From a virus: DNA of 64,000 nucleotides. The notes below the pieces were generated by a model that worked only from the letters and a program-made list of their open reading frames with translations, ran no database searches and was not told the origin of the DNA. Position 1 is the stretch's first letter; every line of letters begins with the position of its first letter. A program made the position numbers and the translations under genes. Positions 1-64,000 of this stretch are shown one piece after another. The stretch spans positions 96,001 to 160,000 of IMG/VR virus record IMGVR_UViG_3300027793_000055. One strand, written 5' to 3'.

Positions 1-774
1 TATAAATCTTCTTGGTACAGTAAATGGTCGTAAATAGGCAGTATTACTGCTAACACTATTGGAGCCACCGCGATTAACGATTGGTCGATAAATGATATCT
101 TGTGTCAAATAATCAACTTCAAAATATTCATTACCTTCAAGATCTTCAACTTTTATTATTTCAGCAACATTCGTAAGAGGTAGACGAACTCTTTTGAATC
201 TCTCAAACTCGCCTGTCTGAACTTTTACTTCTTCAAAAAAGCCGGATATAACCTTTCCATATGATTTTACTGCATAAAAAGTTGGAAGACCCGAAACAGA
301 ATTAACACGAGCTACAACTGTTTCATTTGTGTCAGAATTGAAAAACACATCTTCAGTTAATATAAACTGATTTCCATTTGAAGTAGTAAATGTTGAACCT
401 CTTTTGAGAATTGGAGCATATATAAGATCTGGTCCTAAACCGTTTTGAGAGGCCGGAATTAAGATAAAAAAAGTAGCAATACCGTGCGAAGTTGGCACAG
501 TACTTTCTTTGAAACCCATCTGTCTTGTTAATTTTTCTACATTTGTAAATTCATTAGCTGTATCTAGGAATGATTCGTTGGCTTGATAATCCAGATAGAA
601 AGAAAGTATATCACCAACATAAGATACGGTGTCTAATACCAAAGAACCAATACCAGCTTCATTGAAATCCTTAAAAGACTCAGGATAGTATCTTTTGGCG
701 TGTTGCACCAAAGATTGCTTAATAGTAGCAAAATCTCTTGCAGAATAATTTATTGGTACATTCTTTTTTGGCAT
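1..774 (-). CDS. Baseplate wedge protein, T4 gp6-like (runs off the left edge)
   Basis: Manual translation from ATG at 774: MPKKNVPINYSARDFATIKQSL...YPESFKDFNEAGIGSLVLDTVSYVGDILSFYLDYQANESFLDTA, the characteristic gp6 N-terminus; next to a gp25-like gene. Confidence 0.88.
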   Translation of the reverse strand, partial: MPKKNVPINYSARDFATIKQSLVQHAKRYYPESFKDFNEAGIGSLVLDTVSYVGDILSFYLDYQANESFLDTANEFTNVEKLTRQMGFKESTVPTSHGIATFFILIPASQNGLGPDLIYAPILKRGSTFTTSNGNQFILTEDVFFNSDTNETVVARVNSVSGLPTFYAVKSYGKVISGFFEEVKVQTGEFERFKRVRLPLTNVAEIIKVEDLEGNEYFEVDYLTQDIIYRPIVNRGGSNSVSSNTAYLRPFTVPRRFI

Positions 775-797
775 CAGCTTGACCTCTTATAAATATA

Positions 798-1199
798 TTA
801 TCTTGTTAGTGTTTGTGTTAATAAATTGAAACTTAATCGTAATTGATCGGTTGTTGAGGTTGGTGCTATAAAATAAGTTATTGCAATACCTAATAAATTT
901 GGCTCTTGTTCATCATCTACAAAATCTATTGAAACAATAGAAACAAATGGCATATATCTATTAATTTGCACAGTTAGTGCAGATCTTATTGTATTTGTTG
1001 TTGCAACTGTCTTATTTTCAAACAAGAATCTTTTTATACCAACACCAAATTCCGGATCCATTATTCTTTCACCGGGACTTGTAAGAATTAAGTTTTTTAA
1101 GTTTTGCCTTACTAATTCCGGAATAGTGTCGACTAAAATATAGTCGCTATCCTCACGATCTATTTGTAAAGGAAAAGATACAGTAAAGCCATTTCTCAT
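798..1199 (-). CDS. Baseplate wedge protein, gp25/GPW family
   Basis: QNLKNLILTSPGERIMDPEFGVGIKRFLFE motif; 133 aa. Confidence 0.92.
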   Translation of the reverse strand: MRNGFTVSFPLQIDREDSDYILVDTIPELVRQNLKNLILTSPGERIMDPEFGVGIKRFLFENKTVATTNTIRSALTVQINRYMPFVSIVSIDFVDDEQEPNLLGIAITYFIAPTSTTDQLRLSFNLLTQTLTR

Positions 1200-1235
1200 A
1201 TTGTAATAAATATGATGCTAAACTGTTTTTAATTA

Positions 1236-4200
1236 TTATTCTGTTTCATCACAAATAATATTTCCAGATTCATCTGTAGATACCGGCTGTTCTAGTCTTG
1301 GTATAGATGCTTTAAATTCAGGGGTTTCCAGAATAAGTGGTTCTAAAGCTAAGAATAGTGGTCCAAACGGCATCGCTATATTATATGTTGTCAATCCCGG
1401 ACTAAACACTGGAAATGGTACTAATGCCAATGAAGCTATAGAATATGGTATGTTTATTTTTTCTCCTGGAAATATTGGCGTACTTGGTACAATATCAAAC
1501 TGATCTACTTCTTCTTCTGGATTGAATGAATCGCTAATAAATTGTTTCTTTTTTATATCATATGGTACACCGGTTGTACCAATCCCTTGTCTTGTTACAT
1601 AATTTTCATTACCTTCATTATCAACAGTTTTAATAACCCGATTTGTCTGTGGATCGACCTGTACAACTACAGTATTTTCAATAATTGGCAATCCTTGAGA
1701 AATAGCATTTTGTTTTATTTCAAGTTCACCACTTGGTAAATAATTATAATAACCGTTATATGCAATTCCGGCTTCAGCAGCTGTAATTGTCTTTGTCTGA
1801 TTGGTGCCTTCTATCTTAACGACCTCACCAGCTTCCAACCTTCTGAATCTTGGTTGCACTAGACCCATCTTTCCAGCTAAAACTATTTTATCAGCCAAAA
1901 AGATATTTGGGTCTACAGCTACTGAAATACCTTTCAATAAATTAATTGGTATTGTGGCAGCTGCTTTTAGAAAAGCTGCTGTAGAAGGCCCATTTTGTTC
2001 CTCTTCTTTCTGCTTTTCATATGCACCGGTAGTATCTCTTGTTTTAAAATTACCACTATTTTTATGCAAGTCATAATTCTTTTTAATCAACTGTTTGGTG
2101 CCATTCAATAACGTATAAACACCTTCGCTAGCCATTCCAAGCAAGCTATTAAATAAACAGAAATCTCTTCCCATTCTATCTAATAGACTATAGTTTACCA
2201 ATAAATCATATGCAGGATTTGCTAGCATTTTTGCTTTTGCTATATTGAATAAATTATCTGTATATCTAGAATACCATCTGTCTGTATACTCATCATTTGG
2301 TAAAAATAGAGTATCAAAATCATACATATCTTGCGGTAATTCTACTTCTTCCTCAATAATAGGAATTACTAAATATTTTTCTTGTTGTTCGAAAAGTTTC
2401 CAAGCTGGATTTTGTGAATAATCTTGTGATGTGAATGACTGGATTAGTCCCATTTTATTTTTCATAATTCTGGCTCTACCAGCAATTCGAGCTTGTTCAT
2501 TTTTATAAATTATTCCATTTGGATATTCTTCTGTAATTATTCCGGAATAAAAACCATCACTCTCTCTTAATTGAGATAAGTTAGCTAGCTCTTCATCTTT
2601 TGTATAAGTTCTTATTAAACTAATTCTTAATCCAAAGGATGGTGCAGAATTCATCCAAAGTTGCTGTGTTATAGCTGGCGATGAATTTTTAGAGTAAACA
2701 TATGCTCTCTGTAGATTATTACCTGAACGGCTTGCTTCAATAATTCTAAGCATTGTTTCTTTAAAATTTACTAAATTAGTAACACCATTTATGTCTCTAT
2801 TTCGAAAGACATAATTATTTAAATCTCTAAATTGTTGATTTAGTTGAGAATTTTGCTTAAAATCAGTTCTTATATATTTTTCTAATATTATGTGCCAGCC
2901 TTTTTCTCTTAGCTTATTGCTATATAAGCCCGGTCCTTCTATGAAACTAGTAAAGTTCAGCAAATTATCTGAATCCGGCTTATAAACAGTTACATTTCTC
3001 GTATCGGGTGCTGCTGGTCTTAAAGGAGTATCATTATTTGGATCAACATTTGGACGCGGAGGAGTTTCAACCGATACTGTCTCTTCTGTTTTTGTATAAA
3101 AATTAGAATACGTATCAATTACCGGTAAATTATTAAAGAAGTTATTTCTTGCTTTAATAGCCGATTCTTCATTATTGATTGCCATTCCAAGATTAGAAAT
3201 GATATCCGCAAATGCAGGCGATGTAAGAACATCTGGCTGTGTAACAACAGTTATTGTCTGTTGAAGCGGAAAGTCATTATTTCTTTGAGAAGTGCCCGTG
3301 ATACCTCTATTTGAAGTATCGATACTCCTATTTCTAGCATCAATCAAATTATCTACTGTATTTCGTGTATTAATTGAAGATTGTTGAGCAACAGAAGGAG
3401 GCTGTGTTTGTACGCTGGCATAAGAATCGACAATGTTTTTAATTATCTTTAAAACATCATCAATTTGATATCTTATAATACTTCTTAGCTTATTACTAGA
3501 ATCATTATCGGTTATTATATTATTCTTTTTATATATGCTGAAGATCTTTTCTATTTGTACTTCTATACCTTCTTCAAACTTAAAGTTTTTTATATCTTTT
3601 CTGACTGTATGTTCAAAAAATAAATAAATAAGTTCTTTTATATTAAAATTATAAAAATCATAATCATATTTATCGAAAACAAACAAGCCTTTGAATACAT
3701 TATGAATAACACTTGTTCTAATAAATGTCTCAACTAGACCAGTCATAATTTTATCTGATAAATGACCTGGTTTATTATCCTGATAACGAGTATTGATTCT
3801 AGAATTAGTGCTAACTACATTTTCCGGGTTTGTAGAACTAAATTCTTCATTAATTCTTTTTTTGACCGCTTCTAACTGCAGCAAGTGAGTATCAATACCA
3901 CATACTTTTTGCTTTTCTGTCTGTAATGGAGAAAAATCAATTAAACCTAAAAATATATTTCTTTTTTTCGTATCTTCTTGTTCAAAGTTGGATACTTTTT
4001 TACGTTGTAATAATTTTGAATCTGTAGGTACGATTAGAAGTTGCTTTTGCAATATATCGCGATATGCTACTAAAGATTCTTTTTTAAATATTTCAGTTAA
4101 TTCAATTGAGCCAAAGTTAGTTGAATTATACGGCATTATTTTTGCCAAAGATCTTGTAAATAATTGAGAAAATAAATCAAATCTTTCTAAATTATCATTA

Positions 4201-7200
4201 GATACATTGAGTTCTGCTATTCTAGCTTCATTTAAAAGAGTTTGCTTATTGAATTCAATAACAGAGCCTGACATTTTTAGTGTTTGAGAATATTTCTCTG
4301 TTGTGCCTGAATTACCAAGAACTTGACCGGTAGTTCTTACATTAAAAACATAAGATCCTGTTTTTTCTGTATAAATCATTTTCCATTTTGGAGAATTCTC
4401 GCTTGCTTGAGAAAGGAACTCTTCTGTTCTAAACTGATTCAAGCCCTCAGATAAGCCAGTGGTTAATTTTCCTTCTAGACTAACTGTTAATCTTTCTGTT
4501 TCTTCAGTTTTTATATCGGCATTAGTATCAATACTAGAATATACTTTCTCTACTAAGCCACCTATTTCGTTTACGTGAACCGGTTTTTCATAGTATTTAA
4601 TGCCACCGATTTCAGATGGGTTATTAACAACACTATCAATATCAACATATTCTTGATTTTTTGATGTTGCTCTACCGGTAGTTTGAAAGCCGGGAAGTGC
4701 AGTTGGTGGTACGGTTTTGTTTTCAAAAACCTTTTCTATTGTCTTTATTGGTGCTGATGTAGCACCGGGAAAAGCCTCTATTTCTTGGTCAAACGATATT
4801 TTAATCTGATCAAAAACATTTGATAGAGTATTATTGACAATTCTATCAATTTCTTGTATTTGCTTGCCATCCGGTGTTTTATTAACTGATAAGGCGGCAG
4901 GACTTGTGAAAATATCTGCAGCAGTTGGTTTTTTTCCAAGCTGATTAATTAATTTATTCGCTCTTTGTCTTGCATCTTCCTGCAAATCATCGATTACTTT
5001 ATTAGCTAGTTCTGCCGGCAATACTTGATTAGCTAATGCTTTTCTAAAATCTGTTACATTTGTAAATGGATAACAAACATTTGGATCAGTAGCTTGTTGA
5101 TTAATTAATGGAGTTGCTGCTAATAACTGTAAACGTGGTCCAAGACTATCTAGTTGCGTTATTTTACCAAAAGATGCAAACAATAATGCGTGTCTTTCAG
5201 GATATTTTAAAATAGCATTAAGCAATGGAAAGCGAATTCTTGCTATTTCTGTTATAGTCAAATTTACTTCTGTATTAGAATTACCAGCAAGTAAATTAAT
5301 TGTTTCTGATGGAGATAGGAGAGAGAAACAAGTCTTAACATATTCTTTTAACTGTTGAACTAAAGAATCCTGTGTCATAGTCAGACGGGTTGTACCTTCT
5401 TCGCCGACTTGTACGAGTGCCTTTAGAATGTGTTTATTTCTGTCTAAACTGCCATATCTGGCGAAACTGTTATCTTCAGTTTCCGCTTGTTGTATAACAG
5501 CCGGTGCAGCAATCTGGAAGTTTGGAGAATTTGTCTGTTGATACAATTGTACCAAAGAGTCATCAGATATGCGAACTACGTTGGCTTGTTCGCCATCTGC
5601 TGTGAAAACAAATCTACCAATTTCTTGTAAAAATTGTTTTTGTTTTTCGGTAGTTGCCAAACTTGTAGCATCTATTGTTCCTGTAAAAATGGTTGGATTT
5701 ACAGTAAAACCAGCTACTCCAAAAGAACCAGTAGTATCACTCGATGTTCTTACAAGACCACCTAAACTTGTACTACGTGTACCCAAGCTACCAAGAAATA
5801 TATTTTCTGGTGTTGTTCCAAAACCTAAAGTACCAGTTACAACTGTAGTACCAAGAAGGTTGTTTCCAAGTTTTGATTCAAAAGAGATTATATTAGCTAG
5901 TTGTACACCACTTTGTGTTAGGAAATTTTGCATTCCATTTCCTATGGCACCTTGCGTATTTTCAAAATTAAAGTTACCATCAAATAAAGCAGCTAAATCT
6001 CCATATAAACCAGTTGGAGCCTCGATATCAGAATTAAGTATTCCAGCTATAAAACCATCAAGAGCATTACAACCGATCAATTCATTCAATACTTGTTGAA
6101 TAATATTTAATAGTAATGCCAATATTCCTTCAATGACAGCTGTTTGAAAATCTATCTTAAAACTAAATTGCCAATCCAGGATATTAAAAGAAGGCAATTT
6201 TATATTAAAAAGACTATCCAAAAGAGCCAATATTGCACTAATATCTAATTTGCAAAGAGCTTCTAAGTCAATAACTTTATCAATACTATCAAGAACAAAT
6301 TGTGTTTGACCAGCTGGATCTAAAGGCTCCAAACCCTCTGCTTGTCTTGCTTCGTTTTGTTTCTGTAATTCATCTCTAATATTTAAACTTAAAGCTGTAA
6401 TAATGTTTTTCTGAAATGGGAAAGCTGTTATTAATCTCTGCTCAAAATTATCTACCGTTAGATCTCTCAAAATCTGGTCACACGGAATTTGAGGCATTAC
6501 ACATTTAATAGCTTCATCAACAACACAAGCTAAATTATATTTTTGTATAAAATCTGTAAATAATTTTCCTATTTTGTCAAAATTCTTTACATTGTCAAAT
6601 AATATTATTTCACTTGCAAGATCCGGACAGACCTTTGTTAATTCAATTAATTTTATCTTTAACTCTTCTAAGGCTTTTTTCTGATCCGGTGTTCCACCAA
6701 ACCCCGGAAAAGCTGTTTGTATTTCTAATAAATTAAGCTGCGCCCTTGTTGTAGAGATTCTATCTCTTACTTCCTGAGTACAGCCTTTTGGTTTTATTTG
6801 TGGAAGCGATTCAATCTTTTGTTGTGGATGGATATAGGCATTTATAAAATCTTTTAGTAAGACTTTACTAGTAACGCCAGCACCAAAGCCCAGCAGAGAT
6901 AAACTGTCTTCTAGTTTTGAAAGACTCGTTTCTCTTCCTTGACACAACAAAAGATTGCTCGGTATTGGAGCATTTATTTGTCTTATAATCTCAAGTAAAT
7001 TAAAAACTAGTGATAACGTTGTGTTTGAACTTATTAATAATGGTTGTTTTAGAGTAGTTAAAACAGCTAAAGACCTAGAAAATGTTTTATTTTGTAGATA
7101 GACATAATCAATCCTATCATATAAAATAACATCTCTAGAAACTCCATCAGAAAAAACTCTGGGTTCTAATTTGTTTTCACCGATTAGTCTCAAAGTGACA

Positions 7201-7511
7201 AATTCATAATCAGCAATAGATATCTTTTCTGGTTCTGATGCTATGATTGGTTTTATATTATTTGAAGTTTTGATTGCCGCCTCTAGATCTACTAAAAATC
7301 GAACCAAGCCGCCAATTTCTGAATCTAGATTATACCCAACGATTGTACTCTCAGAAGCAACTAATTGTTGATTATAAAAAGAAAATAGCTTCTTAATTTG
7401 AGTTACATACTCTGGTAATTTCGAAATTTCTAATGTCACCTCTGTTTGAAGAGGAAATATATTTTCTACAGAACCAGGTATTAACAAATCTTTTGTTATT
7501 TCTTGAGCCAT
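1236..7511 (-). CDS. Very large (2091 aa) probable virion structural protein
   Basis: Long ORF embedded in the baseplate operon; no recognisable catalytic motif. Confidence 0.6.
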   Translation of the reverse strand: MAQEITKDLLIPGSVENIFPLQTEVTLEISKLPEYVTQIKKLFSFYNQQLVASESTIVGYNLDSEIGGLVRFLVDLEAAIKTSNNIKPIIASEPEKISIADYEFVTLRLIGENKLEPRVFSDGVSRDVILYDRIDYVYLQNKTFSRSLAVLTTLKQPLLISSNTTLSLVFNLLEIIRQINAPIPSNLLLCQGRETSLSKLEDSLSLLGFGAGVTSKVLLKDFINAYIHPQQKIESLPQIKPKGCTQEVRDRISTTRAQLNLLEIQTAFPGFGGTPDQKKALEELKIKLIELTKVCPDLASEIILFDNVKNFDKIGKLFTDFIQKYNLACVVDEAIKCVMPQIPCDQILRDLTVDNFEQRLITAFPFQKNIITALSLNIRDELQKQNEARQAEGLEPLDPAGQTQFVLDSIDKVIDLEALCKLDISAILALLDSLFNIKLPSFNILDWQFSFKIDFQTAVIEGILALLLNIIQQVLNELIGCNALDGFIAGILNSDIEAPTGLYGDLAALFDGNFNFENTQGAIGNGMQNFLTQSGVQLANIISFESKLGNNLLGTTVVTGTLGFGTTPENIFLGSLGTRSTSLGGLVRTSSDTTGSFGVAGFTVNPTIFTGTIDATSLATTEKQKQFLQEIGRFVFTADGEQANVVRISDDSLVQLYQQTNSPNFQIAAPAVIQQAETEDNSFARYGSLDRNKHILKALVQVGEEGTTRLTMTQDSLVQQLKEYVKTCFSLLSPSETINLLAGNSNTEVNLTITEIARIRFPLLNAILKYPERHALLFASFGKITQLDSLGPRLQLLAATPLINQQATDPNVCYPFTNVTDFRKALANQVLPAELANKVIDDLQEDARQRANKLINQLGKKPTAADIFTSPAALSVNKTPDGKQIQEIDRIVNNTLSNVFDQIKISFDQEIEAFPGATSAPIKTIEKVFENKTVPPTALPGFQTTGRATSKNQEYVDIDSVVNNPSEIGGIKYYEKPVHVNEIGGLVEKVYSSIDTNADIKTEETERLTVSLEGKLTTGLSEGLNQFRTEEFLSQASENSPKWKMIYTEKTGSYVFNVRTTGQVLGNSGTTEKYSQTLKMSGSVIEFNKQTLLNEARIAELNVSNDNLERFDLFSQLFTRSLAKIMPYNSTNFGSIELTEIFKKESLVAYRDILQKQLLIVPTDSKLLQRKKVSNFEQEDTKKRNIFLGLIDFSPLQTEKQKVCGIDTHLLQLEAVKKRINEEFSSTNPENVVSTNSRINTRYQDNKPGHLSDKIMTGLVETFIRTSVIHNVFKGLFVFDKYDYDFYNFNIKELIYLFFEHTVRKDIKNFKFEEGIEVQIEKIFSIYKKNNIITDNDSSNKLRSIIRYQIDDVLKIIKNIVDSYASVQTQPPSVAQQSSINTRNTVDNLIDARNRSIDTSNRGITGTSQRNNDFPLQQTITVVTQPDVLTSPAFADIISNLGMAINNEESAIKARNNFFNNLPVIDTYSNFYTKTEETVSVETPPRPNVDPNNDTPLRPAAPDTRNVTVYKPDSDNLLNFTSFIEGPGLYSNKLREKGWHIILEKYIRTDFKQNSQLNQQFRDLNNYVFRNRDINGVTNLVNFKETMLRIIEASRSGNNLQRAYVYSKNSSPAITQQLWMNSAPSFGLRISLIRTYTKDEELANLSQLRESDGFYSGIITEEYPNGIIYKNEQARIAGRARIMKNKMGLIQSFTSQDYSQNPAWKLFEQQEKYLVIPIIEEEVELPQDMYDFDTLFLPNDEYTDRWYSRYTDNLFNIAKAKMLANPAYDLLVNYSLLDRMGRDFCLFNSLLGMASEGVYTLLNGTKQLIKKNYDLHKNSGNFKTRDTTGAYEKQKEEEQNGPSTAAFLKAAATIPINLLKGISVAVDPNIFLADKIVLAGKMGLVQPRFRRLEAGEVVKIEGTNQTKTITAAEAGIAYNGYYNYLPSGELEIKQNAISQGLPIIENTVVVQVDPQTNRVIKTVDNEGNENYVTRQGIGTTGVPYDIKKKQFISDSFNPEEEVDQFDIVPSTPIFPGEKINIPYSIASLALVPFPVFSPGLTTYNIAMPFGPLFLALEPLILETPEFKASIPRLEQPVSTDESGNIICDETE

Positions 7512-7531
7512 TATCTATTTACCAACCATTT

Positions 7532-8518
7532 TCAATTTAATCTGTGAAACCTGCTGTTTATATAATAAGGTCCAGCAGGATTTAAGTGTTCACCCTTATA
7601 AGAAATTAGTTCCATACGAAACATTTTAATATCATTTATTGTAAAGCTTAATAATTGAGCAGCAGCTGCATTATTTGCATAGATAGATTCATCGGATGGT
7701 AAAACAGGTATACCAAAATATTCATTTACTGGATTTTTATGTTTATGATAAGCCATTTCATTCATATAGTCAATTACTGTCATAGTGGCAGTACTTACAA
7801 TAGCACTCAATTTATCAACCTTTTCAATTAATTGGTCAAGAGCAAAAACAGTATTAATACCCAAAGGAATTGGCTGCAAACCACCGGCTTCTATTTCCGA
7901 TATTTGTGCTTCTCTTACTTCTTCAGTGATCATTAGTCTTTCACCGTCCTCTAAATCACCAGCCAATAACTCAATACCATATCTGGAAACGATATTTCCA
8001 CCTTGAGAATTTTTTTGATCAGTGCCAACAACCAATTTAATACTTTCTCTACCAACAAGTCTAACTGCATCGGCTTTTAAAGCCGCAGTTGATCTAGCTA
8101 TAGATAAACCACTATTTCCAGGAGGAATACCAAGAGCTTTATCGATATCAGATTTTTGGCTTAAATAGATTCTTGCAGCATCTGTAGTAAAATCTGGATG
8201 GGTTATATCTTGTTCTATTAAGAATTTTTCATCTGCACTTCTTCTACCAACCACCATATCAATAGCTGCACAGGAAGTATTTCCATTAATACCATAGCCA
8301 TCAAAAGGTCCAGTTCTATCGCGACCTAGAACTATAGTTGAGTCTTGTTTTCCTTGTAATAATATTTCATATCGTGCTTGTGCAAAACGTGGAGATAGCT
8401 CTGCAATATCATCACCACCAATACCGGCTGAAGAAACTATTGTAGAAGAGTCAGAGAATCCATCTCTTGCTTTTTCAGTTAATTTATTAAGTTCTAATTT
8501 CTGTTTTAAATTTGCCAT
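7532..8518 (-). CDS. Probable baseplate central spike (gp5 C-terminal-like)
   Basis: Beta-strand repeats (STIVLGRDR, DAVRLVGRESIKLV), C-terminal HKH metal-tip motif, baseplate context. Confidence 0.55.
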   Translation of the reverse strand: MANLKQKLELNKLTEKARDGFSDSSTIVSSAGIGGDDIAELSPRFAQARYEILLQGKQDSTIVLGRDRTGPFDGYGINGNTSCAAIDMVVGRRSADEKFLIEQDITHPDFTTDAARIYLSQKSDIDKALGIPPGNSGLSIARSTAALKADAVRLVGRESIKLVVGTDQKNSQGGNIVSRYGIELLAGDLEDGERLMITEEVREAQISEIEAGGLQPIPLGINTVFALDQLIEKVDKLSAIVSTATMTVIDYMNEMAYHKHKNPVNEYFGIPVLPSDESIYANNAAAAQLLSFTINDIKMFRMELISYKGEHLNPAGPYYINSRFHRLN

Positions 8519-8520
8519 AA

Positions 8521-9744
8521 TTACTCAATTAAACCTAAACTTCTTGCAGCATTTTCATCAAATTCGTAATGCCACAACTCTTTAAAAGACCATCCGGTCC
8601 AAATAAAACCAAATCTCTGTGAATTGCTTGCTAACCATTTAGCAACTAAACCAAAGTCACCATTTTTTGTTTTTTCAAAACTCTGTGAATTTTGATCAAC
8701 TCTCTGTAAAGAATTAAAACTAGAACTGTCAGTAAATTGCTTAAACAACAAATTTCCTTCTCTGCCGGTTGAAAAGTCAATAGCCTTTCCAGCTGGATGT
8801 TTTGAATTACCTCTATCTGGATTTCCAACTTGTGGAAATGGTTGACCTTTTCTTAGCCAGTCTTGATACATACACCTTTGTAAATCTATATTTCTATAAC
8901 CACTGGTAAAACCTAAAGTTTGACCGGTTTCTTTTTTATATGCATCTATCATAGCTTCAACAGCTTTTATATATTTCTTTGGAAATAATATAAAAGCACT
9001 ACCTGGTATTATAACCATTTCTGTTGTTTCATATCCATTTGGTGGAGGTGGACCACCGGTTGTTATTGGCCATATACCGGGTTGCCGATTCGCTTTTTTT
9101 AAATCTATACAAGCATTTTGTTCAGAAGCAGGAAAAGACTGTTGCTGGATACTTGGTATTGGATTTAAACCAGAAGGTGGTTTTGTACTATCTGTTAAAT
9201 TATTTTGTTGTGAAGTAATCTGTGAAGCTTTTTTGTCTTTCTTTTTTCCTGCTGTCTCTGATCCTTTTCTGGATATACCATAATAAGTTGGTCTTGTTCG
9301 AAACAGACGATTTTCATAATCAACAAATATCTTATCACCTTTACTTGGAGGATCTAATTTATCAGATACTGAAATAAATATTTCAAAAAGAGGCATTAAT
9401 GTTTCTGATGGTATTTCTTCGCCATTATCAAAATTAATACCCTGATCTGGATGTGGACAGTTATCTTGTTCTATTATTTGCGCTCTTACTGCTATCAATT
9501 TATCAATATTCTGCATTTGTGAACTTTGATATTCAGCAGGAAATGGAGGATAAATATAATAGCCGTTTTCTAAAGCAATACCAACCAAAGGACCAGAAAT
9601 GTTCTTTGAAACATCTGGTCTAATATGTTCATCTTTTTTTAATCTTTCGAGTTCAGAGTCGGTCGGATTTGCTCTTCTTATTCTTGGCCAAGCATTATTT
9701 TGACCAAAAGGCTCATCCTCTGGATTCAGAATTCTATTCGACAT
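8521..9744 (-). CDS. Baseplate-associated protein with C-terminal M15 (VanY-like) Zn peptidoglycan peptidase
   Basis: SGYR...SKHPAGKAID...ELWHYE = M15 motifs SxHxxGxAxD and ExWH. Confidence 0.85.
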   Translation of the reverse strand: MSNRILNPEDEPFGQNNAWPRIRRANPTDSELERLKKDEHIRPDVSKNISGPLVGIALENGYYIYPPFPAEYQSSQMQNIDKLIAVRAQIIEQDNCPHPDQGINFDNGEEIPSETLMPLFEIFISVSDKLDPPSKGDKIFVDYENRLFRTRPTYYGISRKGSETAGKKKDKKASQITSQQNNLTDSTKPPSGLNPIPSIQQQSFPASEQNACIDLKKANRQPGIWPITTGGPPPPNGYETTEMVIIPGSAFILFPKKYIKAVEAMIDAYKKETGQTLGFTSGYRNIDLQRCMYQDWLRKGQPFPQVGNPDRGNSKHPAGKAIDFSTGREGNLLFKQFTDSSSFNSLQRVDQNSQSFEKTKNGDFGLVAKWLASNSQRFGFIWTGWSFKELWHYEFDENAARSLGLIE

Positions 9745-9794
9745 AATCTAGAAACCTCTAGAATAAATATCTAGAATTGAAATAATTTAGATAT

Positions 9795-10097
9795 CTATTC
9801 TTCTTTACCGGTAGCTTCTATTTCATCATACATACTATTTTTCTCATTTTCATTTAAATCTCCATATTCACTTTTAATGGATTTTTTTAGTATGTCTGTT
9901 ATTTTTACTAATTGCTCATTTGAACGCTGTAGAGTTTCAAGATATTTGGCAGCAGTCAAGCCAACTTCTCTATGACGTTCTTGACTGCCACCAATATAAA
10001 CAGCTATATCTCTTAAGAGACTATCAGCTTTTTTACGATCTTCTCTTATATTATCAATAGCTTCTTCAAGATACTTTTCGATCTGTTTATTATTCAT
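9795..10097 (-). CDS. Hypothetical helical protein
   Basis: 100 aa, coupled (overlapping stop/start) to the sigma gene. Confidence 0.65.
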   Translation of the reverse strand: MNNKQIEKYLEEAIDNIREDRKKADSLLRDIAVYIGGSQERHREVGLTAAKYLETLQRSNEQLVKITDILKKSIKSEYGDLNENEKNSMYDEIEATGKEE

Positions 10098-10858
10098 AAT
10101 ATATCATTTTCCCAATCAAGTTTAAAATCTCTATATTTATCTCTTAATCGATTTAAACTTGAAGCTATTTGTTTGGTATTTAGATTCGTTATCTCTCTTA
10201 TATACAGATAGATTGCTTTTTTATTGAAAATTTCAATACGATCAGGATTCTCCAATAAAATTTTAACAGCTTGTAAAACTTTATCATCGTTCTGTTTTAA
10301 TTCTTCTGAATCCCATTCTTTCATCTCGCTCCAAAGAGCGCCCCAAAATTCTTCTCCCTCTCTATCTGAATCATATGTGTTATGAACCAATAGGTTATCT
10401 TCTTCGCTCTCTTTTTTGATATCTTCGAAATATACTTCGTGTTTTGCTTGATGAGAATTCTTTTTGACTTTATGAATAAACCAATTTTTGGTTATGACTG
10501 AAAAGTAACTAAATGCCTTAGAGCCTTTTAATGGGTCAAATTTATCCAATATGGTTGTTAACCAAACCTTGCACTCGCTCTTTAGGTCTTCAATATTTGG
10601 TAAACTAGTGAACTTATAAGTAAAAACTATTTTATCTACCAACTCATTAAAAACAGGGCCGATATAAGCAACATAAAGTTCTTGTCTTTTTTTTGGATCT
10701 CGTACTTGAGCATATTGTACGATTGCATCTTCATGAACTTTTGAAAAATATATTTTTCCTTGTGTTGTTCTTACTTGAGTTGTTTTATTAAAGGTTACGT
10801 TTGTTTGGTTTGAATTCAAACTGTTTTGGCTCTGGCTCTTCTTCGGACGTGGCATCAA
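10094..10858 (-). CDS. Phage RNA polymerase sigma factor (probable late sigma)
   Basis: Region 2-like DLKSECKVWLTTILDKFDPLKGSKAFSYFSVITKNWF plus C-terminal HTH (EITNLNTKQIASSLNRLR). Confidence 0.8.
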   Translation of the reverse strand: MMPRPKKSQSQNSLNSNQTNVTFNKTTQVRTTQGKIYFSKVHEDAIVQYAQVRDPKKRQELYVAYIGPVFNELVDKIVFTYKFTSLPNIEDLKSECKVWLTTILDKFDPLKGSKAFSYFSVITKNWFIHKVKKNSHQAKHEVYFEDIKKESEEDNLLVHNTYDSDREGEEFWGALWSEMKEWDSEELKQNDDKVLQAVKILLENPDRIEIFNKKAIYLYIREITNLNTKQIASSLNRLRDKYRDFKLDWENDIL

Positions 10859-11138
10859 TTTCTCCAGCTACAACCATATAATCCTGTTTTAGATCAGAAT
10901 AGGCTTGTGTTATAAATTTTGTATGTTGAACTAGTGATTCAAGAGTGGGATCACCATAAAACATTTCAAGTTCATTAATTTTTGTTAAATGCTCTGTAAA
11001 ATCAGATATTTGTGAATCAAATATTTGAAATGTTTCTTGTATAAGAACAATACGTTTTACTAATCTAAAAGCATACCAACCAAATAATACATTAATACCA
11101 ATTGATATAGCCAGTAAAATTAGTAAAACAATTGTCAT
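10788..11138 (-). CDS. Membrane-anchored coiled-coil protein
   Basis: N-terminal hydrophobic helix. Confidence 0.6.
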   Translation of the reverse strand: MTIVLLILLAISIGINVLFGWYAFRLVKRIVLIQETFQIFDSQISDFTEHLTKINELEMFYGDPTLESLVQHTKFITQAYSDLKQDYMVVAGEIDATSEEEPEPKQFEFKPNKRNL

Positions 11139-11383
11139 TTATTATAGTCCTGCCTCTTGATATTTTTCATATCTTCCTTAAGACTTTCCTTATTTTCTTC
11201 AATAAATGTTCGAACTAATTGCCCACTATTATTTTTTTGAGCAACCGTTATTGAAGAACTTAATACCTTCTTAAGTGAATCTATTGTTCCACACTTTTCA
11301 CAATCTGTTAAGCGAGTGGACATATCATGAAAAGTATCGAACTGCTGTTCACAGCTTTTACATTTATATGTATAAACTGGCAT
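11135..11383 (-). CDS. FmdB-family zinc-ribbon protein
   Basis: MPVYTYKCKSC...CEKCG motif. Confidence 0.85.
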   Translation of the reverse strand: MPVYTYKCKSCEQQFDTFHDMSTRLTDCEKCGTIDSLKKVLSSSITVAQKNNSGQLVRTFIEENKESLKEDMKNIKRQDYNK

Positions 11384-11562
11384 CAGTCTACTTCGTGTTC
11401 AACTTGGTTAACAGAGAAAGCTGGTGGATTTTTAACAAAAAGATTACCATCAACACTTTCCCATTCTAATTCTTCTAATACTGGAACTATATCGCTTTGT
11501 TCTAGTAGACTCTTTTGTAGAGCCATCATTAATGAGCCCATAGCTTGTTTTGATAATTTCAT
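11383..11562 (-). CDS. Small protein below the ORF-track cutoff (59 aa, MKLSKQAMGSLMMALQKSLLEQSDIVPVL...)
   Basis: Manual translation; its TGA overlaps the ATG of the next gene and it fills the gap. Confidence 0.6.
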   Translation of the reverse strand: MKLSKQAMGSLMMALQKSLLEQSDIVPVLEELEWESVDGNLFVKNPPAFSVNQVEHEVD

Positions 11563-11583
11563 TTCTTTACTCCAATTAATGTT

Positions 11584-12696
11584 TCAAATATCTTTATTGA
11601 TATTTTTGACTGTCTCTATTATATGCTGAATCTGTGCTTTTTGTAAAGAAGGATAACTAGGAAGAACCACAGAATAATTATTTACTAAATTGCCATTCTG
11701 ATTTGTTCTGTTCGTAGTTATTTTATTTTTTAAGAATTCTTGCTTCTCATGAGTATAAAACATAGGTCTTATGTCTATTCCGTTTTTATTAAAATAACCA
11801 AGAGCTTTATTGTAAGTAATTCCATTTGTAAATCTTAGACCAAACATCCAGCAGGAGTGTTCTGTGTTGGTTTCTTGTACTTGAACTTGTACAAAATCTA
11901 AATCTTTAAAAGAATTTGTATATGTATTGTATAAATCTATTTTTAGATTTAATATTTCATCTAGACTTTCTAGTTGACCTAATAAAAACGCCGCTTGTAC
12001 ATTTGTCAAGCGATAGTTTTGAGCTATTTTATCATGCTTAAATCTTTGGTTTGTATTACCTTGATTAATAAAAGATTTTAGATATTCTAGAATTTGTTTA
12101 TCATTGATTATGACTGCTCCACCTTCACCACAGGTAATAGTTTTATTACCAAAGAACGAAACAGCAGAAGCAAAAGTTTGTGTACCGGAAAATTTACCAT
12201 TATATTTTCCAAACAGTCCTTCACAATTATCCTCAACAACTAATAGTTCTGGATATTTCTCTTTTATCAAATCAATATTTATTATATTTCCAAGATTATG
12301 TACACACAATAAAGCTGTTGTATGTAAGTCTGATTTGTCTAAAAGTTCAAATAATTCATTTAAATCATAGTTCCAGGAATCAATATTACAATCTACAGAT
12401 ACTAAAGAGAATTTTTCTTCATATAAAAAAGTATTCCAAGCTGCAACATAAGAATTGTTTGGTACTATTAGTGTTTTAATATTTGGATATTTAATCTGAA
12501 TGGCTTTAGAGACGCAATGCATACCGGTAGTACCATTACTTACTAAAAACAGATTTTCTGTTTTCAATACTTCCTTAAGTTTATCTGTTGCTCTCTGTAT
12601 GAACTCGCCTTGCGAAGATATCCATCCGGATTCTATAGCCTCATATGCATATTTTTTTGTTTTTTCATTAATAAATGGATCGTATACTTTTATCAT
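11584..12696 (-). CDS. DegT/DnrJ/EryC1/StrS PLP aminotransferase (perosamine synthetase-like)
   Basis: SGWISSQG, VEDNCEG, SFFGNKTITCGEGG (PLP lysine), NYRLTNVQAA. Confidence 0.92.
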   Translation of the reverse strand: MIKVYDPFINEKTKKYAYEAIESGWISSQGEFIQRATDKLKEVLKTENLFLVSNGTTGMHCVSKAIQIKYPNIKTLIVPNNSYVAAWNTFLYEEKFSLVSVDCNIDSWNYDLNELFELLDKSDLHTTALLCVHNLGNIINIDLIKEKYPELLVVEDNCEGLFGKYNGKFSGTQTFASAVSFFGNKTITCGEGGAVIINDKQILEYLKSFINQGNTNQRFKHDKIAQNYRLTNVQAAFLLGQLESLDEILNLKIDLYNTYTNSFKDLDFVQVQVQETNTEHSCWMFGLRFTNGITYNKALGYFNKNGIDIRPMFYTHEKQEFLKNKITTNRTNQNGNLVNNYSVVLPSYPSLQKAQIQHIIETVKNINKDI

Positions 12697-12751
12697 ATTT
12701 TGATATATCAGTTATAGTATTTTTAAAATATAATACTATGTTTTAATTTCC

Positions 12752-13060
12752 TTAGTATGTTTTGTGCTTTCTTTGTATATTTTTACCGTCATCTAATTCT
12801 TTACCTGCAGCAGCTTCGGTAATCATTAGAATTACTTTTTGATCAATCTCGTCAATCAACTGGTTTCTTTGAACATTAAGATCTGTTGCTCTTTTCAAAC
12901 AGTCCCAAAGACGTTTAGCGCCCTCTTCATTCGAAAAGTATTCTGTCTTATATTGTTCAAAATCCATTTTACGAATTTTATATATTTCTTCTTGATTATT
13001 CCACATTTTTGTATCTATAGTAAATAATTTATCAATTAAACTTCCTAGTGTATCCGCCAT
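12752..13060 (-). CDS. Small helical protein, DUF4254-like, typical of glycosyltransferase loci
   Basis: TLGSLIDKL...DLNVQRNQLIDEID pattern. Confidence 0.55.
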   Translation of the reverse strand: MADTLGSLIDKLFTIDTKMWNNQEEIYKIRKMDFEQYKTEYFSNEEGAKRLWDCLKRATDLNVQRNQLIDEIDQKVILMITEAAAGKELDDGKNIQRKHKTY

Positions 13061-13069
13061 ATTAAACTC

Positions 13070-13708
13070 CTATTTAATTTTTTTACAAGGCATTCCAACA
13101 TATGTGCCAGATTCTAAAAGATCTTTCACTACTACCGCTCCAGCACCAATTATTACATTACTAGCAATTTTTTTATTTTCGATTATAATACAATTTGTAC
13201 CGAGATAGGCTAAATTTTGTATATTTACATTTCCAGATATATTACAACCTGGCGAGCAGGTAACAAAATCTTCGATTCTAGAATCGTGACCAAGAGTACA
13301 ATTTAAATTAATATGTACAAAATTACCAATTACAATATTTGTAGTAACAGATACATGAGAACATAATATATTTCCAAAACCTAACTTAACAAATCGCTCA
13401 TCTAATACAACAGATTTATGTATAAGATTTGGAAAAGAAATATTATTTTTATTTTTTAACTTAGAATAAATTTTTTGTTTTATATTTGGACTTCCAACTG
13501 CTATAAAACACTCGATATCTTCATTAATATTAAAAAAATCTTTCTCTGAAATTACAGATCTGCCATTAATTTGGGTGCCTAAGTCTTCAGAAGAATCTTC
13601 TGCTACAAAAACAACATCTGCCAAGCTACCAAAGTTTTCATAAATTATGAACTCTACTTCTTTAGCAAAACCTTTTGTACCAAATATATATTTTTTTTTC
13701 ATATACAA
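13070..13708 (-). CDS. NeuD/PglD/PerB-like sugar acetyltransferase (left-handed beta-helix)
   Basis: IFGTKGFAKE N-terminus, hexapeptide repeats, IGAGAVVVKD...YVGMP. Confidence 0.9.
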   Translation of the reverse strand: MYMKKKYIFGTKGFAKEVEFIIYENFGSLADVVFVAEDSSEDLGTQINGRSVISEKDFFNINEDIECFIAVGSPNIKQKIYSKLKNKNNISFPNLIHKSVVLDERFVKLGFGNILCSHVSVTTNIVIGNFVHINLNCTLGHDSRIEDFVTCSPGCNISGNVNIQNLAYLGTNCIIIENKKIASNVIIGAGAVVVKDLLESGTYVGMPCKKIK

Positions 13709-14586
13709 TTTTTTAAACTTTCTTTGAATTGATCAATTGTTGTAACAATGGTTTTATTTTGCATATGCTTCCACTCAAAACTACTCCAATGTAAGCCATG
13801 TGTTACCTCAATTCTAGGCTTAGATATATCGCAAAAGTCAGAATGTGTTAAACAGCTTAATCCAGAACAACAGCCGATAAACATATCGACCAAATTGTAC
13901 AACTCTGCATTAGACATAAAAGAACCATTATAAAAATGGATATCTATTCCATATTTTTTTGCTAATGAATCAAAATATTCTGGCTTATTTTTTCCACTAA
14001 AAATAATACTATATCCTCTATCTTCAGCAAAATCACACAAAATTTTTATATAATTTAAATTAAATGGAGATTGATTAGAGAAATTTTCATATTCTAATAA
14101 AATAAACTTATTTTTATCATTATTAATACTTTTAACAAAGTGTTGTGCTTCTAGTTTTTCTTCTTGAGTTAAAAATATATTTGGAATAAAGTCACAAGCA
14201 AAATTTGTAATTCCGGATGTTTTATATTTTATGATATTCAATAAATTATCTTCTTGTCTTGAAAGTTCGATTCTGTTCTTGAGAGAATAATAATATGGAG
14301 CTACAAACTTGACTATATCATATTTTGAAAATAACTCTTTCTCATTCTGTTCGATAAAAAAGGTCATATTTACATAACTATGCAAATCATCGCCTGTGTG
14401 TATATTTTCATATATTAATATATTATCAATATTTTTATTATTTTTTAATATATGTACATATTTTTTACTGGTCAGCCAAGTTATTTGACAATCTGGTTCT
14501 ACTATTTTGTGATGTTTTACAATTGGTGTACAATTTAAAATATCACCACCTGCTCCACAATTAATAATTAAAATTTTGTTTCCCAT
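13699..14586 (-). CDS. GT9 (heptosyltransferase-like) glycosyltransferase
   Basis: GAGGDILNCTP...ITWLT...FIGCCSGLSCL pattern. Confidence 0.75.
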   Translation of the reverse strand: MGNKILIINCGAGGDILNCTPIVKHHKIVEPDCQITWLTSKKYVHILKNNKNIDNILIYENIHTGDDLHSYVNMTFFIEQNEKELFSKYDIVKFVAPYYYSLKNRIELSRQEDNLLNIIKYKTSGITNFACDFIPNIFLTQEEKLEAQHFVKSINNDKNKFILLEYENFSNQSPFNLNYIKILCDFAEDRGYSIIFSGKNKPEYFDSLAKKYGIDIHFYNGSFMSNAELYNLVDMFIGCCSGLSCLTHSDFCDISKPRIEVTHGLHWSSFEWKHMQNKTIVTTIDQFKESLKNCI

Positions 14587-14587
14587 A

Positions 14588-15565
14588 TTATTTTAATGAA
14601 GTTTTATCGTGCTCAAACATCATTTTTGCTAGCTGTTTAAAACCTACTTTACGTTTCCAGCCTAATTCCTGTTCTGCTCTTTTTGGATCTGCCAAAAGGA
14701 AAGCAACATCGTGTGGCCTAAAAAGTGTTTCAGTTGAAACCATTTGTTTTTCTGGATCAAGGCCGGCAAGAGTAAAGATTTCTTCTACGAATTCTTTAAC
14801 GGTGTGTGTTTCACCGGTACCAATAACATAATCTCTTGGCTCACTATTTTGAAGCATTAACCACATAGCTTCTACATAATCGCCGGCAAAACCCCAATCA
14901 CGTTTTGTATCAATACGACCTAATTCTAGTTTATCTTGTTTACCAGCTAAAATATTAGCCGCAGCTTTTGTAATTTTACGAGTTACGAAATGCTCTCCAC
15001 GTCTTGGTGATTCGTGATTAAAGAGAATACCAGAACAAGCAAACATATCATATGATTTACGATATGTAGCAGTTAGGTTGTGTGCAAAAACTTTAGCACA
15101 AGCATATGGTGAAATTGGAGAAAATACAGTATCTTCATTTTGTGGTCCAGGCATATCACCAAACATTTCTGATGTTGACGCTTGATAAAAGCGGATACTT
15201 TTATCGATACATCGAATTGTTTCCAAGATATTCATTGGACCTACAGCATCAATATGTACTGTACTCATCGGTGAACGGTAAGACTCTCCAACGTGTGATT
15301 GTGCGGCAAGATTATAGATTTCATTTGGTTTATGTTTATCGATTAATCTCCACATCGCAGAGGCATCAGTAATGTCTCCAGTTTCAATCAAAAAATCTGG
15401 ATTTGCTAAATTGTGTTGTATACCGGCTAATTTTGCTGTGTCATTCGATGCAGTATATCTTAGCAAGCCTACTACTTTATAATTTTTTGAAAGAAGTAGA
15501 TCGGCAAGATACGAACCATCTTGTCCATTTACTCCAGTTATTAATGCTACTTTTTGTTTTGTCAT
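14588..15565 (-). CDS. gmd: GDP-mannose 4,6-dehydratase
   Basis: ALITGVNGQDGSYLA, YNLAAQSHV, FYQASTSEMFG, SPYACAK, GILFNHESPRRG, RDWGFAGDYV; start placed at MTKQK. Confidence 0.96.
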   Translation of the reverse strand: MTKQKVALITGVNGQDGSYLADLLLSKNYKVVGLLRYTASNDTAKLAGIQHNLANPDFLIETGDITDASAMWRLIDKHKPNEIYNLAAQSHVGESYRSPMSTVHIDAVGPMNILETIRCIDKSIRFYQASTSEMFGDMPGPQNEDTVFSPISPYACAKVFAHNLTATYRKSYDMFACSGILFNHESPRRGEHFVTRKITKAAANILAGKQDKLELGRIDTKRDWGFAGDYVEAMWLMLQNSEPRDYVIGTGETHTVKEFVEEIFTLAGLDPEKQMVSTETLFRPHDVAFLLADPKRAEQELGWKRKVGFKQLAKMMFEHDKTSLK

Positions 15566-15573
15566 TTTATTCC

Positions 15574-16746
15574 TCAATTCAATAAAACATTGACCAAATC
15601 TTGGGTTATTTTTTGTGGATTGCAATACTCTTGCAAAAATTTACGTGATTCTATACCGGTTCGTTTTAATTGTTCAGGGTTCTCTTTCCACAAATTATAT
15701 GCTTTCCTAAGCTGGTTTCGTAAATCATCTAAATCTGTTTCAACCAATTTCATTTCTACTGATGAGTAATCCTTAGTAAAAGCACCGGTACAGGTCATAA
15801 ACCTGGAATTTATAAAGAAATTATCCGGATGAATAAAATCTATATGGCCACCTTTATCTGGTGTCATCACAGGTAATTCTCGGCCTATAGCTTCAGCAAT
15901 TGTTAATCCAAAACCCTCGCCTCTTGTCGGCAAACAAAATAAATTAGAATTATCTATTATTATGTCAATTTCCTGTTTTGATAAAAGACCGGTTACTACA
16001 TTAATTTTGCATTTCATTGGATCTAGATAATGACTTATTGAATTTTTATAATTTTTAACTTCTGATAATATGTGATTTCTGTCTTCTTCGAACTTACCAG
16101 TCGCTGGTCCAAAGCCATATGTCTTTATTGTTAATAGAGCATCTTCTTGATGATAAAACTCACTACAATAAGCTTTTATCAGTAAATCAAAACCTTTTCT
16201 TGGTGTCCACTGAGACATAGATAGAATATTAAATACTTTTTTCTGTTCTTTTCTGATTGGTTCAGAAAAATCAATCAAATATGGAATCTTATACGTAGGG
16301 AGTCCCGTTTGTGACTCAAAAACTTGCTTATTCCAATCGCAAGGTACAATAATTTGGTGAAAATATTTTTTATAATTTTCTAACCAAAATGCCGGTACCC
16401 TATCTGTTTCCCAAACAACCATATTGGTATTTTTTTTAGAATTTTGGAAAATGGGATCAAATTTTAAATGATCAATTATTAAATTTGGTGTTAAAAACCA
16501 AGCAACATCATAATCTTTTTTACAAAACTCTACCATTTCATCACTATTTTTTAATTCATATTTTTCAATTAATTGTATTTCTGATTTGGACAGTTTGGCT
16601 TGTTCAAAATTCCAAGTATAAAGACCTAATTCAAAAGCACCCGGATTCATTTGTAAAAACGAATCTAAACATTTTAAATAACTTCTAGCTGCAACAGAAT
16701 ATCCAGACGGTCCTCTGAATGTGGAGACAAACAATAATCTTTTCAC
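15574..16746 (-). CDS. GT4-like glycosyltransferase
   Basis: SGYSVAAR, VWETDRVP, PTRGEGFGLTIAEA. Confidence 0.88.
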   Translation of the reverse strand: MKRLLFVSTFRGPSGYSVAARSYLKCLDSFLQMNPGAFELGLYTWNFEQAKLSKSEIQLIEKYELKNSDEMVEFCKKDYDVAWFLTPNLIIDHLKFDPIFQNSKKNTNMVVWETDRVPAFWLENYKKYFHQIIVPCDWNKQVFESQTGLPTYKIPYLIDFSEPIRKEQKKVFNILSMSQWTPRKGFDLLIKAYCSEFYHQEDALLTIKTYGFGPATGKFEEDRNHILSEVKNYKNSISHYLDPMKCKINVVTGLLSKQEIDIIIDNSNLFCLPTRGEGFGLTIAEAIGRELPVMTPDKGGHIDFIHPDNFFINSRFMTCTGAFTKDYSSVEMKLVETDLDDLRNQLRKAYNLWKENPEQLKRTGIESRKFLQEYCNPQKITQDLVNVLLN

Positions 16747-18008
16747 AGTAAATCACCAATAATCATTTCTTTATTTTCGGTATTATTTTCTAATGAGCCG
16801 CCCCAAACACTTTCAGCAAATTGCCTGAAAACGACTTCTTCGGTGAAAGTCTTCAATACATGTTCTTGTAACTTTTTCGCCTGTGAAAGATTTGGTGCAT
16901 AGTTCTTAACCAATTCTCTCATAGCTTCCCTAACAGAACTATGTTTAACATATGCCCACTTAGAATCAGCCTGAATTACTCCATCCCAAACTGCTTCTTT
17001 CTGTACTTCCTTTAGCTCAAAATCGATTTTAACACAGTGTGAGCGCATTTTAATCTTGCCGGTATCCTTTTCTTTCTTCGGGGCTTTCAGAAAGTCAGTC
17101 TGTCCACTCCAAAATGGTGCGGCGACGGGCAATCCTGCTGATGCAGCCTCAAACATAGGAATACCAAAACCTTCACCGTGCGTTGTACTTACAAAAGCCT
17201 TAATTTTTGGATGCTGATAAAGACCAGCCATTTCTTCATCAGTCATATTACCGTGAAGAAGATGGATTTTACATTTTCTATCTTGAGGTAAGGTAGATAG
17301 TAGATTTTTCATTCTAACTTCTGTTAGAGTTTTATCCATAATATTATTTTTAACTGAATTTGCCTTAACTACTAGTCCAACTTCTTCATCTTTAAATTCT
17401 TCAACAAAAGCACGAATTGTTGCTTCTATATTCTTTCTTGGTCCCCATTGAGCCACTGTCAAGAAATTAAAATCATTAGGTAGTTCTAATTCTGGTACAA
17501 CTGGTACCAAATTTTTAACTGGAAACCCAACTACATCTATTGGCTTAGTATTACGGAATTCAAACTGTTCTTTTGTAGACTGATTTACAGCCTGATAAGC
17601 TGTATTATTAAACACATCTCTAGAATGTTCTGATATAACAATAAACTTATCCATTAGTATGGATTTTTCAATCCATTTTGGAGAAACTTTTGTTGTTTCA
17701 ATACCAGCAGTATAGCCAATATTAACTGGCGCTATTTTTTCAAATTCATTTGGTATAGAAATCTGTATTGATACATCAAACTGTTCCTTATTCTGGATTC
17801 TTTTTTGTGATTCTAGAATAATTGGCATCAGCAATTTTACTTCTTCTGATGTTTCTAGAAGATTTCCTGTTCTTCCCCAATTTGTTGGCAAGATAGTAAT
17901 ATCAAAATGATCTGGGAACCTTGCTAATGAATGAATAGCCAAACGAGCCATTTCTCCATAACCACTTCTACTTAATACTGGTCCTCTAACAATTACTTTC
18001 TTTTTCAT
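16743..18008 (-). CDS. GT4-like glycosyltransferase
   Basis: SRSGYGEMAR, QWGPRKN, THGEGFGIPMFEAA. Confidence 0.9.
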   Translation of the reverse strand: MKKKVIVRGPVLSRSGYGEMARLAIHSLARFPDHFDITILPTNWGRTGNLLETSEEVKLLMPIILESQKRIQNKEQFDVSIQISIPNEFEKIAPVNIGYTAGIETTKVSPKWIEKSILMDKFIVISEHSRDVFNNTAYQAVNQSTKEQFEFRNTKPIDVVGFPVKNLVPVVPELELPNDFNFLTVAQWGPRKNIEATIRAFVEEFKDEEVGLVVKANSVKNNIMDKTLTEVRMKNLLSTLPQDRKCKIHLLHGNMTDEEMAGLYQHPKIKAFVSTTHGEGFGIPMFEAASAGLPVAAPFWSGQTDFLKAPKKEKDTGKIKMRSHCVKIDFELKEVQKEAVWDGVIQADSKWAYVKHSSVREAMRELVKNYAPNLSQAKKLQEHVLKTFTEEVVFRQFAESVWGGSLENNTENKEMIIGDLL

Positions 18009-18019
18009 CTGTTCTCCGA

Positions 18020-19261
18020 TCAAAATGTTTTAAGTGTCCAACGATTATATTTTCTATTTTCCCACACACCGGGCTTGATTGCATCTTGAATTAATACATC
18101 CCATTGTGGTAATAAAATATCTGGATTATAATTGTCCAAAAGATGTTGTCGGCCTTTTCTGCCCAACTCTTCTCTTTGTTCTTTAGACATATTGTATAAT
18201 TTTACCAAAGCATCAACAAAGTCTTCTTTTGAAATTCGATCTTCGTAGATGTAAGGAACTTGTTGTGAGCCTATCACAGCTTTTGATGCCGGTTTAATAC
18301 CAACTCCAAAATATTCCTGCCCATTAAATACTTGCTCTTGTAAGCCTCCGGTCATATTAGCAATTACAGGTGTTTCACAAGCAAGCGATTCCATACAACT
18401 CAAACCAAAACCTTCTGCATCAGATATACAAACTGTTACGTCAGCGGCATTATACATAGCTACCATTTCTTGTGGTGGTGATCTGTTTTTAGAAAATTTT
18501 ACTTCTCCATTGGTTAGACCAAGTTCAACTATTATTGCCTCAAGATCTTGACCGTGACCATCTTTAGGATCGGTATGCATCAATAAACAAGCTTTATCTT
18601 TACCGACAATATCTAAAAAGTCTTTAAACCACCAAACTACTGAACCAGACATTTTTCTTCTTGCATTTCGCGAATTCCAAAATACAAGGAATTTATTATT
18701 AAAATGCTGTTTACGAATATTATCTATGTTTTGCTGTGGCAATTTACTAAACAAATTCATATCTACGCTATGTGGTAGATAGACTGATTTAACACTTGGT
18801 GCTACTGTCTTGACAATATCATCTGTTAATTTAGATATTGTAACTATTATATCAGTTGAATCATAGAAAGGCTTGTTAAATTTTGGATATGGATAATTAT
18901 CCCAAACGTGATAATAGATTAAAGGAACCTTGTCACGAATCTCGTCTTCCATATCCCAGAGCCATTCATAGAATCGCGGATCTGTCATAAACCAGATAGC
19001 ATCGGGTCTATGATCTCTGAGAATAGCACGAATAACATCTGGATTTCCGTATCCATCAACAGGAATTACTAAGAGATCATCACCATAAACATCAAATTTT
19101 TGTGGTCTATAGTCGTGATGTTTTACAGCACCTCCCAAGCAAATAAACTCATACTTACCTGTTTTATGAAGGTAGTCAATCATATATTTCGTTTGTGTGC
19201 CGACGCCAGAACTAGACAAAGGATGATCACTTATGATCAATAATTTTGTTTTTTTATTCAT
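18020..19261 (-). CDS. GT4-like glycosyltransferase
   Basis: SDHPLSSSGVG, RNARRK, AEGFGLSCMESLAC. Confidence 0.9.
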   Translation of the reverse strand: MNKKTKLLIISDHPLSSSGVGTQTKYMIDYLHKTGKYEFICLGGAVKHHDYRPQKFDVYGDDLLVIPVDGYGNPDVIRAILRDHRPDAIWFMTDPRFYEWLWDMEDEIRDKVPLIYYHVWDNYPYPKFNKPFYDSTDIIVTISKLTDDIVKTVAPSVKSVYLPHSVDMNLFSKLPQQNIDNIRKQHFNNKFLVFWNSRNARRKMSGSVVWWFKDFLDIVGKDKACLLMHTDPKDGHGQDLEAIIVELGLTNGEVKFSKNRSPPQEMVAMYNAADVTVCISDAEGFGLSCMESLACETPVIANMTGGLQEQVFNGQEYFGVGIKPASKAVIGSQQVPYIYEDRISKEDFVDALVKLYNMSKEQREELGRKGRQHLLDNYNPDILLPQWDVLIQDAIKPGVWENRKYNRWTLKTF

Positions 19262-19276
19262 TTATTTTCCTTTTGT

Positions 19277-20092
19277 TTATGGACAGTAAATTGTTTTGTG
19301 AAATTCACATTTTGTACAAGATAGTTTATTTTTAATAAACTTCTGTTTTTCAACGTTTTTAACACAGGTATCCAGTATTTTAAGAGCATTATCTACTTTT
19401 TTTGGTCCACTTGTTACGCGAAAGATTTCTACTTTATCTTTTTTGGCTGTTCTCTTTAGTAGACCAAAATACGTCTCAACATTCTTTGGATCAAGCTTGT
19501 GTTTCTGACAGAAAAAGTGCTTATAGTATGTTAGCTGGTAAGTTGTTTCTTTTTCTGTTTTCTTTTCAATGTCCCAACCCCAGCTACAAGTCTTCCAGTC
19601 AATAATGTGATACTTTCCATCCGGAGTTTTTAGGACTGAATCTATAAAACCATAGAAATCAAAATTAGGATTTCCTTCGATATTCTGCCTTATTTCTTCT
19701 TCAGCTGAGACTACTTCGTATTCACCAAAAACATTTTTAACTTCTGGTAAAATAAGTTCAACCAACTCGTCTCCCTGCTTTTTCATTTCTTCTATCAAAT
19801 CAGCAGAAACAGTTATACCATTTTCTTTTAATTTAGTAATTTCTTCTAGAAATCGATTTTGGAAGTATTTTTTCTTATCAATTTCTTCGCTATCATCTTT
19901 TAGAAGGCCAAGTTGGGATCTCTTTTTTTCCAAAAGAAGTGACTGTTCTACAGTATCATGTACTGCTGTACCAAATACACTAAATTCATTTCCTTGAAAT
20001 AAGCGAACCTTATCAACACGTGTAATTTTGTATTTAAATGGACAAAATACCCAATCCTTCCAAGCAGAATAGGAAATATAATCTAAACTCAT
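19277..20092 (-). CDS. PD-(D/E)XK nuclease, Cas4/RecB-like with Fe-S cysteines
   Basis: FCP near the N-terminus, GFIDSV...IIDWKT, QLTYY, C-terminal CTKCEF...C. Confidence 0.88.
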   Translation of the reverse strand: MSLDYISYSAWKDWVFCPFKYKITRVDKVRLFQGNEFSVFGTAVHDTVEQSLLLEKKRSQLGLLKDDSEEIDKKKYFQNRFLEEITKLKENGITVSADLIEEMKKQGDELVELILPEVKNVFGEYEVVSAEEEIRQNIEGNPNFDFYGFIDSVLKTPDGKYHIIDWKTCSWGWDIEKKTEKETTYQLTYYKHFFCQKHKLDPKNVETYFGLLKRTAKKDKVEIFRVTSGPKKVDNALKILDTCVKNVEKQKFIKNKLSCTKCEFHKTIYCP

Positions 20093-20165
20093 TTTAAACC
20101 TCTGTTAAGTGAGGTGATCCTTGCGGAAAACCAGTAGGACCAGTCTAGCACAGGCCCCGGCAAAA

Positions 20166-20828
20166 TTAAACAACCTTTTGCACGAACATAGCAAGCTTTG
20201 AGGCTAGTTGTGGACAAACTCTATTGATCTCTTCGTCACCTTCCAGAAAATATTTTTCAAATCCATTGGCGAAATATTCTCTGAGTGATGTTGCTGCATA
20301 AGGTGATAAGAATACCCCACGTACCAAACTACCAAGTTTGTCATAGCCGATAGTTTGAAAAAGATATTTGTCGAATGATTCTTCATATTCCGGGTTTAAG
20401 TAACTTTCCTTTTTAAATTGATCATATCCATATGCTGTTAAAATTTCGTACATTTTAATGCGCTTAGAAATAAATTCCTGTTTGATAGAATGATCATCAT
20501 ATACATCATTATAGTATTGCTCTTCACAACCGTGAGCCAATTCATGAATGAGATTTTTTAAAAATTGCTCTGGGCTGTTCTGCTTGTTAGTTATATATAT
20601 CATTCTATCGTTATACACGGCTTCTATTTGTCTTTTTTTAAGAAAAGGAAAATCGCCAATACAAATAGAATCTGCCACACTCAGTATTGAATATGGCAGA
20701 TTCTTTATTGTTTGTATAACATTGTTAATTTCAAAATTACCAGTAAAACTATTTTTAACAAGTATTACAGTTTCTCCTATTCGATACTCACCAATCGGAT
20801 TATTATTTTTAATAATAGGAAACACCAT
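20166..20828 (-). CDS. Zincin-like metalloprotein
   Basis: HELAH with downstream EYFA (HExxH...E). Confidence 0.65.
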   Translation of the reverse strand: MVFPIIKNNNPIGEYRIGETVILVKNSFTGNFEINNVIQTIKNLPYSILSVADSICIGDFPFLKKRQIEAVYNDRMIYITNKQNSPEQFLKNLIHELAHGCEEQYYNDVYDDHSIKQEFISKRIKMYEILTAYGYDQFKKESYLNPEYEESFDKYLFQTIGYDKLGSLVRGVFLSPYAATSLREYFANGFEKYFLEGDEEINRVCPQLASKLAMFVQKVV

Positions 20829-20840
20829 AAATATAATTAA

Positions 20841-21134
20841 TCAAGTTGGTGAATTTTGTTCTATACTGCTTTCCTGTTGTTTAGCACTAAAATTCTCTAT
20901 ATCTACCAAAGCCTGTTGATATCCTCTTAGGAAATTTTCTTCAGCTACTAGCATTAGAAATTCTGGAAATTCTTCTGCTAGGACACTTACTACCATCTCT
21001 ACTGTTACTTCGCCATTTTCTGGTTCTAACTTAGAGCCAACATAATTAACAAACATTTCTTTCAATGGTCCTTCTGGAAGGACCACTTTTTTGGCTGTTT
21101 CATTTTCTAGTATATCTGTCATTTTAAACCTCAA
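20841..21134 (-). CDS. Hypothetical protein
   Basis: 97 aa, in operon. Confidence 0.65.
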   Translation of the reverse strand: MRFKMTDILENETAKKVVLPEGPLKEMFVNYVGSKLEPENGEVTVEMVVSVLAEEFPEFLMLVAEENFLRGYQQALVDIENFSAKQQESSIEQNSPT

Positions 21135-22450
21135 AGTACTTTTGCTGCCAAACTTGCGACAGCACTACGTTCACCCTTTTGCAGACTGACGTGGCCAGCT
21201 AAAGATGCTGTTTTAAACTTTTCTACAGCATATGCAAGTCCATTGCTTGTATCATTAACATATATGTTATCAATCTGTTCAATATCACCAGTTAATACAA
21301 TCTTTGTACCTTCACCAACACGAGTAACAATTGTTTTCAACTCGTGAGCAGTAAGATTTTGTGCCTCATCGATAATCATAAAAGCTTTTGCAATTGAACG
21401 ACCACGAATATAGGTAAGGGCTTCAATCTCGATAACACCTCTTGTCATATAATCTTGCAACGTTGCTTTATCATTCCCGAGAAGGAACTGCAAGTTATCC
21501 TGAATTGGTATCAACCAAGGCATCATCTTCTCTTCGAGAGTACCCGGCAGGAAGCCTATATCGCGTCCTAATGGCTGAACTGGTCTTGAGACTATCAGAC
21601 GAGTATACGTCTGCTTTTCAAGCAACTGAGCCAATCCTGCTGCGACTGCTGATAGAGTCTTGCCGGAACCAGCCTTACCAACCAATGTAACAATTGGTAC
21701 ACTTGGATCCATTAATAAGTCAAAAGCAAAACTCTGTTCACGATTTCTGGATTCAACACCAAATACAGCTTTGTTTCTACCTTTAAAGTCTGGTACCTTT
21801 TTCAAGGGCAATTCTTTTCCTAAGAATCTAGCTAGAGCGGTTTTATTAGCATTTTTATTTGATATAAGTGTAATAAACTGATTTGGAAATAGCTTATCAG
21901 CTTGTTTTTCTTCCAAAGTCAATCCTTCACCGCTATATAGTCTCTCAATAAACTCATCATCAACAACCAATTCACATATACCACTGTACAATTCACTTGA
22001 ATCAGAAATAACCTGACTGGCTTCATATGACTCGCTTTGCAAACCAATTGCATCGCAAATAACACGCATATTAACATCACGTGAAACAACGACGACCTTT
22101 TTATCTAAATGTGCTTTAGATACAGCGTATGCAGTTGCAATAATTACATGATCTGGTACCGATAAATCTAGATCTTTTGGAAAATGTGATGCATCAAGGG
22201 CAGCAGATTTTAAAACTCCTTTACCTTTCTGAATTCTAACTCCTTCTTGAAGGGAACCAGACTCTCTTAGTGTATCAAGAATTTTAATAGAGTTACGCGC
22301 ATTTTGGCCTACTGAATCTTGTCTGTTTTTATGTTTATCGACTTCTTCTAGTACTTTTAGAGGGAGTACGATATCGTCTTTTCCAAAAGAAAAGATAGAA
22401 TTGGCACTTGTTAAGAGAACACTTGTATCTAGAACATATATTTTTTTCAT
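21131..22450 (-). CDS. phoH: PhoH-family ATPase with N-terminal PIN domain
   Basis: YVLDTSVLL PIN motif; GKAGSGKT, IGFLPG, YIRGRSI, IIDEAQN, LTGDIEQID. Confidence 0.95.
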   Translation of the reverse strand: MKKIYVLDTSVLLTSANSIFSFGKDDIVLPLKVLEEVDKHKNRQDSVGQNARNSIKILDTLRESGSLQEGVRIQKGKGVLKSAALDASHFPKDLDLSVPDHVIIATAYAVSKAHLDKKVVVVSRDVNMRVICDAIGLQSESYEASQVISDSSELYSGICELVVDDEFIERLYSGEGLTLEEKQADKLFPNQFITLISNKNANKTALARFLGKELPLKKVPDFKGRNKAVFGVESRNREQSFAFDLLMDPSVPIVTLVGKAGSGKTLSAVAAGLAQLLEKQTYTRLIVSRPVQPLGRDIGFLPGTLEEKMMPWLIPIQDNLQFLLGNDKATLQDYMTRGVIEIEALTYIRGRSIAKAFMIIDEAQNLTAHELKTIVTRVGEGTKIVLTGDIEQIDNIYVNDTSNGLAYAVEKFKTASLAGHVSLQKGERSAVASLAAKVL

Positions 22451-22485
22451 ATTGTACCTTTAGGTTTTCGAACACTAGTTATTTT

Positions 22486-23280
22486 ATGGTCACTAAACAC
22501 ATCTTAAAACTAGCTGTTCTTTTATTGTCTGTTTTATCATTAAACTGTACTTCACATACAAATTGTCTTGGTTTAGGTGATATTAAAGACTCAATAATAA
22601 ATATTACTCATACTCATAATAAGACAGTACTTCCTTACGATTCTTTTGTTAAGTTGATTAAAAACGTTTCAGATAAGAATGGAAATATTTTATTTTCTTC
22701 AGTTGCTTCAGGAGTCATACTTTCACATGGTAGTAACCATACAAAAATTTTAACTGCGCGACACTTCTGTGTTGGTTTAGAGAGTAAAGTAGATACAATT
22801 CCAGAAGAACTATTTCCCATAAAAGATGATACAACCATTATTGATGTAAAAAATGAAATACATAACATGTTGTTTTATGCATTTGATGATAAACACGATA
22901 TATGTGTTGTATTGACAAAAAAAATAGAGCAACCGGCAACTATAATATCACCGGTTGCTCCACTAAGAGGAGAAAAAGTTTTTAATATAGCTGCACCGCT
23001 TGGCATCTCAGATGGAAAAGCGGTGCTTTTATTTGAAGGATATTATGCTGGCGATTTTTATTCACCGCTAATTCGTTCAAACTCTTCCCTATATTCCATA
23101 CCCACAAAGAGCGGTAGTTCCGGTTCTGCAATCTTCAATGAACACGGAGAATTAATAGGTATTACCTATGCTGGTGTAAGTGAATTTGAAAATATCTGTA
23201 TTGCAGTACCCTGGAAAGATCTTAAAAGATTTATAGAATTTATAGAATCAGCACCGATACCTGATCTAGATATTGAATAA
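22486..23280 (+). CDS. Trypsin-like (S1) serine protease with signal peptide or lipobox
   Basis: TARHFC (His), DICVV (Asp), GSSGSA (Ser); hydrophobic N-terminus ending LSLNC; start at 22486 behind an ACTAGTTA motif. Confidence 0.88.
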   Translation: MVTKHILKLAVLLLSVLSLNCTSHTNCLGLGDIKDSIINITHTHNKTVLPYDSFVKLIKNVSDKNGNILFSSVASGVILSHGSNHTKILTARHFCVGLESKVDTIPEELFPIKDDTTIIDVKNEIHNMLFYAFDDKHDICVVLTKKIEQPATIISPVAPLRGEKVFNIAAPLGISDGKAVLLFEGYYAGDFYSPLIRSNSSLYSIPTKSGSSGSAIFNEHGELIGITYAGVSEFENICIAVPWKDLKRFIEFIESAPIPDLDIE

Positions 23281-23351
23281 GCTGCTTATTGGATTTGCGC
23301 CAATCTCTGAGCATTACAAGTGCTCTGCATCGCTATCTATGCTTAAGCAGC
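23280..23351 (-). tRNA. tRNA-Thr(TGT), non-canonical D and T loops, no encoded CCA
   Basis: GCTGCTT/AAGCAGC acceptor, GCAT/ATGC D stem, GAGCA-CTTGTAA-TGCTC, ATTGG-CGCAAAT-CCAAT. Confidence 0.8.
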
Positions 23352-23374
23352 ATACTTCTATCTAGTAGATATAA

Positions 23375-23908
23375 TTAAAAACCTACAATTTGTTTAGTCG
23401 CTTCATATAAAAAAATATTTGCTGCTTGACTTGTATTTAAACAAAAACCAATTCCTGGCATATTAATAAAGATTTTTTGACTATTATTTAATATATCTGC
23501 TGGAATTCCAATTTGTTCGTGACCAACAACAATACAGATCTTTTTAAAATCTGTTAGATCATTCTTGAAATTATATTTATGAATTGAAACAGCTTCTGGG
23601 TCCAATTCTGCGCTAATAACTTTAATGTGGTTATTTTTACAATATTGTAGAAATTCATGAGGATTACTAAACTGATTAATTGGTACATAATCTTGTAACG
23701 TACCGGATCGTGTTGCGAGTGTTTTTCTTTTTGGTACTGACCCAATAACATTCACGGCTGCAGCACCAAAACAAGCCGCACTACGTAATACAAATGCTAC
23801 ATTAACTTCTTCTTTAAAATTAACAGTACAAACTTCGATTGGTAATCGAGTTGAAATATTTTGTTTATTATTATAGCGTTCACGACGTGTTTGATTACGG
23901 TTTGTCAT
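23375..23908 (-). CDS. SpoU/TrmH-family (SPOUT) RNA 2'-O-methyltransferase
   Basis: NVAFVLRSAACFG, VVGHEQIG, INMPGIGFCLNTSQAA. Confidence 0.9.
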   Translation of the reverse strand: MTNRNQTRRERYNNKQNISTRLPIEVCTVNFKEEVNVAFVLRSAACFGAAAVNVIGSVPKRKTLATRSGTLQDYVPINQFSNPHEFLQYCKNNHIKVISAELDPEAVSIHKYNFKNDLTDFKKICIVVGHEQIGIPADILNNSQKIFINMPGIGFCLNTSQAANIFLYEATKQIVGF

Positions 23909-23941
23909 AAGATAGTTATAATCTAATAAAAGTCAATTAAA

Positions 23942-24015
23942 TGGTTGGGGAACTAGGATTCGAACCTAGATAAACGGAATCAAAATCCGTTGTCCTGCCG
24001 TTAGACGATTCCCCA
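23942..24015 (-). tRNA. tRNA-Gln(TTG)
   Basis: Cloverleaf, ACGGA-TTTTGAT-TCCGT, TTCGAAT, CCA. Confidence 0.95.
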
Positions 24016-24018
24016 TAA

Positions 24019-24049
24019 GTACAAAACCCACATAAAGTGGGTTTTGTAC
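24019..24049. terminator. Perfect 13-bp hairpin between a gene and tRNA-Gln
   Basis: GTACAAAACCCAC-ATAAA-GTGGGTTTTGTAC. Confidence 0.55.
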
Positions 24050-24069
24050 AATTTTAAATTTTATTTAAA

Positions 24070-24315
24070 TCAACGAGCGCGATAAACAGTAACCTGATGA
24101 CGGGTATTACGATTTAGTTCGGTACGATTAGTTGGGCGTAGAGTACCTTCAGAAATTAGATCACGGAAGGCTTTGGTAACAAATCCACCACGTTCTGATC
24201 CTTCAAAATGAAGGCGCATTACATTTACAACATCAGCAGCAGATACAGTACCATTCTCTAGAACACGTGAACGAATTTCGGACTTGAGATAGGTAAGAGC
24301 GCGATTTGATGACAT
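24070..24315 (-). CDS. Small probable winged-helix DNA-binding protein
   Basis: 81 aa, helix-rich with C-terminal hairpin (VTVYRAR); GC-richer codons. Confidence 0.45.
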   Translation of the reverse strand: MSSNRALTYLKSEIRSRVLENGTVSAADVVNVMRLHFEGSERGGFVTKAFRDLISEGTLRPTNRTELNRNTRHQVTVYRAR

Positions 24316-24361
24316 ATTTATTTCCTTAGTAAATAACTTTTTTAGAGAAAGTTTAAACTCT

Positions 24362-24447
24362 TGGTGGGAAGTGAGAGATTCGAACTCCCTAAAGCAATGC
24401 CGTCAGATTTACAGTCTGATGTAACTCGCCATCGTTACCGACTTCCC
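24362..24447 (-). tRNA. tRNA-Tyr(GTA)
   Basis: TCAGA-CTGTAAA-TCTGA, long variable arm, CCA. Confidence 0.93.
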
Positions 24448-24451
24448 AAAT

Positions 24452-24904
24452 TTATTTATTTCTACCAGCGTAAGTATCAGTTTGACTATGACAATTTGGA
24501 CAAAGTATTCTTAAGTTTTCTAATCTATTATCAGAATTGTTGCCATTAACATGATCAAGTTGAAGAACAATCTTTTTTCCATTCCAAGTGTCTTGTAGAC
24601 CACATTCAGAACATTTATTTACAATTAATTTTTCTCTTATTAATCGTTTTTTTAATTTACAAGTTTGATATGTGGAATTTTCTACTAATATATCTTTTAA
24701 AGATTGAGATTTACTCCAACTATGTGACTTTCCTTTTAAGTGGCCTTGTCCAGTAAAATGCGAAGTATCTAAATTAAATTGTTTTATTTTTCTTTGCAAA
24801 ATTCTATAATTTCCACCTATTGGCTTAAGATCTAATTTTTTTAATACTTGTGCATATGAAAAACTCTCTTTAACTATTTCTTGTAATTTATCTTTTTCAT
24901 TCAT
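24452..24904 (-). mobile_element. Free-standing HNH endonuclease between tRNAs
   Basis: CSECG...LQLDHVNGNNSDNRLENLRILCPNCHSQT; start MNEKDK 3 nt downstream of the tRNA-Leu CCA. Confidence 0.88.
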
Positions 24905-24907
24905 TTT

Positions 24908-24985
24908 TGGTGGGTACGGTGGGATTCGAACCCACACTGTATTGATTTTAAGTCAACTGTCTCCTACCGGTTGGACTACATACCC
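24908..24985 (-). tRNA. tRNA-Leu(TAA) with short variable loop
   Basis: GTTGA-CTTAAAA-TCAAT, 5-nt variable loop ACAGT, A73, CCA. Confidence 0.9.
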
Positions 24986-24991
24986 CTGGTT

Positions 24992-25234
24992 TTAATGAAT
25001 CGTTTTTAGTCCGTCTAGCTCCTCTTGCAGCTGCCGCACCATCATACCAAGATCTTCAGCTTCTGTCAAGAGGTCGTCATTTTCTTTTTTAAGGTTTAAG
25101 TTTTCTGTTTTAATTTTAACAAATTCAGTCGAAATTTTTAAGTAATTAACAAGAAGATATTTTAAAGTATCTTCAATTTCAGGCATTTGTTTGATAAAGC
25201 TAACAATTTGATCAGTTTTTTCTTTTGTAATCAT
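24992..25234 (-). CDS. Hypothetical coiled-coil protein
   Basis: 80 aa, between tRNAs. Confidence 0.6.
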   Translation of the reverse strand: MITKEKTDQIVSFIKQMPEIEDTLKYLLVNYLKISTEFVKIKTENLNLKKENDDLLTEAEDLGMMVRQLQEELDGLKTIH

Positions 25235-25240
25235 AATTTA

Positions 25241-25327
25241 TGGTGCCGGAAGAGGGGGTCGAACCCTCATGCTATTGCTAGCAGCAGATTTTGAGTCTGC
25301 CGTGTCTGCCAGTTCCACCATCCCGGC
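25241..25327 (-). tRNA. tRNA-Leu(CAA)
   Basis: GCAGA-CTCAAAA-TCTGC, long variable arm, CCA. Confidence 0.95.
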
Positions 25328-25336
25328 GTATGCCCC

Positions 25337-25365
25337 ATCTTAGCACGGGGCAGGCGATCTGTCAA
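25337..25365 (-). promoter_or_regulatory. sigma70-type promoter for tRNA-Leu
   Basis: TTGACA-N17-TAAGAT with TG extension; GATC in spacer. Confidence 0.85.
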
Positions 25366-25371
25366 GAGCAG

Positions 25372-25569
25372 TCAGTCTTCATCACTATCAAATTCTTGCC
25401 ACTCATCTGTTGCTCGGCGATTAAAGCCATATTCTACCCAATCATTAAGCAATTTAAACCACTCATGAGCATTGCGATTATGAAATGTACCTGAATGTAC
25501 ATTCTCTTCAAATTCTACTAGGTCTTCTTGAATCATTTCTAGGAATGTTTCAACATCAATCTTCTTCAT
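25372..25569 (-). CDS. Acidic hypothetical protein
   Basis: 65 aa, coupled to upstream ORF. Confidence 0.55.
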   Translation of the reverse strand: MKKIDVETFLEMIQEDLVEFEENVHSGTFHNRNAHEWFKLLNDWVEYGFNRRATDEWQEFDSDED

Positions 25570-25889
25570 TTAACTACCGACCATCCTTGTTTTTTTAGGG
25601 TTTCTAACTGTTCATTTAACCATTTATCATTTGGTTCTTTTGAACGTAAAATAAGTTTTTTATTTTCTTGTGAAATAGGAAAAGCTATATGCATCAAGCC
25701 AGATAAGCCGGCTAATGATACTGTTTTAACACGAAAAATAATTCCACTATCTAATATTTCCATACCATGTTGTGGTACAAATGCTGCTTCCATATATTTA
25801 CGGAGTTTAATACGCTTTTGTCCAACGTGTGTATCGTTAATTATTTCAATTAAAAATTCTAGTTGAGTTTTGTTTGACATAATTTTCAC
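25566..25889 (-). CDS. Hypothetical protein
   Basis: 107 aa, coupled overlaps. Confidence 0.55.
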   Translation of the reverse strand: MKIMSNKTQLEFLIEIINDTHVGQKRIKLRKYMEAAFVPQHGMEILDSGIIFRVKTVSLAGLSGLMHIAFPISQENKKLILRSKEPNDKWLNEQLETLKKQGWSVVK

Positions 25890-26152
25890 CAGGTATCATA
25901 TTCTGTTACATCAAATTCTTTATTTGTATACGTATGTATAACTTTTGTTACTGTTCCTATTGAAGTTGGAATAAAAATATATCTTATTCCACCACCTATA
26001 GCGCCATAATATGCATATTTACCGCCACAAGTTAAATCATACCACTCATCAAAAGTCATAGTATTTTTTTGTTCTTCTATAACTTCTTGATCAATTTTTT
26101 TTAACCACTTATTAATCTTTTCTTGTTGCTCGCTGGTTAATTCAAATTTCAT
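25886..26152 (-). CDS. Hypothetical phage protein (YYGAIGGG...FIPTSIG motif)
   Basis: 88 aa, coupled overlaps. Confidence 0.65.
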   Translation of the reverse strand: MKFELTSEQQEKINKWLKKIDQEVIEEQKNTMTFDEWYDLTCGGKYAYYGAIGGGIRYIFIPTSIGTVTKVIHTYTNKEFDVTEYDTW

Positions 26153-26601
26153 ATTGATTGCTCTGGACAGGAAAGTATTTCTATTCCTCTTTTCTTGAGA
26201 AGATCTAAACCCTTTTCACTGCGATATGGTAGACAATAAATTACTTTTTTAATATTAGAATTAATTATTAATCTAGCGCAAACAGGACAAGGAGCGTGAG
26301 TTATATATATCTTCCTAGGTCTTGGATCATTATAGTTCATTTTTGCTATGGCATTAACTTCTGCATGAATGAAATTTGAACAGCCAGGTTCTAAACTATC
26401 TGGCTTATTATCTCCACCTTTTTCATCGCCATTATAACCAATAGCTAAAACGGTTTCATTATCTTCCGTGACAATAACAGCGCCCACTTTTAATCGTGGG
26501 TCATTTGAGCGGGTTGCGATATCATTTGCAAGTCGCATCCAGATATCATCCCAAGATAGTTTAAATTTACGCATCGCCTTTTTTCTGCTGAACCGAACCA
26601 A
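26149..26601 (-). CDS. dCMP deaminase (ComEB-like)
   Basis: KVGAVIV, GYNG, HAEVNA, PCPVC. Confidence 0.92.
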   Translation of the reverse strand: MVRFSRKKAMRKFKLSWDDIWMRLANDIATRSNDPRLKVGAVIVTEDNETVLAIGYNGDEKGGDNKPDSLEPGCSNFIHAEVNAIAKMNYNDPRPRKIYITHAPCPVCARLIINSNIKKVIYCLPYRSEKGLDLLKKRGIEILSCPEQSI

Positions 26602-26857
26602 GTTCTTGGCTTATTAATGACAAGAGATATTTTTCTGCACTGCTCTTTGTCATTTCTATAGCTTCATTATCGACATTTTCATTTCTTAATTTAAACTCAA
26701 AATAACCAGTTACAGTCAATAATGATGAATAAACTAACAATACTGATTGTGGATCTTCATCGTGCAAATTATAATACACAGCTTCAGTAATATCAGAAAT
26801 ACATTTTTGTATTCTTTCTGATAATTCAAATATCTTTTCGTATTCGTCGTCTTTCAA
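26567..26857 (-). CDS. Hypothetical protein
   Basis: 96 aa, in operon. Confidence 0.55.
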   Translation of the reverse strand: MKDDEYEKIFELSERIQKCISDITEAVYYNLHDEDPQSVLLVYSSLLTVTGYFEFKLRNENVDNEAIEMTKSSAEKYLLSLISQELGSVQQKKGDA

Positions 26858-27006
26858 GACTTGCCTCTAAATTTCTTTTTATAACAAATATCACACAAAC
26901 ATTCACCTTTACAGGTTGTATGTTGAAACTCATTTAAACAAGTATCACACATACGGTGCGGCAGCTTAAGAAATTTACGTAGTAATTTTGAAATAAAATG
27001 TGGCAT
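26854..27006 (-). CDS. Small Cys-rich (CxxC...CxCxxC) protein, 50 aa
   Basis: Manual translation MPHFISKLLRKFLKLPHRMCDTCLNEFQHTTCKGECLCDICYKKKFRGKS; stop overlaps next start. Confidence 0.5.
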   Translation of the reverse strand: MPHFISKLLRKFLKLPHRMCDTCLNEFQHTTCKGECLCDICYKKKFRGKS

Positions 27007-27039
27007 AAGAAATATGATCTGAACTCGATAATGCTAATT

Positions 27040-27116
27040 TGGTGCCCTGTGAGGAATTCGAATCCCCGACCTTACCGGTAGAAACGGTTTGCTCTGTCCA
27101 ACTGAGCTAACAGGGC
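27040..27116 (-). tRNA. tRNA-Arg(TCT)
   Basis: Cloverleaf, loop TT-TCT-AC, CCA. Confidence 0.92.
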
Positions 27117-27122
27117 ATACTT

Positions 27123-27260
27123 TTATTTTCCTAGCAAACGATAAATATCTACAAAACCAACACATTGACCAACTGTCAGACAAACAATTAGTAGGGCCCC
27201 TAGGCCACCAAATTGTCTAAAGAATTCTCTAACGGCACCAGCCCAAGTATCAGGTTGCAT
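27123..27260 (-). CDS. Small membrane peptide, 45 aa
   Basis: Manual translation MQPDTWAGAVREFFRQFGGLGALLIVCLTVGQCVGFVDIYRLLGK. Confidence 0.5.
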   Translation of the reverse strand: MQPDTWAGAVREFFRQFGGLGALLIVCLTVGQCVGFVDIYRLLGK

Positions 27261-27576
27261 TTTGTTTTTCTTTCTCTAGATAGAATTTTTCTACTTTTAC
27301 TCTATGTTGATGTAATAATACAATTAAACGGTTTAAATCGTCCTCTTTGATTGTTGCAATATCCCAATGACCAAATTTGCATTCATAACCAAAGAGGTAT
27401 TTTACGGCTGTTACAAAGCGTTTAAACAAGCCTCTGTACTGGTTTAACTGAATTGAGATATAAAGTTCCGGTGGAAGATCTCTATCCCAAGCATTTTCAG
27501 AAGTAACACGAAAAATGTGTTGTTCACTTTGACAATCACAATCAAAATGATGATTTTCGAAAGTATTGTTATTCAT
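27250..27576 (-). CDS. Hypothetical phage protein (CDC...H motif)
   Basis: 108 aa. Confidence 0.6.
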   Translation of the reverse strand: MNNNTFENHHFDCDCQSEQHIFRVTSENAWDRDLPPELYISIQLNQYRGLFKRFVTAVKYLFGYECKFGHWDIATIKEDDLNRLIVLLHQHRVKVEKFYLEKEKQNAT

Positions 27577-27592
27577 ATTATTTATATATATT

Positions 27593-27669
27593 TGGTACTC
27601 CCGGTTGGATTTGAACCAACGACTTTCGCCTTATAAGAGCGACACTCTAACCAACTGAGTTACGGGAGC
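27593..27669 (-). tRNA. tRNA-Ile(TAT)
   Basis: TCGCT-CTTATAA-GGCGA, TTCAAAT, A73, CCA. Confidence 0.92.
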
Positions 27670-27706
27670 ACATCCACCAAACCGTCTGGGGCCGATCTGG
27701 TGAACC

Positions 27707-27735
27707 ATCTTAACACGATCTGGGGAGCGCGTCAA
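27707..27735 (-). promoter_or_regulatory. sigma70-type promoter for tRNA-Ile
   Basis: TTGACG-N17-TAAGAT; GATC in spacer. Confidence 0.85.
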
Positions 27736-27992
27736 GCAGTAGGCGTTTGTTTTTTATTTTTTTTAGATTTCTGCTCAACAACAATTTCTTCTGGCTTTCG
27801 TGATTTAACTACAAATTTACCAGTCGATGGTAGAAATTTTACTTTTGCTTTTAGTCCATCTTTGCTATCAGTAAGCAAATTTTTTCTTACAGAATCCGCT
27901 GTTTCAAAACTGTCACAGACTTTTTCGACTTTCCACGGTTGACCTTGTTTTTGTTCAACCACTTCTTTAAGATCGTTCATATTGTGCTCCAA
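27732..27992 (-). CDS. Basic hypothetical protein
   Basis: 86 aa. Confidence 0.6.
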   Translation of the reverse strand: MEHNMNDLKEVVEQKQGQPWKVEKVCDSFETADSVRKNLLTDSKDGLKAKVKFLPSTGKFVVKSRKPEEIVVEQKSKKNKKQTPTA

Positions 27993-28056
27993 AATATTTA
28001 ACGGAATTACAGAGATTCAAAATCGTAATTTCAATTCTTCTGAACTATTTACTGTT

Positions 28057-28710
28057 ATGAAGATGTATAACAGAACTTGTCTTGTTTGTAAATGTAATTT
28101 TCTTAGAAATTCAAGCGATGAAGCTAGCAGAAGAAATAAAAATATGATTTTGGAATTTTGTTCTAAAAACTGTTATAAGCAGTATCAACAAAATTTAAAA
28201 ACCAAAGTCAACTGTCGCAATTGTAATACTAGTTTTTTTAAAAAACAAAATCAAATTTTAAAAACAAAAAATAATTTTTGTTCCAAATCATGCGCGGCGA
28301 CTTTCAATAATAAGAATAAAGTCTTTGGTATTCGACGCTCTAAATTAGAAATGTATATAGAAGAACAATTAAGAAATGATTTTCCATCTTTAAAATTTGT
28401 TTTTAATTCAAAAGAATTGATACAATCAGAATTAGATATTTTTATACCTGAATTAAAATTAGCTTTTGAATTAAATGGAATATTTCATTATGAACCAATT
28501 TATGGTAATTCAAAACTTGATAAAATTCAAAATAACGATAAACAAAAAATTATCGCCTGTTTTGAACAAGGAATAGAACTTTGTATAATTGATACTTCAT
28601 CTTGTAAGTATTTAAATAATAACAATAAAATTAAATATTATAAAATTGTTAAGGACTTGGTCATTCAAAATATTGAACGTGCAGAAAAAACCAACGTGCA
28701 GGTGCCTTAA
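28057..28710 (+). mobile_element. Probable homing endonuclease: tandem CxxC...FCSKxC zinc fingers plus Vsr/DUF559-like nuclease domain
   Basis: SKLEMY...ELDIFIPELKLAFELNGIFHY; opposite strand to neighbours; ACTATTTA at 28044-28051. Confidence 0.75.
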
Positions 28711-28720
28711 TTTTTTTCCT

Positions 28721-28805
28721 CGGGCAGAGTGAGATTCGAACTCACGATACCTCTCGGTATGCCGGGTTAGTAATCCGGTGCCGTAAGCCACTTGGCTATC
28801 TGCCC
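28721..28805 (-). tRNA. tRNA-Ser(ACT), no encoded CCA
   Basis: GGGCAGA/TCTGCCC acceptor, G73, long variable arm ATACC-GAGA-GGTAT, loop TT-ACT-AA with A31.C39 mismatch. Confidence 0.82.
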
Positions 28806-28814
28806 ACTTTAAGT

Positions 28815-28843
28815 ATCATAAACCAAACTTGAAGGTTTGTAAA
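28815..28843 (-). promoter_or_regulatory. sigma70-type promoter for tRNA-Ser
   Basis: TTTACA-N17-TATGAT. Confidence 0.7.
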
Positions 28844-28848
28844 GAGGT

Positions 28849-29445
28849 TTATCGTTGTGTCTTATTGCCTTGTGCTGCTGCACGGCGGCGAGTAATTTCG
28901 CTATCTTCTGGACTGATTACGGTTGATTTTGGTTGTTGTCTTTTTGCTCTTCCAATTGCAGTTTGTTTTGCTGCTTGAACTTTAATTCTTTCTTCTTCGT
29001 CTTCATCAGAGTCTTCTTCAGAGTCTTCTTCACCAGCTTCTTTTTTTTGTAGATCTAATCTTGCTTGTGTAATTTCTTCTGGCTCTTCTACTTTCTGTTC
29101 TAGGAAAGCTTTAAACCCGGAAATATTTTCCTTATCTAGACCTATTTTAAATAAAAGATTTTCTATGTAATCGTGCACATGTGTATTTGATATTTTTCTT
29201 CCTGCAATTACATCTTCTTCCGGCGTACCAGTTACAAGACCAGAAGATCTATTTAATTGTGTTCCAAAGTTTTCTATTTCTTGTATTTGAGAAATAATTT
29301 TTGCTTCAGGAGTGTTTGGTTCTGGTTGGAACTCGGTTACAAAATATTTTAAAACATCAACAGCATCTTGATGAATTGTTGATTCGCTTCTTTCTTGCAA
29401 CATATTTTTTTTAAATTCTTGTAATAGTTTTTTCATGTCATTCAT
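28849..29445 (-). CDS. Probable internal head protein, acidic/basic low complexity
   Basis: N-terminal KKLLQEFKKNMLQE motif. Confidence 0.5.
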   Translation of the reverse strand: MNDMKKLLQEFKKNMLQERSESTIHQDAVDVLKYFVTEFQPEPNTPEAKIISQIQEIENFGTQLNRSSGLVTGTPEEDVIAGRKISNTHVHDYIENLLFKIGLDKENISGFKAFLEQKVEEPEEITQARLDLQKKEAGEEDSEEDSDEDEEERIKVQAAKQTAIGRAKRQQPKSTVISPEDSEITRRRAAAQGNKTQR

Positions 29446-29446
29446 T

Positions 29447-30397
29447 TTAAACACCACCTGCACCGGGAGGAGCACTTTTTGCTCTATCTGTTGGTGCCTT
29501 ATTTGGATAAGCTGAACCGGCCGGCTGTTTTCCTTTTGTTAACAAGCGAACCTTCCAACCTTTGCCTTTCTTTTCCATTTCTTTCTGAAAATTGCTTTTT
29601 TCTTCAGCAACAGTTTCTGGTTTTGCTGCCATCTCTTTTGCGTCTTTTTGAGCTTTTCTAGCAGCTTTTTGAAATTCAATTGCAGATAATTTTTTATATT
29701 TTGCTGAATTAATTATCTCTGGATTATCCGAGTCTTTTGCCATTTTCTCTTGAGCCTCTGCAGCCTTTCTTTCAGAATCAGCATCTCTGATCATATTATT
29801 GGCATTACTAACTGCTTGTTGTGCAACAGCTTTTGGATCCTCTTCTTCAAAAAGTTTATGAAGTTCACTTAAAACAATATTTTTTATATATTGTCTATCT
29901 TCTTCCAATAAACCATCATTAATTTCTAACGATTCCGATTTCTTACCCCATTCTTCACCTTTACCAGATGAATCACAATCACTTGGTTTTGGTCTACACG
30001 CAGGATATTTGGCTCTTTTTTCACCTTCTTGTCTACCACATGTTTTACAAGTTTTTTTACCTGTTTCTTTATCTGTTCGACAAGTATTACAATCTACCCA
30101 GCCTTTGCTTTTTCCTTTTCCACCTTGACGTGAAAACCATCCGCTCAAACTACTTTCTTTTTCTTTTTTAAAATCTGGCTTCTTCTTTTTCTTCTCTAAG
30201 AAAAATTCTAATTCTTCTGAAATTATATTTAATATTTCTTCTGTTAATTGTTCTTCTGATAAGCCTTTCCAGATTTTACCTTGGCGACATTTTACAACAG
30301 CACCAGAAGCATAAGCAGATGGCCATACATCATATTTACGTTTTGCAATACGTGTACAGCGGTCGCCTTTCTTCTTCTTCTCAAAAATAATTTTCAT
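29447..30397 (-). CDS. Multi-module probable head protein
   Basis: YDVWPSAYASGAVVKCR and LSGWF...WVDC...CGR...YPACRP modules recognisable from T4-like phage proteins, separated by L/I-x-E linkers. Confidence 0.6.
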   Translation of the reverse strand: MKIIFEKKKKGDRCTRIAKRKYDVWPSAYASGAVVKCRQGKIWKGLSEEQLTEEILNIISEELEFFLEKKKKKPDFKKEKESSLSGWFSRQGGKGKSKGWVDCNTCRTDKETGKKTCKTCGRQEGEKRAKYPACRPKPSDCDSSGKGEEWGKKSESLEINDGLLEEDRQYIKNIVLSELHKLFEEEDPKAVAQQAVSNANNMIRDADSERKAAEAQEKMAKDSDNPEIINSAKYKKLSAIEFQKAARKAQKDAKEMAAKPETVAEEKSNFQKEMEKKGKGWKVRLLTKGKQPAGSAYPNKAPTDRAKSAPPGAGGV

Positions 30398-30448
30398 AAA
30401 AATAAATAGTGCGTAACACGGTTAATACCACATTACGCACCACATTAA

Positions 30449-30655
30449 TCAATCTTGTTTGTTTTCTTGTTCGGCTTTTGCTGCAGCTTCATTTAATGAT
30501 TTAATTACAAATTCTTGAAGTTGTTCCTCAGTTAATTCTTCTACTGTTACTCCGTAACTTTTAGCAATTGCAGCCTCTGCTTCGTCATCTACTTCAAAGT
30601 CTAGAGTAACTGTACCATCACCATTTTCTTTAATACTATCAACTTTAATTTTCAT
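30449..30655 (-). CDS. Small acidic hypothetical protein
   Basis: 68 aa. Confidence 0.6.
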   Translation of the reverse strand: MKIKVDSIKENGDGTVTLDFEVDDEAEAAIAKSYGVTVEELTEEQLQEFVIKSLNEAAAKAEQENKQD

Positions 30656-31080
30656 TTTACTCTCCCAAAGTCATCTTCGTATCTGATAATATCATCTTCT
30701 CCAAAATAGGTACCGGTCTGAACTTCAATAAATTTAAGTGGTACTGTGCCAATATTTTCAATACGGTGTTTGGTACCAAACGGTATTTTTACTTTATCAC
30801 CAGCCTTCATTGTGAATTTCATTACACCAAGTGTCATTAATCCTGTGCCTTCTGTTATTGTCCATATTTCTTCGCGTTTCTCATGTGATTGCAGACTTAA
30901 GCGTTTTTCTGGATTAACTTCAATTATTTTAACTTTGCAGTTATCGTCTTCATGAAGAATTTTATAATTTCCCCACGGTCTTACTGATGGATCGTTTTGT
31001 TTTTTACGTATTGCTGATATTAGTTTTTTAATCATAGGTTTATTTGGTGGACCCGGAGACAAATCGAAGTCTCGATTCAA
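30652..31080 (-). CDS. Cupin, mannose-6-phosphate isomerase type II (ManC C-terminal)-like
   Basis: RPWGNYKIL, LSLQSHEKREEIW, HRIEN, IEVQTGTYFGEDDIIRYEDDFGR. Confidence 0.9.
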   Translation of the reverse strand: MNRDFDLSPGPPNKPMIKKLISAIRKKQNDPSVRPWGNYKILHEDDNCKVKIIEVNPEKRLSLQSHEKREEIWTITEGTGLMTLGVMKFTMKAGDKVKIPFGTKHRIENIGTVPLKFIEVQTGTYFGEDDIIRYEDDFGRVK

Positions 31081-31142
31081 GCGTGCAAGGCTAGCGTTAT
31101 CGCCACTTTAACTACAAGCCCATATTCCTTTATTTAACTAGT

Positions 31143-31514
31143 TTACTTTTCTGAATCATTAAAATAATTTTCTGTTTCATATTGTCTTAAATACGTATTA
31201 AAACTCTCTAAATTCATACCTAAAAATCTAGCAGCTTCTGTTTTTGTACGTGTTGCAGATATAGCAAATTTAAGCATAGCATCTCTTACTATATTAGTAA
31301 TAGCTGACCACAGTGGAATTCCATATATATGGCCTCCTGAAGCTCTTGCAGAGAGTTCTAACTTAACTGCTATTACTTCTTCTAAAGAAAGTTTATTTAG
31401 AAAGATCTGACATTGCTCATTAATTCTTGATTCACTTTCTAATCTGGATATTACAGAGTAATACTTTCTGGTACCATATGGTTTCTTTTTTCTTTGGTAT
31501 GGTACTGTCTTCAT
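31143..31514 (-). CDS. Protein with C-terminal Fis-type HTH
   Basis: RDAMLKFAISATRTKTEAARFLGMN resembles Fis/NtrC HTH. Confidence 0.65.
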   Translation of the reverse strand: MKTVPYQRKKKPYGTRKYYSVISRLESESRINEQCQIFLNKLSLEEVIAVKLELSARASGGHIYGIPLWSAITNIVRDAMLKFAISATRTKTEAARFLGMNLESFNTYLRQYETENYFNDSEK

Positions 31515-31786
31515 TTCTCGTCCTTACTGACACCTAGGATAGCATAGCCGGCTATATCTTGCCAAGGGCTTTCTCCAAAAGAATCTTTCTTGGTAGCGAT
31601 CCTGAATAACTTATCGATAAGTCTAGTAATAGCTAGTAGATCTGTATACTGTTCTGGTTGTACACCATTTGGATATAGGATCTTAATAATCTCAGCACTT
31701 TTTTCAAAAGAAGATCCATAAGCTTTATTTTTTTCTTCTACTAAAGATCCAATACTGGTACCAATTTCTAGAAAAGATCTGCTCAT
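31511..31786 (-). CDS. Nucleotide-modification-associated (Nmad/DUF1599-like) helical protein
   Basis: EKNKAYGSSF...DKLFRI...DIAGYAIL pattern. Confidence 0.65.
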   Translation of the reverse strand: MSRSFLEIGTSIGSLVEEKNKAYGSSFEKSAEIIKILYPNGVQPEQYTDLLAITRLIDKLFRIATKKDSFGESPWQDIAGYAILGVSKDEK

Positions 31787-31985
31787 ACTATTTTCTTTCT
31801 TATAAGATCTATATTTTATTAATATAAGATCTTATTATTTATATTTTATTTTTTAAGATCTGGTAGATCTACTATAATCAGATCTTTTTGGATCTGTTAA
31901 GTGGTTGTGACGTCAAATGTGTGATCTGCACAGATCAGATCCGGATCTTCTGAACAAAGATCCGATCTTGTGCTACATTCTGATC
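31776..31985. other. GATC-dense, AT-rich intergenic locus (origin candidate)
   Basis: 14 GATC in about 210 bp; three TAAGATCT units at 31803, 31825, 31854 in an almost pure A/T tract. Confidence 0.6.
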
Positions 31986-31992
31986 GTTCAGT

Positions 31993-34716
31993 TTAAACTA
32001 CTGGTGAATCTTTTTGATCTGGTGTTGGTTCACTAGTTGTTTGTTGAGCACCTTCTGGTGGTGTTGTATCAACCGGTTTAGCTACATTACCAACTTCTGC
32101 TTCTGCTTGATCCATGATAGCAGCTATATTGCTCATATAATAATCTCTAAACATTTGACGGTCAGTAGGATTATCAAGACCAGTATATATATCAGTCAAT
32201 TCGCCAACATAGTTGTCGAAAAACTCAGAAGCTTCTCTTTCACCGGTTGGTTCTACTTTGAATTCTTGTTCAGTATCTTTCTTCTTTGGTTTCTTTTCTT
32301 GTTCCGGATCAAAAAGTCCTGGCAAGAGTTTATTATCAACCGGTTCATCAATAGAAACATTAATTTCTTCTTCAAGTTCCGATTCAGAACTACTTTTGCC
32401 AGCTTGTAGTTTGGCTTCTAGTTCATCAAACAGTTCTTTAGAACTTTGTAGAAGACGAGCCTTGAATGCGTCACGCTGTGCTTTATCTGTCTGCAATTGT
32501 TTATATTCAGATGAAATAAGTGGCTTCTTAACTTGTAAGAAAGCGCCTAGTTTATTTAATCCAGTGTTACCATAATTAAAATCTTGTTTTGCTTCTTTTA
32601 TAAGTTTACGAAGTTCTTTTCTTAGAAGTTGTTCCTGTTGCATTAATTGTTTTTTCTTTTTCTCACGAAGAAGAAGAGCTTTGCGGATTGTTTTTCTTAA
32701 TTCTATTTCTTCCATGAATACTTTTCTATCAATCATTTTTTTCTTCCTCGTGACAATTGCAGGACTAATAGCGACATTTCCTCCTGCCATAGTAGATATT
32801 TCTTCTACTTTATCTTTATTTGCAAATATTTTAAAGACTTCTTCTTGTATTTCTTCGGCTGTAGATTTCTCTTGCTGCCCTAAGAATGTATCTAGAATAA
32901 GTTGTGCAAAACCAGTCTTATTTGATATTTCATCTGGAATGAAATCAATTAATTGGTTCAGATTTGCATTTGAAATAATTTCACGCATTCTGCTGGCACT
33001 TAAAGGTGCTCCACCAAATGAGATTGGTTTTAAAACTTCAACATCAACTTTTATATTACTTCCTTGTGGAATATATTTAGCAATATTAGCAAATCTATTT
33101 GCATCATCTTCCTTATCACCAACACCTAAAAGAATCGATTCACCATAGCTGGTTTCTTTCTCTACATATTCAAAAATAGCTCTTAATGGTGCTGGTGTAA
33201 TTTTTAGATCAACATTTGACAATCCAGCTACAGAAATCATTTGTTTTAATAATTGATTTGACTTTGTGCCATCAATTATTTGACCTTTTAATTGGCCAGT
33301 ATTAAATTTTCTATCTTTTGAAGACTTATCACTTGTTAAAATAATAACATGATCGGCTTTTGAAGATAGTTGCTTGATAAGTTCAATATGACCTTTGTGC
33401 GGTGGTTTGAAGCCGCCGCCTAATAAAGCTATGTCATATTTCTTTGAAGTTAGAGCAGCTTCTGTTAAATCTTCACTTTCGCCTTTGCTTCCTCTACCAT
33501 ATTTTGATAAACCAAGAATCTGATTAACTGGAGCAAATTTGCCGGTAAACTTATAGATGGTACCTTTATAACTAAAAGCAAAGCCTTCTACAGCTGATGA
33601 AATTGTATCAACACCTTTTAATTTTTCTAGTTGACGATTAAGAAAATCAATATCTCCTTGGTTTCCAGAACTCTGTATGGCCTTAATAGCTACATCTACC
33701 TCTTTTGCTAATCTAACTGTTTCTTTTTTATTATCAAGTATGAAGATACTCTCTAATGTTTTTAACATTTCGGCAGCAAAATCGGTAACTGTTTTTTCAA
33801 TTGGCTTGATTGCTTCTTTTTTTAGAGTTTTTAAAGATTCAATAACAGAATCTACTTCACTGTGTAATTCTTTTGGTAGCTGTTTTTTTATTTCACGTTT
33901 ACTAAGAGGTACCAATCCTATTGACCCATCAATAATTAATGATTTAATTTCTAATGGTAATTGCGTCTTTAAGCGCATATTTAAATCTTTTCTTAATAAA
34001 TCATTAATTGTGTTGTTGTCTGATAAGCCATATTTACTCATAACATTTTCAACACTAATAAATGCATTTCTTAGAGGTTCTTTATTATCAAGAGCTTTTA
34101 AATTTTGAATTGGATTTACAAGAATAGCGTGTCTTTTATCTGATACTTTATCTTGAACTTTTTCTAAGAAGTTCATAAACTTAGTTGCTTTTTTATCTGT
34201 TTCACCGGTTTCGTCGTCGATTACTTTGGCGGTTGCTTTATCATATAAAGCATGACCTGTGCGTTGTATAACAAGACCTCTTGTGTCATAATTAACAACA
34301 TTTCGAGTCCTATCATCCATAACTTCAGCATTATACCAAATATCAGCGTTAGAACCAAAGAATTCTATTTGCTTATCTACATCTAATAATTTAATTGCTT
34401 TTTCAAATATATTGATTGCATCGCCAAAAGCTAGTTTCAAATTTGGATTTTTATGATCAGTAAAAAATGCTACCATTTCATCTTTTGATAGGCCACCTTC
34501 TTTAACTTGAGTTTTGTTTCTTGCGCCAAGTACTGCTTGTTTTTTAACTGAAAATGATAAATATATATTTTGACCGTCTGTTTTTTCAGTACCCCATAGT
34601 TCGCCTTTTGAAGCAAGCCTAAAAACATCTTTTAATTCAGAAAATGTTAAATTCCCATTCTCGTATAAATGGGGCATATGCCCTCCAAGGCCACCTTCTA
34701 GAAGAATCTTAATCAT
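31993..34716 (-). CDS. 907-aa multidomain protein: KxDG nucleotidyltransferase-like N-terminus plus HxGH cytidylyltransferase-like domain
   Basis: TEKTDGQN; GGGFKPPHKGH...LSASRMRE; L-x-E linkers. Confidence 0.7.
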   Translation of the reverse strand: MIKILLEGGLGGHMPHLYENGNLTFSELKDVFRLASKGELWGTEKTDGQNIYLSFSVKKQAVLGARNKTQVKEGGLSKDEMVAFFTDHKNPNLKLAFGDAINIFEKAIKLLDVDKQIEFFGSNADIWYNAEVMDDRTRNVVNYDTRGLVIQRTGHALYDKATAKVIDDETGETDKKATKFMNFLEKVQDKVSDKRHAILVNPIQNLKALDNKEPLRNAFISVENVMSKYGLSDNNTINDLLRKDLNMRLKTQLPLEIKSLIIDGSIGLVPLSKREIKKQLPKELHSEVDSVIESLKTLKKEAIKPIEKTVTDFAAEMLKTLESIFILDNKKETVRLAKEVDVAIKAIQSSGNQGDIDFLNRQLEKLKGVDTISSAVEGFAFSYKGTIYKFTGKFAPVNQILGLSKYGRGSKGESEDLTEAALTSKKYDIALLGGGFKPPHKGHIELIKQLSSKADHVIILTSDKSSKDRKFNTGQLKGQIIDGTKSNQLLKQMISVAGLSNVDLKITPAPLRAIFEYVEKETSYGESILLGVGDKEDDANRFANIAKYIPQGSNIKVDVEVLKPISFGGAPLSASRMREIISNANLNQLIDFIPDEISNKTGFAQLILDTFLGQQEKSTAEEIQEEVFKIFANKDKVEEISTMAGGNVAISPAIVTRKKKMIDRKVFMEEIELRKTIRKALLLREKKKKQLMQQEQLLRKELRKLIKEAKQDFNYGNTGLNKLGAFLQVKKPLISSEYKQLQTDKAQRDAFKARLLQSSKELFDELEAKLQAGKSSSESELEEEINVSIDEPVDNKLLPGLFDPEQEKKPKKKDTEQEFKVEPTGEREASEFFDNYVGELTDIYTGLDNPTDRQMFRDYYMSNIAAIMDQAEAEVGNVAKPVDTTPPEGAQQTTSEPTPDQKDSPVV

Positions 34717-35005
34717 TGATACTATCCTTTTTTTCTTGTAATATTTTAACTTGCTCTTGAAGATTACCGTTTTCTTCCTGCAATATTGCTAGACGTTCTT
34801 CTAATCTACGTGAATTTCTTTTGATTTCTTTTATCTGTTCTTTCATTATTTCTAAACGTCTTGCATCTGTTTGAGAACGAGCTTCTACCTTTAAAAGATT
34901 TTCTTCAAGAGCCTGAATCCAAGCTTTAAGAGGTGCACTCCTTTTCTCGCCTTCGTTCAGTAAAAATTCTCTTGTTAAATCATTTAAAGTTTTTGTCATT
35001 ATCAA
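34709..35005 (-). CDS. Coiled-coil probable head protein
   Basis: N-terminal REFLLNE motif. Confidence 0.55.
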   Translation of the reverse strand: MIMTKTLNDLTREFLLNEGEKRSAPLKAWIQALEENLLKVEARSQTDARRLEIMKEQIKEIKRNSRRLEERLAILQEENGNLQEQVKILQEKKDSIND

Positions 35006-35250
35006 TCCTCTTGTTTTGCTGCAGCAACTTCGGCAGCTTTTTCTTTAGCTTCTTTTTCTGCCTTTGCTTTTGCAGCTTTTACAGCAGCTTCTTTTTCCGC
35101 CTTTGCTTTTGCTTCTTCTTTAGCAATTCTATCGGCTTCTGCAGCAGCACGTTCGGCAGCTTCTTTATTAGCCTGTTCAATCGCACGCTCAGCTGCTTCT
35201 AGTTTTTCTTTTCTTAATTTTAAGATAGCTAGTTTTTTTGATTTTTTCAT
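35002..35250 (-). CDS. Ala/Glu/Lys low-complexity protein
   Basis: AKAKAEKEA repeats. Confidence 0.55.
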   Translation of the reverse strand: MKKSKKLAILKLRKEKLEAAERAIEQANKEAAERAAAEADRIAKEEAKAKAEKEAAVKAAKAKAEKEAKEKAAEVAAAKQED

Positions 35251-35840
35251 TTTTGTTCACCACCTTCCTGATCATTATTTAAGTTAAAATCAAATTTAAA
35301 ACCAAACCGGTTAGCTACGTGTTCAGCAACTTTATCGGCTCGTTTAACATAGTATTCTTTAACAGTATCGTTCTCGGTAATATCACCAGAATATTCACCT
35401 TCATTTTTTTCGTTCATTTTGTTCTCCAATACTTTTTCAGTATCTTTTTTACCAGCTTTATATTGATCTTCCCAGCTTCTAAAACAGCTGTTACCATCGC
35501 GATATGCTTCTTCTTCAATTTCTTTTAGATGAGAATCTTCTGTTATATTATCTGTAGCTATATTAGTTAATCTACCATCACAATTTTGTTTATGGTGCAC
35601 TAGCTCATGAGCAATTGATCGTACTATATCTTTTGGATGACGATCTACCGTATAAACAGTAATAGTCCAATTTTCTGGATCGTAATAGGCTGTTTTTCCT
35701 AAAGGGTCGATTGCATTCTGAGGATCGTGACGTAGAAATAAACGTACCGGCTTGTTAAAGCCAATATACTGTTTTGCAAAAGGATAAAAAGCCCTTACCA
35801 TTTTTTTAATAAGGGCTGTTTTATTTTCAAACATTCTCAA
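35247..35840 (-). CDS. Zincin-like (HELVH) protein
   Basis: DIVRSIAHELVHHKQ...EEEAY. Confidence 0.75.
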   Translation of the reverse strand: MRMFENKTALIKKMVRAFYPFAKQYIGFNKPVRLFLRHDPQNAIDPLGKTAYYDPENWTITVYTVDRHPKDIVRSIAHELVHHKQNCDGRLTNIATDNITEDSHLKEIEEEAYRDGNSCFRSWEDQYKAGKKDTEKVLENKMNEKNEGEYSGDITENDTVKEYYVKRADKVAEHVANRFGFKFDFNLNNDQEGGEQK

Positions 35841-35966
35841 ACCTCAGAAACAACATATTAAGTTTTTTAACTAACGAGAACAATTATAAATTTTTAGTTC
35901 TCTACGCCTTTTACCACTTCACTAGAAAGAAAATAAAAGGTTATTTTAATTTAATTAGTTTGTAAA

Positions 35967-36863
35967 TTATTTCTTTCTTGAGAAGAATTTTTCAAGGTCA
36001 ATTGATTTTTTAACTTGTTTTTGTTGAGCAGGTCTAACATCGATATTTTGCAATTGAGAAGCATATCTTAATGTATCTACTATTTTTTTATAAACATCCA
36101 TCAACATTTTAGTATCAGCTAATGCACTGTGCCAATTTTCTGCACTAATACCATAAGCAGTGGATACTTTACCTAATGATGAAGAACCTTTCAAGACAGA
36201 TAGAATATCTCTAGCTCTTTTTTGTACTTTTTCATTAAATGGTTCAAATTCACCGGAAGCCAAAGTTTTCAATACTGGATTAACCTGATGATTAAGAAGT
36301 TGAAGAGTATCAATAACTTTTAACTTTGGTAACGGTTGTTCACTTAGTGTATTTATAAATGACATATCAAATGTCGCATTTTGTGCCACAAGAACAGCAT
36401 CTTTGAAACCGGAAATAAATTCTTTAAATTGATTTAGAGCCATTTGTTGTTCAACGGTTTGTAAACCTGGCTCACCATACTTAGTCATAGCCAATACATC
36501 CTGTGGCTGCTTTAAAGGCTTATTGGACTTCGAATTACGCCTCTCCCATTCCTTACGCTGGCTTGAATCCAAATCGCTCAGGCGGGCTTTTAAATCGTCT
36601 GTGAGTTTAATTTTAACGTGGAATGTATCCATTATTTCAGCTTTTGTAAGCCAATCATTTGGATCAACTGCAATTGCAGCAATTTCTAACAACTGTTCGT
36701 TTTTGGCTTTAAGACCGGTTGTCTCAGTATCAAAGAAGATCCAAATCTTATCACCAAGATTATCTAACATATCGAGAACTTCTTCTGGTTTCTTACCAAT
36801 ATAGCTTTTGCCTTTTATATTAACAGCTTCTGTTAAAAATTGTTGCCATTTGATATCATTCAT
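35967..36863 (-). CDS. DEDDh 3'-5' exonuclease (DnaQ-like) with N-terminal leader peptide
   Basis: FFDTETTG, AQNATFD, WHSALAD. Confidence 0.88.
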   Translation of the reverse strand: MNDIKWQQFLTEAVNIKGKSYIGKKPEEVLDMLDNLGDKIWIFFDTETTGLKAKNEQLLEIAAIAVDPNDWLTKAEIMDTFHVKIKLTDDLKARLSDLDSSQRKEWERRNSKSNKPLKQPQDVLAMTKYGEPGLQTVEQQMALNQFKEFISGFKDAVLVAQNATFDMSFINTLSEQPLPKLKVIDTLQLLNHQVNPVLKTLASGEFEPFNEKVQKRARDILSVLKGSSSLGKVSTAYGISAENWHSALADTKMLMDVYKKIVDTLRYASQLQNIDVRPAQQKQVKKSIDLEKFFSRKK

Positions 36864-36912
36864 AAATCACCGTTTGTAACTTTATTTTTAAAAACCATTA
36901 AAATAACTGCAA

Positions 36913-37497
36913 CTATGATCGCAATTTTACTATTAAATTTTTATGTTTTTTGTGTATTGGTTTTTGGTATAGTTTAATTTGTTTTAATATATTTTTATAT
37001 TCTTCAAGAATTATTTTTTCAATTAATGCTTCATTTATAATACTATTGATTTCTATTATTTTGTTTTTATCCCAAACTATATAAGCTTTCCCGCCAGACT
37101 CTCCTCTGTTTTCGTAAACAATAGAGTCATATCCTTTTTCTGTGAGATACTTTGCTAATAATAAATTTTGTTCTATAGGCATAGCTGTGCCTTTTTCTTT
37201 GGCATTTTTAGAGGCAAGGGAAACTAAAGACTGTTCTTCTTCTTTGGTAGCTTTTCCAGTCCTTATCAGTTGACGAAAAATTTCCTTTAAATTCCAAATT
37301 CCAGGGTCTGATAGAGTAATTGGAGATGATATATTTAATATATATTTTTTTAGAAAGTATTTTTGCTTTCCTTGTCCACGATGCATCGCGCTTTCTTTTG
37401 TTCCAAAATGAAAACCAAAATCTGAGCCTGCCTTTGACATATCAAAAGCACTGACTGGAATATCTTGATCCATCGAACGGTATACTTCTATTTCCAT
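36913..37497 (-). CDS. Probable ADP-ribosyltransferase-fold protein
   Basis: VYRS...GFHFGT...GYDSIVYEN..E...YIVW pattern of phage ART-like domains. Confidence 0.55.
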   Translation of the reverse strand: MEIEVYRSMDQDIPVSAFDMSKAGSDFGFHFGTKESAMHRGQGKQKYFLKKYILNISSPITLSDPGIWNLKEIFRQLIRTGKATKEEEQSLVSLASKNAKEKGTAMPIEQNLLLAKYLTEKGYDSIVYENRGESGGKAYIVWDKNKIIEINSIINEALIEKIILEEYKNILKQIKLYQKPIHKKHKNLIVKLRS

Positions 37498-37538
37498 ATT
37501 TTTATTTCTTGCGGTAGAATCTTAAATAAATAGCTATA

Positions 37539-37820
37539 TTATTTTTTAGGAAAAACTATTAAAGCATCTTTTGGGTTAAAATAGTTGCAGCAACCATAAT
37601 CAGCTGAGACATACGCTTGAACATCGTCGTTTTCACAAAAGCCTTTTGAATTTAGGCCCTTGCAATCTCTACAGCAAAAGCCGGTTGCTTTTTTATCGAT
37701 TTCCATATAGCCAACATGCTTATCTGCTATACGTTCAAGTGTTTGTTTATCATTTTTATCAGCAGCACTTGTATTTTGCTTTTCGTTTTTCTTTTCTTCG
37801 TTTATTTTAATTTTAAGCAT
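37539..37820 (-). CDS. Small Cys-rich protein
   Basis: CCRDC...C...CCNYF. Confidence 0.65.
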   Translation of the reverse strand: MLKIKINEEKKNEKQNTSAADKNDKQTLERIADKHVGYMEIDKKATGFCCRDCKGLNSKGFCENDDVQAYVSADYGCCNYFNPKDALIVFPKK

Positions 37821-37823
37821 AAA

Positions 37824-37904
37824 TCACCAAGCTTTGCAGGACCAATATCTGGCTTTTATTTTAGTACCTTCTGCTAGAAACTGTTGCCACTTGATATCAA
37901 TCAT
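37824..37904 (-). CDS. 26-aa mini-ORF MIDIKWQQFLAEGTKIKARYWSCKAW
   Basis: Manual translation; same GTGATTT-ATG start context as the 36863 gene; chimeric similarity to two neighbours. Confidence 0.65.
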   Translation of the reverse strand: MIDIKWQQFLAEGTKIKARYWSCKAW

Positions 37905-37907
37905 AAA

Positions 37908-38507
37908 TCACTTATTTTTGATACCTGCTAATTTATTTATACGATTTAGTGATTCTTGGAGATCTTTATTTTTATATTTATAAATGTTAGATTTTTCCAG
38001 AATATTTCCAGCAATATTGTTTATTGGTTCTGTTCTTTGTGTAAGATATTGATTGATTTCCGTTGCAATTTTTGCAAAACCTTGATCTCCATAGAGATTC
38101 GATATAATTCTTTTTAATGATTGTACTTTTTGATCATTTGACTGTAACTGTTGTACTTTCTTACTTAAATCAGCCAATTCAGTAAGAAGTCTTTCCACAT
38201 CAGAGCCTTGTCCAAATATTTGCTGGATTTTAGTTGCACCCATATTAATAATTTTCTGAGGGTCTAGTAGGAGTCCAAAATCTTGGTGGAAATCGTCACC
38301 AACATAATTTGATTGTATTATCGAAGAACCTAAAATTTGATCAAATTCATTAATTATACCTTTTATTTTAGGTGTTAATAGTGACTCATCTCCAACACCA
38401 AATTTACTTTTAACTGTTTGACCAACTTTTTGAAGAAAATTTTCTTCCATTTGTTGGCTTAATTCTTCTGCAATGATCTGTTTTAATAACTTATTGCTAA
38501 CTTTCAT
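37908..38507 (-). CDS. Probable internal head protein
   Basis: MKVSNKLLKQIIAEEL...LQESLNRINKLAGI. Confidence 0.6.
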   Translation of the reverse strand: MKVSNKLLKQIIAEELSQQMEENFLQKVGQTVKSKFGVGDESLLTPKIKGIINEFDQILGSSIIQSNYVGDDFHQDFGLLLDPQKIINMGATKIQQIFGQGSDVERLLTELADLSKKVQQLQSNDQKVQSLKRIISNLYGDQGFAKIATEINQYLTQRTEPINNIAGNILEKSNIYKYKNKDLQESLNRINKLAGIKNK

Positions 38508-38552
38508 TTTAAATCTCCAAATATTGATAAATAGTTTTTTTAATGGCAAAAA

Positions 38553-38975
38553 TCACCATTTCTTACAAGACCAATATCTTGCTTTTGTTTTTGGTCCTGG
38601 ATTTGCACAATTGTGTCTTGCACGAAATGATCTACGTCTAGCTGGATTACTTTTCTTGATTCTCATATTTGGATCACCAAAATTAACTTTTTTAACGTTA
38701 CCTGTTTTTGGATCACGAACAAATACTTTAAATTTTTTAACATCACCACGCATTGGTTTGTTAAGAGAAACTTTTCTACCCTGATATTCAGCTTCTTCTA
38801 ATTGTTCTGGACAACCACATTCACGTTCTTCATAAAATAATTCTATTTCATGCAGTTCGCCTTCATCACATGTACCTTCATACATTCCACAATCTTTTTC
38901 TTCAAAGTGAAAAGTCTGAACACCTTCAGGATTAACTTTTTCACTCATTTTTGGTTTCTTAATTTTTATTTTCAT
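38553..38975 (-). CDS. Conserved T4-like phage protein (AEYQGRKVSLNKP...VKKVNFG...ARYWSC)
   Basis: Recognisable motif preceded by an LEEA linker. Confidence 0.7.
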   Translation of the reverse strand: MKIKIKKPKMSEKVNPEGVQTFHFEEKDCGMYEGTCDEGELHEIELFYEERECGCPEQLEEAEYQGRKVSLNKPMRGDVKKFKVFVRDPKTGNVKKVNFGDPNMRIKKSNPARRRSFRARHNCANPGPKTKARYWSCKKW

Positions 38976-39703
38976 TTTTTATCCTCTTTCTCATCTTTTT
39001 CGAGTTTCTTTTCCATCTTTTCTAATTCACTATAATAGTGTTCATATTGAGAAAGATGATTACGAGCAATATCGGCAGAAACTTGTGGATCTTTTGTATG
39101 TTCTAATTCATGTTCAATGCCTTTTCGCAATTCTTTTGGTTCAAAATCACTTGGTTTGCTATTATCTCCAACACCGCCTTTTATTTTATTTATAAACGGT
39201 CGTTTTTCAAAATCTTTTGGTATTTTTACGTGTTTTTCTTCCTTCATCGATGAAACAGAAGACAAAACTTGTATTAAATCTGGTACACAATCTCTTGGAA
39301 CTAACTTATTTACATCGGCCCAGATAAACTCACTATTTTCACTATCAAGTTTGACTGTACCGATTGCTTTATTGGTTAAAAAAAATGCGTGGTCTTGTTT
39401 TTGACTAATATCTTCTAAAAATTGTAGATCTTCCGGCATTACATTTAAACCGGTTTCTTCTTTTATCTCTCTTATCGCAGCCTGAATAAGAGTTTCTTCT
39501 TCTCTTCTCCCGCCACCCGGTAAACTCCATTTTCCGGGCATCCATTCATCACTTTCTGAACGTTTGAGAAGTAAAACAGCTCCATTATTATTTTTAATAA
39601 CTATATGTGCAGAATCAAATTTATTATCTAGGTCGGAAAGGCTTGCTTCTTCATTTTCTTTCAAAAATTTTCTCCAACTTTCAACCAACAGTTTATAGGA
39701 CAT
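38972..39703 (-). CDS. NUDIX hydrolase fused to a DUF5661-like helical domain
   Basis: Nudix box PGGGRREEETLIQAAIREIKEETGL; GIEHELEHT...IARNHL...YYSEL. Confidence 0.88.
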   Translation of the reverse strand: MSYKLLVESWRKFLKENEEASLSDLDNKFDSAHIVIKNNNGAVLLLKRSESDEWMPGKWSLPGGGRREEETLIQAAIREIKEETGLNVMPEDLQFLEDISQKQDHAFFLTNKAIGTVKLDSENSEFIWADVNKLVPRDCVPDLIQVLSSVSSMKEEKHVKIPKDFEKRPFINKIKGGVGDNSKPSDFEPKELRKGIEHELEHTKDPQVSADIARNHLSQYEHYYSELEKMEKKLEKDEKEDKK

Positions 39704-39704
39704 A

Positions 39705-39740
39705 AATAAAAAAACCTCGCCTGTATAAATAGGCGAGGTT
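39705..39740 (-). terminator. Intrinsic terminator whose loop contains a late-promoter motif
   Basis: AACCTCGCCT-ATTTATAC-AGGCGAGGTT followed by a T-run. Confidence 0.7.
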
Positions 39741-39746
39741 TATTAG

Positions 39747-39992
39747 TTATTCAACACGAATTAAGTATTTATATGATAATCTTGATACTTCTATTTCGCT
39801 TTCTTGAAAGTAAATGTCTGCAATTTTAAGAAAGTTATCACATAAAATTACAATTCCTATATCATCCTGATTAATTAGGCCATTGTTATGAGATATGATT
39901 CGTCCCCAATCTCTTGGATTTAAAATTGGTGGCCCATGATAAAAAATTAAATCACCAATTGACAGAATATCGGTTTGTATTAAAATAGACAC
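39747..39992 (-). CDS. Small SH3-like protein
   Basis: LSIGDLIFY...GIVI pattern. Confidence 0.5.
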   Translation of the reverse strand: MSILIQTDILSIGDLIFYHGPPILNPRDWGRIISHNNGLINQDDIGIVILCDNFLKIADIYFQESEIEVSRLSYKYLIRVE

Positions 39993-40007
39993 ATATTTAA
40001 ATATGCA

Positions 40008-40592
40008 TCAATCACCAGAATAGAAGTCTGGATCATTTGGATTTAAGAAATCTAATAGATTAATATCGTATTCTTCTGGATCAATAGTATTTGAACGCGA
40101 ATCCATAAGCCAACCAGTATAATCTGGTGTTTCTAGAACATCTGGAATATCCTTTGGAGTTACTTCTTTAGTTGGAACTGGTTTTTCTGACTTTTTAGGT
40201 GGTGGATCTGGTGCAAAAATAGATTTTAATGCATCATTTGTACTTTTTTTCTTAAAATCTTCCCATTTCTGAAGTTCGTTGCCGGCTTTGTATAGGGATG
40301 TTTTTCTGTCTGCCTCAAATTTTGAACTTATTATAATATGATCAGATTTAAACCATTCATAATATGTTCCCGGTGCTAGCATAGAATAGCCATCTGATAT
40401 ACTTTCTTCGAATTCAACACCAATTTTATATAAAATCAAGGTATCGTCACTGTGATCTGGTTGAATATCTTTGATAATTCCAAATTTTCCAGAAAAATTA
40501 TCATAATAGTCGCGATTAAATGACCAGCGATTCCATTTGTGATCCGGGATACCGGTAATTTCTACCCAATTTCCTATTTTAAAATTAGACAT
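40008..40592 (-). CDS. Hypothetical protein with N-terminal SH3-like motif
   Basis: FKIGNWVEI...GIIKDI. Confidence 0.55.
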   Translation of the reverse strand: MSNFKIGNWVEITGIPDHKWNRWSFNRDYYDNFSGKFGIIKDIQPDHSDDTLILYKIGVEFEESISDGYSMLAPGTYYEWFKSDHIIISSKFEADRKTSLYKAGNELQKWEDFKKKSTNDALKSIFAPDPPPKKSEKPVPTKEVTPKDIPDVLETPDYTGWLMDSRSNTIDPEEYDINLLDFLNPNDPDFYSGD

Positions 40593-40617
40593 ATTATTAA
40601 TTCTTTTAAAATACTGT

Positions 40618-40896
40618 TTATTTATTGATACAATACTGTTTTACTTCATAAGTAAGACAATTTAAATTAAGAAGTTTTAAATATTCTGCCAATTCTTCTT
40701 CAGATTCTATCCAATAATATTCTATTTCAAATGTATCAAAACAAAAAACAGAAATTAACCAAATCGGTTTTTCTTGCTTATAGTTCGGAATAGCACAACT
40801 AGTACTTAAGGAACATTTATAAAAACAATTATCAACTTTAACCCGAATAATCTCAGATTTTAATATGTTGTATAATTGTTTTATTTTTTTAATCAT
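40618..40896 (-). CDS. Hypothetical protein
   Basis: 92 aa, coupled to uvsE. Confidence 0.5.
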   Translation of the reverse strand: MIKKIKQLYNILKSEIIRVKVDNCFYKCSLSTSCAIPNYKQEKPIWLISVFCFDTFEIEYYWIESEEELAEYLKLLNLNCLTYEVKQYCINK

Positions 40897-41834
40897 ACTT
40901 TAATAGAGAAATCTTTCCTCATTTTAAATATTGCAAGATTTTTCATTTTTGCTTCGATATCTAAATCAATTAAATCTAGACGTGAAAGCTGTAATTGACA
41001 ATCTGGTACATAGTGAATATAGTTGCTATGTTTCCTACGCTCTGGAAAAGAACCTTTTTCCATTCCCGGTTCTGTATTAGAGAGATGCTGTAGCGGCTTA
41101 TAATCCACTCCATCGCGTTTCCAAGTAAGAGATGCGTATGAACACGCCTCATCACAACTAAAGCCGTCCTGATTAAACTGGTGATGATGTGAATCAAAGA
41201 CAATTGGTGTACCGGTTTCTTTATGCACGTGCAGTAGTTGCTTGACTGAAAAACAACGCTCATCGTTTTCGAGTGTTAGCCGGTTACGAATATTATCAGG
41301 TAGAATTTTGATTGTTTCAATTAGTTTAGAACTGTTGCCGCGCTTTCCACCGTGGATATTAATAGCAGCCTCCGGAGTTTCAGGGAGTCCCATTTGATCA
41401 AAGACCCACGCATGATATGCGAGTTCATTGATTGAATTTTTAATAACGTGCTCTGCATCACTATTAATAATAGTGAATTGGCCGGGATGTGTTGTGACAC
41501 GAATTCCGTTTTGTTTAAACAAGTCGCCAAGTTTTTTTAGTTTACGGCATAAAATTTGGTCATTATGAATTGTTGAAATATTAAATTCATATAGTGGAAA
41601 TAGACTACTAGAAAGTCGGAATGACTTAATATTATTTTCTACAAGTTTTTGTACAATTTTAATATGTTCATCAACATTATTATGATAGGTAGATGAAATA
41701 CGTGTTAGTGGATATTTTCCACTTTTGAAAGAGCCAAGTTGTAGACTTTTTTCATTAATAATGTTTTTATATTCAATTAAACCATTTCTTTTATTTTTTG
41801 GTTCAATCCATTGACAGCACAAGCCCAAAGCCAT
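40893..41834 (-). CDS. uvsE: UV-damage endonuclease
   Basis: LGLCC, FRLSSSLFP, RVTTHPGQF, NIHGG, RLTLENDE, VFDSHHH, QHLS, DIEAKMK. Confidence 0.92.
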   Translation of the reverse strand: MALGLCCQWIEPKNKRNGLIEYKNIINEKSLQLGSFKSGKYPLTRISSTYHNNVDEHIKIVQKLVENNIKSFRLSSSLFPLYEFNISTIHNDQILCRKLKKLGDLFKQNGIRVTTHPGQFTIINSDAEHVIKNSINELAYHAWVFDQMGLPETPEAAINIHGGKRGNSSKLIETIKILPDNIRNRLTLENDERCFSVKQLLHVHKETGTPIVFDSHHHQFNQDGFSCDEACSYASLTWKRDGVDYKPLQHLSNTEPGMEKGSFPERRKHSNYIHYVPDCQLQLSRLDLIDLDIEAKMKNLAIFKMRKDFSIKV

Positions 41835-41872
41835 TATTAACTCCTATAAATTTGGCAAACTTTATATAAACA

Positions 41873-41902
41873 AATAAAGGGGACCACCTTTCGGTGGTCC
41901 CC
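41873..41902 (-). terminator. Intrinsic terminator
   Basis: GGGGACCACC-GAAA-GGTGGTCCCC then TTTATTT. Confidence 0.85.
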
Positions 41903-41991
41903 ATATTAAGTTTTGAATATATTATGTTGGTGTGTAGATGTGGTTACTTATTACTTTTACAGACCTATTGTTGGTCCGTACTAATAATTAG

Positions 41992-42276
41992 TCACCGTGT
42001 TTCAGAAACACCAGTAACAGCTGATGAACTAGACTTGCCGGTATCAGCAGTTGTTACAGCACTATCAACATTAACAACCGGTGCTACGACGGTGGTTGAT
42101 GTTGGTGTTGCAGCTGTAGATGTGTTTGAGCCTACTTCGGTTGAAGTAGTTGGAACTTCACCAGCTACAACATCTTGACTTACAGTTGAGGCATCTGGGG
42201 CTGCTTCGACTGTATCTTTCTGTTGGCAAGCTGCAGCAAGACCAACAAGAAGTGAGAAAGTTAGAATAAAACGCAT
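41992..42276 (-). CDS. Thr/Ser/Val-rich lipoprotein
   Basis: MRFILTFSLLVGLAAAC lipobox, low-complexity mature part. Confidence 0.8.
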   Translation of the reverse strand: MRFILTFSLLVGLAAACQQKDTVEAAPDASTVSQDVVAGEVPTTSTEVGSNTSTAATPTSTTVVAPVVNVDSAVTTADTGKSSSSAVTGVSETR

Positions 42277-42329
42277 AATTAAATCCTTTTTATAAAAAGC
42301 GGGCCGCTAATTGCACCCGTTGTTCACCT

Positions 42330-42358
42330 ATCTTAGCAGAGATCCATCGCTTTGTCAA
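42330..42358 (-). promoter_or_regulatory. sigma70-type promoter of the lipoprotein gene
   Basis: TTGACA-N17-TAAGAT; GATC in spacer. Confidence 0.85.
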
Positions 42359-42621
42359 GCAGTGTTCTCACGTGATCCAACTTTTTTTTCTTTCCGGAAA
42401 TGATTAAATACAAAATCAAAAAATATCTCTAACTCATGAGTTGTATAGCCAATGCGACCTAACTTTGAAGAAAGCAGGCACATTTTTTCTAAATCATTGT
42501 TTTCTATAGCATCAAGTAATTCTTGTCCAATAGAACTTTTATTTTTTAAAAAAAGCAAGATATCTTCACCGGTACCAATTGCTGGATTATCAATATCTAT
42601 TTCTTCATAATAACGGGTCAC
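42355..42621 (-). CDS. Hypothetical protein
   Basis: 88 aa. Confidence 0.55.
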   Translation of the reverse strand: MTRYYEEIDIDNPAIGTGEDILLFLKNKSSIGQELLDAIENNDLEKMCLLSSKLGRIGYTTHELEIFFDFVFNHFRKEKKVGSRENTA

Positions 42622-42665
42622 AGGAGTACTCCAAGTTGGAGCAGCAGTTTACCACGGCAGCTGCC

Positions 42666-42692
42666 AAAAGTAAAGCACCCTGTTAAGGGTGC
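42666..42692 (-). terminator. Intrinsic terminator
   Basis: GCACCCT-TAAC-AGGGTGC then TTTACTTTT. Confidence 0.65.
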
Positions 42693-42720
42693 CTTAATTT
42701 GTATCCGGATCAAATTAATT

Positions 42721-43842
42721 TCAGTCCTTTAATACAGCTTTTGGAAGTTTTGTAAATCTACGGAATGATTCACGAAGTTCTTCTACTTGAGCCTCTTCCA
42801 TTTTTTTCTTATCTTTTTTCTTATCGTGTTCTTCTTTTTCTTTGGCAGCACTTTCACCTTTTTCGTGCTTTGCTTTTTCAGCTGCGGTTTCACCTTTGTG
42901 TTCGCCTTTTTCTTCGGCTCCACCATGTGCTTTTACTTCATCAAGTTCTTCTTCTTTAAGACCACCTTGTCCAGCTGCACGAGACATTAAATATTTAAGC
43001 CCTTTGATGCTATCTTTACTGGCTTTGCCTTTTTGAGTTATATTGGCCGGCTTTCTTTGTGCTAATAGATCACCATGCATTTCACCAGAACCGCCGCGAA
43101 GAATATCAGCGACTTTTTCTGCATTTCTAACTGAATTTTCTTTTGCAGCTGCTTTTAAAGCACTTCTGAGATCGATAGCTAGTTTGCTTTGTGGATCGAT
43201 TTCCAGATTAACCAACAAATCATCGATTATTTCATCTTTGGTTACTGTTGGCCCATATATATCGTCTTCTTCTTCATCACGCTCATCATTAGCCATTCTG
43301 ATATTTTTAATAACACTACCAACGTCACCGGCACCTGTTGTATCTTGGTGACCCAAAGTACGTGCCCAGCTGCCCTTGAATTTGGAAAGTGCGCGACCTT
43401 TCTCACCTTTTATTTCTTCAAGGCCACCTTCATATATTTTTTGTATTTGTTTGTTTTGAGCAGCTGCCTGATCTTGATAAAATTCTTGTTTACCGGCACT
43501 TAGTTGAGCTAAAAATTTATCTCCTTTATCATCGATTGCTTCAATTGAAAAGCGTGGTACTTTTGGTCCTTCAACATAAATTCCAGGTTTTGAACCAACA
43601 TATTGTACAGTTGCGCCTTCATCACCACCTTTTAATATAAATTGCATGCCTGAAATATTAACTCTTGCGAAGTCTTCGCCACTTTGTTTTGCTTTATTCA
43701 GCTGCTGAATTGCTTGATCAAATAGACCTTTATGTCTACCACTCAAGTAATCCATACCAAATACATGACCAACGCCTTCCTTCATAACCTTATCAAGTTC
43801 TTCCTTGATTATCCTTTTAAGCTTATCTTTACTTATTTTCAT
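42721..43842 (-). CDS. Probable internal head protein
   Basis: MKISKDKLKRIIKEELDKVMKEG...LRESFRRFTKL; charged EH/K repeats. Confidence 0.6.
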   Translation of the reverse strand: MKISKDKLKRIIKEELDKVMKEGVGHVFGMDYLSGRHKGLFDQAIQQLNKAKQSGEDFARVNISGMQFILKGGDEGATVQYVGSKPGIYVEGPKVPRFSIEAIDDKGDKFLAQLSAGKQEFYQDQAAAQNKQIQKIYEGGLEEIKGEKGRALSKFKGSWARTLGHQDTTGAGDVGSVIKNIRMANDERDEEEDDIYGPTVTKDEIIDDLLVNLEIDPQSKLAIDLRSALKAAAKENSVRNAEKVADILRGGSGEMHGDLLAQRKPANITQKGKASKDSIKGLKYLMSRAAGQGGLKEEELDEVKAHGGAEEKGEHKGETAAEKAKHEKGESAAKEKEEHDKKKDKKKMEEAQVEELRESFRRFTKLPKAVLKD

Positions 43843-43939
43843 TTATAAATCCTCTTGTTAACGTTAACAGGCTGCTATAATTTGCAAATTTCAGCCATTA
43901 TGTTATTATATAGTGGCACTAGTACCCATTTAATTAGTT

Positions 43940-44450
43940 TTTTACTTAACCGGTTAATTTTTTTCTCTATTTTTATGCATTTTAAAGCAGATAGCCTGCC
44001 TAATATAAACTGCAGATAATCTGCCTTGCATATGCTAACTCTACCACACTATCTATATAGCCCTGCAAAGCAACAGGATGCATTATAGGGGCTTATATCC
44101 TCCTAGGCCGATATACGGCTAACTTGTATGCCACAGCCCTTCCTATGCTGTTTAAATTAAGCATTCTATCTTAAGCTTACTAACCGGTTAATTTTTTATT
44201 TTTTATATAAGCCTATTATAGCCTATATTAGCCTTAATAAACTATTAAAACTATTAAATGCCTATATTGGTGCTTAGTGCCTAAAATTTTTCCAGAAAAT
44301 TTTCTGCCTACCCCTTTAACACAGTGTGTTAAAAAAATTTCCAAAAATTTGGCCGGTATTTCTTGCGCGTACTTAGCCGCCAGTATATACTATATCTACC
44401 ACTGGTACTTAGATTCCGGTATATAGGGGGGAGGGGGGGCACCTACCACC
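43940..44450. other. Terminus/packaging-site-like non-coding region
   Basis: About 10-bp-phased GCCTA repeats (44210-44290), AAAATTTT tracts, G6-A-G7 run at 44426-44439, TAACCGGTTA palindromes. Confidence 0.5.
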
Positions 44451-44493
44451 ATTTTTATATATTTATTTTATTGGCTTTGCTTATTTTTAAATA

Positions 44494-44521
44494 TAAAAAA
44501 ACCCACCTTGTTAGGGTGGGG
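44494..44521 (-). terminator. Intrinsic terminator ending leftward early transcription
   Basis: CCCACC(C)T-AACA-AGGTGGG then TTTTTT. Confidence 0.7.
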
Positions 44522-44583
44522 CATTATGCTATTGCTGATCTGCCGGCCAGATAGGCCGACAGACTATGTATCAATCCTAACAG

Positions 44584-44973
44584 TCAAGCGCGGACAACAG
44601 AGATAACACCATCGTCAAAGGTCACAGAAACCTTGTCACCCTTGACCAGACCAAGCAGACCAACGGGCAGACGAACAAAAGCGCCAGTCTCGCCGACTTC
44701 CTGCACAGTGTATTCACGGGTTGCGCCAACAGTAGCAGGCTTACGGCCGCGAACGCCACTGTTAACAGTAGAGAAAAGTTCGCTACGCAGAGCAGCCAGA
44801 GTATTGCCATGCTCGGTACCGTCAAACAGTGCAATAGCACCGTCAAGGGTCTTTGCGGTGAAGCCGGTACCATTGTGCAGATCACGAACCTTGCTAGCGC
44901 CGCCAGTGACAACAGCGAGGGCAATATCCTTGGCAGAAACAATAGCCTTGCGAGCGGTGTTGACGTTGGTCAT
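44584..44973 (-). CDS. Probable regulator: AT-hook-like RGRKP plus AbrB/MazE-like swapped hairpin
   Basis: RGRKPA...YTVQEVGETGAFVRLPVGLLGLVKGDKVSVTFDDGVISV; GC-rich codons. Confidence 0.65.
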   Translation of the reverse strand: MTNVNTARKAIVSAKDIALAVVTGGASKVRDLHNGTGFTAKTLDGAIALFDGTEHGNTLAALRSELFSTVNSGVRGRKPATVGATREYTVQEVGETGAFVRLPVGLLGLVKGDKVSVTFDDGVISVVRA

Positions 44974-45043
44974 AGTATATACCTCTTATCACGAACAAGA
45001 CGGTTAGGTTAGGAAAGCAGCTAGCGGTTACCGTCACCCGCTC

Positions 45044-45170
45044 GCCACCAGCACATTATAGCACGGGCTGAAAAGGAAGTCAAGCCCTCCGATGCTGCCG
45101 GCGTAAGTGCCTGAAAAGAGGGTTAATTTTTTTAGTGTATGTGATCTGGGAGAGATCACCGGGAGATCAC
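45044..45170 (-). promoter_or_regulatory. Early promoter module 1 (GTGATCT box, IHF-like site, TTGACT-N17-TATAAT)
   Basis: -10 at 45055-60, -35 at 45078-83, TAAGTGCCTGAAA at 45104, GTGATCT-N5-AGATCAC at 45141. Confidence 0.85.
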
Positions 45171-45276
45171 TATATCTGATCTGTAACAGTTAAGGAGAGA
45201 TCACGTGATACCTCTAGCTATAGCTATCGATACTTTTTTTATATACTCTCGCTAACTGCTCTTGCAGGAATAGAAT

Positions 45277-45303
45277 AACAAAAAACCGGCCTATAGGCCG
45301 GTT
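45277..45303 (-). terminator. Palindromic terminator
   Basis: AACCGGCCTATAGGCCGGTT followed by a T-run. Confidence 0.75.
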
Positions 45304-45334
45304 GGTATATACTTAATCTTCTGCAGTAGCTTGA

Positions 45335-45571
45335 TCAAAAAGCGGTGGAAAGCTCGCACACATCGACTTCCACAATAGCATCATGCTGCTTGACCATTGC
45401 AATATTGCCACACGGTGAAACGCGCATCACATGTCCACTGTGCTCTTTACGATAGATCTCGACAGTCCGGCCCAGCTTGATACGTTCAAGGGTCTGCCAG
45501 ATAACCGGCTTACCATCGAGATAGTGTGGGCGCGTTGTCATCATATAACCGGGCAGCTTAGGCTTATTCAT
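45335..45571 (-). CDS. Hypothetical small beta protein
   Basis: 78 aa, AGGAG SD. Confidence 0.6.
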   Translation of the reverse strand: MNKPKLPGYMMTTRPHYLDGKPVIWQTLERIKLGRTVEIYRKEHSGHVMRVSPCGNIAMVKQHDAIVEVDVCELSTAF

Positions 45572-45609
45572 GATATATCTCCTAGGAAAGAGTTAACGTT
45601 AACGTTATA

Positions 45610-45777
45610 TCAAAGGCCCAGCATGCTGGCCTGAACATGTCTTTTTTCACTGTGACGGATGCCACGCCGTGTTGCAATCTTAACATGTCGACGCCAAAGA
45701 GAACCGGGCGAAACACATCGGCGGCAGATACATTCAGAAGCGGCACCATTGGCAAGGGAGCGGGTTTCTTTCGTCAT
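45610..45777 (-). CDS. Small basic protein, probably leaderless (55 aa from MTKETR)
   Basis: ATG lies 6 nt after the -10 box. Confidence 0.5.
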   Translation of the reverse strand: MTKETRSLANGAASECICRRCVSPGSLWRRHVKIATRRGIRHSEKRHVQASMLGL

Positions 45778-45783
45778 AGGCAC

Positions 45784-45897
45784 ATTATGCCACAAGCCCG
45801 CCGGAAAGTCAAGCGGGAATGTGTGCGGCTGTAACCGGTTGAAAAAAGGGCTTTTTCTTTCATTATATCTGATCTGCGCAGTTAACTGACGAGATCA
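45784..45897 (-). promoter_or_regulatory. Early promoter module 2
   Basis: TTGACT-N17-CATAAT; TAACCGGTTGAAA at 45832; TGATCT...AGATCA at 45870 and 45892. Confidence 0.8.
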
Positions 45898-45907
45898 GAT
45901 ATAAAAG

Positions 45908-46090
45908 TTAATATGGCAGATCATCATCACAGTATGGTGAAAGTGGTAGGATAAGTACGGTACCAGATGATACTTTTTCTTGACCTTGCTTTTTTCCATC
46001 GATATCATAGTGCACTTCTGAAAAGTGATGATCGGGGATATCATAATAACCATCCTGAACGTAGAGATATTCCATATCTTTAATCCTCAC
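45908..46090 (-). CDS. Hypothetical protein
   Basis: 60 aa, GAGG SD. Confidence 0.45.
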   Translation of the reverse strand: MRIKDMEYLYVQDGYYDIPDHHFSEVHYDIDGKKQGQEKVSSGTVLILPLSPYCDDDLPY

Positions 46091-46155
46091 CGGTTGAATA
46101 ATCTATATAGAAAACAGGCACCCACGCCCGTTCACCTTCTTTTTTATTCTTCCGG

Positions 46156-46368
46156 TTAACTGTTATTCTTTTGCAACCAGCATTCCACCAGTTCCCGTAA
46201 AGATACTGTGGCCAGAACATGTTCTGGTTCTACTGTATCAATCCTACCAGAATCAAAAACTTCACCCTCACCTTCCCAAGTAAGAAAAGAAACCTGCACA
46301 CCAGAAACTACATCCCAAGTCTCACCATCCGAAAGTGTAACAAAAGGGGTTGCGTCTGCCAGATTCAT
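46156..46368 (-). CDS. Hypothetical acidic protein
   Basis: 70 aa, GGAGG SD. Confidence 0.6.
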   Translation of the reverse strand: MNLADATPFVTLSDGETWDVVSGVQVSFLTWEGEGEVFDSGRIDTVEPEHVLATVSLRELVECWLQKNNS

Positions 46369-46417
46369 ATATCTACCTCCCTTAAGGGAAAAAGTGGCGA
46401 TTCTATATAGAAAGAAA

Positions 46418-46852
46418 CTAGCTAGCCATATTCACCAGATGGGCAATAACACGAGGATCATTAAGATCATGCTTTTCCAGCATATCTTCGATCTTATTCT
46501 GAAGTGCATAGAAGCCCATATCGTTTTTCTTTTTGGCATATGCCATAAGACCGGCAAGGTTAACGAGCAAACCATATTCCTGCAGGGAGTGAACACGATT
46601 AACTGTATCGTTAATCGTCTGGCACATATTCCTGCGAGCCATCTCTCTATCTTTAATAACCTGATCATCACGTTGCCGCTGACGAATAGCCTTCTCAGTC
46701 TTAGCAACAGAAACAATATAGTTAACCTGATCAGTCAGCATATCAAGATCACTGTCACTCAAACCAGCAACCTCCCCACGGCTCATGCTACCAATGGTAG
46801 TGATTGCATCCTGAAGCATTGCGAGGGTTTCAGCGGTGAGTGCGTTCGTCAT
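46418..46852 (-). CDS. Hypothetical helical protein, probably leaderless
   Basis: TATAAT-GCCCCT-ATG. Confidence 0.65.
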   Translation of the reverse strand: MTNALTAETLAMLQDAITTIGSMSRGEVAGLSDSDLDMLTDQVNYIVSVAKTEKAIRQRQRDDQVIKDREMARRNMCQTINDTVNRVHSLQEYGLLVNLAGLMAYAKKKNDMGFYALQNKIEDMLEKHDLNDPRVIAHLVNMAS

Positions 46853-46858
46853 AGGGGC

Positions 46859-46974
46859 ATTATAGCAGAACCGGCAGGAAAGTCAAGCACAGACTGCCCG
46901 CGATGCTAAACCCGCGATATATGGGGGCTTTTCATTTATTATACGTGATCTCTAATCGATCCCGGAGAGATCAC
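46859..46974 (-). promoter_or_regulatory. Early promoter module 3
   Basis: TTGACT-N16-TATAAT; degenerate IHF-like site at 46907; GTGATCT at 46945, AGATCAC at 46968. Confidence 0.8.
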
Positions 46975-46994
46975 TATCCTTTTTTATAAGGATC

Positions 46995-47225
46995 CTCTCC
47001 TATCCCAGCATGATTCCTGAACCGGCTTTTCTAGCCAATATTTATAAAATGGCTTCCGGATGCGGAGCACCCTTTTTTATAGCCTTTTATTCGACTTTCT
47101 CCCTATCTCTGAATGATTTAAAAATACACTTTTCTAGCCAATATCTATAAAACGGCTTCCTACTGCGGAACACCTTTTTCTATACCGTTTTATACGGTTT
47201 CTCCCCTATCCCATGATGATTCTAG
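46995..47225. repeat. Imperfect tandem repeat, period about 103 bp, about 2.2 copies
   Basis: TTTTCTAGCCAATAT.TATAAAA.GGCTTCC...TGCGGA.CACC.TTTTT at 47027 and 47130; CTCCC(C)TATC...ATGATT near 46995, 47098, 47200. Confidence 0.85.
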
Positions 47226-47373
47226 TAATCTAGCTGCAGCATATATTCTATATACAGGTTAAACCTATAGGGTACTAACAAGCTTGTATTTTAAAATATA
47301 AACTTTTTTATCTTTTTTTTATCTTTTTTCTCTTTTTCTATTCTTTTTCTAAAATGGTACACTATTTAATTTG

Positions 47374-47463
47374 TATTGATCTGTTTGTGGTATAGTGATT
47401 TAATACCCACCCTCCACCACCACTTTTTAACTTTCCCACCAGCTACGGCTGGTGTTTTTTTTT
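47374..47463 (+). ncRNA. Candidate C-rich small RNA
   Basis: ACTATTTA (47361) and TGTGGTATAGT extended -10 upstream; CCTCCACCACCAC single strand; CACCAGC-TACG-GCTGGTG-T9 terminator; no + strand ORF. Confidence 0.5.
47437..47463 (+). terminator. Intrinsic terminator with UNCG tetraloop
   Basis: CACCAGC-TACG-GCTGGTG-TTTTTTTTT. Confidence 0.85.
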
Positions 47464-47551
47464 ACTAGATTATATCTACCGTGTAGCCGGCTATTTACGG
47501 AAACAAAAAGGGAGAAGTGGACACTTTTTTAAGTGACTGTTTTGGGCAGGT

Positions 47552-47773
47552 TTAATCTTCTATTACATTCCCTTTATATAGGGTTAACTGATGATTGGAT
47601 ACATATACAGTATTACCAGACAATAGATCTAGAAAGGTGTACCCTTCTTTTCTGGAATCTTTTTTTAGGGTTTCTTTATAGCTTCCTGAAAAGAATAGTA
47701 AAAGTCTATCCTTTTTAGCGCCTGAGAAGATATGACCTTCTATAGAAACATGTTCATCTAGTAGGATTAACAT
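47552..47773 (-). CDS. Small protein, DLLSG paralog family
   Basis: MLILLD...FLDLLSGNTVYV. Confidence 0.6.
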   Translation of the reverse strand: MLILLDEHVSIEGHIFSGAKKDRLLLFFSGSYKETLKKDSRKEGYTFLDLLSGNTVYVSNHQLTLYKGNVIED

Positions 47774-47876
47774 ATTATATTCTTCTTGTCTCGGCAGGAT
47801 TATAGGATGGTGCTATAGTTAACCTGTCCTTCAATAAAGGCTAGTTTTATATCTTTGTGTCCTTATCTCAGGGATA

Positions 47877-48101
47877 CTATTGAAGGATGATACCACTTAG
47901 TGTTACCAGTTTAACTTGCCATGCATATAGGAAATATGATCTATCTGTTAAACTATTGATTATCCGATATACTGCAACTGTTTTTTGTATATTGTTTTCA
48001 ATATCTTCTTTGTCATTCTCTTTTATAAAAAAGATTGCTCTTTCTTGTGTTTTTAATGATAACTCACCTATTGAGACTGGTCCTTCAAGTAGAATAAACA
48101 T
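47877..48101 (-). CDS. Small protein, DLLSG paralog family
   Basis: MFILLE...IINSLTDRSYFL. Confidence 0.55.
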   Translation of the reverse strand: MFILLEGPVSIGELSLKTQERAIFFIKENDKEDIENNIQKTVAVYRIINSLTDRSYFLYAWQVKLVTLSGIILQ

Positions 48102-48126
48102 ATTTAATTCTTGTGTTCTCGGGAAC

Positions 48127-48348
48127 TTAAAATAGGGTACCTTTGGTAGCAAGAGATTCTAACACTATTACACCTAGATTAATCTCTTTTCCAGAAAGTA
48201 TATCTGTAAACTTGGTGCTATTAATCTTGTTTTTTGGATTTGTTATATAGTGATAGGATGCTGGATTATAAAGTATAACTCTTTCACCTTCTCTGCCATA
48301 AAGAATACCAGTTACACTTATATACATATCATTAACCAATAGATACAT
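48127..48348 (-). CDS. Small protein, DLLSG paralog family
   Basis: MYLLVN...FTDILSGKEINL. Confidence 0.6.
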   Translation of the reverse strand: MYLLVNDMYISVTGILYGREGERVILYNPASYHYITNPKNKINSTKFTDILSGKEINLGVIVLESLATKGTLF

Positions 48349-48363
48349 ATTTAACCTTGTTTT

Positions 48364-48687
48364 CTAGTCTAATATGGTACCATATTTGATTAGTTTTTCT
48401 AAACCATCTGTATATAGACCATAAGTCTTATCTATCAGTAGATCTGTTACTATATAGTAGTGATCTAGATTTGGATACTGTTCTAGATACTTGTATTTTT
48501 CATCCCTCAGATAAAATATTCTTCTTTGAAGTTTATAATCATCATCACTAAAAAGGTGTTGTATGCTAGCATAATCTGAATATGGCATATCTAGTAATTC
48601 AAGATTGTTTATTTCAATTATTATAAACATCCTTTTCTTATCTCGCTTACCACTCACCCTTAACAAAGATTCCAAAACCACCAACAT
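48364..48687 (-). CDS. Small protein, DLLSG paralog family
   Basis: MLVVLE...VTDLLIDKTYGL. Confidence 0.55.
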   Translation of the reverse strand: MLVVLESLLRVSGKRDKKRMFIIIEINNLELLDMPYSDYASIQHLFSDDDYKLQRRIFYLRDEKYKYLEQYPNLDHYYIVTDLLIDKTYGLYTDGLEKLIKYGTILD

Positions 48688-48829
48688 TTTCAGTTTCTTC
48701 AGTCAGAAGTTGCAAAGTATAAGCTGGACACATAGAAGAAAAATCAATACCAACAAAGTTTTCACTGATAATCTCTTTTTGCATCTCGATGATAGCCATA
48801 TTCTGTTCTTCACGCGACTTTGCAATCAT
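48647..48829 (-). CDS. Hypothetical protein
   Basis: 60 aa, GAGG SD. Confidence 0.5.
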   Translation of the reverse strand: MIAKSREEQNMAIIEMQKEIISENFVGIDFSSMCPAYTLQLLTEETENVGGFGIFVKGEW

Positions 48830-48900
48830 ATTTTATAACCTCTTGTTTGTTGTGTGTTTAAAATATAAGAAGCCCCATTAGATGGGGCACTCTTTATATA

Positions 48901-49104
48901 TCAAAGAACTGGAATATTTCTATTGAGATGGGTATAAATAGCACAATATGTATCAAGGTATGCATTCCAGTTTTGTGCATCCTGCACAAGCTGTGCATTT
49001 GTGCTATTTTCATCTTCTTGAAGATTTAAGAAAGTTTGACGCATATGCAGACAATCAAAACTATTAATCATAGAAATAACACCATTGATAACTTGCTTAT
49101 CCAT
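48901..49104 (-). CDS. Hypothetical protein
   Basis: 67 aa, AGGAG SD, downstream hairpin. Confidence 0.6.
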   Translation of the reverse strand: MDKQVINGVISMINSFDCLHMRQTFLNLQEDENSTNAQLVQDAQNWNAYLDTYCAIYTHLNRNIPVL

Positions 49105-49125
49105 ATTATCTCCTATTTCTCTTAA

Positions 49126-49416
49126 TCAGAGGAAAAAGTTTGTATCTACCTTAGACCAGTTTCCATTCCAAGGAACACCATTAAGATGAAGAATGTGCTT
49201 CTTATGATATACTCTAACTCCAGGAAGTCCATTTAGTCTTTCTTTTGTAGTGCTCGTATTCCAGCCACCAGTCTGAATATAAACACCATCATCTCTTACT
49301 TCAATAATCGGTGTATCCCAAAGATAGAGCCTATCACCAATAACTTTTGTATTTTTTGAGCTATAGTTTTTGCCAATAAAAAGACATTCAATCGAACGCT
49401 TGGTTACGAGTCTCAC
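49126..49416 (-). CDS. Hypothetical phage protein (LYLWDTPI...GGWNTSTTKERLNGL)
   Basis: 96 aa, AGGA SD. Confidence 0.65.
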   Translation of the reverse strand: MRLVTKRSIECLFIGKNYSSKNTKVIGDRLYLWDTPIIEVRDDGVYIQTGGWNTSTTKERLNGLPGVRVYHKKHILHLNGVPWNGNWSKVDTNFFL

Positions 49417-49441
49417 ATATATCCTTTTTTAACTTTTGTTT

Positions 49442-49517
49442 TGGTGGATTGAGTGGGGATCGAACCCACGGCCAATAGATTAAAAGTCTACTGCTCTACC
49501 ATCTGAGCTATCAATCC
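49442..49517 (-). tRNA. tRNA-Lys(TTT)
   Basis: GTAGA-CTTTTAA-TCTAT, CCA. Confidence 0.95.
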
Positions 49518-49556
49518 AAATATCCGTTTTTACAGAACGGATAAACTGTTTTTTTG

Positions 49557-49629
49557 CTGCCTAGCTTGGGTTCGAACCAAGGACATTTTGATTAACAGTC
49601 AAACGCTCTACCGACTGAGCTACTAGGCA
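49557..49629 (-). tRNA. tRNA-Asn(GTT), no encoded CCA
   Basis: TTTGA-CTGTTAA-TCAAA, T1-A72, G73. Confidence 0.93.
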
Positions 49630-49697
49630 ATAACCAGAATGACTTTATCATACTGGCTATATTCTGTTAACTATTTCTATTTTGTTTTTTTATATAT

Positions 49698-50054
49698 TCA
49701 CGCTGAATCTGCGAGTGCAGCATTGATCTCGTCTACAGTCATTGTACGAACCTCACCCACATCATTCATAGGTTCTGCAACAGCGTCAGCTTCATTGGTA
49801 TCAACAATAGGCTGAACAGTCAAAGACATAGCAGCCATAAAACTATCGCGATCATAAAGGGCAGACGGCCGGCCGCGACCACCAGAAACCTGCTTTCCAA
49901 CAGGAGTAAGATTAGCTGCTGCCAGCTTCTTCATAAGTGTAGCCTTAGACACGCCGGAAAGTTCAAGCATATCATTAATAGTAAGAGTCTCACCAGAAAA
50001 GTCAGGGTTATTGAAAATACGAGAAACACTAGAAACAACAGCGGTCTGTACCAT
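49698..50054 (-). CDS. Probable HTH DNA-binding protein with RGRP wing/AT-hook
   Basis: LTINDMLELSGVSKATLMKKL...SGGRGRPSALY. Confidence 0.7.
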   Translation of the reverse strand: MVQTAVVSSVSRIFNNPDFSGETLTINDMLELSGVSKATLMKKLAAANLTPVGKQVSGGRGRPSALYDRDSFMAAMSLTVQPIVDTNEADAVAEPMNDVGEVRTMTVDEINAALADSA

Positions 50055-50111
50055 AACTACTCCACTTTATAATACAAAGCATAACGGGCTTTGTTCCGTT
50101 TGGCCACCGTG

Positions 50112-50238
50112 GCCACCAGCACATTCTAACACGGATCGGGCAAAGCGTCAAGCACCATCACCGAGCGGGCCTAAGTGCCTGATCTTGCTCGTGTTTTTAT
50201 TTGTTTACAGTGATCTGCTTATCTGCTGGAGAGATCAG
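50112..50238 (-). promoter_or_regulatory. Early promoter module 4 (71-bp repeat copy A)
   Basis: TTGACG-N17-TAGAAT; TAAGTGCCTGATC; GTGATCT at 50210. Confidence 0.85.
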
Positions 50239-50245
50239 CCTACAC

Positions 50246-50461
50246 TTAATACACTTCTGAGTTGTTTATTAGATATTCTAAAGCACTACCACCAAATACT
50301 ATTTCTTCACCATCCAATAGGTTTGTCAATATGATACTTTTATTGGTTTTACCTTCGATGACATTTTCATATACTTTTATTGGAATCTTATATATCTCTC
50401 TTTTATCTGTGGAAGGATTCTCAAATAATATAAATTTAAAAACATCTTTTTTTGTTATCAT
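50246..50461 (-). CDS. Small protein, DLLSG-like family
   Basis: ILTNLLDGEEIVF. Confidence 0.5.
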   Translation of the reverse strand: MITKKDVFKFILFENPSTDKREIYKIPIKVYENVIEGKTNKSIILTNLLDGEEIVFGGSALEYLINNSEVY

Positions 50462-50748
50462 TCTAGTTTGGCTCCTTCTTTTAGGATTCTACGAATACCT
50501 TGAGTTCGCAAGAAAGTAGTAAAATTTTCATACACATCAAAAACGTGGAAAGTACGTTGCGTTTTACGAGGATTAATAACTTCCTCTTCATAATCACGAA
50601 ATGTTTCATCTAAAATAAAATAAAGGTTTCTTACAATGTATTCTTCTCCTGTTTCAAAGTTCTCGTATCGAGTATCGATAAGATAGTAGCTGCCTTTGGT
50701 TAGATCTAGAATCATTAGCTTACTCGTGGTTATCGATTCTCTTACCAA
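50458..50748 (-). CDS. Hypothetical protein
   Basis: 96 aa, in operon. Confidence 0.5.
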   Translation of the reverse strand: MVRESITTSKLMILDLTKGSYYLIDTRYENFETGEEYIVRNLYFILDETFRDYEEEVINPRKTQRTFHVFDVYENFTTFLRTQGIRRILKEGAKLE

Positions 50749-50974
50749 AACTGACTAGCTGTTTTATTTCTAATGCTGTTAAATACTTTAAAGTATCGAG
50801 CATTAAATCTTCAATCTCATACTCATTGTTTTCTATAAATGAAATACCAAAATCTTCTAAGTCTTCAAAATATGAAATTGGTATCTTGATAACGTGTCTG
50901 ATATCATTAATATCATCATACATATACACTCTAAATCTAACCTCAACAATTGTTTTATCATTTGCATCAGACAT
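50720..50974 (-). CDS. Hypothetical acidic protein
   Basis: Start placed at MSDAND. Confidence 0.5.
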   Translation of the reverse strand: MSDANDKTIVEVRFRVYMYDDINDIRHVIKIPISYFEDLEDFGISFIENNEYEIEDLMLDTLKYLTALEIKQLVSFGKRIDNHE

Positions 50975-50982
50975 ATTAGCTT

Positions 50983-51237
50983 TTAATCCTCGATGCCAGA
51001 AACAATATATAAAAAACTGGATACTACTGTTGTAGTATGACCATTTTGCCAGTATATTCTGGCATACCATTCTTGTTCAAAAGTAAAAACTTCTACAATA
51101 AGTCCTAATAGATTAGGATCAGACAGATATATATCAGCTCTAACTAAATCACCAACAAAAATAGGTTGAGTTTTCCTAGAAAAATGGTTTCCTCTATGTA
51201 CCTTTTTTAGAAGATTATCCTTTTTTGTTTTTGGCAT
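50983..51237 (-). CDS. Small SH3-like protein
   Basis: FVGDLVR...GLIVEV...ARIYWQ. Confidence 0.6.
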   Translation of the reverse strand: MPKTKKDNLLKKVHRGNHFSRKTQPIFVGDLVRADIYLSDPNLLGLIVEVFTFEQEWYARIYWQNGHTTTVVSSFLYIVSGIED

Positions 51238-51514
51238 TTTTACTTATTACAACAATATCTGCTATGCGCCTTATTCTGGCTTTATGTAGTGTCTCTTCTC
51301 TATCTAGATTCTGCCAATAAACTCGCACAAAAGAAAGATTATTTTCATTTAAATCACAATCTTCTATATCCCACGTTGGATACCATTCAGTTTGAGATAT
51401 TTCTTCTAATACTACACCTATTCCTCTTTCTAAAGGATCTCGACCAACATATTCAACTAAATCACCTTTTTGAAAGGAGTTTCTTTTATGTCTTGTGTGC
51501 GTTTTTGGCATCAT
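51215..51514 (-). CDS. Small SH3-like protein
   Basis: FQKGDLVEY...GVVLE...VRVYWQ. Confidence 0.6.
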   Translation of the reverse strand: MMPKTHTRHKRNSFQKGDLVEYVGRDPLERGIGVVLEEISQTEWYPTWDIEDCDLNENNLSFVRVYWQNLDREETLHKARIRRIADIVVISKNAKNKKG

Positions 51515-51524
51515 GTATAAATAC

Positions 51525-51555
51525 AAAGAAGGGTGGCGTAAAACCACCCTTCTTT
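51525..51555. terminator. Bidirectional-type terminator
   Basis: AAAGAAGGGTGG-N7-CCACCCTTCTTT. Confidence 0.8.
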
Positions 51556-51563
51556 ATAATAAA

Positions 51564-52832
51564 TCAACCGTCTGCACAGTCCTTATCAGGAATAGCAATA
51601 ATCTTCTCATTCGTCTGGAAATATGGTGAACGAGCACACGCTTCCGTGGTCATCCACATACGCTGACACTTACTAGCCTTTGGCTTTGGTGCATACATAT
51701 CAGTCAGAACAATGTGGCCATCAAAGCTATTCTTATTCACATAGTCAGTAGGTGCATCAAAGTTAGTACCACCAGAAAGAACGCGCTCACGCTTATGCTT
51801 TGCACCCTTCTTCCATTCATAGACCTTTTCTTCATAAACGGCATCATCGAATGGTACAACAGTAAATGTTGCAATCTCGGCCAGCTTATTCAGTTCAGCA
51901 AAGAAAGCAGCAAGCATACCATCATGCACAGAACCAGATTGATCAATCGAAACTGCAATACGGGCAGTACGAGCAGTCTTTCGACCCGGATGAATATAGG
52001 GATAACGACGATTGATCTTCTTCATCGAGTTAGAACGATCAGCAGCTTGCGAAGTCTTTACAAAATAGCGAAGAATAGACTTCCAATCAAGTTGAGACTT
52101 AATAGAATCCATAATCTGCTTCTGCATTTTATGTGAAACAGAACCCCAACCGCGACCCTCCTTTACTACTTCTTCAACAGCGTCCTGAATAGCTTCCTTC
52201 AATCGTTCAGAAGCAATCTGTCGAGTTACAGAATCAACCTTGTCGCCTCCTTCTGTAGCCCATCCATCATGACTATCAAGAGAGTCAGGCATACCATCAC
52301 CAGATTGTGGTTGACCCTTTCCGCCATTCTTTTCTTGTTCTTCTTCCTTCTTCTCCTTGATAATCTTATAATATTGCTCTGCAGAAAGGTATGGCTCCAT
52401 ATCTGCAAACATATTATTAGTTTCGCCGGTCTTTGGATCAGTATAAGAACGACCGGGAATAACTGCAAATGCAGGAAGTTCATCAGCAATAAAAGAATTA
52501 ATCGCAAGATCGGTTGCGATATTCCAGTTTCTATTCATACCATCTTCAGGCAAACGACCAGTCACATGTTCGAAAAGCAAGTGATAAAACTCGTGCTTCA
52601 ATACACCAAGAATCTCAACCTGTTGGCGTTCTGGATCACCATTGCCAAGAGAATCAAAAAACTCTGGATTATACATCATTTCGAAGTAGCCAGAATCAGG
52701 ATTAACCCGCACACCGGCAGTAGGAACAGCAGTAGAAGGAATCTTACTAATACAACGTGAGATTGCAGCAAAAAATGGTTCCTTCTTAAGCAAGCGGAAC
52801 ATGTGCATATTGAGATCAAAACCAGTGGTCAT
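51564..52832 (-). CDS. DUF2201-like protein: HExxH metallopeptidase domain plus vWA-like domain
   Basis: KHEFYHL, NIATDLAIN, SIDQSGSV (MIDAS), GGTNFD, VLTDMY. Confidence 0.88.
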   Translation of the reverse strand: MTTGFDLNMHMFRLLKKEPFFAAISRCISKIPSTAVPTAGVRVNPDSGYFEMMYNPEFFDSLGNGDPERQQVEILGVLKHEFYHLLFEHVTGRLPEDGMNRNWNIATDLAINSFIADELPAFAVIPGRSYTDPKTGETNNMFADMEPYLSAEQYYKIIKEKKEEEQEKNGGKGQPQSGDGMPDSLDSHDGWATEGGDKVDSVTRQIASERLKEAIQDAVEEVVKEGRGWGSVSHKMQKQIMDSIKSQLDWKSILRYFVKTSQAADRSNSMKKINRRYPYIHPGRKTARTARIAVSIDQSGSVHDGMLAAFFAELNKLAEIATFTVVPFDDAVYEEKVYEWKKGAKHKRERVLSGGTNFDAPTDYVNKNSFDGHIVLTDMYAPKPKASKCQRMWMTTEACARSPYFQTNEKIIAIPDKDCADG

Positions 52833-52883
52833 GATTAACTTCCTTTTATAGTGTGATCTGCTGAATAGTCTCTGCCCATCGTC

Positions 52884-52911
52884 ATTATAGCACGATGGGC
52901 ACAGAAGTCAA
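52884..52911 (-). promoter_or_regulatory. sigma70-type promoter
   Basis: TTGACT-N16-TATAAT. Confidence 0.75.
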
Positions 52912-52953
52912 GTGTTGGCTGGAGTTTGTATATAATACTAAAAATGTTCTTGT

Positions 52954-53421
52954 TTACTGAATAAGATAACCTTTACCTTTTGCAGCAGTAACAACATATG
53001 TCATAAGAAATTTAGCGGCATAACTATAATACTGATCTGTATCAATATCGATATTAAGTTTCTTGGCTAATGTTTCACCTCGACGCCACGCTTCTGTTTC
53101 TTCCTCTATTTCTTCAATAAGGAAGCGCATAGTTTTCAATTTACGTGGATCTTTATCGGCAGCTTCAAGTGCTTTATACTTCTTATTGAAGTTCTTATCG
53201 CGATTTAGAATATGGCCACACTCATGAAGTATGCTGAAAAGCTGATTATGTGACTTAGATCTTTCTGAAAGAAAGACTAGTTTCATTTCAAAGTCTACAC
53301 TATCAACTATATGCTTTGTTTTACCACGAATGACTTTATAGCCACGCTTGGCTAGCCATGATTCGATAATATTTATCTTATCTTGCCAAAAAGAGCTTGA
53401 AACGTCTTTCTCCTTGGTCAT
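52954..53421 (-). CDS. Zincin-like (HECGH) protein, ImmA/IrrE-like
   Basis: ILHECGH...EETEAW. Confidence 0.65.
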   Translation of the reverse strand: MTKEKDVSSSFWQDKINIIESWLAKRGYKVIRGKTKHIVDSVDFEMKLVFLSERSKSHNQLFSILHECGHILNRDKNFNKKYKALEAADKDPRKLKTMRFLIEEIEEETEAWRRGETLAKKLNIDIDTDQYYSYAAKFLMTYVVTAAKGKGYLIQ

Positions 53422-53470
53422 ATTAGTATATAGTGTCTTTTTAAGCATAATTTGACTTTATTTATAATAA

Positions 53471-53507
53471 GTGAAGGGTGATACACTAATAATGTATCAC
53501 CCCTCAC
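53471..53507 (-). terminator. Hairpin terminator after the AAA gene
   Basis: GGGTGATACA-N7-TGTATCACCC. Confidence 0.7.
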
Positions 53508-53513
53508 AGTTAA

Positions 53514-54599
53514 TCACTTCTTGGTAGCTACATCAGAAAGCAGCTTAGTGATATAATCACCAACCTTAACACCATTAATCACAGCCTTGTGGAGTGCAAT
53601 AGTGTTATCCTTTGGAGCGGGGGGACGACCAACATTCTTCCACAGCTTCATTGTGGCTTCTGAAGGAAGCATAAACAAATAGGTAGCAAGATTAGTGATC
53701 TGTTCAGTAGTCAGCTTATCCTGCAAAACCTTGCAAGCATCCATCTTATCGATCAGCTGAATATGCTCATTGAGAGCAAACTTCTCAACAAGATTGAACT
53801 TACCATTATCAATAATATCAGCCGGTGTAACGATTCGCTGATAGTTCTGAATAAAACTACCAAGTTCGATGGCTGCTTCATAACCAATAAATGCAGCAGA
53901 AAGAGGAATAATATCCTTGCTGTATTCGCCAGTCAACAGACCAGCATGCTGCATTACATCATTGCAACGCTTCCAAGAACGTCGTGAAGGATACTTCTTG
54001 TTTGGCTCAAAATCACCATTATTATGCTCAAGATGATTGCGATGATTATTGATAAAGTCCCAGATAACACTGTGGACATTATCCTTAGCCCAAGCAAGCC
54101 AATCTTCGATAGTAGGCTCAACGTCAAAGACAGACCAACGATCAAGTTCCGCCGGATCCATCTCACCAACCTGATACTGTGCAGCGTGCATACCGCCGTT
54201 AACAGCAGCAAAGATACGAGTGCCACGGTGAAGCACATGACCATTCAGCTTACGAGAATCAGTAAGCTCAAAGATACCCTGACGAACCTCGATGGTTGCA
54301 CGATCAACCTCATCAAGAAACAAAACGACGGGATGCTCGCAAGCCTCCTTAAACCAATCCGGCGGATTGAAAGAGGTACGATTACCATTAATCGAAGGCA
54401 GACCAACAAGATCGCCCTCCGTCATCTGTGATGCACGACGTTCAACAACCGGCATGCCGAGTTCTCGTGCAACCTGATACACAAGTTCGGACTTACCAAT
54501 ACCATGACGACCACGAATAAGAATCGGCTTTGCTTCTGCAATAACCGAAGGAATAATGCGATTGAAAGTGGCAAAGTCAACAGAAAGACCAAAGGACAT
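53514..54599 (-). CDS. MoxR-like AAA+ ATPase
   Basis: GRHGIGKS, LFLDEVDRA, FAAVN, MDPAELDRW, PSRRSW. Confidence 0.92.
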   Translation of the reverse strand: MSFGLSVDFATFNRIIPSVIAEAKPILIRGRHGIGKSELVYQVARELGMPVVERRASQMTEGDLVGLPSINGNRTSFNPPDWFKEACEHPVVLFLDEVDRATIEVRQGIFELTDSRKLNGHVLHRGTRIFAAVNGGMHAAQYQVGEMDPAELDRWSVFDVEPTIEDWLAWAKDNVHSVIWDFINNHRNHLEHNNGDFEPNKKYPSRRSWKRCNDVMQHAGLLTGEYSKDIIPLSAAFIGYEAAIELGSFIQNYQRIVTPADIIDNGKFNLVEKFALNEHIQLIDKMDACKVLQDKLTTEQITNLATYLFMLPSEATMKLWKNVGRPPAPKDNTIALHKAVINGVKVGDYITKLLSDVATKK

Positions 54600-54644
54600 G
54601 CGAACCTCTTACGTTATTGTTTGACCGTGAATCGCACCATGCGA

Positions 54645-54761
54645 GCCACCAGCACATTCTAACACGGATCGGGCAAAGCGTCAAGCACCATCGCCGAGCG
54701 CACCTAAGTGCTTGAAACTACGGCAGTTTTATTTAGTTCAGGGTGATCTATCACAGATCAT
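54645..54761 (-). promoter_or_regulatory. Early promoter module 5 (71-bp repeat copy B)
   Basis: 48 bp identical to 50112-50159; TAAGTGCTTGAAA; GTGATCT-N5-AGATCAT at 54743. Confidence 0.85.
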
Positions 54762-54794
54762 CCGCTTCACTATGTAGACACTAAGCACATAAGC

Positions 54795-55040
54795 CTAATT
54801 TATTAGTACAAATTCCCAAACTCCCTCATCTAATAGTTTAACTATATCTTCTTTTTCTATCCAAGTTGTTTTACCTTGTGGCTTCCCATTTAAAAAAGTT
54901 AAACCATAAAACTCTGCATATCCATTATTTTCTTTTAGAGGTGAAGGACCGCACGAAAACCCAGAGACATATACAAGAACATCACCGCCAGACAGAAAAA
55001 AATCTCCTATCTTTATTTCTAAATCTTTTTTTTCTGTCAT
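54795..55040 (-). CDS. Small SH3-like protein
   Basis: IKIGDFFL. Confidence 0.55.
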   Translation of the reverse strand: MTEKKDLEIKIGDFFLSGGDVLVYVSGFSCGPSPLKENNGYAEFYGLTFLNGKPQGKTTWIEKEDIVKLLDEGVWEFVLIN

Positions 55041-55247
55041 CTATATCACCGCTTTAAAATATCTATCTAAAGTACGGACTACCCAATAACTGCTATATAA
55101 AGTATTTTGATGAACAAGATAAGCATGATGTTTATCAGCTCTGATAACTAAAAATAAATCACCTTTTTGACATTTGACTTCTCTGAGTTCTTCTTGACTA
55201 ATGAAAGAATCAATTTGATAGTGTAAGAGTGAACCAACATTATACAT
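55041..55247 (-). CDS. Small SH3-like protein
   Basis: MYNVGSLL...GDLFLVI. Confidence 0.55.
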   Translation of the reverse strand: MYNVGSLLHYQIDSFISQEELREVKCQKGDLFLVIRADKHHAYLVHQNTLYSSYWVVRTLDRYFKAVI

Positions 55248-55248
55248 T

Positions 55249-55455
55249 TTACTTAATCTTTCTCATTTGATGAGACTTTACAATAGGATTACTCTCCGCT
55301 GAAGTAGAAAGAATCTCATAAACAGTTCTCTGTGTTGTATCATAAATACCATCTGTAATATCGTGAATGGCATAAACAATACCAACACCGTTGATTTGTG
55401 TATTGTCGGGTAGCTTACGAGAATATTCGATAAGATCACCAACTTGATATTTCAT
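55249..55455 (-). CDS. Small SH3-like protein
   Basis: MKYQVGDLIEY...GIVY. Confidence 0.6.
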   Translation of the reverse strand: MKYQVGDLIEYSRKLPDNTQINGVGIVYAIHDITDGIYDTTQRTVYEILSTSAESNPIVKSHQMRKIK

Positions 55456-55679
55456 TACTCCACCAAAGGATAATGGACATAAATGTGATAACGAACAAAA
55501 TACTCTAAAATATTTCCAGAGAATACATCTTCTTTACCATCGGGAGAGATATAGAAAGTGTAATATATATCTTTATCATCCTCGTCTATGTCAATAAGAA
55601 GGAAACTTCTAGTTCCTTCTTTGTGGCGTGTATCAATAAACATATCACCGATATTGTAGTTGGTCAAATGCCACTTCAT
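55455..55679 (-). CDS. Small SH3-like protein
   Basis: YNIGDMFID. Confidence 0.55.
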   Translation of the reverse strand: MKWHLTNYNIGDMFIDTRHKEGTRSFLLIDIDEDDKDIYYTFYISPDGKEDVFSGNILEYFVRYHIYVHYPLVE

Positions 55680-55864
55680 TAAGTTTCCTTTGATATAGCC
55701 CATTTTCCTTTTTCAATCAGGCTTACAGCAACGTTAACTGAAAAAGGCATAGTCTTTAAACTATCCTGCCAAAATAGAAACAGTTGTCCTTGAACAATAT
55801 CAGTAACCAGTGCAATTCTATGGCTATTACGAACAACAATAAGATCGCCAACTTGGAAATGCAT
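55679..55864 (-). CDS. Small SH3-like protein
   Basis: FQVGDLIVV...ALVTDI...LFWQD. Confidence 0.6.
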   Translation of the reverse strand: MHFQVGDLIVVRNSHRIALVTDIVQGQLFLFWQDSLKTMPFSVNVAVSLIEKGKWAISKET

Positions 55865-55910
55865 ATACACCAAAACCCACTTATTAAGTGGGCTAAAAGT
55901 GATTTAAATT

Positions 55911-56501
55911 TTACTTCTTTGGAAAGAACCTTTCTTCTATGTGACTGCTCTTACCAGAGAACCAATCTTCTGGAATCTGGGTAATAACCATCTCTTCACT
56001 TACACCGGAAAGAAGTGTCATATAGTAATCATTATAACCGGCGGTGCTTTCTAGTTTAGAGAACTTTTCCAATTTAATGGGATAACGAGTGTATTGGCTA
56101 GCATCAAGCGTAATACTATCACTATTTTCGTGATAAGTGATTCTATCCCAATTAATTTCTGTGATAATAGCCATATGGCTATCGTACCTAGGCTCAACAA
56201 GAGCACCGATACCAAATCCAGTTTTACACATTTTCTGGAAGAGGTTCTTTCGATATTCTGCATTTTTTGCAATAGCTTGTGAATAATCTACGATGAGCTT
56301 CTTGCAAGTCTTTCTATTGTGGCTAGTTTCACCACAATAACCACACCTTTTGGTAGTATTTGAAGAAGCATGATGAGCCACTTTTTGTGCTGCATAACTA
56401 TTTGGATTTTGTCGTGCCTGTTCTTTTAGTTTAGGGCATCCTCGCTGATTATGTCCAGTACCACCGCACCAACGACAGTGCACGCTTCTACGATAGACCA
56501 C
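55911..56501 (-). CDS. Protein with two CCHC zinc knuckles
   Basis: CRWCGGTGHNQRGC and CGYCGETSHNRKTC. Confidence 0.8.
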   Translation of the reverse strand: MVYRRSVHCRWCGGTGHNQRGCPKLKEQARQNPNSYAAQKVAHHASSNTTKRCGYCGETSHNRKTCKKLIVDYSQAIAKNAEYRKNLFQKMCKTGFGIGALVEPRYDSHMAIITEINWDRITYHENSDSITLDASQYTRYPIKLEKFSKLESTAGYNDYYMTLLSGVSEEMVITQIPEDWFSGKSSHIEERFFPKK

Positions 56502-56530
56502 GGTGATCTCCTTTGTTTGCCGGGGAAGTC

Positions 56531-56559
56531 AGCATAGCATGGATCGATCCTATCGTCAA
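56531..56559 (-). promoter_or_regulatory. sigma70-type promoter
   Basis: TTGACG-N17-TATGCT; two GATC in spacer. Confidence 0.8.
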
Positions 56560-56593
56560 CAGATAAGAACGTTCTATGCCATAGATATAAAAA

Positions 56594-56797
56594 CTAAGAT
56601 ATTTTAATAACTTTAATTTTTATTGTTGAAACAACAGGTTTAATGTTATAGATTAATTCCTGCCCTATTTCTGCTGTTATGACAGCCATATGTTCACAAG
56701 CCGGAATATCTACAATTTGTATAAGCTCTTGAAATGAGGCTGACTCATAAAATACTCTGCCAGTCTCAATCGATAATACTCTATATTTTGGCGGCAT
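56594..56797 (-). CDS. Hypothetical protein
   Basis: 67 aa. Confidence 0.45.
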   Translation of the reverse strand: MPPKYRVLSIETGRVFYESASFQELIQIVDIPACEHMAVITAEIGQELIYNIKPVVSTIKIKVIKIS

Positions 56798-56802
56798 ATG
56801 TT

Positions 56803-57045
56803 TTATTCTACTATAGAAAATGCATCCTCTAGAACATCGGTATACATCTCAATATATGAACCACTGATAGATTGAATTGTATACTCATGAAGAAGTCTGT
56901 TCTTTGATTGTATATTTTTAGAAATGATAAGAAAAAGTTGACCTTTTGTAAAGGAAAAATATTCACTGTTAATATCAGCGAATGTTCTAGAGAAATTTAA
57001 GCATATAAGATCACCAATCTTAAACTTATTCTGGCTCATATTCAA
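56803..57045 (-). CDS. Small SH3-like protein
   Basis: FKIGDLICL...GQLFLII. Confidence 0.55.
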   Translation of the reverse strand: MNMSQNKFKIGDLICLNFSRTFADINSEYFSFTKGQLFLIISKNIQSKNRLLHEYTIQSISGSYIEMYTDVLEDAFSIVE

Positions 57046-57256
57046 TCTTCCAATAGCCGCGTTTAATATCCCTATCTAGATAAGTATCCAATATACAAAA
57101 CTCCTGACTATCATCCATAAAATGAAATAAATAATAATATTTACCACTATCGGTACTTATCCCTCCAGAAAGAAGTAAGGCAAGAGTATCATAAGTATCA
57201 TCTGCAAAATCCTTGAAAGAAAAGATGGTACCAGTTTTAAAAGTTTTCCGACTCAT
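57026..57256 (-). CDS. Small SH3-like protein
   Basis: FKTGTIFSF...GYWKIEYE; close paralog of the next gene. Confidence 0.6.
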   Translation of the reverse strand: MSRKTFKTGTIFSFKDFADDTYDTLALLLSGGISTDSGKYYYLFHFMDDSQEFCILDTYLDRDIKRGYWKIEYEPE

Positions 57257-57476
57257 GTTCTAGTATCCAATATCCTTGAACAAGCTTCCACTCTAAATCA
57301 GTAGCAGCTAAATTATAATAATTTTCTATAGCCGTATCATAGAATCTATATCCAATATTATTTCCATCTTTGTGAGAAGAAACCAGTAAAACAAAAGTTG
57401 TATCTTTTTCTTCACCTTCGTAATAAGAACGAGGCTCTATAAAAGAAAACAAGGTACCAGTTTTATACTGTTTCAT
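57237..57476 (-). CDS. Small SH3-like protein
   Basis: YKTGTLFSF...GYWILEHE. Confidence 0.6.
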   Translation of the reverse strand: MKQYKTGTLFSFIEPRSYYEGEEKDTTFVLLVSSHKDGNNIGYRFYDTAIENYYNLAATDLEWKLVQGYWILEHESENF

Positions 57477-57645
57477 ATATTTCAAATCTATCGTCTTCAA
57501 GATCTATACAACTGAGCGTATGATCTACCGATTCACACCAAACAGTTTTATACCAGGTTTGCTCTTTTGTTTCTCTTTCTATTTTTACAATTACTCCCCA
57601 TTCTTCATCCCAATTATCATAAATAAGGGTACCAACTTTAAACAT
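57463..57645 (-). CDS. Small SH3-like protein
   Basis: MFKVGTLIYD...WGVIVKI...YKTVW. Confidence 0.6.
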   Translation of the reverse strand: MFKVGTLIYDNWDEEWGVIVKIERETKEQTWYKTVWCESVDHTLSCIDLEDDRFEIYETV

Positions 57646-57646
57646 T

Positions 57647-57883
57647 TTATTGATTGCCGTGGTATTGAATTAGTGTAGACCAAGCAACAAGATTAATATC
57701 GTGGTCTTGAAAAACATTCAATCGCGTTGGCCAATATACTTTCATCATTTTAGTCATCTTACCTTTATATCTGGCTTCATAAAGATCAATTATAATACCA
57801 AACCCACCTTCATCGGGTAGATTTAGAAAAAGAAGATCCCCCACCTTTACTGGTGGAGGATTACCAAGTGAATAACTATTCAT
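57647..57883 (-). CDS. Small SH3-like protein
   Basis: VKVGDLLF...GIIIDL...KVYWP. Confidence 0.6.
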   Translation of the reverse strand: MNSYSLGNPPPVKVGDLLFLNLPDEGGFGIIIDLYEARYKGKMTKMMKVYWPTRLNVFQDHDINLVAWSTLIQYHGNQ

Positions 57884-58584
57884 CGTGACAGCTTCAAGTA
57901 TCGTTCTTCAATATTGATCAAAACATCATCACCAATAGGCAGCAATGAATAAGAACGTGAACCAGCAGCAGCACGAACTTTATTGGTAACTTCAATAATA
58001 ATAAAAGTATTATCGTTGTGCTTGCCAGCAACAAAAGAATTTTTTCCAACATTAGTCAACACAACAGCATCACCATTGTTAAACTTTGGTTTAGAAGCCA
58101 ATTGTTCAAGATAACGCTGTGCATATTTATTATTCACGATCTTTTCATAAGTCTGCTCGGAAGGGATATAACTTTCTTCCGCGAGTACCTTTTCGCAGGT
58201 ATCACGATAATAATAGGGCTGGCTTCCGGCTGCAGCCATATCCTTGTACCACTTGGCAATGAGACGCATCTTTGTTCGCTTGTCCTCATCATACGATGCT
58301 TGCCATGCTTTGATAATGGCAGCATTCTCTTGCAAAGCATCATCGGAATACCTCTTTTCGTTATCTTCGATGCATCTAACTTGATTAGTCGAAAGCGAAC
58401 CCCGTGCATTAAATTGTTCAAGGAGAGAACGCATGAACTCTTCAGTCTTAGGATACTGACGAACAGCAGGATTAGTAAGTAGCTTTTCAAGCCTTTCTTT
58501 AAGGGATGGATCATTTACACGAGTATTGATAGAGTTAAATTGATTATTGGTTGGAGCCGGCTTAAAATGACGATAATAAGGCAC
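57880..58584 (-). CDS. Hypothetical protein with C-terminal SH3-like domain
   Basis: FMRSLLEQF...GSLSTNQ; KFNNGDAVV; GC-richer codons. Confidence 0.65.
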   Translation of the reverse strand: MPYYRHFKPAPTNNQFNSINTRVNDPSLKERLEKLLTNPAVRQYPKTEEFMRSLLEQFNARGSLSTNQVRCIEDNEKRYSDDALQENAAIIKAWQASYDEDKRTKMRLIAKWYKDMAAAGSQPYYYRDTCEKVLAEESYIPSEQTYEKIVNNKYAQRYLEQLASKPKFNNGDAVVLTNVGKNSFVAGKHNDNTFIIIEVTNKVRAAAGSRSYSLLPIGDDVLINIEERYLKLSR

Positions 58585-58614
58585 TTTTAACCTCGTTTGT
58601 GCTGTCCGATAGCT

Positions 58615-58643
58615 ATCCTATCACACATTCCGCCTTCTGTCAA
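58615..58643 (-). promoter_or_regulatory. sigma70-type promoter
   Basis: TTGACA-N17-TAGGAT. Confidence 0.8.
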
Positions 58644-58662
58644 CAACAAGTAAAGTCGATTA

Positions 58663-58920
58663 TCAATTAATTGTTTTTGAGTTTTTATTTAATCTTTTTA
58701 CTATAGCAAAAAGAAGGTGCGATACATATGTTTCTGCTGTTCTTTTTCCAGCTAAGTCAGAGTGTGATAAATATGCATCAATATAATCCTGAATTACTGT
58801 ACCAATTTCACTTAAAATAAGTTTTTCTGGATCTTCTCTTGTTAATTCTTCTATAATGAGATTTTCCTGTTTTATAATTTCTTTTTCTTCGCTCGAAAGA
58901 GGAGTATTCTTTTTCTTCAT
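58663..58920 (-). CDS. Hypothetical protein
   Basis: 85 aa. Confidence 0.5.
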   Translation of the reverse strand: MKKKNTPLSSEEKEIIKQENLIIEELTREDPEKLILSEIGTVIQDYIDAYLSHSDLAGKRTAETYVSHLLFAIVKRLNKNSKTIN

Positions 58921-59169
58921 TTATACGACCTTTAAAGTAAGTGTAGCTGTAGCAACTGTGTAATCCATATATTTTTGAGCATCTTGCCAAAATACAATCA
59001 GTCTAGTATTATCTATAGATGTAATTACCCCAAAGCCATTACCATATGCTGCTTTGAATTTATAAATATCTTGAAGTTCGACCAGATCACCTAATTTAAA
59101 AGTGTGAGGATATGAAAGAGTACCATCCGGGTTTGTTATAAGTTTTTTTCTTGCCATTTTAATCCTCAA
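58921..59169 (-). CDS. Small SH3-like protein
   Basis: FKLGDLVEL...GVITSI...VFWQD. Confidence 0.6.
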   Translation of the reverse strand: MRIKMARKKLITNPDGTLSYPHTFKLGDLVELQDIYKFKAAYGNGFGVITSIDNTRLIVFWQDAQKYMDYTVATATLTLKVV

Positions 59170-59368
59170 AAATCAATAGTTTATTGATTTCAAAATAATA
59201 AGTTTTATCTGGTATTTGCTGAAATACGATTCCAACATCGCCATATCCATCATCACCATCAACAACAATAGCTAATCTATATTCATCTGCTGAATCTTTA
59301 AGATATGCATGTGCTACTAACTGACCAATTTTGATATTTTCAATAGTTGCAGCTTTAATGTTAGGCAT
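59159..59368 (-). CDS. Small SH3-like protein
   Basis: IKIGQLVAH...AIVV. Confidence 0.55.
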   Translation of the reverse strand: MPNIKAATIENIKIGQLVAHAYLKDSADEYRLAIVVDGDDGYGDVGIVFQQIPDKTYYFEINKLLIFED

Positions 59369-59527
59369 TTAGAGTTTTTTAATTCGATTGTAATTTATAA
59401 TATATTCTGTATCTCGTGAATGAATATAGATTTTAGCCATTTCTTTATGAGGCCAAATATCTAAAATTGTTGCAAGAAGATTGCCAATCTTTGTTTCGAC
59501 AATATCGCCTACATTAAAATAGTTCAT
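59369..59527 (-). CDS. Small SH3-like protein
   Basis: FNVGDIVET...ATILDI. Confidence 0.55.
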   Translation of the reverse strand: MNYFNVGDIVETKIGNLLATILDIWPHKEMAKIYIHSRDTEYIINYNRIKKL

Positions 59528-59547
59528 AAAACCCACTAAATAATTAT

Positions 59548-59736
59548 TTAAAAGGAAATTTTCTGATATAAGCACTCTATATTCGCAAGAGACTCATCAG
59601 AAACAAATCCATCAAAAAAATTTGGCCAATATACCTTAAATCCATATTGTTTTTCTGGATCTATTGCGAATATAATCCCAATTTGTTTGTCATTTGGATC
59701 AAAAATAAGAGTTCCAACAACTTCTTGATTATTCAT
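59548..59736 (-). CDS. Small SH3-like protein
   Basis: VVGTLIFD...GIIFAI...KVYWP. Confidence 0.6.
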   Translation of the reverse strand: MNNQEVVGTLIFDPNDKQIGIIFAIDPEKQYGFKVYWPNFFDGFVSDESLANIECLYQKISF

Positions 59737-59929
59737 AACACACTCTTTTAATGTCCTGAAAATATTCATCTATTGGCTTGTTTTTATTTGGCCAAAATAC
59801 AGTTACCTTTGGATTCATAGAAGAACTATCAACTGCTATAACAATACCATAACCATACTGTTGTGTTGAGTTAAAATTCGCCTCAACAAGATCACCAACC
59901 ATAAACATTTGTGAACGAAATTTAGCCAT
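59729..59929 (-). CDS. Small SH3-like protein
   Basis: FMVGDLVEA...GIVIAV...TVFWP. Confidence 0.6.
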   Translation of the reverse strand: MAKFRSQMFMVGDLVEANFNSTQQYGYGIVIAVDSSSMNPKVTVFWPNKNKPIDEYFQDIKRVCYE

Positions 59930-59930
59930 A

Positions 59931-60203
59931 TTATTCTTCACCATAGCTTGGTGACAAAGCACCTTCTAGAAGTGCAGAAGTACCATCTTTATTGAAGGTT
60001 CTTCTATCTTCAATAGGCTTACTAAAGTCATGCATGTTCTTATGCATAAGAAGATTGATTGGCTCACTCAAAGGAATATCCTGAATAATATGGCCTTTGT
60101 TTGGATCAAGTTGCACAAAATCAACCTTACTAATAGGAATTAGCCTACCATATACACGAATAAACATAACATCATTATTACCAATATCAATATATTTATT
60201 CAT
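59931..60203 (-). CDS. Hypothetical protein
   Basis: 90 aa, AGGA SD. Confidence 0.55.
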   Translation of the reverse strand: MNKYIDIGNNDVMFIRVYGRLIPISKVDFVQLDPNKGHIIQDIPLSEPINLLMHKNMHDFSKPIEDRRTFNKDGTSALLEGALSPSYGEE

Positions 60204-60211
60204 AATTTCCT

Positions 60212-60460
60212 TTAAATTTCGATCTTGGAAAAGTACGGACTTTTATAACTGTGAAGATCATTTTTATGCCAGTATAGAACACGATCTGTTTTTACAGAAA
60301 GAATTTCGTATTGTTGTTCGCCATCAATAATCAAATTATCTGAAATAATAAGAAAAAGATCTCCAACATTACATTGTATACTTTCTTCATAATCAAGACC
60401 AACAGAAAGATAAATATTTTTATTAATCTGAATAAGGTCGCCGGTTTTAAACAGTTTCAT
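60212..60460 (-). CDS. Small SH3-like protein
   Basis: FKTGDLIQI...GDLFLII. Confidence 0.55.
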   Translation of the reverse strand: MKLFKTGDLIQINKNIYLSVGLDYEESIQCNVGDLFLIISDNLIIDGEQQYEILSVKTDRVLYWHKNDLHSYKSPYFSKIEI

Positions 60461-60684
60461 AACTTACGCATATACCTTTCTGTCAGGCAGATTTTATCTG
60501 AGATTAAAAAGTGATTTTCATACTCTCCCTGTAAAAATATGCTGTATATATTTTCTTCCCAACCTGAATCTCGGCCACGATGCCGAGAATAGATAATACC
60601 AGTAAGTATCTGCGGCTCTCCAGATATAGATGGTATATGGCAAACTATTAATTCACCAATCTTGTATTTATATCTGGCTTTCAT
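60457..60684 (-). CDS. Small SH3-like protein
   Basis: YKIGELIVC...GIIY. Confidence 0.55.
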   Translation of the reverse strand: MKARYKYKIGELIVCHIPSISGEPQILTGIIYSRHRGRDSGWEENIYSIFLQGEYENHFLISDKICLTERYMRKL

Positions 60685-61172
60685 GGGTTATTAAGCATTA
60701 GCTGTTCATTAGTCAAACCAAGTGAAACACATTTCTTATAAAAGCGATTCCAAGTAAGATGCTGCACAACCTTAAACTTATGATTTCGTACCTGCTTTTC
60801 TTCAATAACAAAGAGTTTATAATTTTTTGGATTAAATTTAAGGTTTCCCTTCATCGAATACGATTGATACCAAGTTTTTTCGCTAGAAGGAAGAACACAA
60901 TGGACGGTAAAATAGTGAAAATTATTTTTAATTGCATTGATGAATGAAACTGGTTTTGATGCAAGATTCATGACAACTGTTAACCTATCTTCTCCTTGCC
61001 AAGAATTAATATTTGCAGTAGCATCTGCAACTGATTCTTCAACAGTAAAACGAAAAAATGAAATAACTTCTTCTTCATTATCAAAAAAGATAGCTCGATC
61101 TGTAGTGCCATAATGATAATCATAAAGAAAATCAAGAAGTGACCAACCCTTTGGCTTGAGCATATACTTCAT
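60681..61172 (-). CDS. Hypothetical protein
   Basis: 163 aa. Confidence 0.6.
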   Translation of the reverse strand: MKYMLKPKGWSLLDFLYDYHYGTTDRAIFFDNEEEVISFFRFTVEESVADATANINSWQGEDRLTVVMNLASKPVSFINAIKNNFHYFTVHCVLPSSEKTWYQSYSMKGNLKFNPKNYKLFVIEEKQVRNHKFKVVQHLTWNRFYKKCVSLGLTNEQLMLNNP

Positions 61173-61185
61173 AATGTTCTACCTT

Positions 61186-61368
61186 TCAGTTATAAGCAAG
61201 ACGAATGATAAAAAGCTGTCTCAAAAAAAGTGTTTTATCTGAATGAATAATGCTGTAGATTGTATCTCCTAGAAAGTCCTCGTCAATAAATTCAATAAGA
61301 CCAATTTGTTCTTCATCACCATATTTAAAGACGACTAAGTCACCAACATTGTACTTATTCATAATCAA
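61186..61368 (-). CDS. Small SH3-like protein
   Basis: YNVGDLVVF...GLIEFI. Confidence 0.6.
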   Translation of the reverse strand: MIMNKYNVGDLVVFKYGDEEQIGLIEFIDEDFLGDTIYSIIHSDKTLFLRQLFIIRLAYN

Positions 61369-61718
61369 ATACCATCACGATTCTTGTAGTTGTAAGCATC
61401 AGCAGTATGCAAACAAGCACCTTCCGTCTTGATAAGACGACGATGCTTGGACACTTGATTGATATTGTCACCCATATTGCTACCCTTGTTCTTCAACTTG
61501 GTAGTAGCATTAAGATAATCGGTGAGTGCAGGATCGGTATTGATCTGAATAGAACAACCAGTCTTGTGCGAATAGATCATATTGCCCGTATATTTTACAG
61601 CTTCACACTCATCTTCGCCACACTCGTTGCAAACAATAGCACGACCGGGCTTACCCTTGCGAGAAGCCTTGTCATAATCAGCACCACAAGAAGCACAAAC
61701 TGCATTGTAAATCGGCAT
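61365..61718 (-). CDS. Zinc-ribbon protein (CxxC...CxxC)
   Basis: CASCG...RKGKPG...CNECG; first gene after a promoter. Confidence 0.65.
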   Translation of the reverse strand: MPIYNAVCASCGADYDKASRKGKPGRAIVCNECGEDECEAVKYTGNMIYSHKTGCSIQINTDPALTDYLNATTKLKNKGSNMGDNINQVSKHRRLIKTEGACLHTADAYNYKNRDGI

Positions 61719-61750
61719 AGATCACCTATCGCGGAAAAGGCTACATCCCG

Positions 61751-61779
61751 ATCCTACCACGGGATCGGGTTCGCGTCAA
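61751..61779 (-). promoter_or_regulatory. sigma70-type promoter
   Basis: TTGACG-N17-TAGGAT; GATC in spacer. Confidence 0.8.
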
Positions 61780-61930
61780 GGGGTTTCTGCGGGATCATTC
61801 TTCGTCGGGCTTTACTTTATTACGACGACGATTCTTACTGTGCCATTTTTTATCTTTGTGTTGTCCAGCACCTTTTCGGTTCCAAGCATTTTGTGCAACA
61901 CGATTACGAATGTTTAGCATAGTCATATAA

Positions 61931-62092
61931 TTAGTCCACAGGTTTAATCATCATCGCAAGTTGAAAGTCCTCAAAATAATCTGGAGCATTGATCCAATCT
62001 AACTCTAACACATTTGGGTCTGGTGTGTCAACTACAATAGCAAGAAAACCTTGATATTCAACCATATCACCGATTTTAAATTTATACTTCAT
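61931..62092 (-). CDS. Small SH3-like protein (53 aa, below track cutoff)
   Basis: Manual translation MKYKFKIGDMVEYQGFLAIVVD...LDWIN. Confidence 0.6.
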   Translation of the reverse strand: MKYKFKIGDMVEYQGFLAIVVDTPDPNVLELDWINAPDYFEDFQLAMMIKPVD

Positions 62093-62274
62093 TCGTAAAC
62101 CTCTAAACGATGAATTGAGATTAGTTCTTTTATTTCATTCTCGGAATACCAACTAGATGTTCCATTAGTCCAATAAATATCATAAATTCTATCTCTTACA
62201 CGATAGATATAGCCACATGAGTCAATATGATTGTGATTATCCTGATGTATGACTAAACTACCAACTTTACACAT
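62089..62274 (-). CDS. Small SH3-like protein
   Basis: CKVGSLVIH...GYIYRV...IYWT. Confidence 0.6.
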   Translation of the reverse strand: MCKVGSLVIHQDNHNHIDSCGYIYRVRDRIYDIYWTNGTSSWYSENEIKELISIHRLEVYE

Positions 62275-62275
62275 A

Positions 62276-62482
62276 TTATTCTACTGGAATATATTCTACA
62301 TTATCTTTCAGCATTTCAGTTAGCTCTTGTTCTGTCCAATAAGTATCTTTATAATTTGGCTTGTTAATATAAGTCAGCCAATGATATGTTACACCTTTTT
62401 CTTGGTCAATTTTATACAAATAGCATCGCACTTCTTCATCGAAGTTGTGATCAATAAAAATGTCGCCAATATTATATTTCAT
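62276..62482 (-). CDS. Small SH3-like protein
   Basis: MKYNIGDIFID. Confidence 0.6.
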   Translation of the reverse strand: MKYNIGDIFIDHNFDEEVRCYLYKIDQEKGVTYHWLTYINKPNYKDTYWTEQELTEMLKDNVEYIPVE

Positions 62483-62699
62483 TTGGATAATATATGTAGT
62501 AGTGTTTTTCTTCTACTTGATACTGTAAGAACTGTTCAGTATATTCTTCGTAGTAATGATTATCATCTATTATATGGACAGCTAAATATAAATTTGGATC
62601 AAGCTTTTTATCTTTTGTTCGGCTTATGCGTTTATCAATTATATAAAGAAAGGTGTTATTACCTGTTATAAAAAACATATCACCTATATTGTATTTCAT
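62472..62699 (-). CDS. Small SH3-like protein
   Basis: MKYNIGDMFFI. Confidence 0.55.
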   Translation of the reverse strand: MKYNIGDMFFITGNNTFLYIIDKRISRTKDKKLDPNLYLAVHIIDDNHYYEEYTEQFLQYQVEEKHYYIYYPNEI

Positions 62700-62706
62700 A
62701 TGAAAA

Positions 62707-62895
62707 CTACTCGTATACTTCAATAAGTTCAGCTGCAATTAATTCTATTAATTCTCGATTAGTATACCACACACTTCTATCACGTACACTAGGCCAAGCT
62801 ACATAAATTCTAAGTTTTTCTATTTTATAGATATAGCCAAAATCAATACTTTTATCAGGATTGTGATATATTAGTAGTGTATTGATTTTGAACAT
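62707..62895 (-). CDS. Small SH3-like protein
   Basis: FKINTLLIY...GYIYKI...VAWP; paralog of 62089-62274. Confidence 0.6.
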   Translation of the reverse strand: MFKINTLLIYHNPDKSIDFGYIYKIEKLRIYVAWPSVRDRSVWYTNRELIELIAAELIEVYE

Positions 62896-62918
62896 TATTA
62901 AAATACCTATTCTATATC

Positions 62919-63131
62919 TTACTCTAAATCAACATACCAAGCCCAATTAATATTAATAAAATCTTGCAAAGCATCTTGGTCGTTATTATAATAATGTCCT
63001 CTTGAGTTTGCAGTTTTATGTTGACGAAGTATTGCTTCGCGTTCTGTAATACCCATTATCTTATTTTTTATTTGTTCGCCAGTTTCTTCATCAAAAACTG
63101 GCTCATCATATGCAATAAATTTTACTGTCAT
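62919..63131 (-). CDS. Hypothetical protein
   Basis: 70 aa. Confidence 0.55.
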   Translation of the reverse strand: MTVKFIAYDEPVFDEETGEQIKNKIMGITEREAILRQHKTANSRGHYYNNDQDALQDFININWAWYVDLE

Positions 63132-63304
63132 TTGTTTTCTTCAATATACCACTTCTTGTGTTCTATCATCATATGCATTGAAGATTCACTACAACTAGTA
63201 TTCTCACCAGTATTCCAACTTATTTTATAACTTTCTATATTAGAAATTATAATACCAAATCTACCTGTAGATGAAATTATAAGAGTACCAACAGCAATTT
63301 TCAT
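63128..63304 (-). CDS. Small SH3-like protein
   Basis: IAVGTLIISSTGRFGII...ISW...KWYI. Confidence 0.6.
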   Translation of the reverse strand: MKIAVGTLIISSTGRFGIIISNIESYKISWNTGENTSCSESSMHMMIEHKKWYIEENK

Positions 63305-63501
63305 TTTTGGATAAACCACTTTTCATAACGAATCATGAAAAGCAGATGTTCTTCATTGATATGATCATCTCCTTGTTCATCTGACCAAGTAAGTTTCATT
63401 TCGACTGTTTGATCTTTCCTATGTTCTAGATTCTTGATTTCTGTAATAAGGGCAGTTCTTCCAGAATTGCTAATAATAAGATTACCAACTTTAAAACTCA
63501 T
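63301..63501 (-). CDS. Small SH3-like protein
   Basis: FKVGNLIISNSGRTALI...LTW...KWFI. Confidence 0.6.
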   Translation of the reverse strand: MSFKVGNLIISNSGRTALITEIKNLEHRKDQTVEMKLTWSDEQGDDHINEEHLLFMIRYEKWFIQK

Positions 63502-63514
63502 AAATCCTCCATTA

Positions 63515-63865
63515 TCACAGATCAAACTCGATTTGACGCACAAGTCTAATTCCAAAAGGTGTATCAAAAGCACCTTTTTGTGTATAGTCATCTTGATCTT
63601 CACCAAGAATAGTCAGACTATATCCTTCATTTTCTTCAGGATCTTCACTATCTTCAAGATCAGCCAAGAATGTCATAATTCCATCAACAAGCTCATACCC
63701 ATCGTACCATTTTACATCTGGCCAACGAAACAGTGTCCATCCGTTTTTTTCGTAACGATCACAGCCTTGCAAGAGTTCAAGTATGATTTCATCTGAAAGT
63801 ACTTGTACCATTTTCTTTACATTCTTTTCAGTAAGAGCGATAAACACATCTGAACGATAGCCCAT
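63515..63865 (-). CDS. Hypothetical phage protein (MGYRSDV...WPDVKWY...ILGEDQDD)
   Basis: 116 aa, GGAGG SD, first gene after a promoter. Confidence 0.7.
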   Translation of the reverse strand: MGYRSDVFIALTEKNVKKMVQVLSDEIILELLQGCDRYEKNGWTLFRWPDVKWYDGYELVDGIMTFLADLEDSEDPEENEGYSLTILGEDQDDYTQKGAFDTPFGIRLVRQIEFDL

Positions 63866-63906
63866 ACTCGTCCTCCAATCGTATTAACAAGAACAGCCCT
63901 TTACCT

Positions 63907-63936
63907 ATCCTAGCACGGGATCGGTCGGGCTGTCAA
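63907..63936 (-). promoter_or_regulatory. sigma70-type promoter
   Basis: TTGACA-N18-TAGGAT; GATC in spacer. Confidence 0.75.
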
Positions 63937-64000
63937 GTATTATGTTACTGCTTATAATAGTGGTACTAACAAAACAGGAATGGAACCTGTTTCTCACATA

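Follow-up and report, generated by a model that had tools for sequence, protein, structure and literature searches.

The genome considered here places nearly all of its coding capacity on the minus strand, yet within its early region an intergenic gap carries, on the plus strand, what resembles a complete promoter-terminator unit. The question raised by this locus is whether such a unit gives rise to a discrete RNA and, if so, what purpose an RNA facing against the direction of the phage genes could serve. The window analysed spans 64,000 nt, from base 96001 to base 160000 of a viral contig of 187,750 bp that is rated as complete, and features are given below in positions of this window. The large terminase shares 43% identity with that of Flavobacterium phage immuto and ~35% with those of T4-like cyanophages, and the genome also encodes portal, major head and baseplate proteins, GroEL, PhoH and a DNA polymerase; judged by these genes, the phage is a distant T4-like myovirus, uncultured and of fresh water. 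Its DNA was found in sequencing runs of 16 studies, and among the runs listed nearly all are freshwater metagenomes.

The early region extends from ~44.5 kb upward in the window. Its genes have strong Shine-Dalgarno (SD) sequences, and sigma-70 consensus promoters (TTGACT/G-N16-17-TGnTAnAAT) are located on the minus strand at 45083, 45812, 46886 and 50151, with a further one at ~54684 recognized via a repeat copy. The gap that houses the unit (Table 1) is flanked on one side by the small terminal gene of an early operon (47552-47773, minus strand) and on the other by the next early promoter (-35 at 46886, minus strand). A tandem 103-nt direct repeat occupies 46999-47204 (74% identical, with a partial third copy at 46974-47016) and lies directly upstream of the GATC-box module of this promoter; it could be an array of protein-binding sites. 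Contigs from a freshwater metatranscriptome match early genes at 44519-44935, 45296-45496 and 46266-46499 with 98-100% identity, from which it appears that this 45%-GC early cluster is represented in environmental RNA, DNA carry-over being possible.

Elements of the plus-strand unit

The late motif, extended -10, C-rich tract and terminator that a first-pass annotation had named in this DNA are all found where it placed them and with the letters it gave (Table 1). The terminator consists of a stem-loop at 47437-47454, with five GC pairs in the stem, followed immediately by T9 at 47455-47463, that is, the GC-rich stem-loop and adjoining U-tract of a Rho-independent terminator. This hairpin rules the folding ensemble, reaching -13.4 kcal/mol with its flanks (z = -4.6) and a frequency of 0.97 in a 61-nt RNA, and a terminator of such quality arose in only two of 3000 shuffles of the 699-nt gap. 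It is the best intrinsic terminator on the plus strand of the 187.7-kb genome and the only clean intergenic one; the remaining terminator-like sites on that strand, all of which fall within coding sequence, were discarded in the genome scan. On the minus strand the hairpin precedes GGGAAAG, and the terminator is therefore specific to the plus strand.

The putative promoter was assessed through the distribution of the motif ACTANTTA. On the coding strand of the whole genome there are 37 copies, 28 of which touch non-coding DNA (~10% of the genome) and 24 of which are fully intergenic, against 3.1 expected. Many of these coding-strand sites come directly after terminators and ahead of structural or packaging genes, and related loci totalling 1.95 Mb showed a similar strand bias (282 sense versus 58 antisense). 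The plus strand of the genome has eight copies, three of them intergenic, and the two intergenic copies other than that at 47361 are located 4-5 nt ahead of the ATG of true plus strand genes, whose mRNAs are on account of this spacing probably leaderless and late. These are the only plus strand protein genes in the window: one encodes a trypsin-like peptidase (22486-23280, or 22474-23280 with the motif; Pfam, 4e-9) and the other an HNH endonuclease (28057-28710, or 28044-28710 with the motif; PHROG, 1e-10). The plus strand, described earlier as otherwise silent, is thus not entirely so. Given its bias towards intergenic DNA and towards one strand, together with the two plus strand genes, we consider that ACTANTTA is a promoter-type motif. 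At 47361 the 8-mer stands in non-coding DNA on the strand that would be transcribed, the activity of this particular copy being predicted. About four intergenic plus strand copies are expected by chance and three were seen, so ACTATTTA at 47361 could be fortuitous.

A second candidate start is provided by TGTGGTATAGT at 47386-47396, which reads as TGn plus TATAGT at 47388-47396. No usable -35 was found for this extended -10, and because the pattern class occurs 89 times on the plus strand of the genome, the element taken alone is weak evidence of a promoter.

Between these putative promoters and the terminator lies the C-rich tract, the sole non-coding C-rich window on the plus strand in 187.7 kb. 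The predicted probability that its CCUCC is unpaired is 1.00 for an RNA of 60 nt and 0.78 for one of 89 nt. The additional hairpin proposed earlier at 47387-47410 can indeed be folded, but it is weak (-3.2 kcal/mol) and differs from the minimum-energy fold.

The absence of an ORF, as first reported, holds in the sense that none is plausible: a 30-aa frame with a TTG start is present at 47376-47468, but was rejected as a gene owing to its non-AUG start, its stop beyond the terminator and U-tract, and the lack of any family match. Rfam covariance models gave nothing at gathering scores, the best match under relaxed conditions being anti-hemB with 14.9 bits against a threshold of 49.5. Among the contigs of the freshwater metatranscriptome mentioned above none covers 47361-47463, an absence that carries no weight since RNAs of such size are usually lost from such libraries, and at 47303-47348 the same data yielded only low-complexity T-rich matches with 4-5 mismatches. 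A discrete RNA of ~90 nt, possibly accompanied by one of ~60 nt, is likely since ACTANTTA is of promoter type and the other intergenic plus strand copies head true genes; overall, we regard a discrete plus strand RNA ending at 47463 as reasonably probable.

Table 1. Features of the intergenic gap and of the plus-strand unit within it (window positions)
Feature	Position	Strand	Remarks
ORF-free gap, 699 nt	46853..47551	.	Houses the promoter-terminator unit; fourth largest gap of the genome
Late-type promoter motif ACTATTTA	47361..47368	+	Predicted start ~47373-47375
Predicted non-coding RNA, ~90 nt	47374..47463	+	From the late motif; shorter ~60-nt form from 47403
Host-type extended -10 TGGTATAGT (TGG TATAGT)	47388..47396	+	Predicted start ~47403
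C-rich tract CCCACCCUCCACCACCAC	47406..47423	+	Largely unpaired (predicted); CCUCC at 47411-47415
Complement of C-rich tract GGTGGTGGAGGGTGGG	47406..47421	-	Five G-runs, 1-nt loops; predicted G-quadruplex motif
U/A-rich linker	47424..47436	+	Precedes the terminator hairpin; unpaired in every fold
Intrinsic terminator (7-bp stem CACCAGC/GCUGGUG, UACG loop, U9 tail)	47437..47463	+	Fold and shuffles

Possible roles of the unit

In its outline, the earlier proposal of a stand-alone, ORF-free plus strand unit with a late-type motif, a strong terminator and an exposed C-rich stretch is backed by the sequence statistics. We tentatively favour the view, with a confidence that stops a little short of even, that the locus is a lineage-specific, stand-alone small-RNA transcription unit which faces against the gene direction of the phage and has an Hfq-type or OOP-like build. 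The promoter-like motif, the strong and specific terminator, the C-rich tract (unique among non-coding DNA and predicted to be unpaired) and the lack of a plausible ORF all speak for such a unit; against it speak the lack of a transcript contig and of relatives possessing the unit, a motif count near that expected by chance, the missing -35 and the fact that no coding sequence is overlapped.

With the elements and their rarity observed, we infer transcription, RNA ends, timing and function along the following lines. RNA polymerase with phage late specificity would start ~6 nt after ACTATTTA, near 47374, as is suggested by analogy with the two leaderless plus strand genes, and a second start near 47403, by host polymerase at the extended -10, may be possible. 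With termination in the U9 tract at 47463, the two starts would yield non-coding RNAs of ~90 and ~60 nt. The late RNA, or the act of its synthesis, may then engage, through pairing or collision, early transcripts that read through into the gap, whereby expression downstream would be uncoupled or shut off; pairing in trans with G-rich sites may also be possible. An OOP-like mechanism is the most economical of these, because the only partner that is certain from the sequence is the perfectly complementary minus strand read-through RNA of the upstream early operon.

The main rival explanation, which we think unlikely, is that the terminator serves as an insulator only, stopping stray plus strand transcription (including any that arises from a chance late motif) from entering the tRNA-bearing early operon, the RNA being a by-product without a target. 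The plus strand of 47296-47436 contains only 10 G in 141 nt, and such a G-poor, C/U-rich tract would also suit the loading of Rho. The near-chance number of intergenic plus strand late motifs, the failure of the unit to be conserved in relatives and a target scan without specificity (see below) all fit this reading, as does the antisense orientation of 9% of the phage terminators that have been mapped (PMC10914365). On the other hand, a fortuitous promoter could be removed more simply by one base substitution in the 8-mer than by the evolution of a perfect terminator 70 nt away, and intrinsic termination does not need a unique C-rich tract. Nor is there another notable plus strand promoter upstream whose transcription would have to be stopped. 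A 233-aa plus strand frame at 46208-46909 was considered as an upstream gene and rejected as a shadow ORF antisense to a conserved 144-aa early gene on the minus strand: when each is compared with its counterpart in the closest relative (L015), the minus strand protein shows 42% identity and the plus strand frame 23%. This frame is also open in L015 (L015:12803-13312, minus strand), though poorly conserved.

Alternatively, the minus strand or the DNA itself may be what is meaningful and the plus strand unit incidental, an explanation that we judge improbable. The hairpin with the G-run cluster, the purine-rich tract and the 103-nt repeats would then serve 3'-end formation or processing in the upstream operon, belong to a region of R-loop or origin type, or be the decayed remnant of a copied early-promoter module. 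Consistent with this, the genome has no second non-coding G-run cluster besides GGTGGTGGAGGGTGGG, folding that allows for G-quadruplexes is far more stable (-31.5 versus -14.7 kcal/mol), there is a 15/19 match to the -10/start region GTTAGAATGTGCTGGTGG of the early-promoter family, and the gap is long and includes the tandem 103-nt repeats. However, T9 directly after the stem makes sense for plus strand transcription only, and neither a minus strand promoter nor a U-tract was found at the site. In addition, neither strand of the 103-nt repeats folds significantly as RNA, GC and AT skew display no switch that would mark a replication origin, and relatives have no counterpart of the site.

The mechanism put forward in the first-pass annotation was a late riboregulator whose CCUCC seed mimics the anti-SD of 16S rRNA, thereby silencing SD-led host and early mRNAs while sparing leaderless late ones. 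The predicted exposure of CCUCC, the strong SDs of the phage genes, which imply that the host ribosome reads them, and the failure to find a RegB homologue in the phage genome are in keeping with it, but we consider it very unlikely. The supposition that late mRNAs are leaderless proved wrong for most of them. At 16 of the 28 sense intergenic ACTANTTA sites the following gene, in some cases a structural gene, is SD-led (a leader of at least 18 nt with GGAG, GAGG or AGGA), and at two of the 28 an ATG lies within 8 nt; an anti-SD RNA made late would consequently hit the phage's own late mRNAs. When the C-rich region was scanned with RNAduplex against 243 phage start regions, pairing did not surpass that of composition-matched shuffles (mean duplex energy -7.9 versus -8.1 kcal/mol; 58 versus 65.6 sites at or below -10 kcal/mol), so that no preference for SDs over shuffles is apparent. 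A stoichiometric block of all SDs by one small RNA would, moreover, need very high abundance, and the unit is not conserved.

The same annotation noted that the CCACCAGC arm is complementary to the 5' ends of three early transcripts. That arm, however, is the 5' arm of the terminator stem and hence sequestered. The complementary octamer GCTGGTGG does occur near the three promoters, 3-10 nt after the -10 (in two of the three cases as copies of one 71-bp repeat), but early transcription is expected to start 6-7 nt after the -10, inside GCUGGUGG, which leaves only GGUGG in the RNA.

A narrower version of this idea would have a T4-like phage devoid of RegB make a late small RNA that imitates the anti-SD end of 16S rRNA and occludes a subset of GGAGG-type ribosome-binding sites on host or early mRNAs. 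We hold this to be most improbable; if true, an RNA would here take the part of RegB, and T4-type lytic phages would have their first trans-acting regulatory RNA. In T4, the RegB endoribonuclease cuts GGAG in early SDs and so inactivates early mRNAs (PMC3014915). RegB is a protein, whereas the unit described here is a predicted RNA, and our search of the phage genome revealed no RegB homologue.

Conservation and comparison with known systems

The closest relative, L015, is syntenic with the phage and 79% identical to it in the AAA ATPase, with 42-60% identity in the small early proteins. It lacks the gap 46853-47551 as well as the genes at 47552-48687, its early promoter module directly follows the preceding gene, and its 78-kb record shows no DNA similarity to the unit. 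No homologue or analogue of the unit was found in ~160 related loci collected by an AAA ATPase search, all of which apart from L015 are at most 64% identical, and the few antisense-strand terminators in these loci all lack a late-type motif within 110 nt upstream. A blastn search with 46000-49000 gave no match among 50,697 phage records; likewise, no match was obtained for the neighbouring 144-aa protein in viral and metagenome contigs or for exact DNA patterns (terminator, promoter part), and the 373-aa neighbour protein gave matches at its N-terminus only. On this evidence the unit is, as far as the sequences compared reveal, lineage-specific. Strain-level data show almost no variation. Position 47404/47405, between the -10 and the C-rich tract, is exactly where assembled contigs stop or start in two freshwater metagenomes that are independent of each other. 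In one metagenome run (X15) 47405-47647 is uncovered while both flanks are covered, which could reflect a structural variant among strains or low depth.

The small RNA that we tentatively favour has several known systems with which to be compared. OOP of phage lambda is a 77-nt antisense RNA that reaches into the 3' end of the cII reading frame. Both OOP and the predicted RNA are short, each has a promoter and a strong intrinsic terminator to itself, and each runs against the surrounding operon and is perfectly complementary to the opposite transcript. In contrast to OOP, the predicted RNA overlaps only untranslated RNA, its end at 47463 lying 88 nt beyond the stop of the nearest minus strand gene (which ends at 47552), so that the coding 3' end of the opposite gene is not reached; its promoter, furthermore, would be of the phage late type.

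Hfq-dependent trans-acting small RNAs of Proteobacteria include the prophage small RNA DicF. Like them, the unit has its predicted unpaired seed close to or at the 5' end, then an A/U-rich segment, a terminator hairpin (here a GC stem with a UNCG-type loop) and at least seven terminal U residues; in architecture it presents the entire layout of such RNAs as found in enterobacteria, promoter included. It differs from them in that its seed is conserved nowhere (L015 and the ~160 loci having been compared) and in that no target stands out above background among the phage start regions. RsaE/RoxS and RNAIII likewise possess C-rich unpaired motifs, which can pair with G-rich ribosome-binding sites. 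These RNAs carry several UCCC or CCCC motifs in hairpin loops, conserved across species, and have defined regulons, whereas the C-rich stretch of the unit is single, linear and not conserved, and no set of targets was enriched for it.

The regulatory RNAs of virulent phages are poorly known. According to a 2010 review, no regulatory RNA of T4 had been functionally characterized, and RNAs C and D of that phage are small RNAs of unknown role (PMC3014915). Late antisense RNAs have been documented in phage AR9 (PMC5312081), and antisense terminators occur in virulent phages (PMC10914365). In the essentially one-directional genome of Pseudomonas phage LUZ19, P001 is an antisense phage-specific promoter whose proposed role is to restrict read-through into the early genes during middle and late infection (PMC10914365). 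Unlike the unit, whose RNA is predicted to be cut short at 60-90 nt, LUZ19 P001 gives a long transcript and is conserved across its genus. If transcribed, the unit would offer a compact case of a small RNA made late and against the gene direction, and this in a phage abundant in fresh water. With one lineage, no identified target and an uncultured host its value is limited, and we offer it as a hypothesis rather than a new principle.

Additional sequence features of the phage genome

The octamer GCTGGTGG, which is the E. coli Chi octamer, has 15 copies on the coding strand of the genome and three on the other strand, against an estimated ~0.4 expected from base composition. Most copies correspond to Ala-Gly-Gly codons. 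Those at early-promoter starts are located at 45045-45052, 50113-50120 and 54646-54653 (all minus strand), and one copy forms the 3' arm of the hairpin at 47436-47443 (minus strand).

A non-coding element at 44279-44459 (minus strand) is conserved on the sense strand in related phage contigs, at least 20 of them, from both marine and fresh waters. It is composed, in order, of a C7-T-C6 tract, CCGGRAT-NTA-NGT-NCC, a variable stretch and an end of the form GCTAAGGTAC..TTCACGATACCGC.GAAAAATTTNGAGATTTAA, the last unit of which is often doubled. RNAalifold gave no consensus fold for this element, which may therefore work at the level of DNA, for instance as a packaging site, a special promoter or an origin.

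Finally, the late motif ahead of the large terminase gene is contained in a hairpin, CCCAACTATTTAAAATAGTTGGG, which is followed by T6 (L005:14990-15020; genome ~55013, minus strand), from which it follows that terminator and promoter would overlap upstream of this gene.
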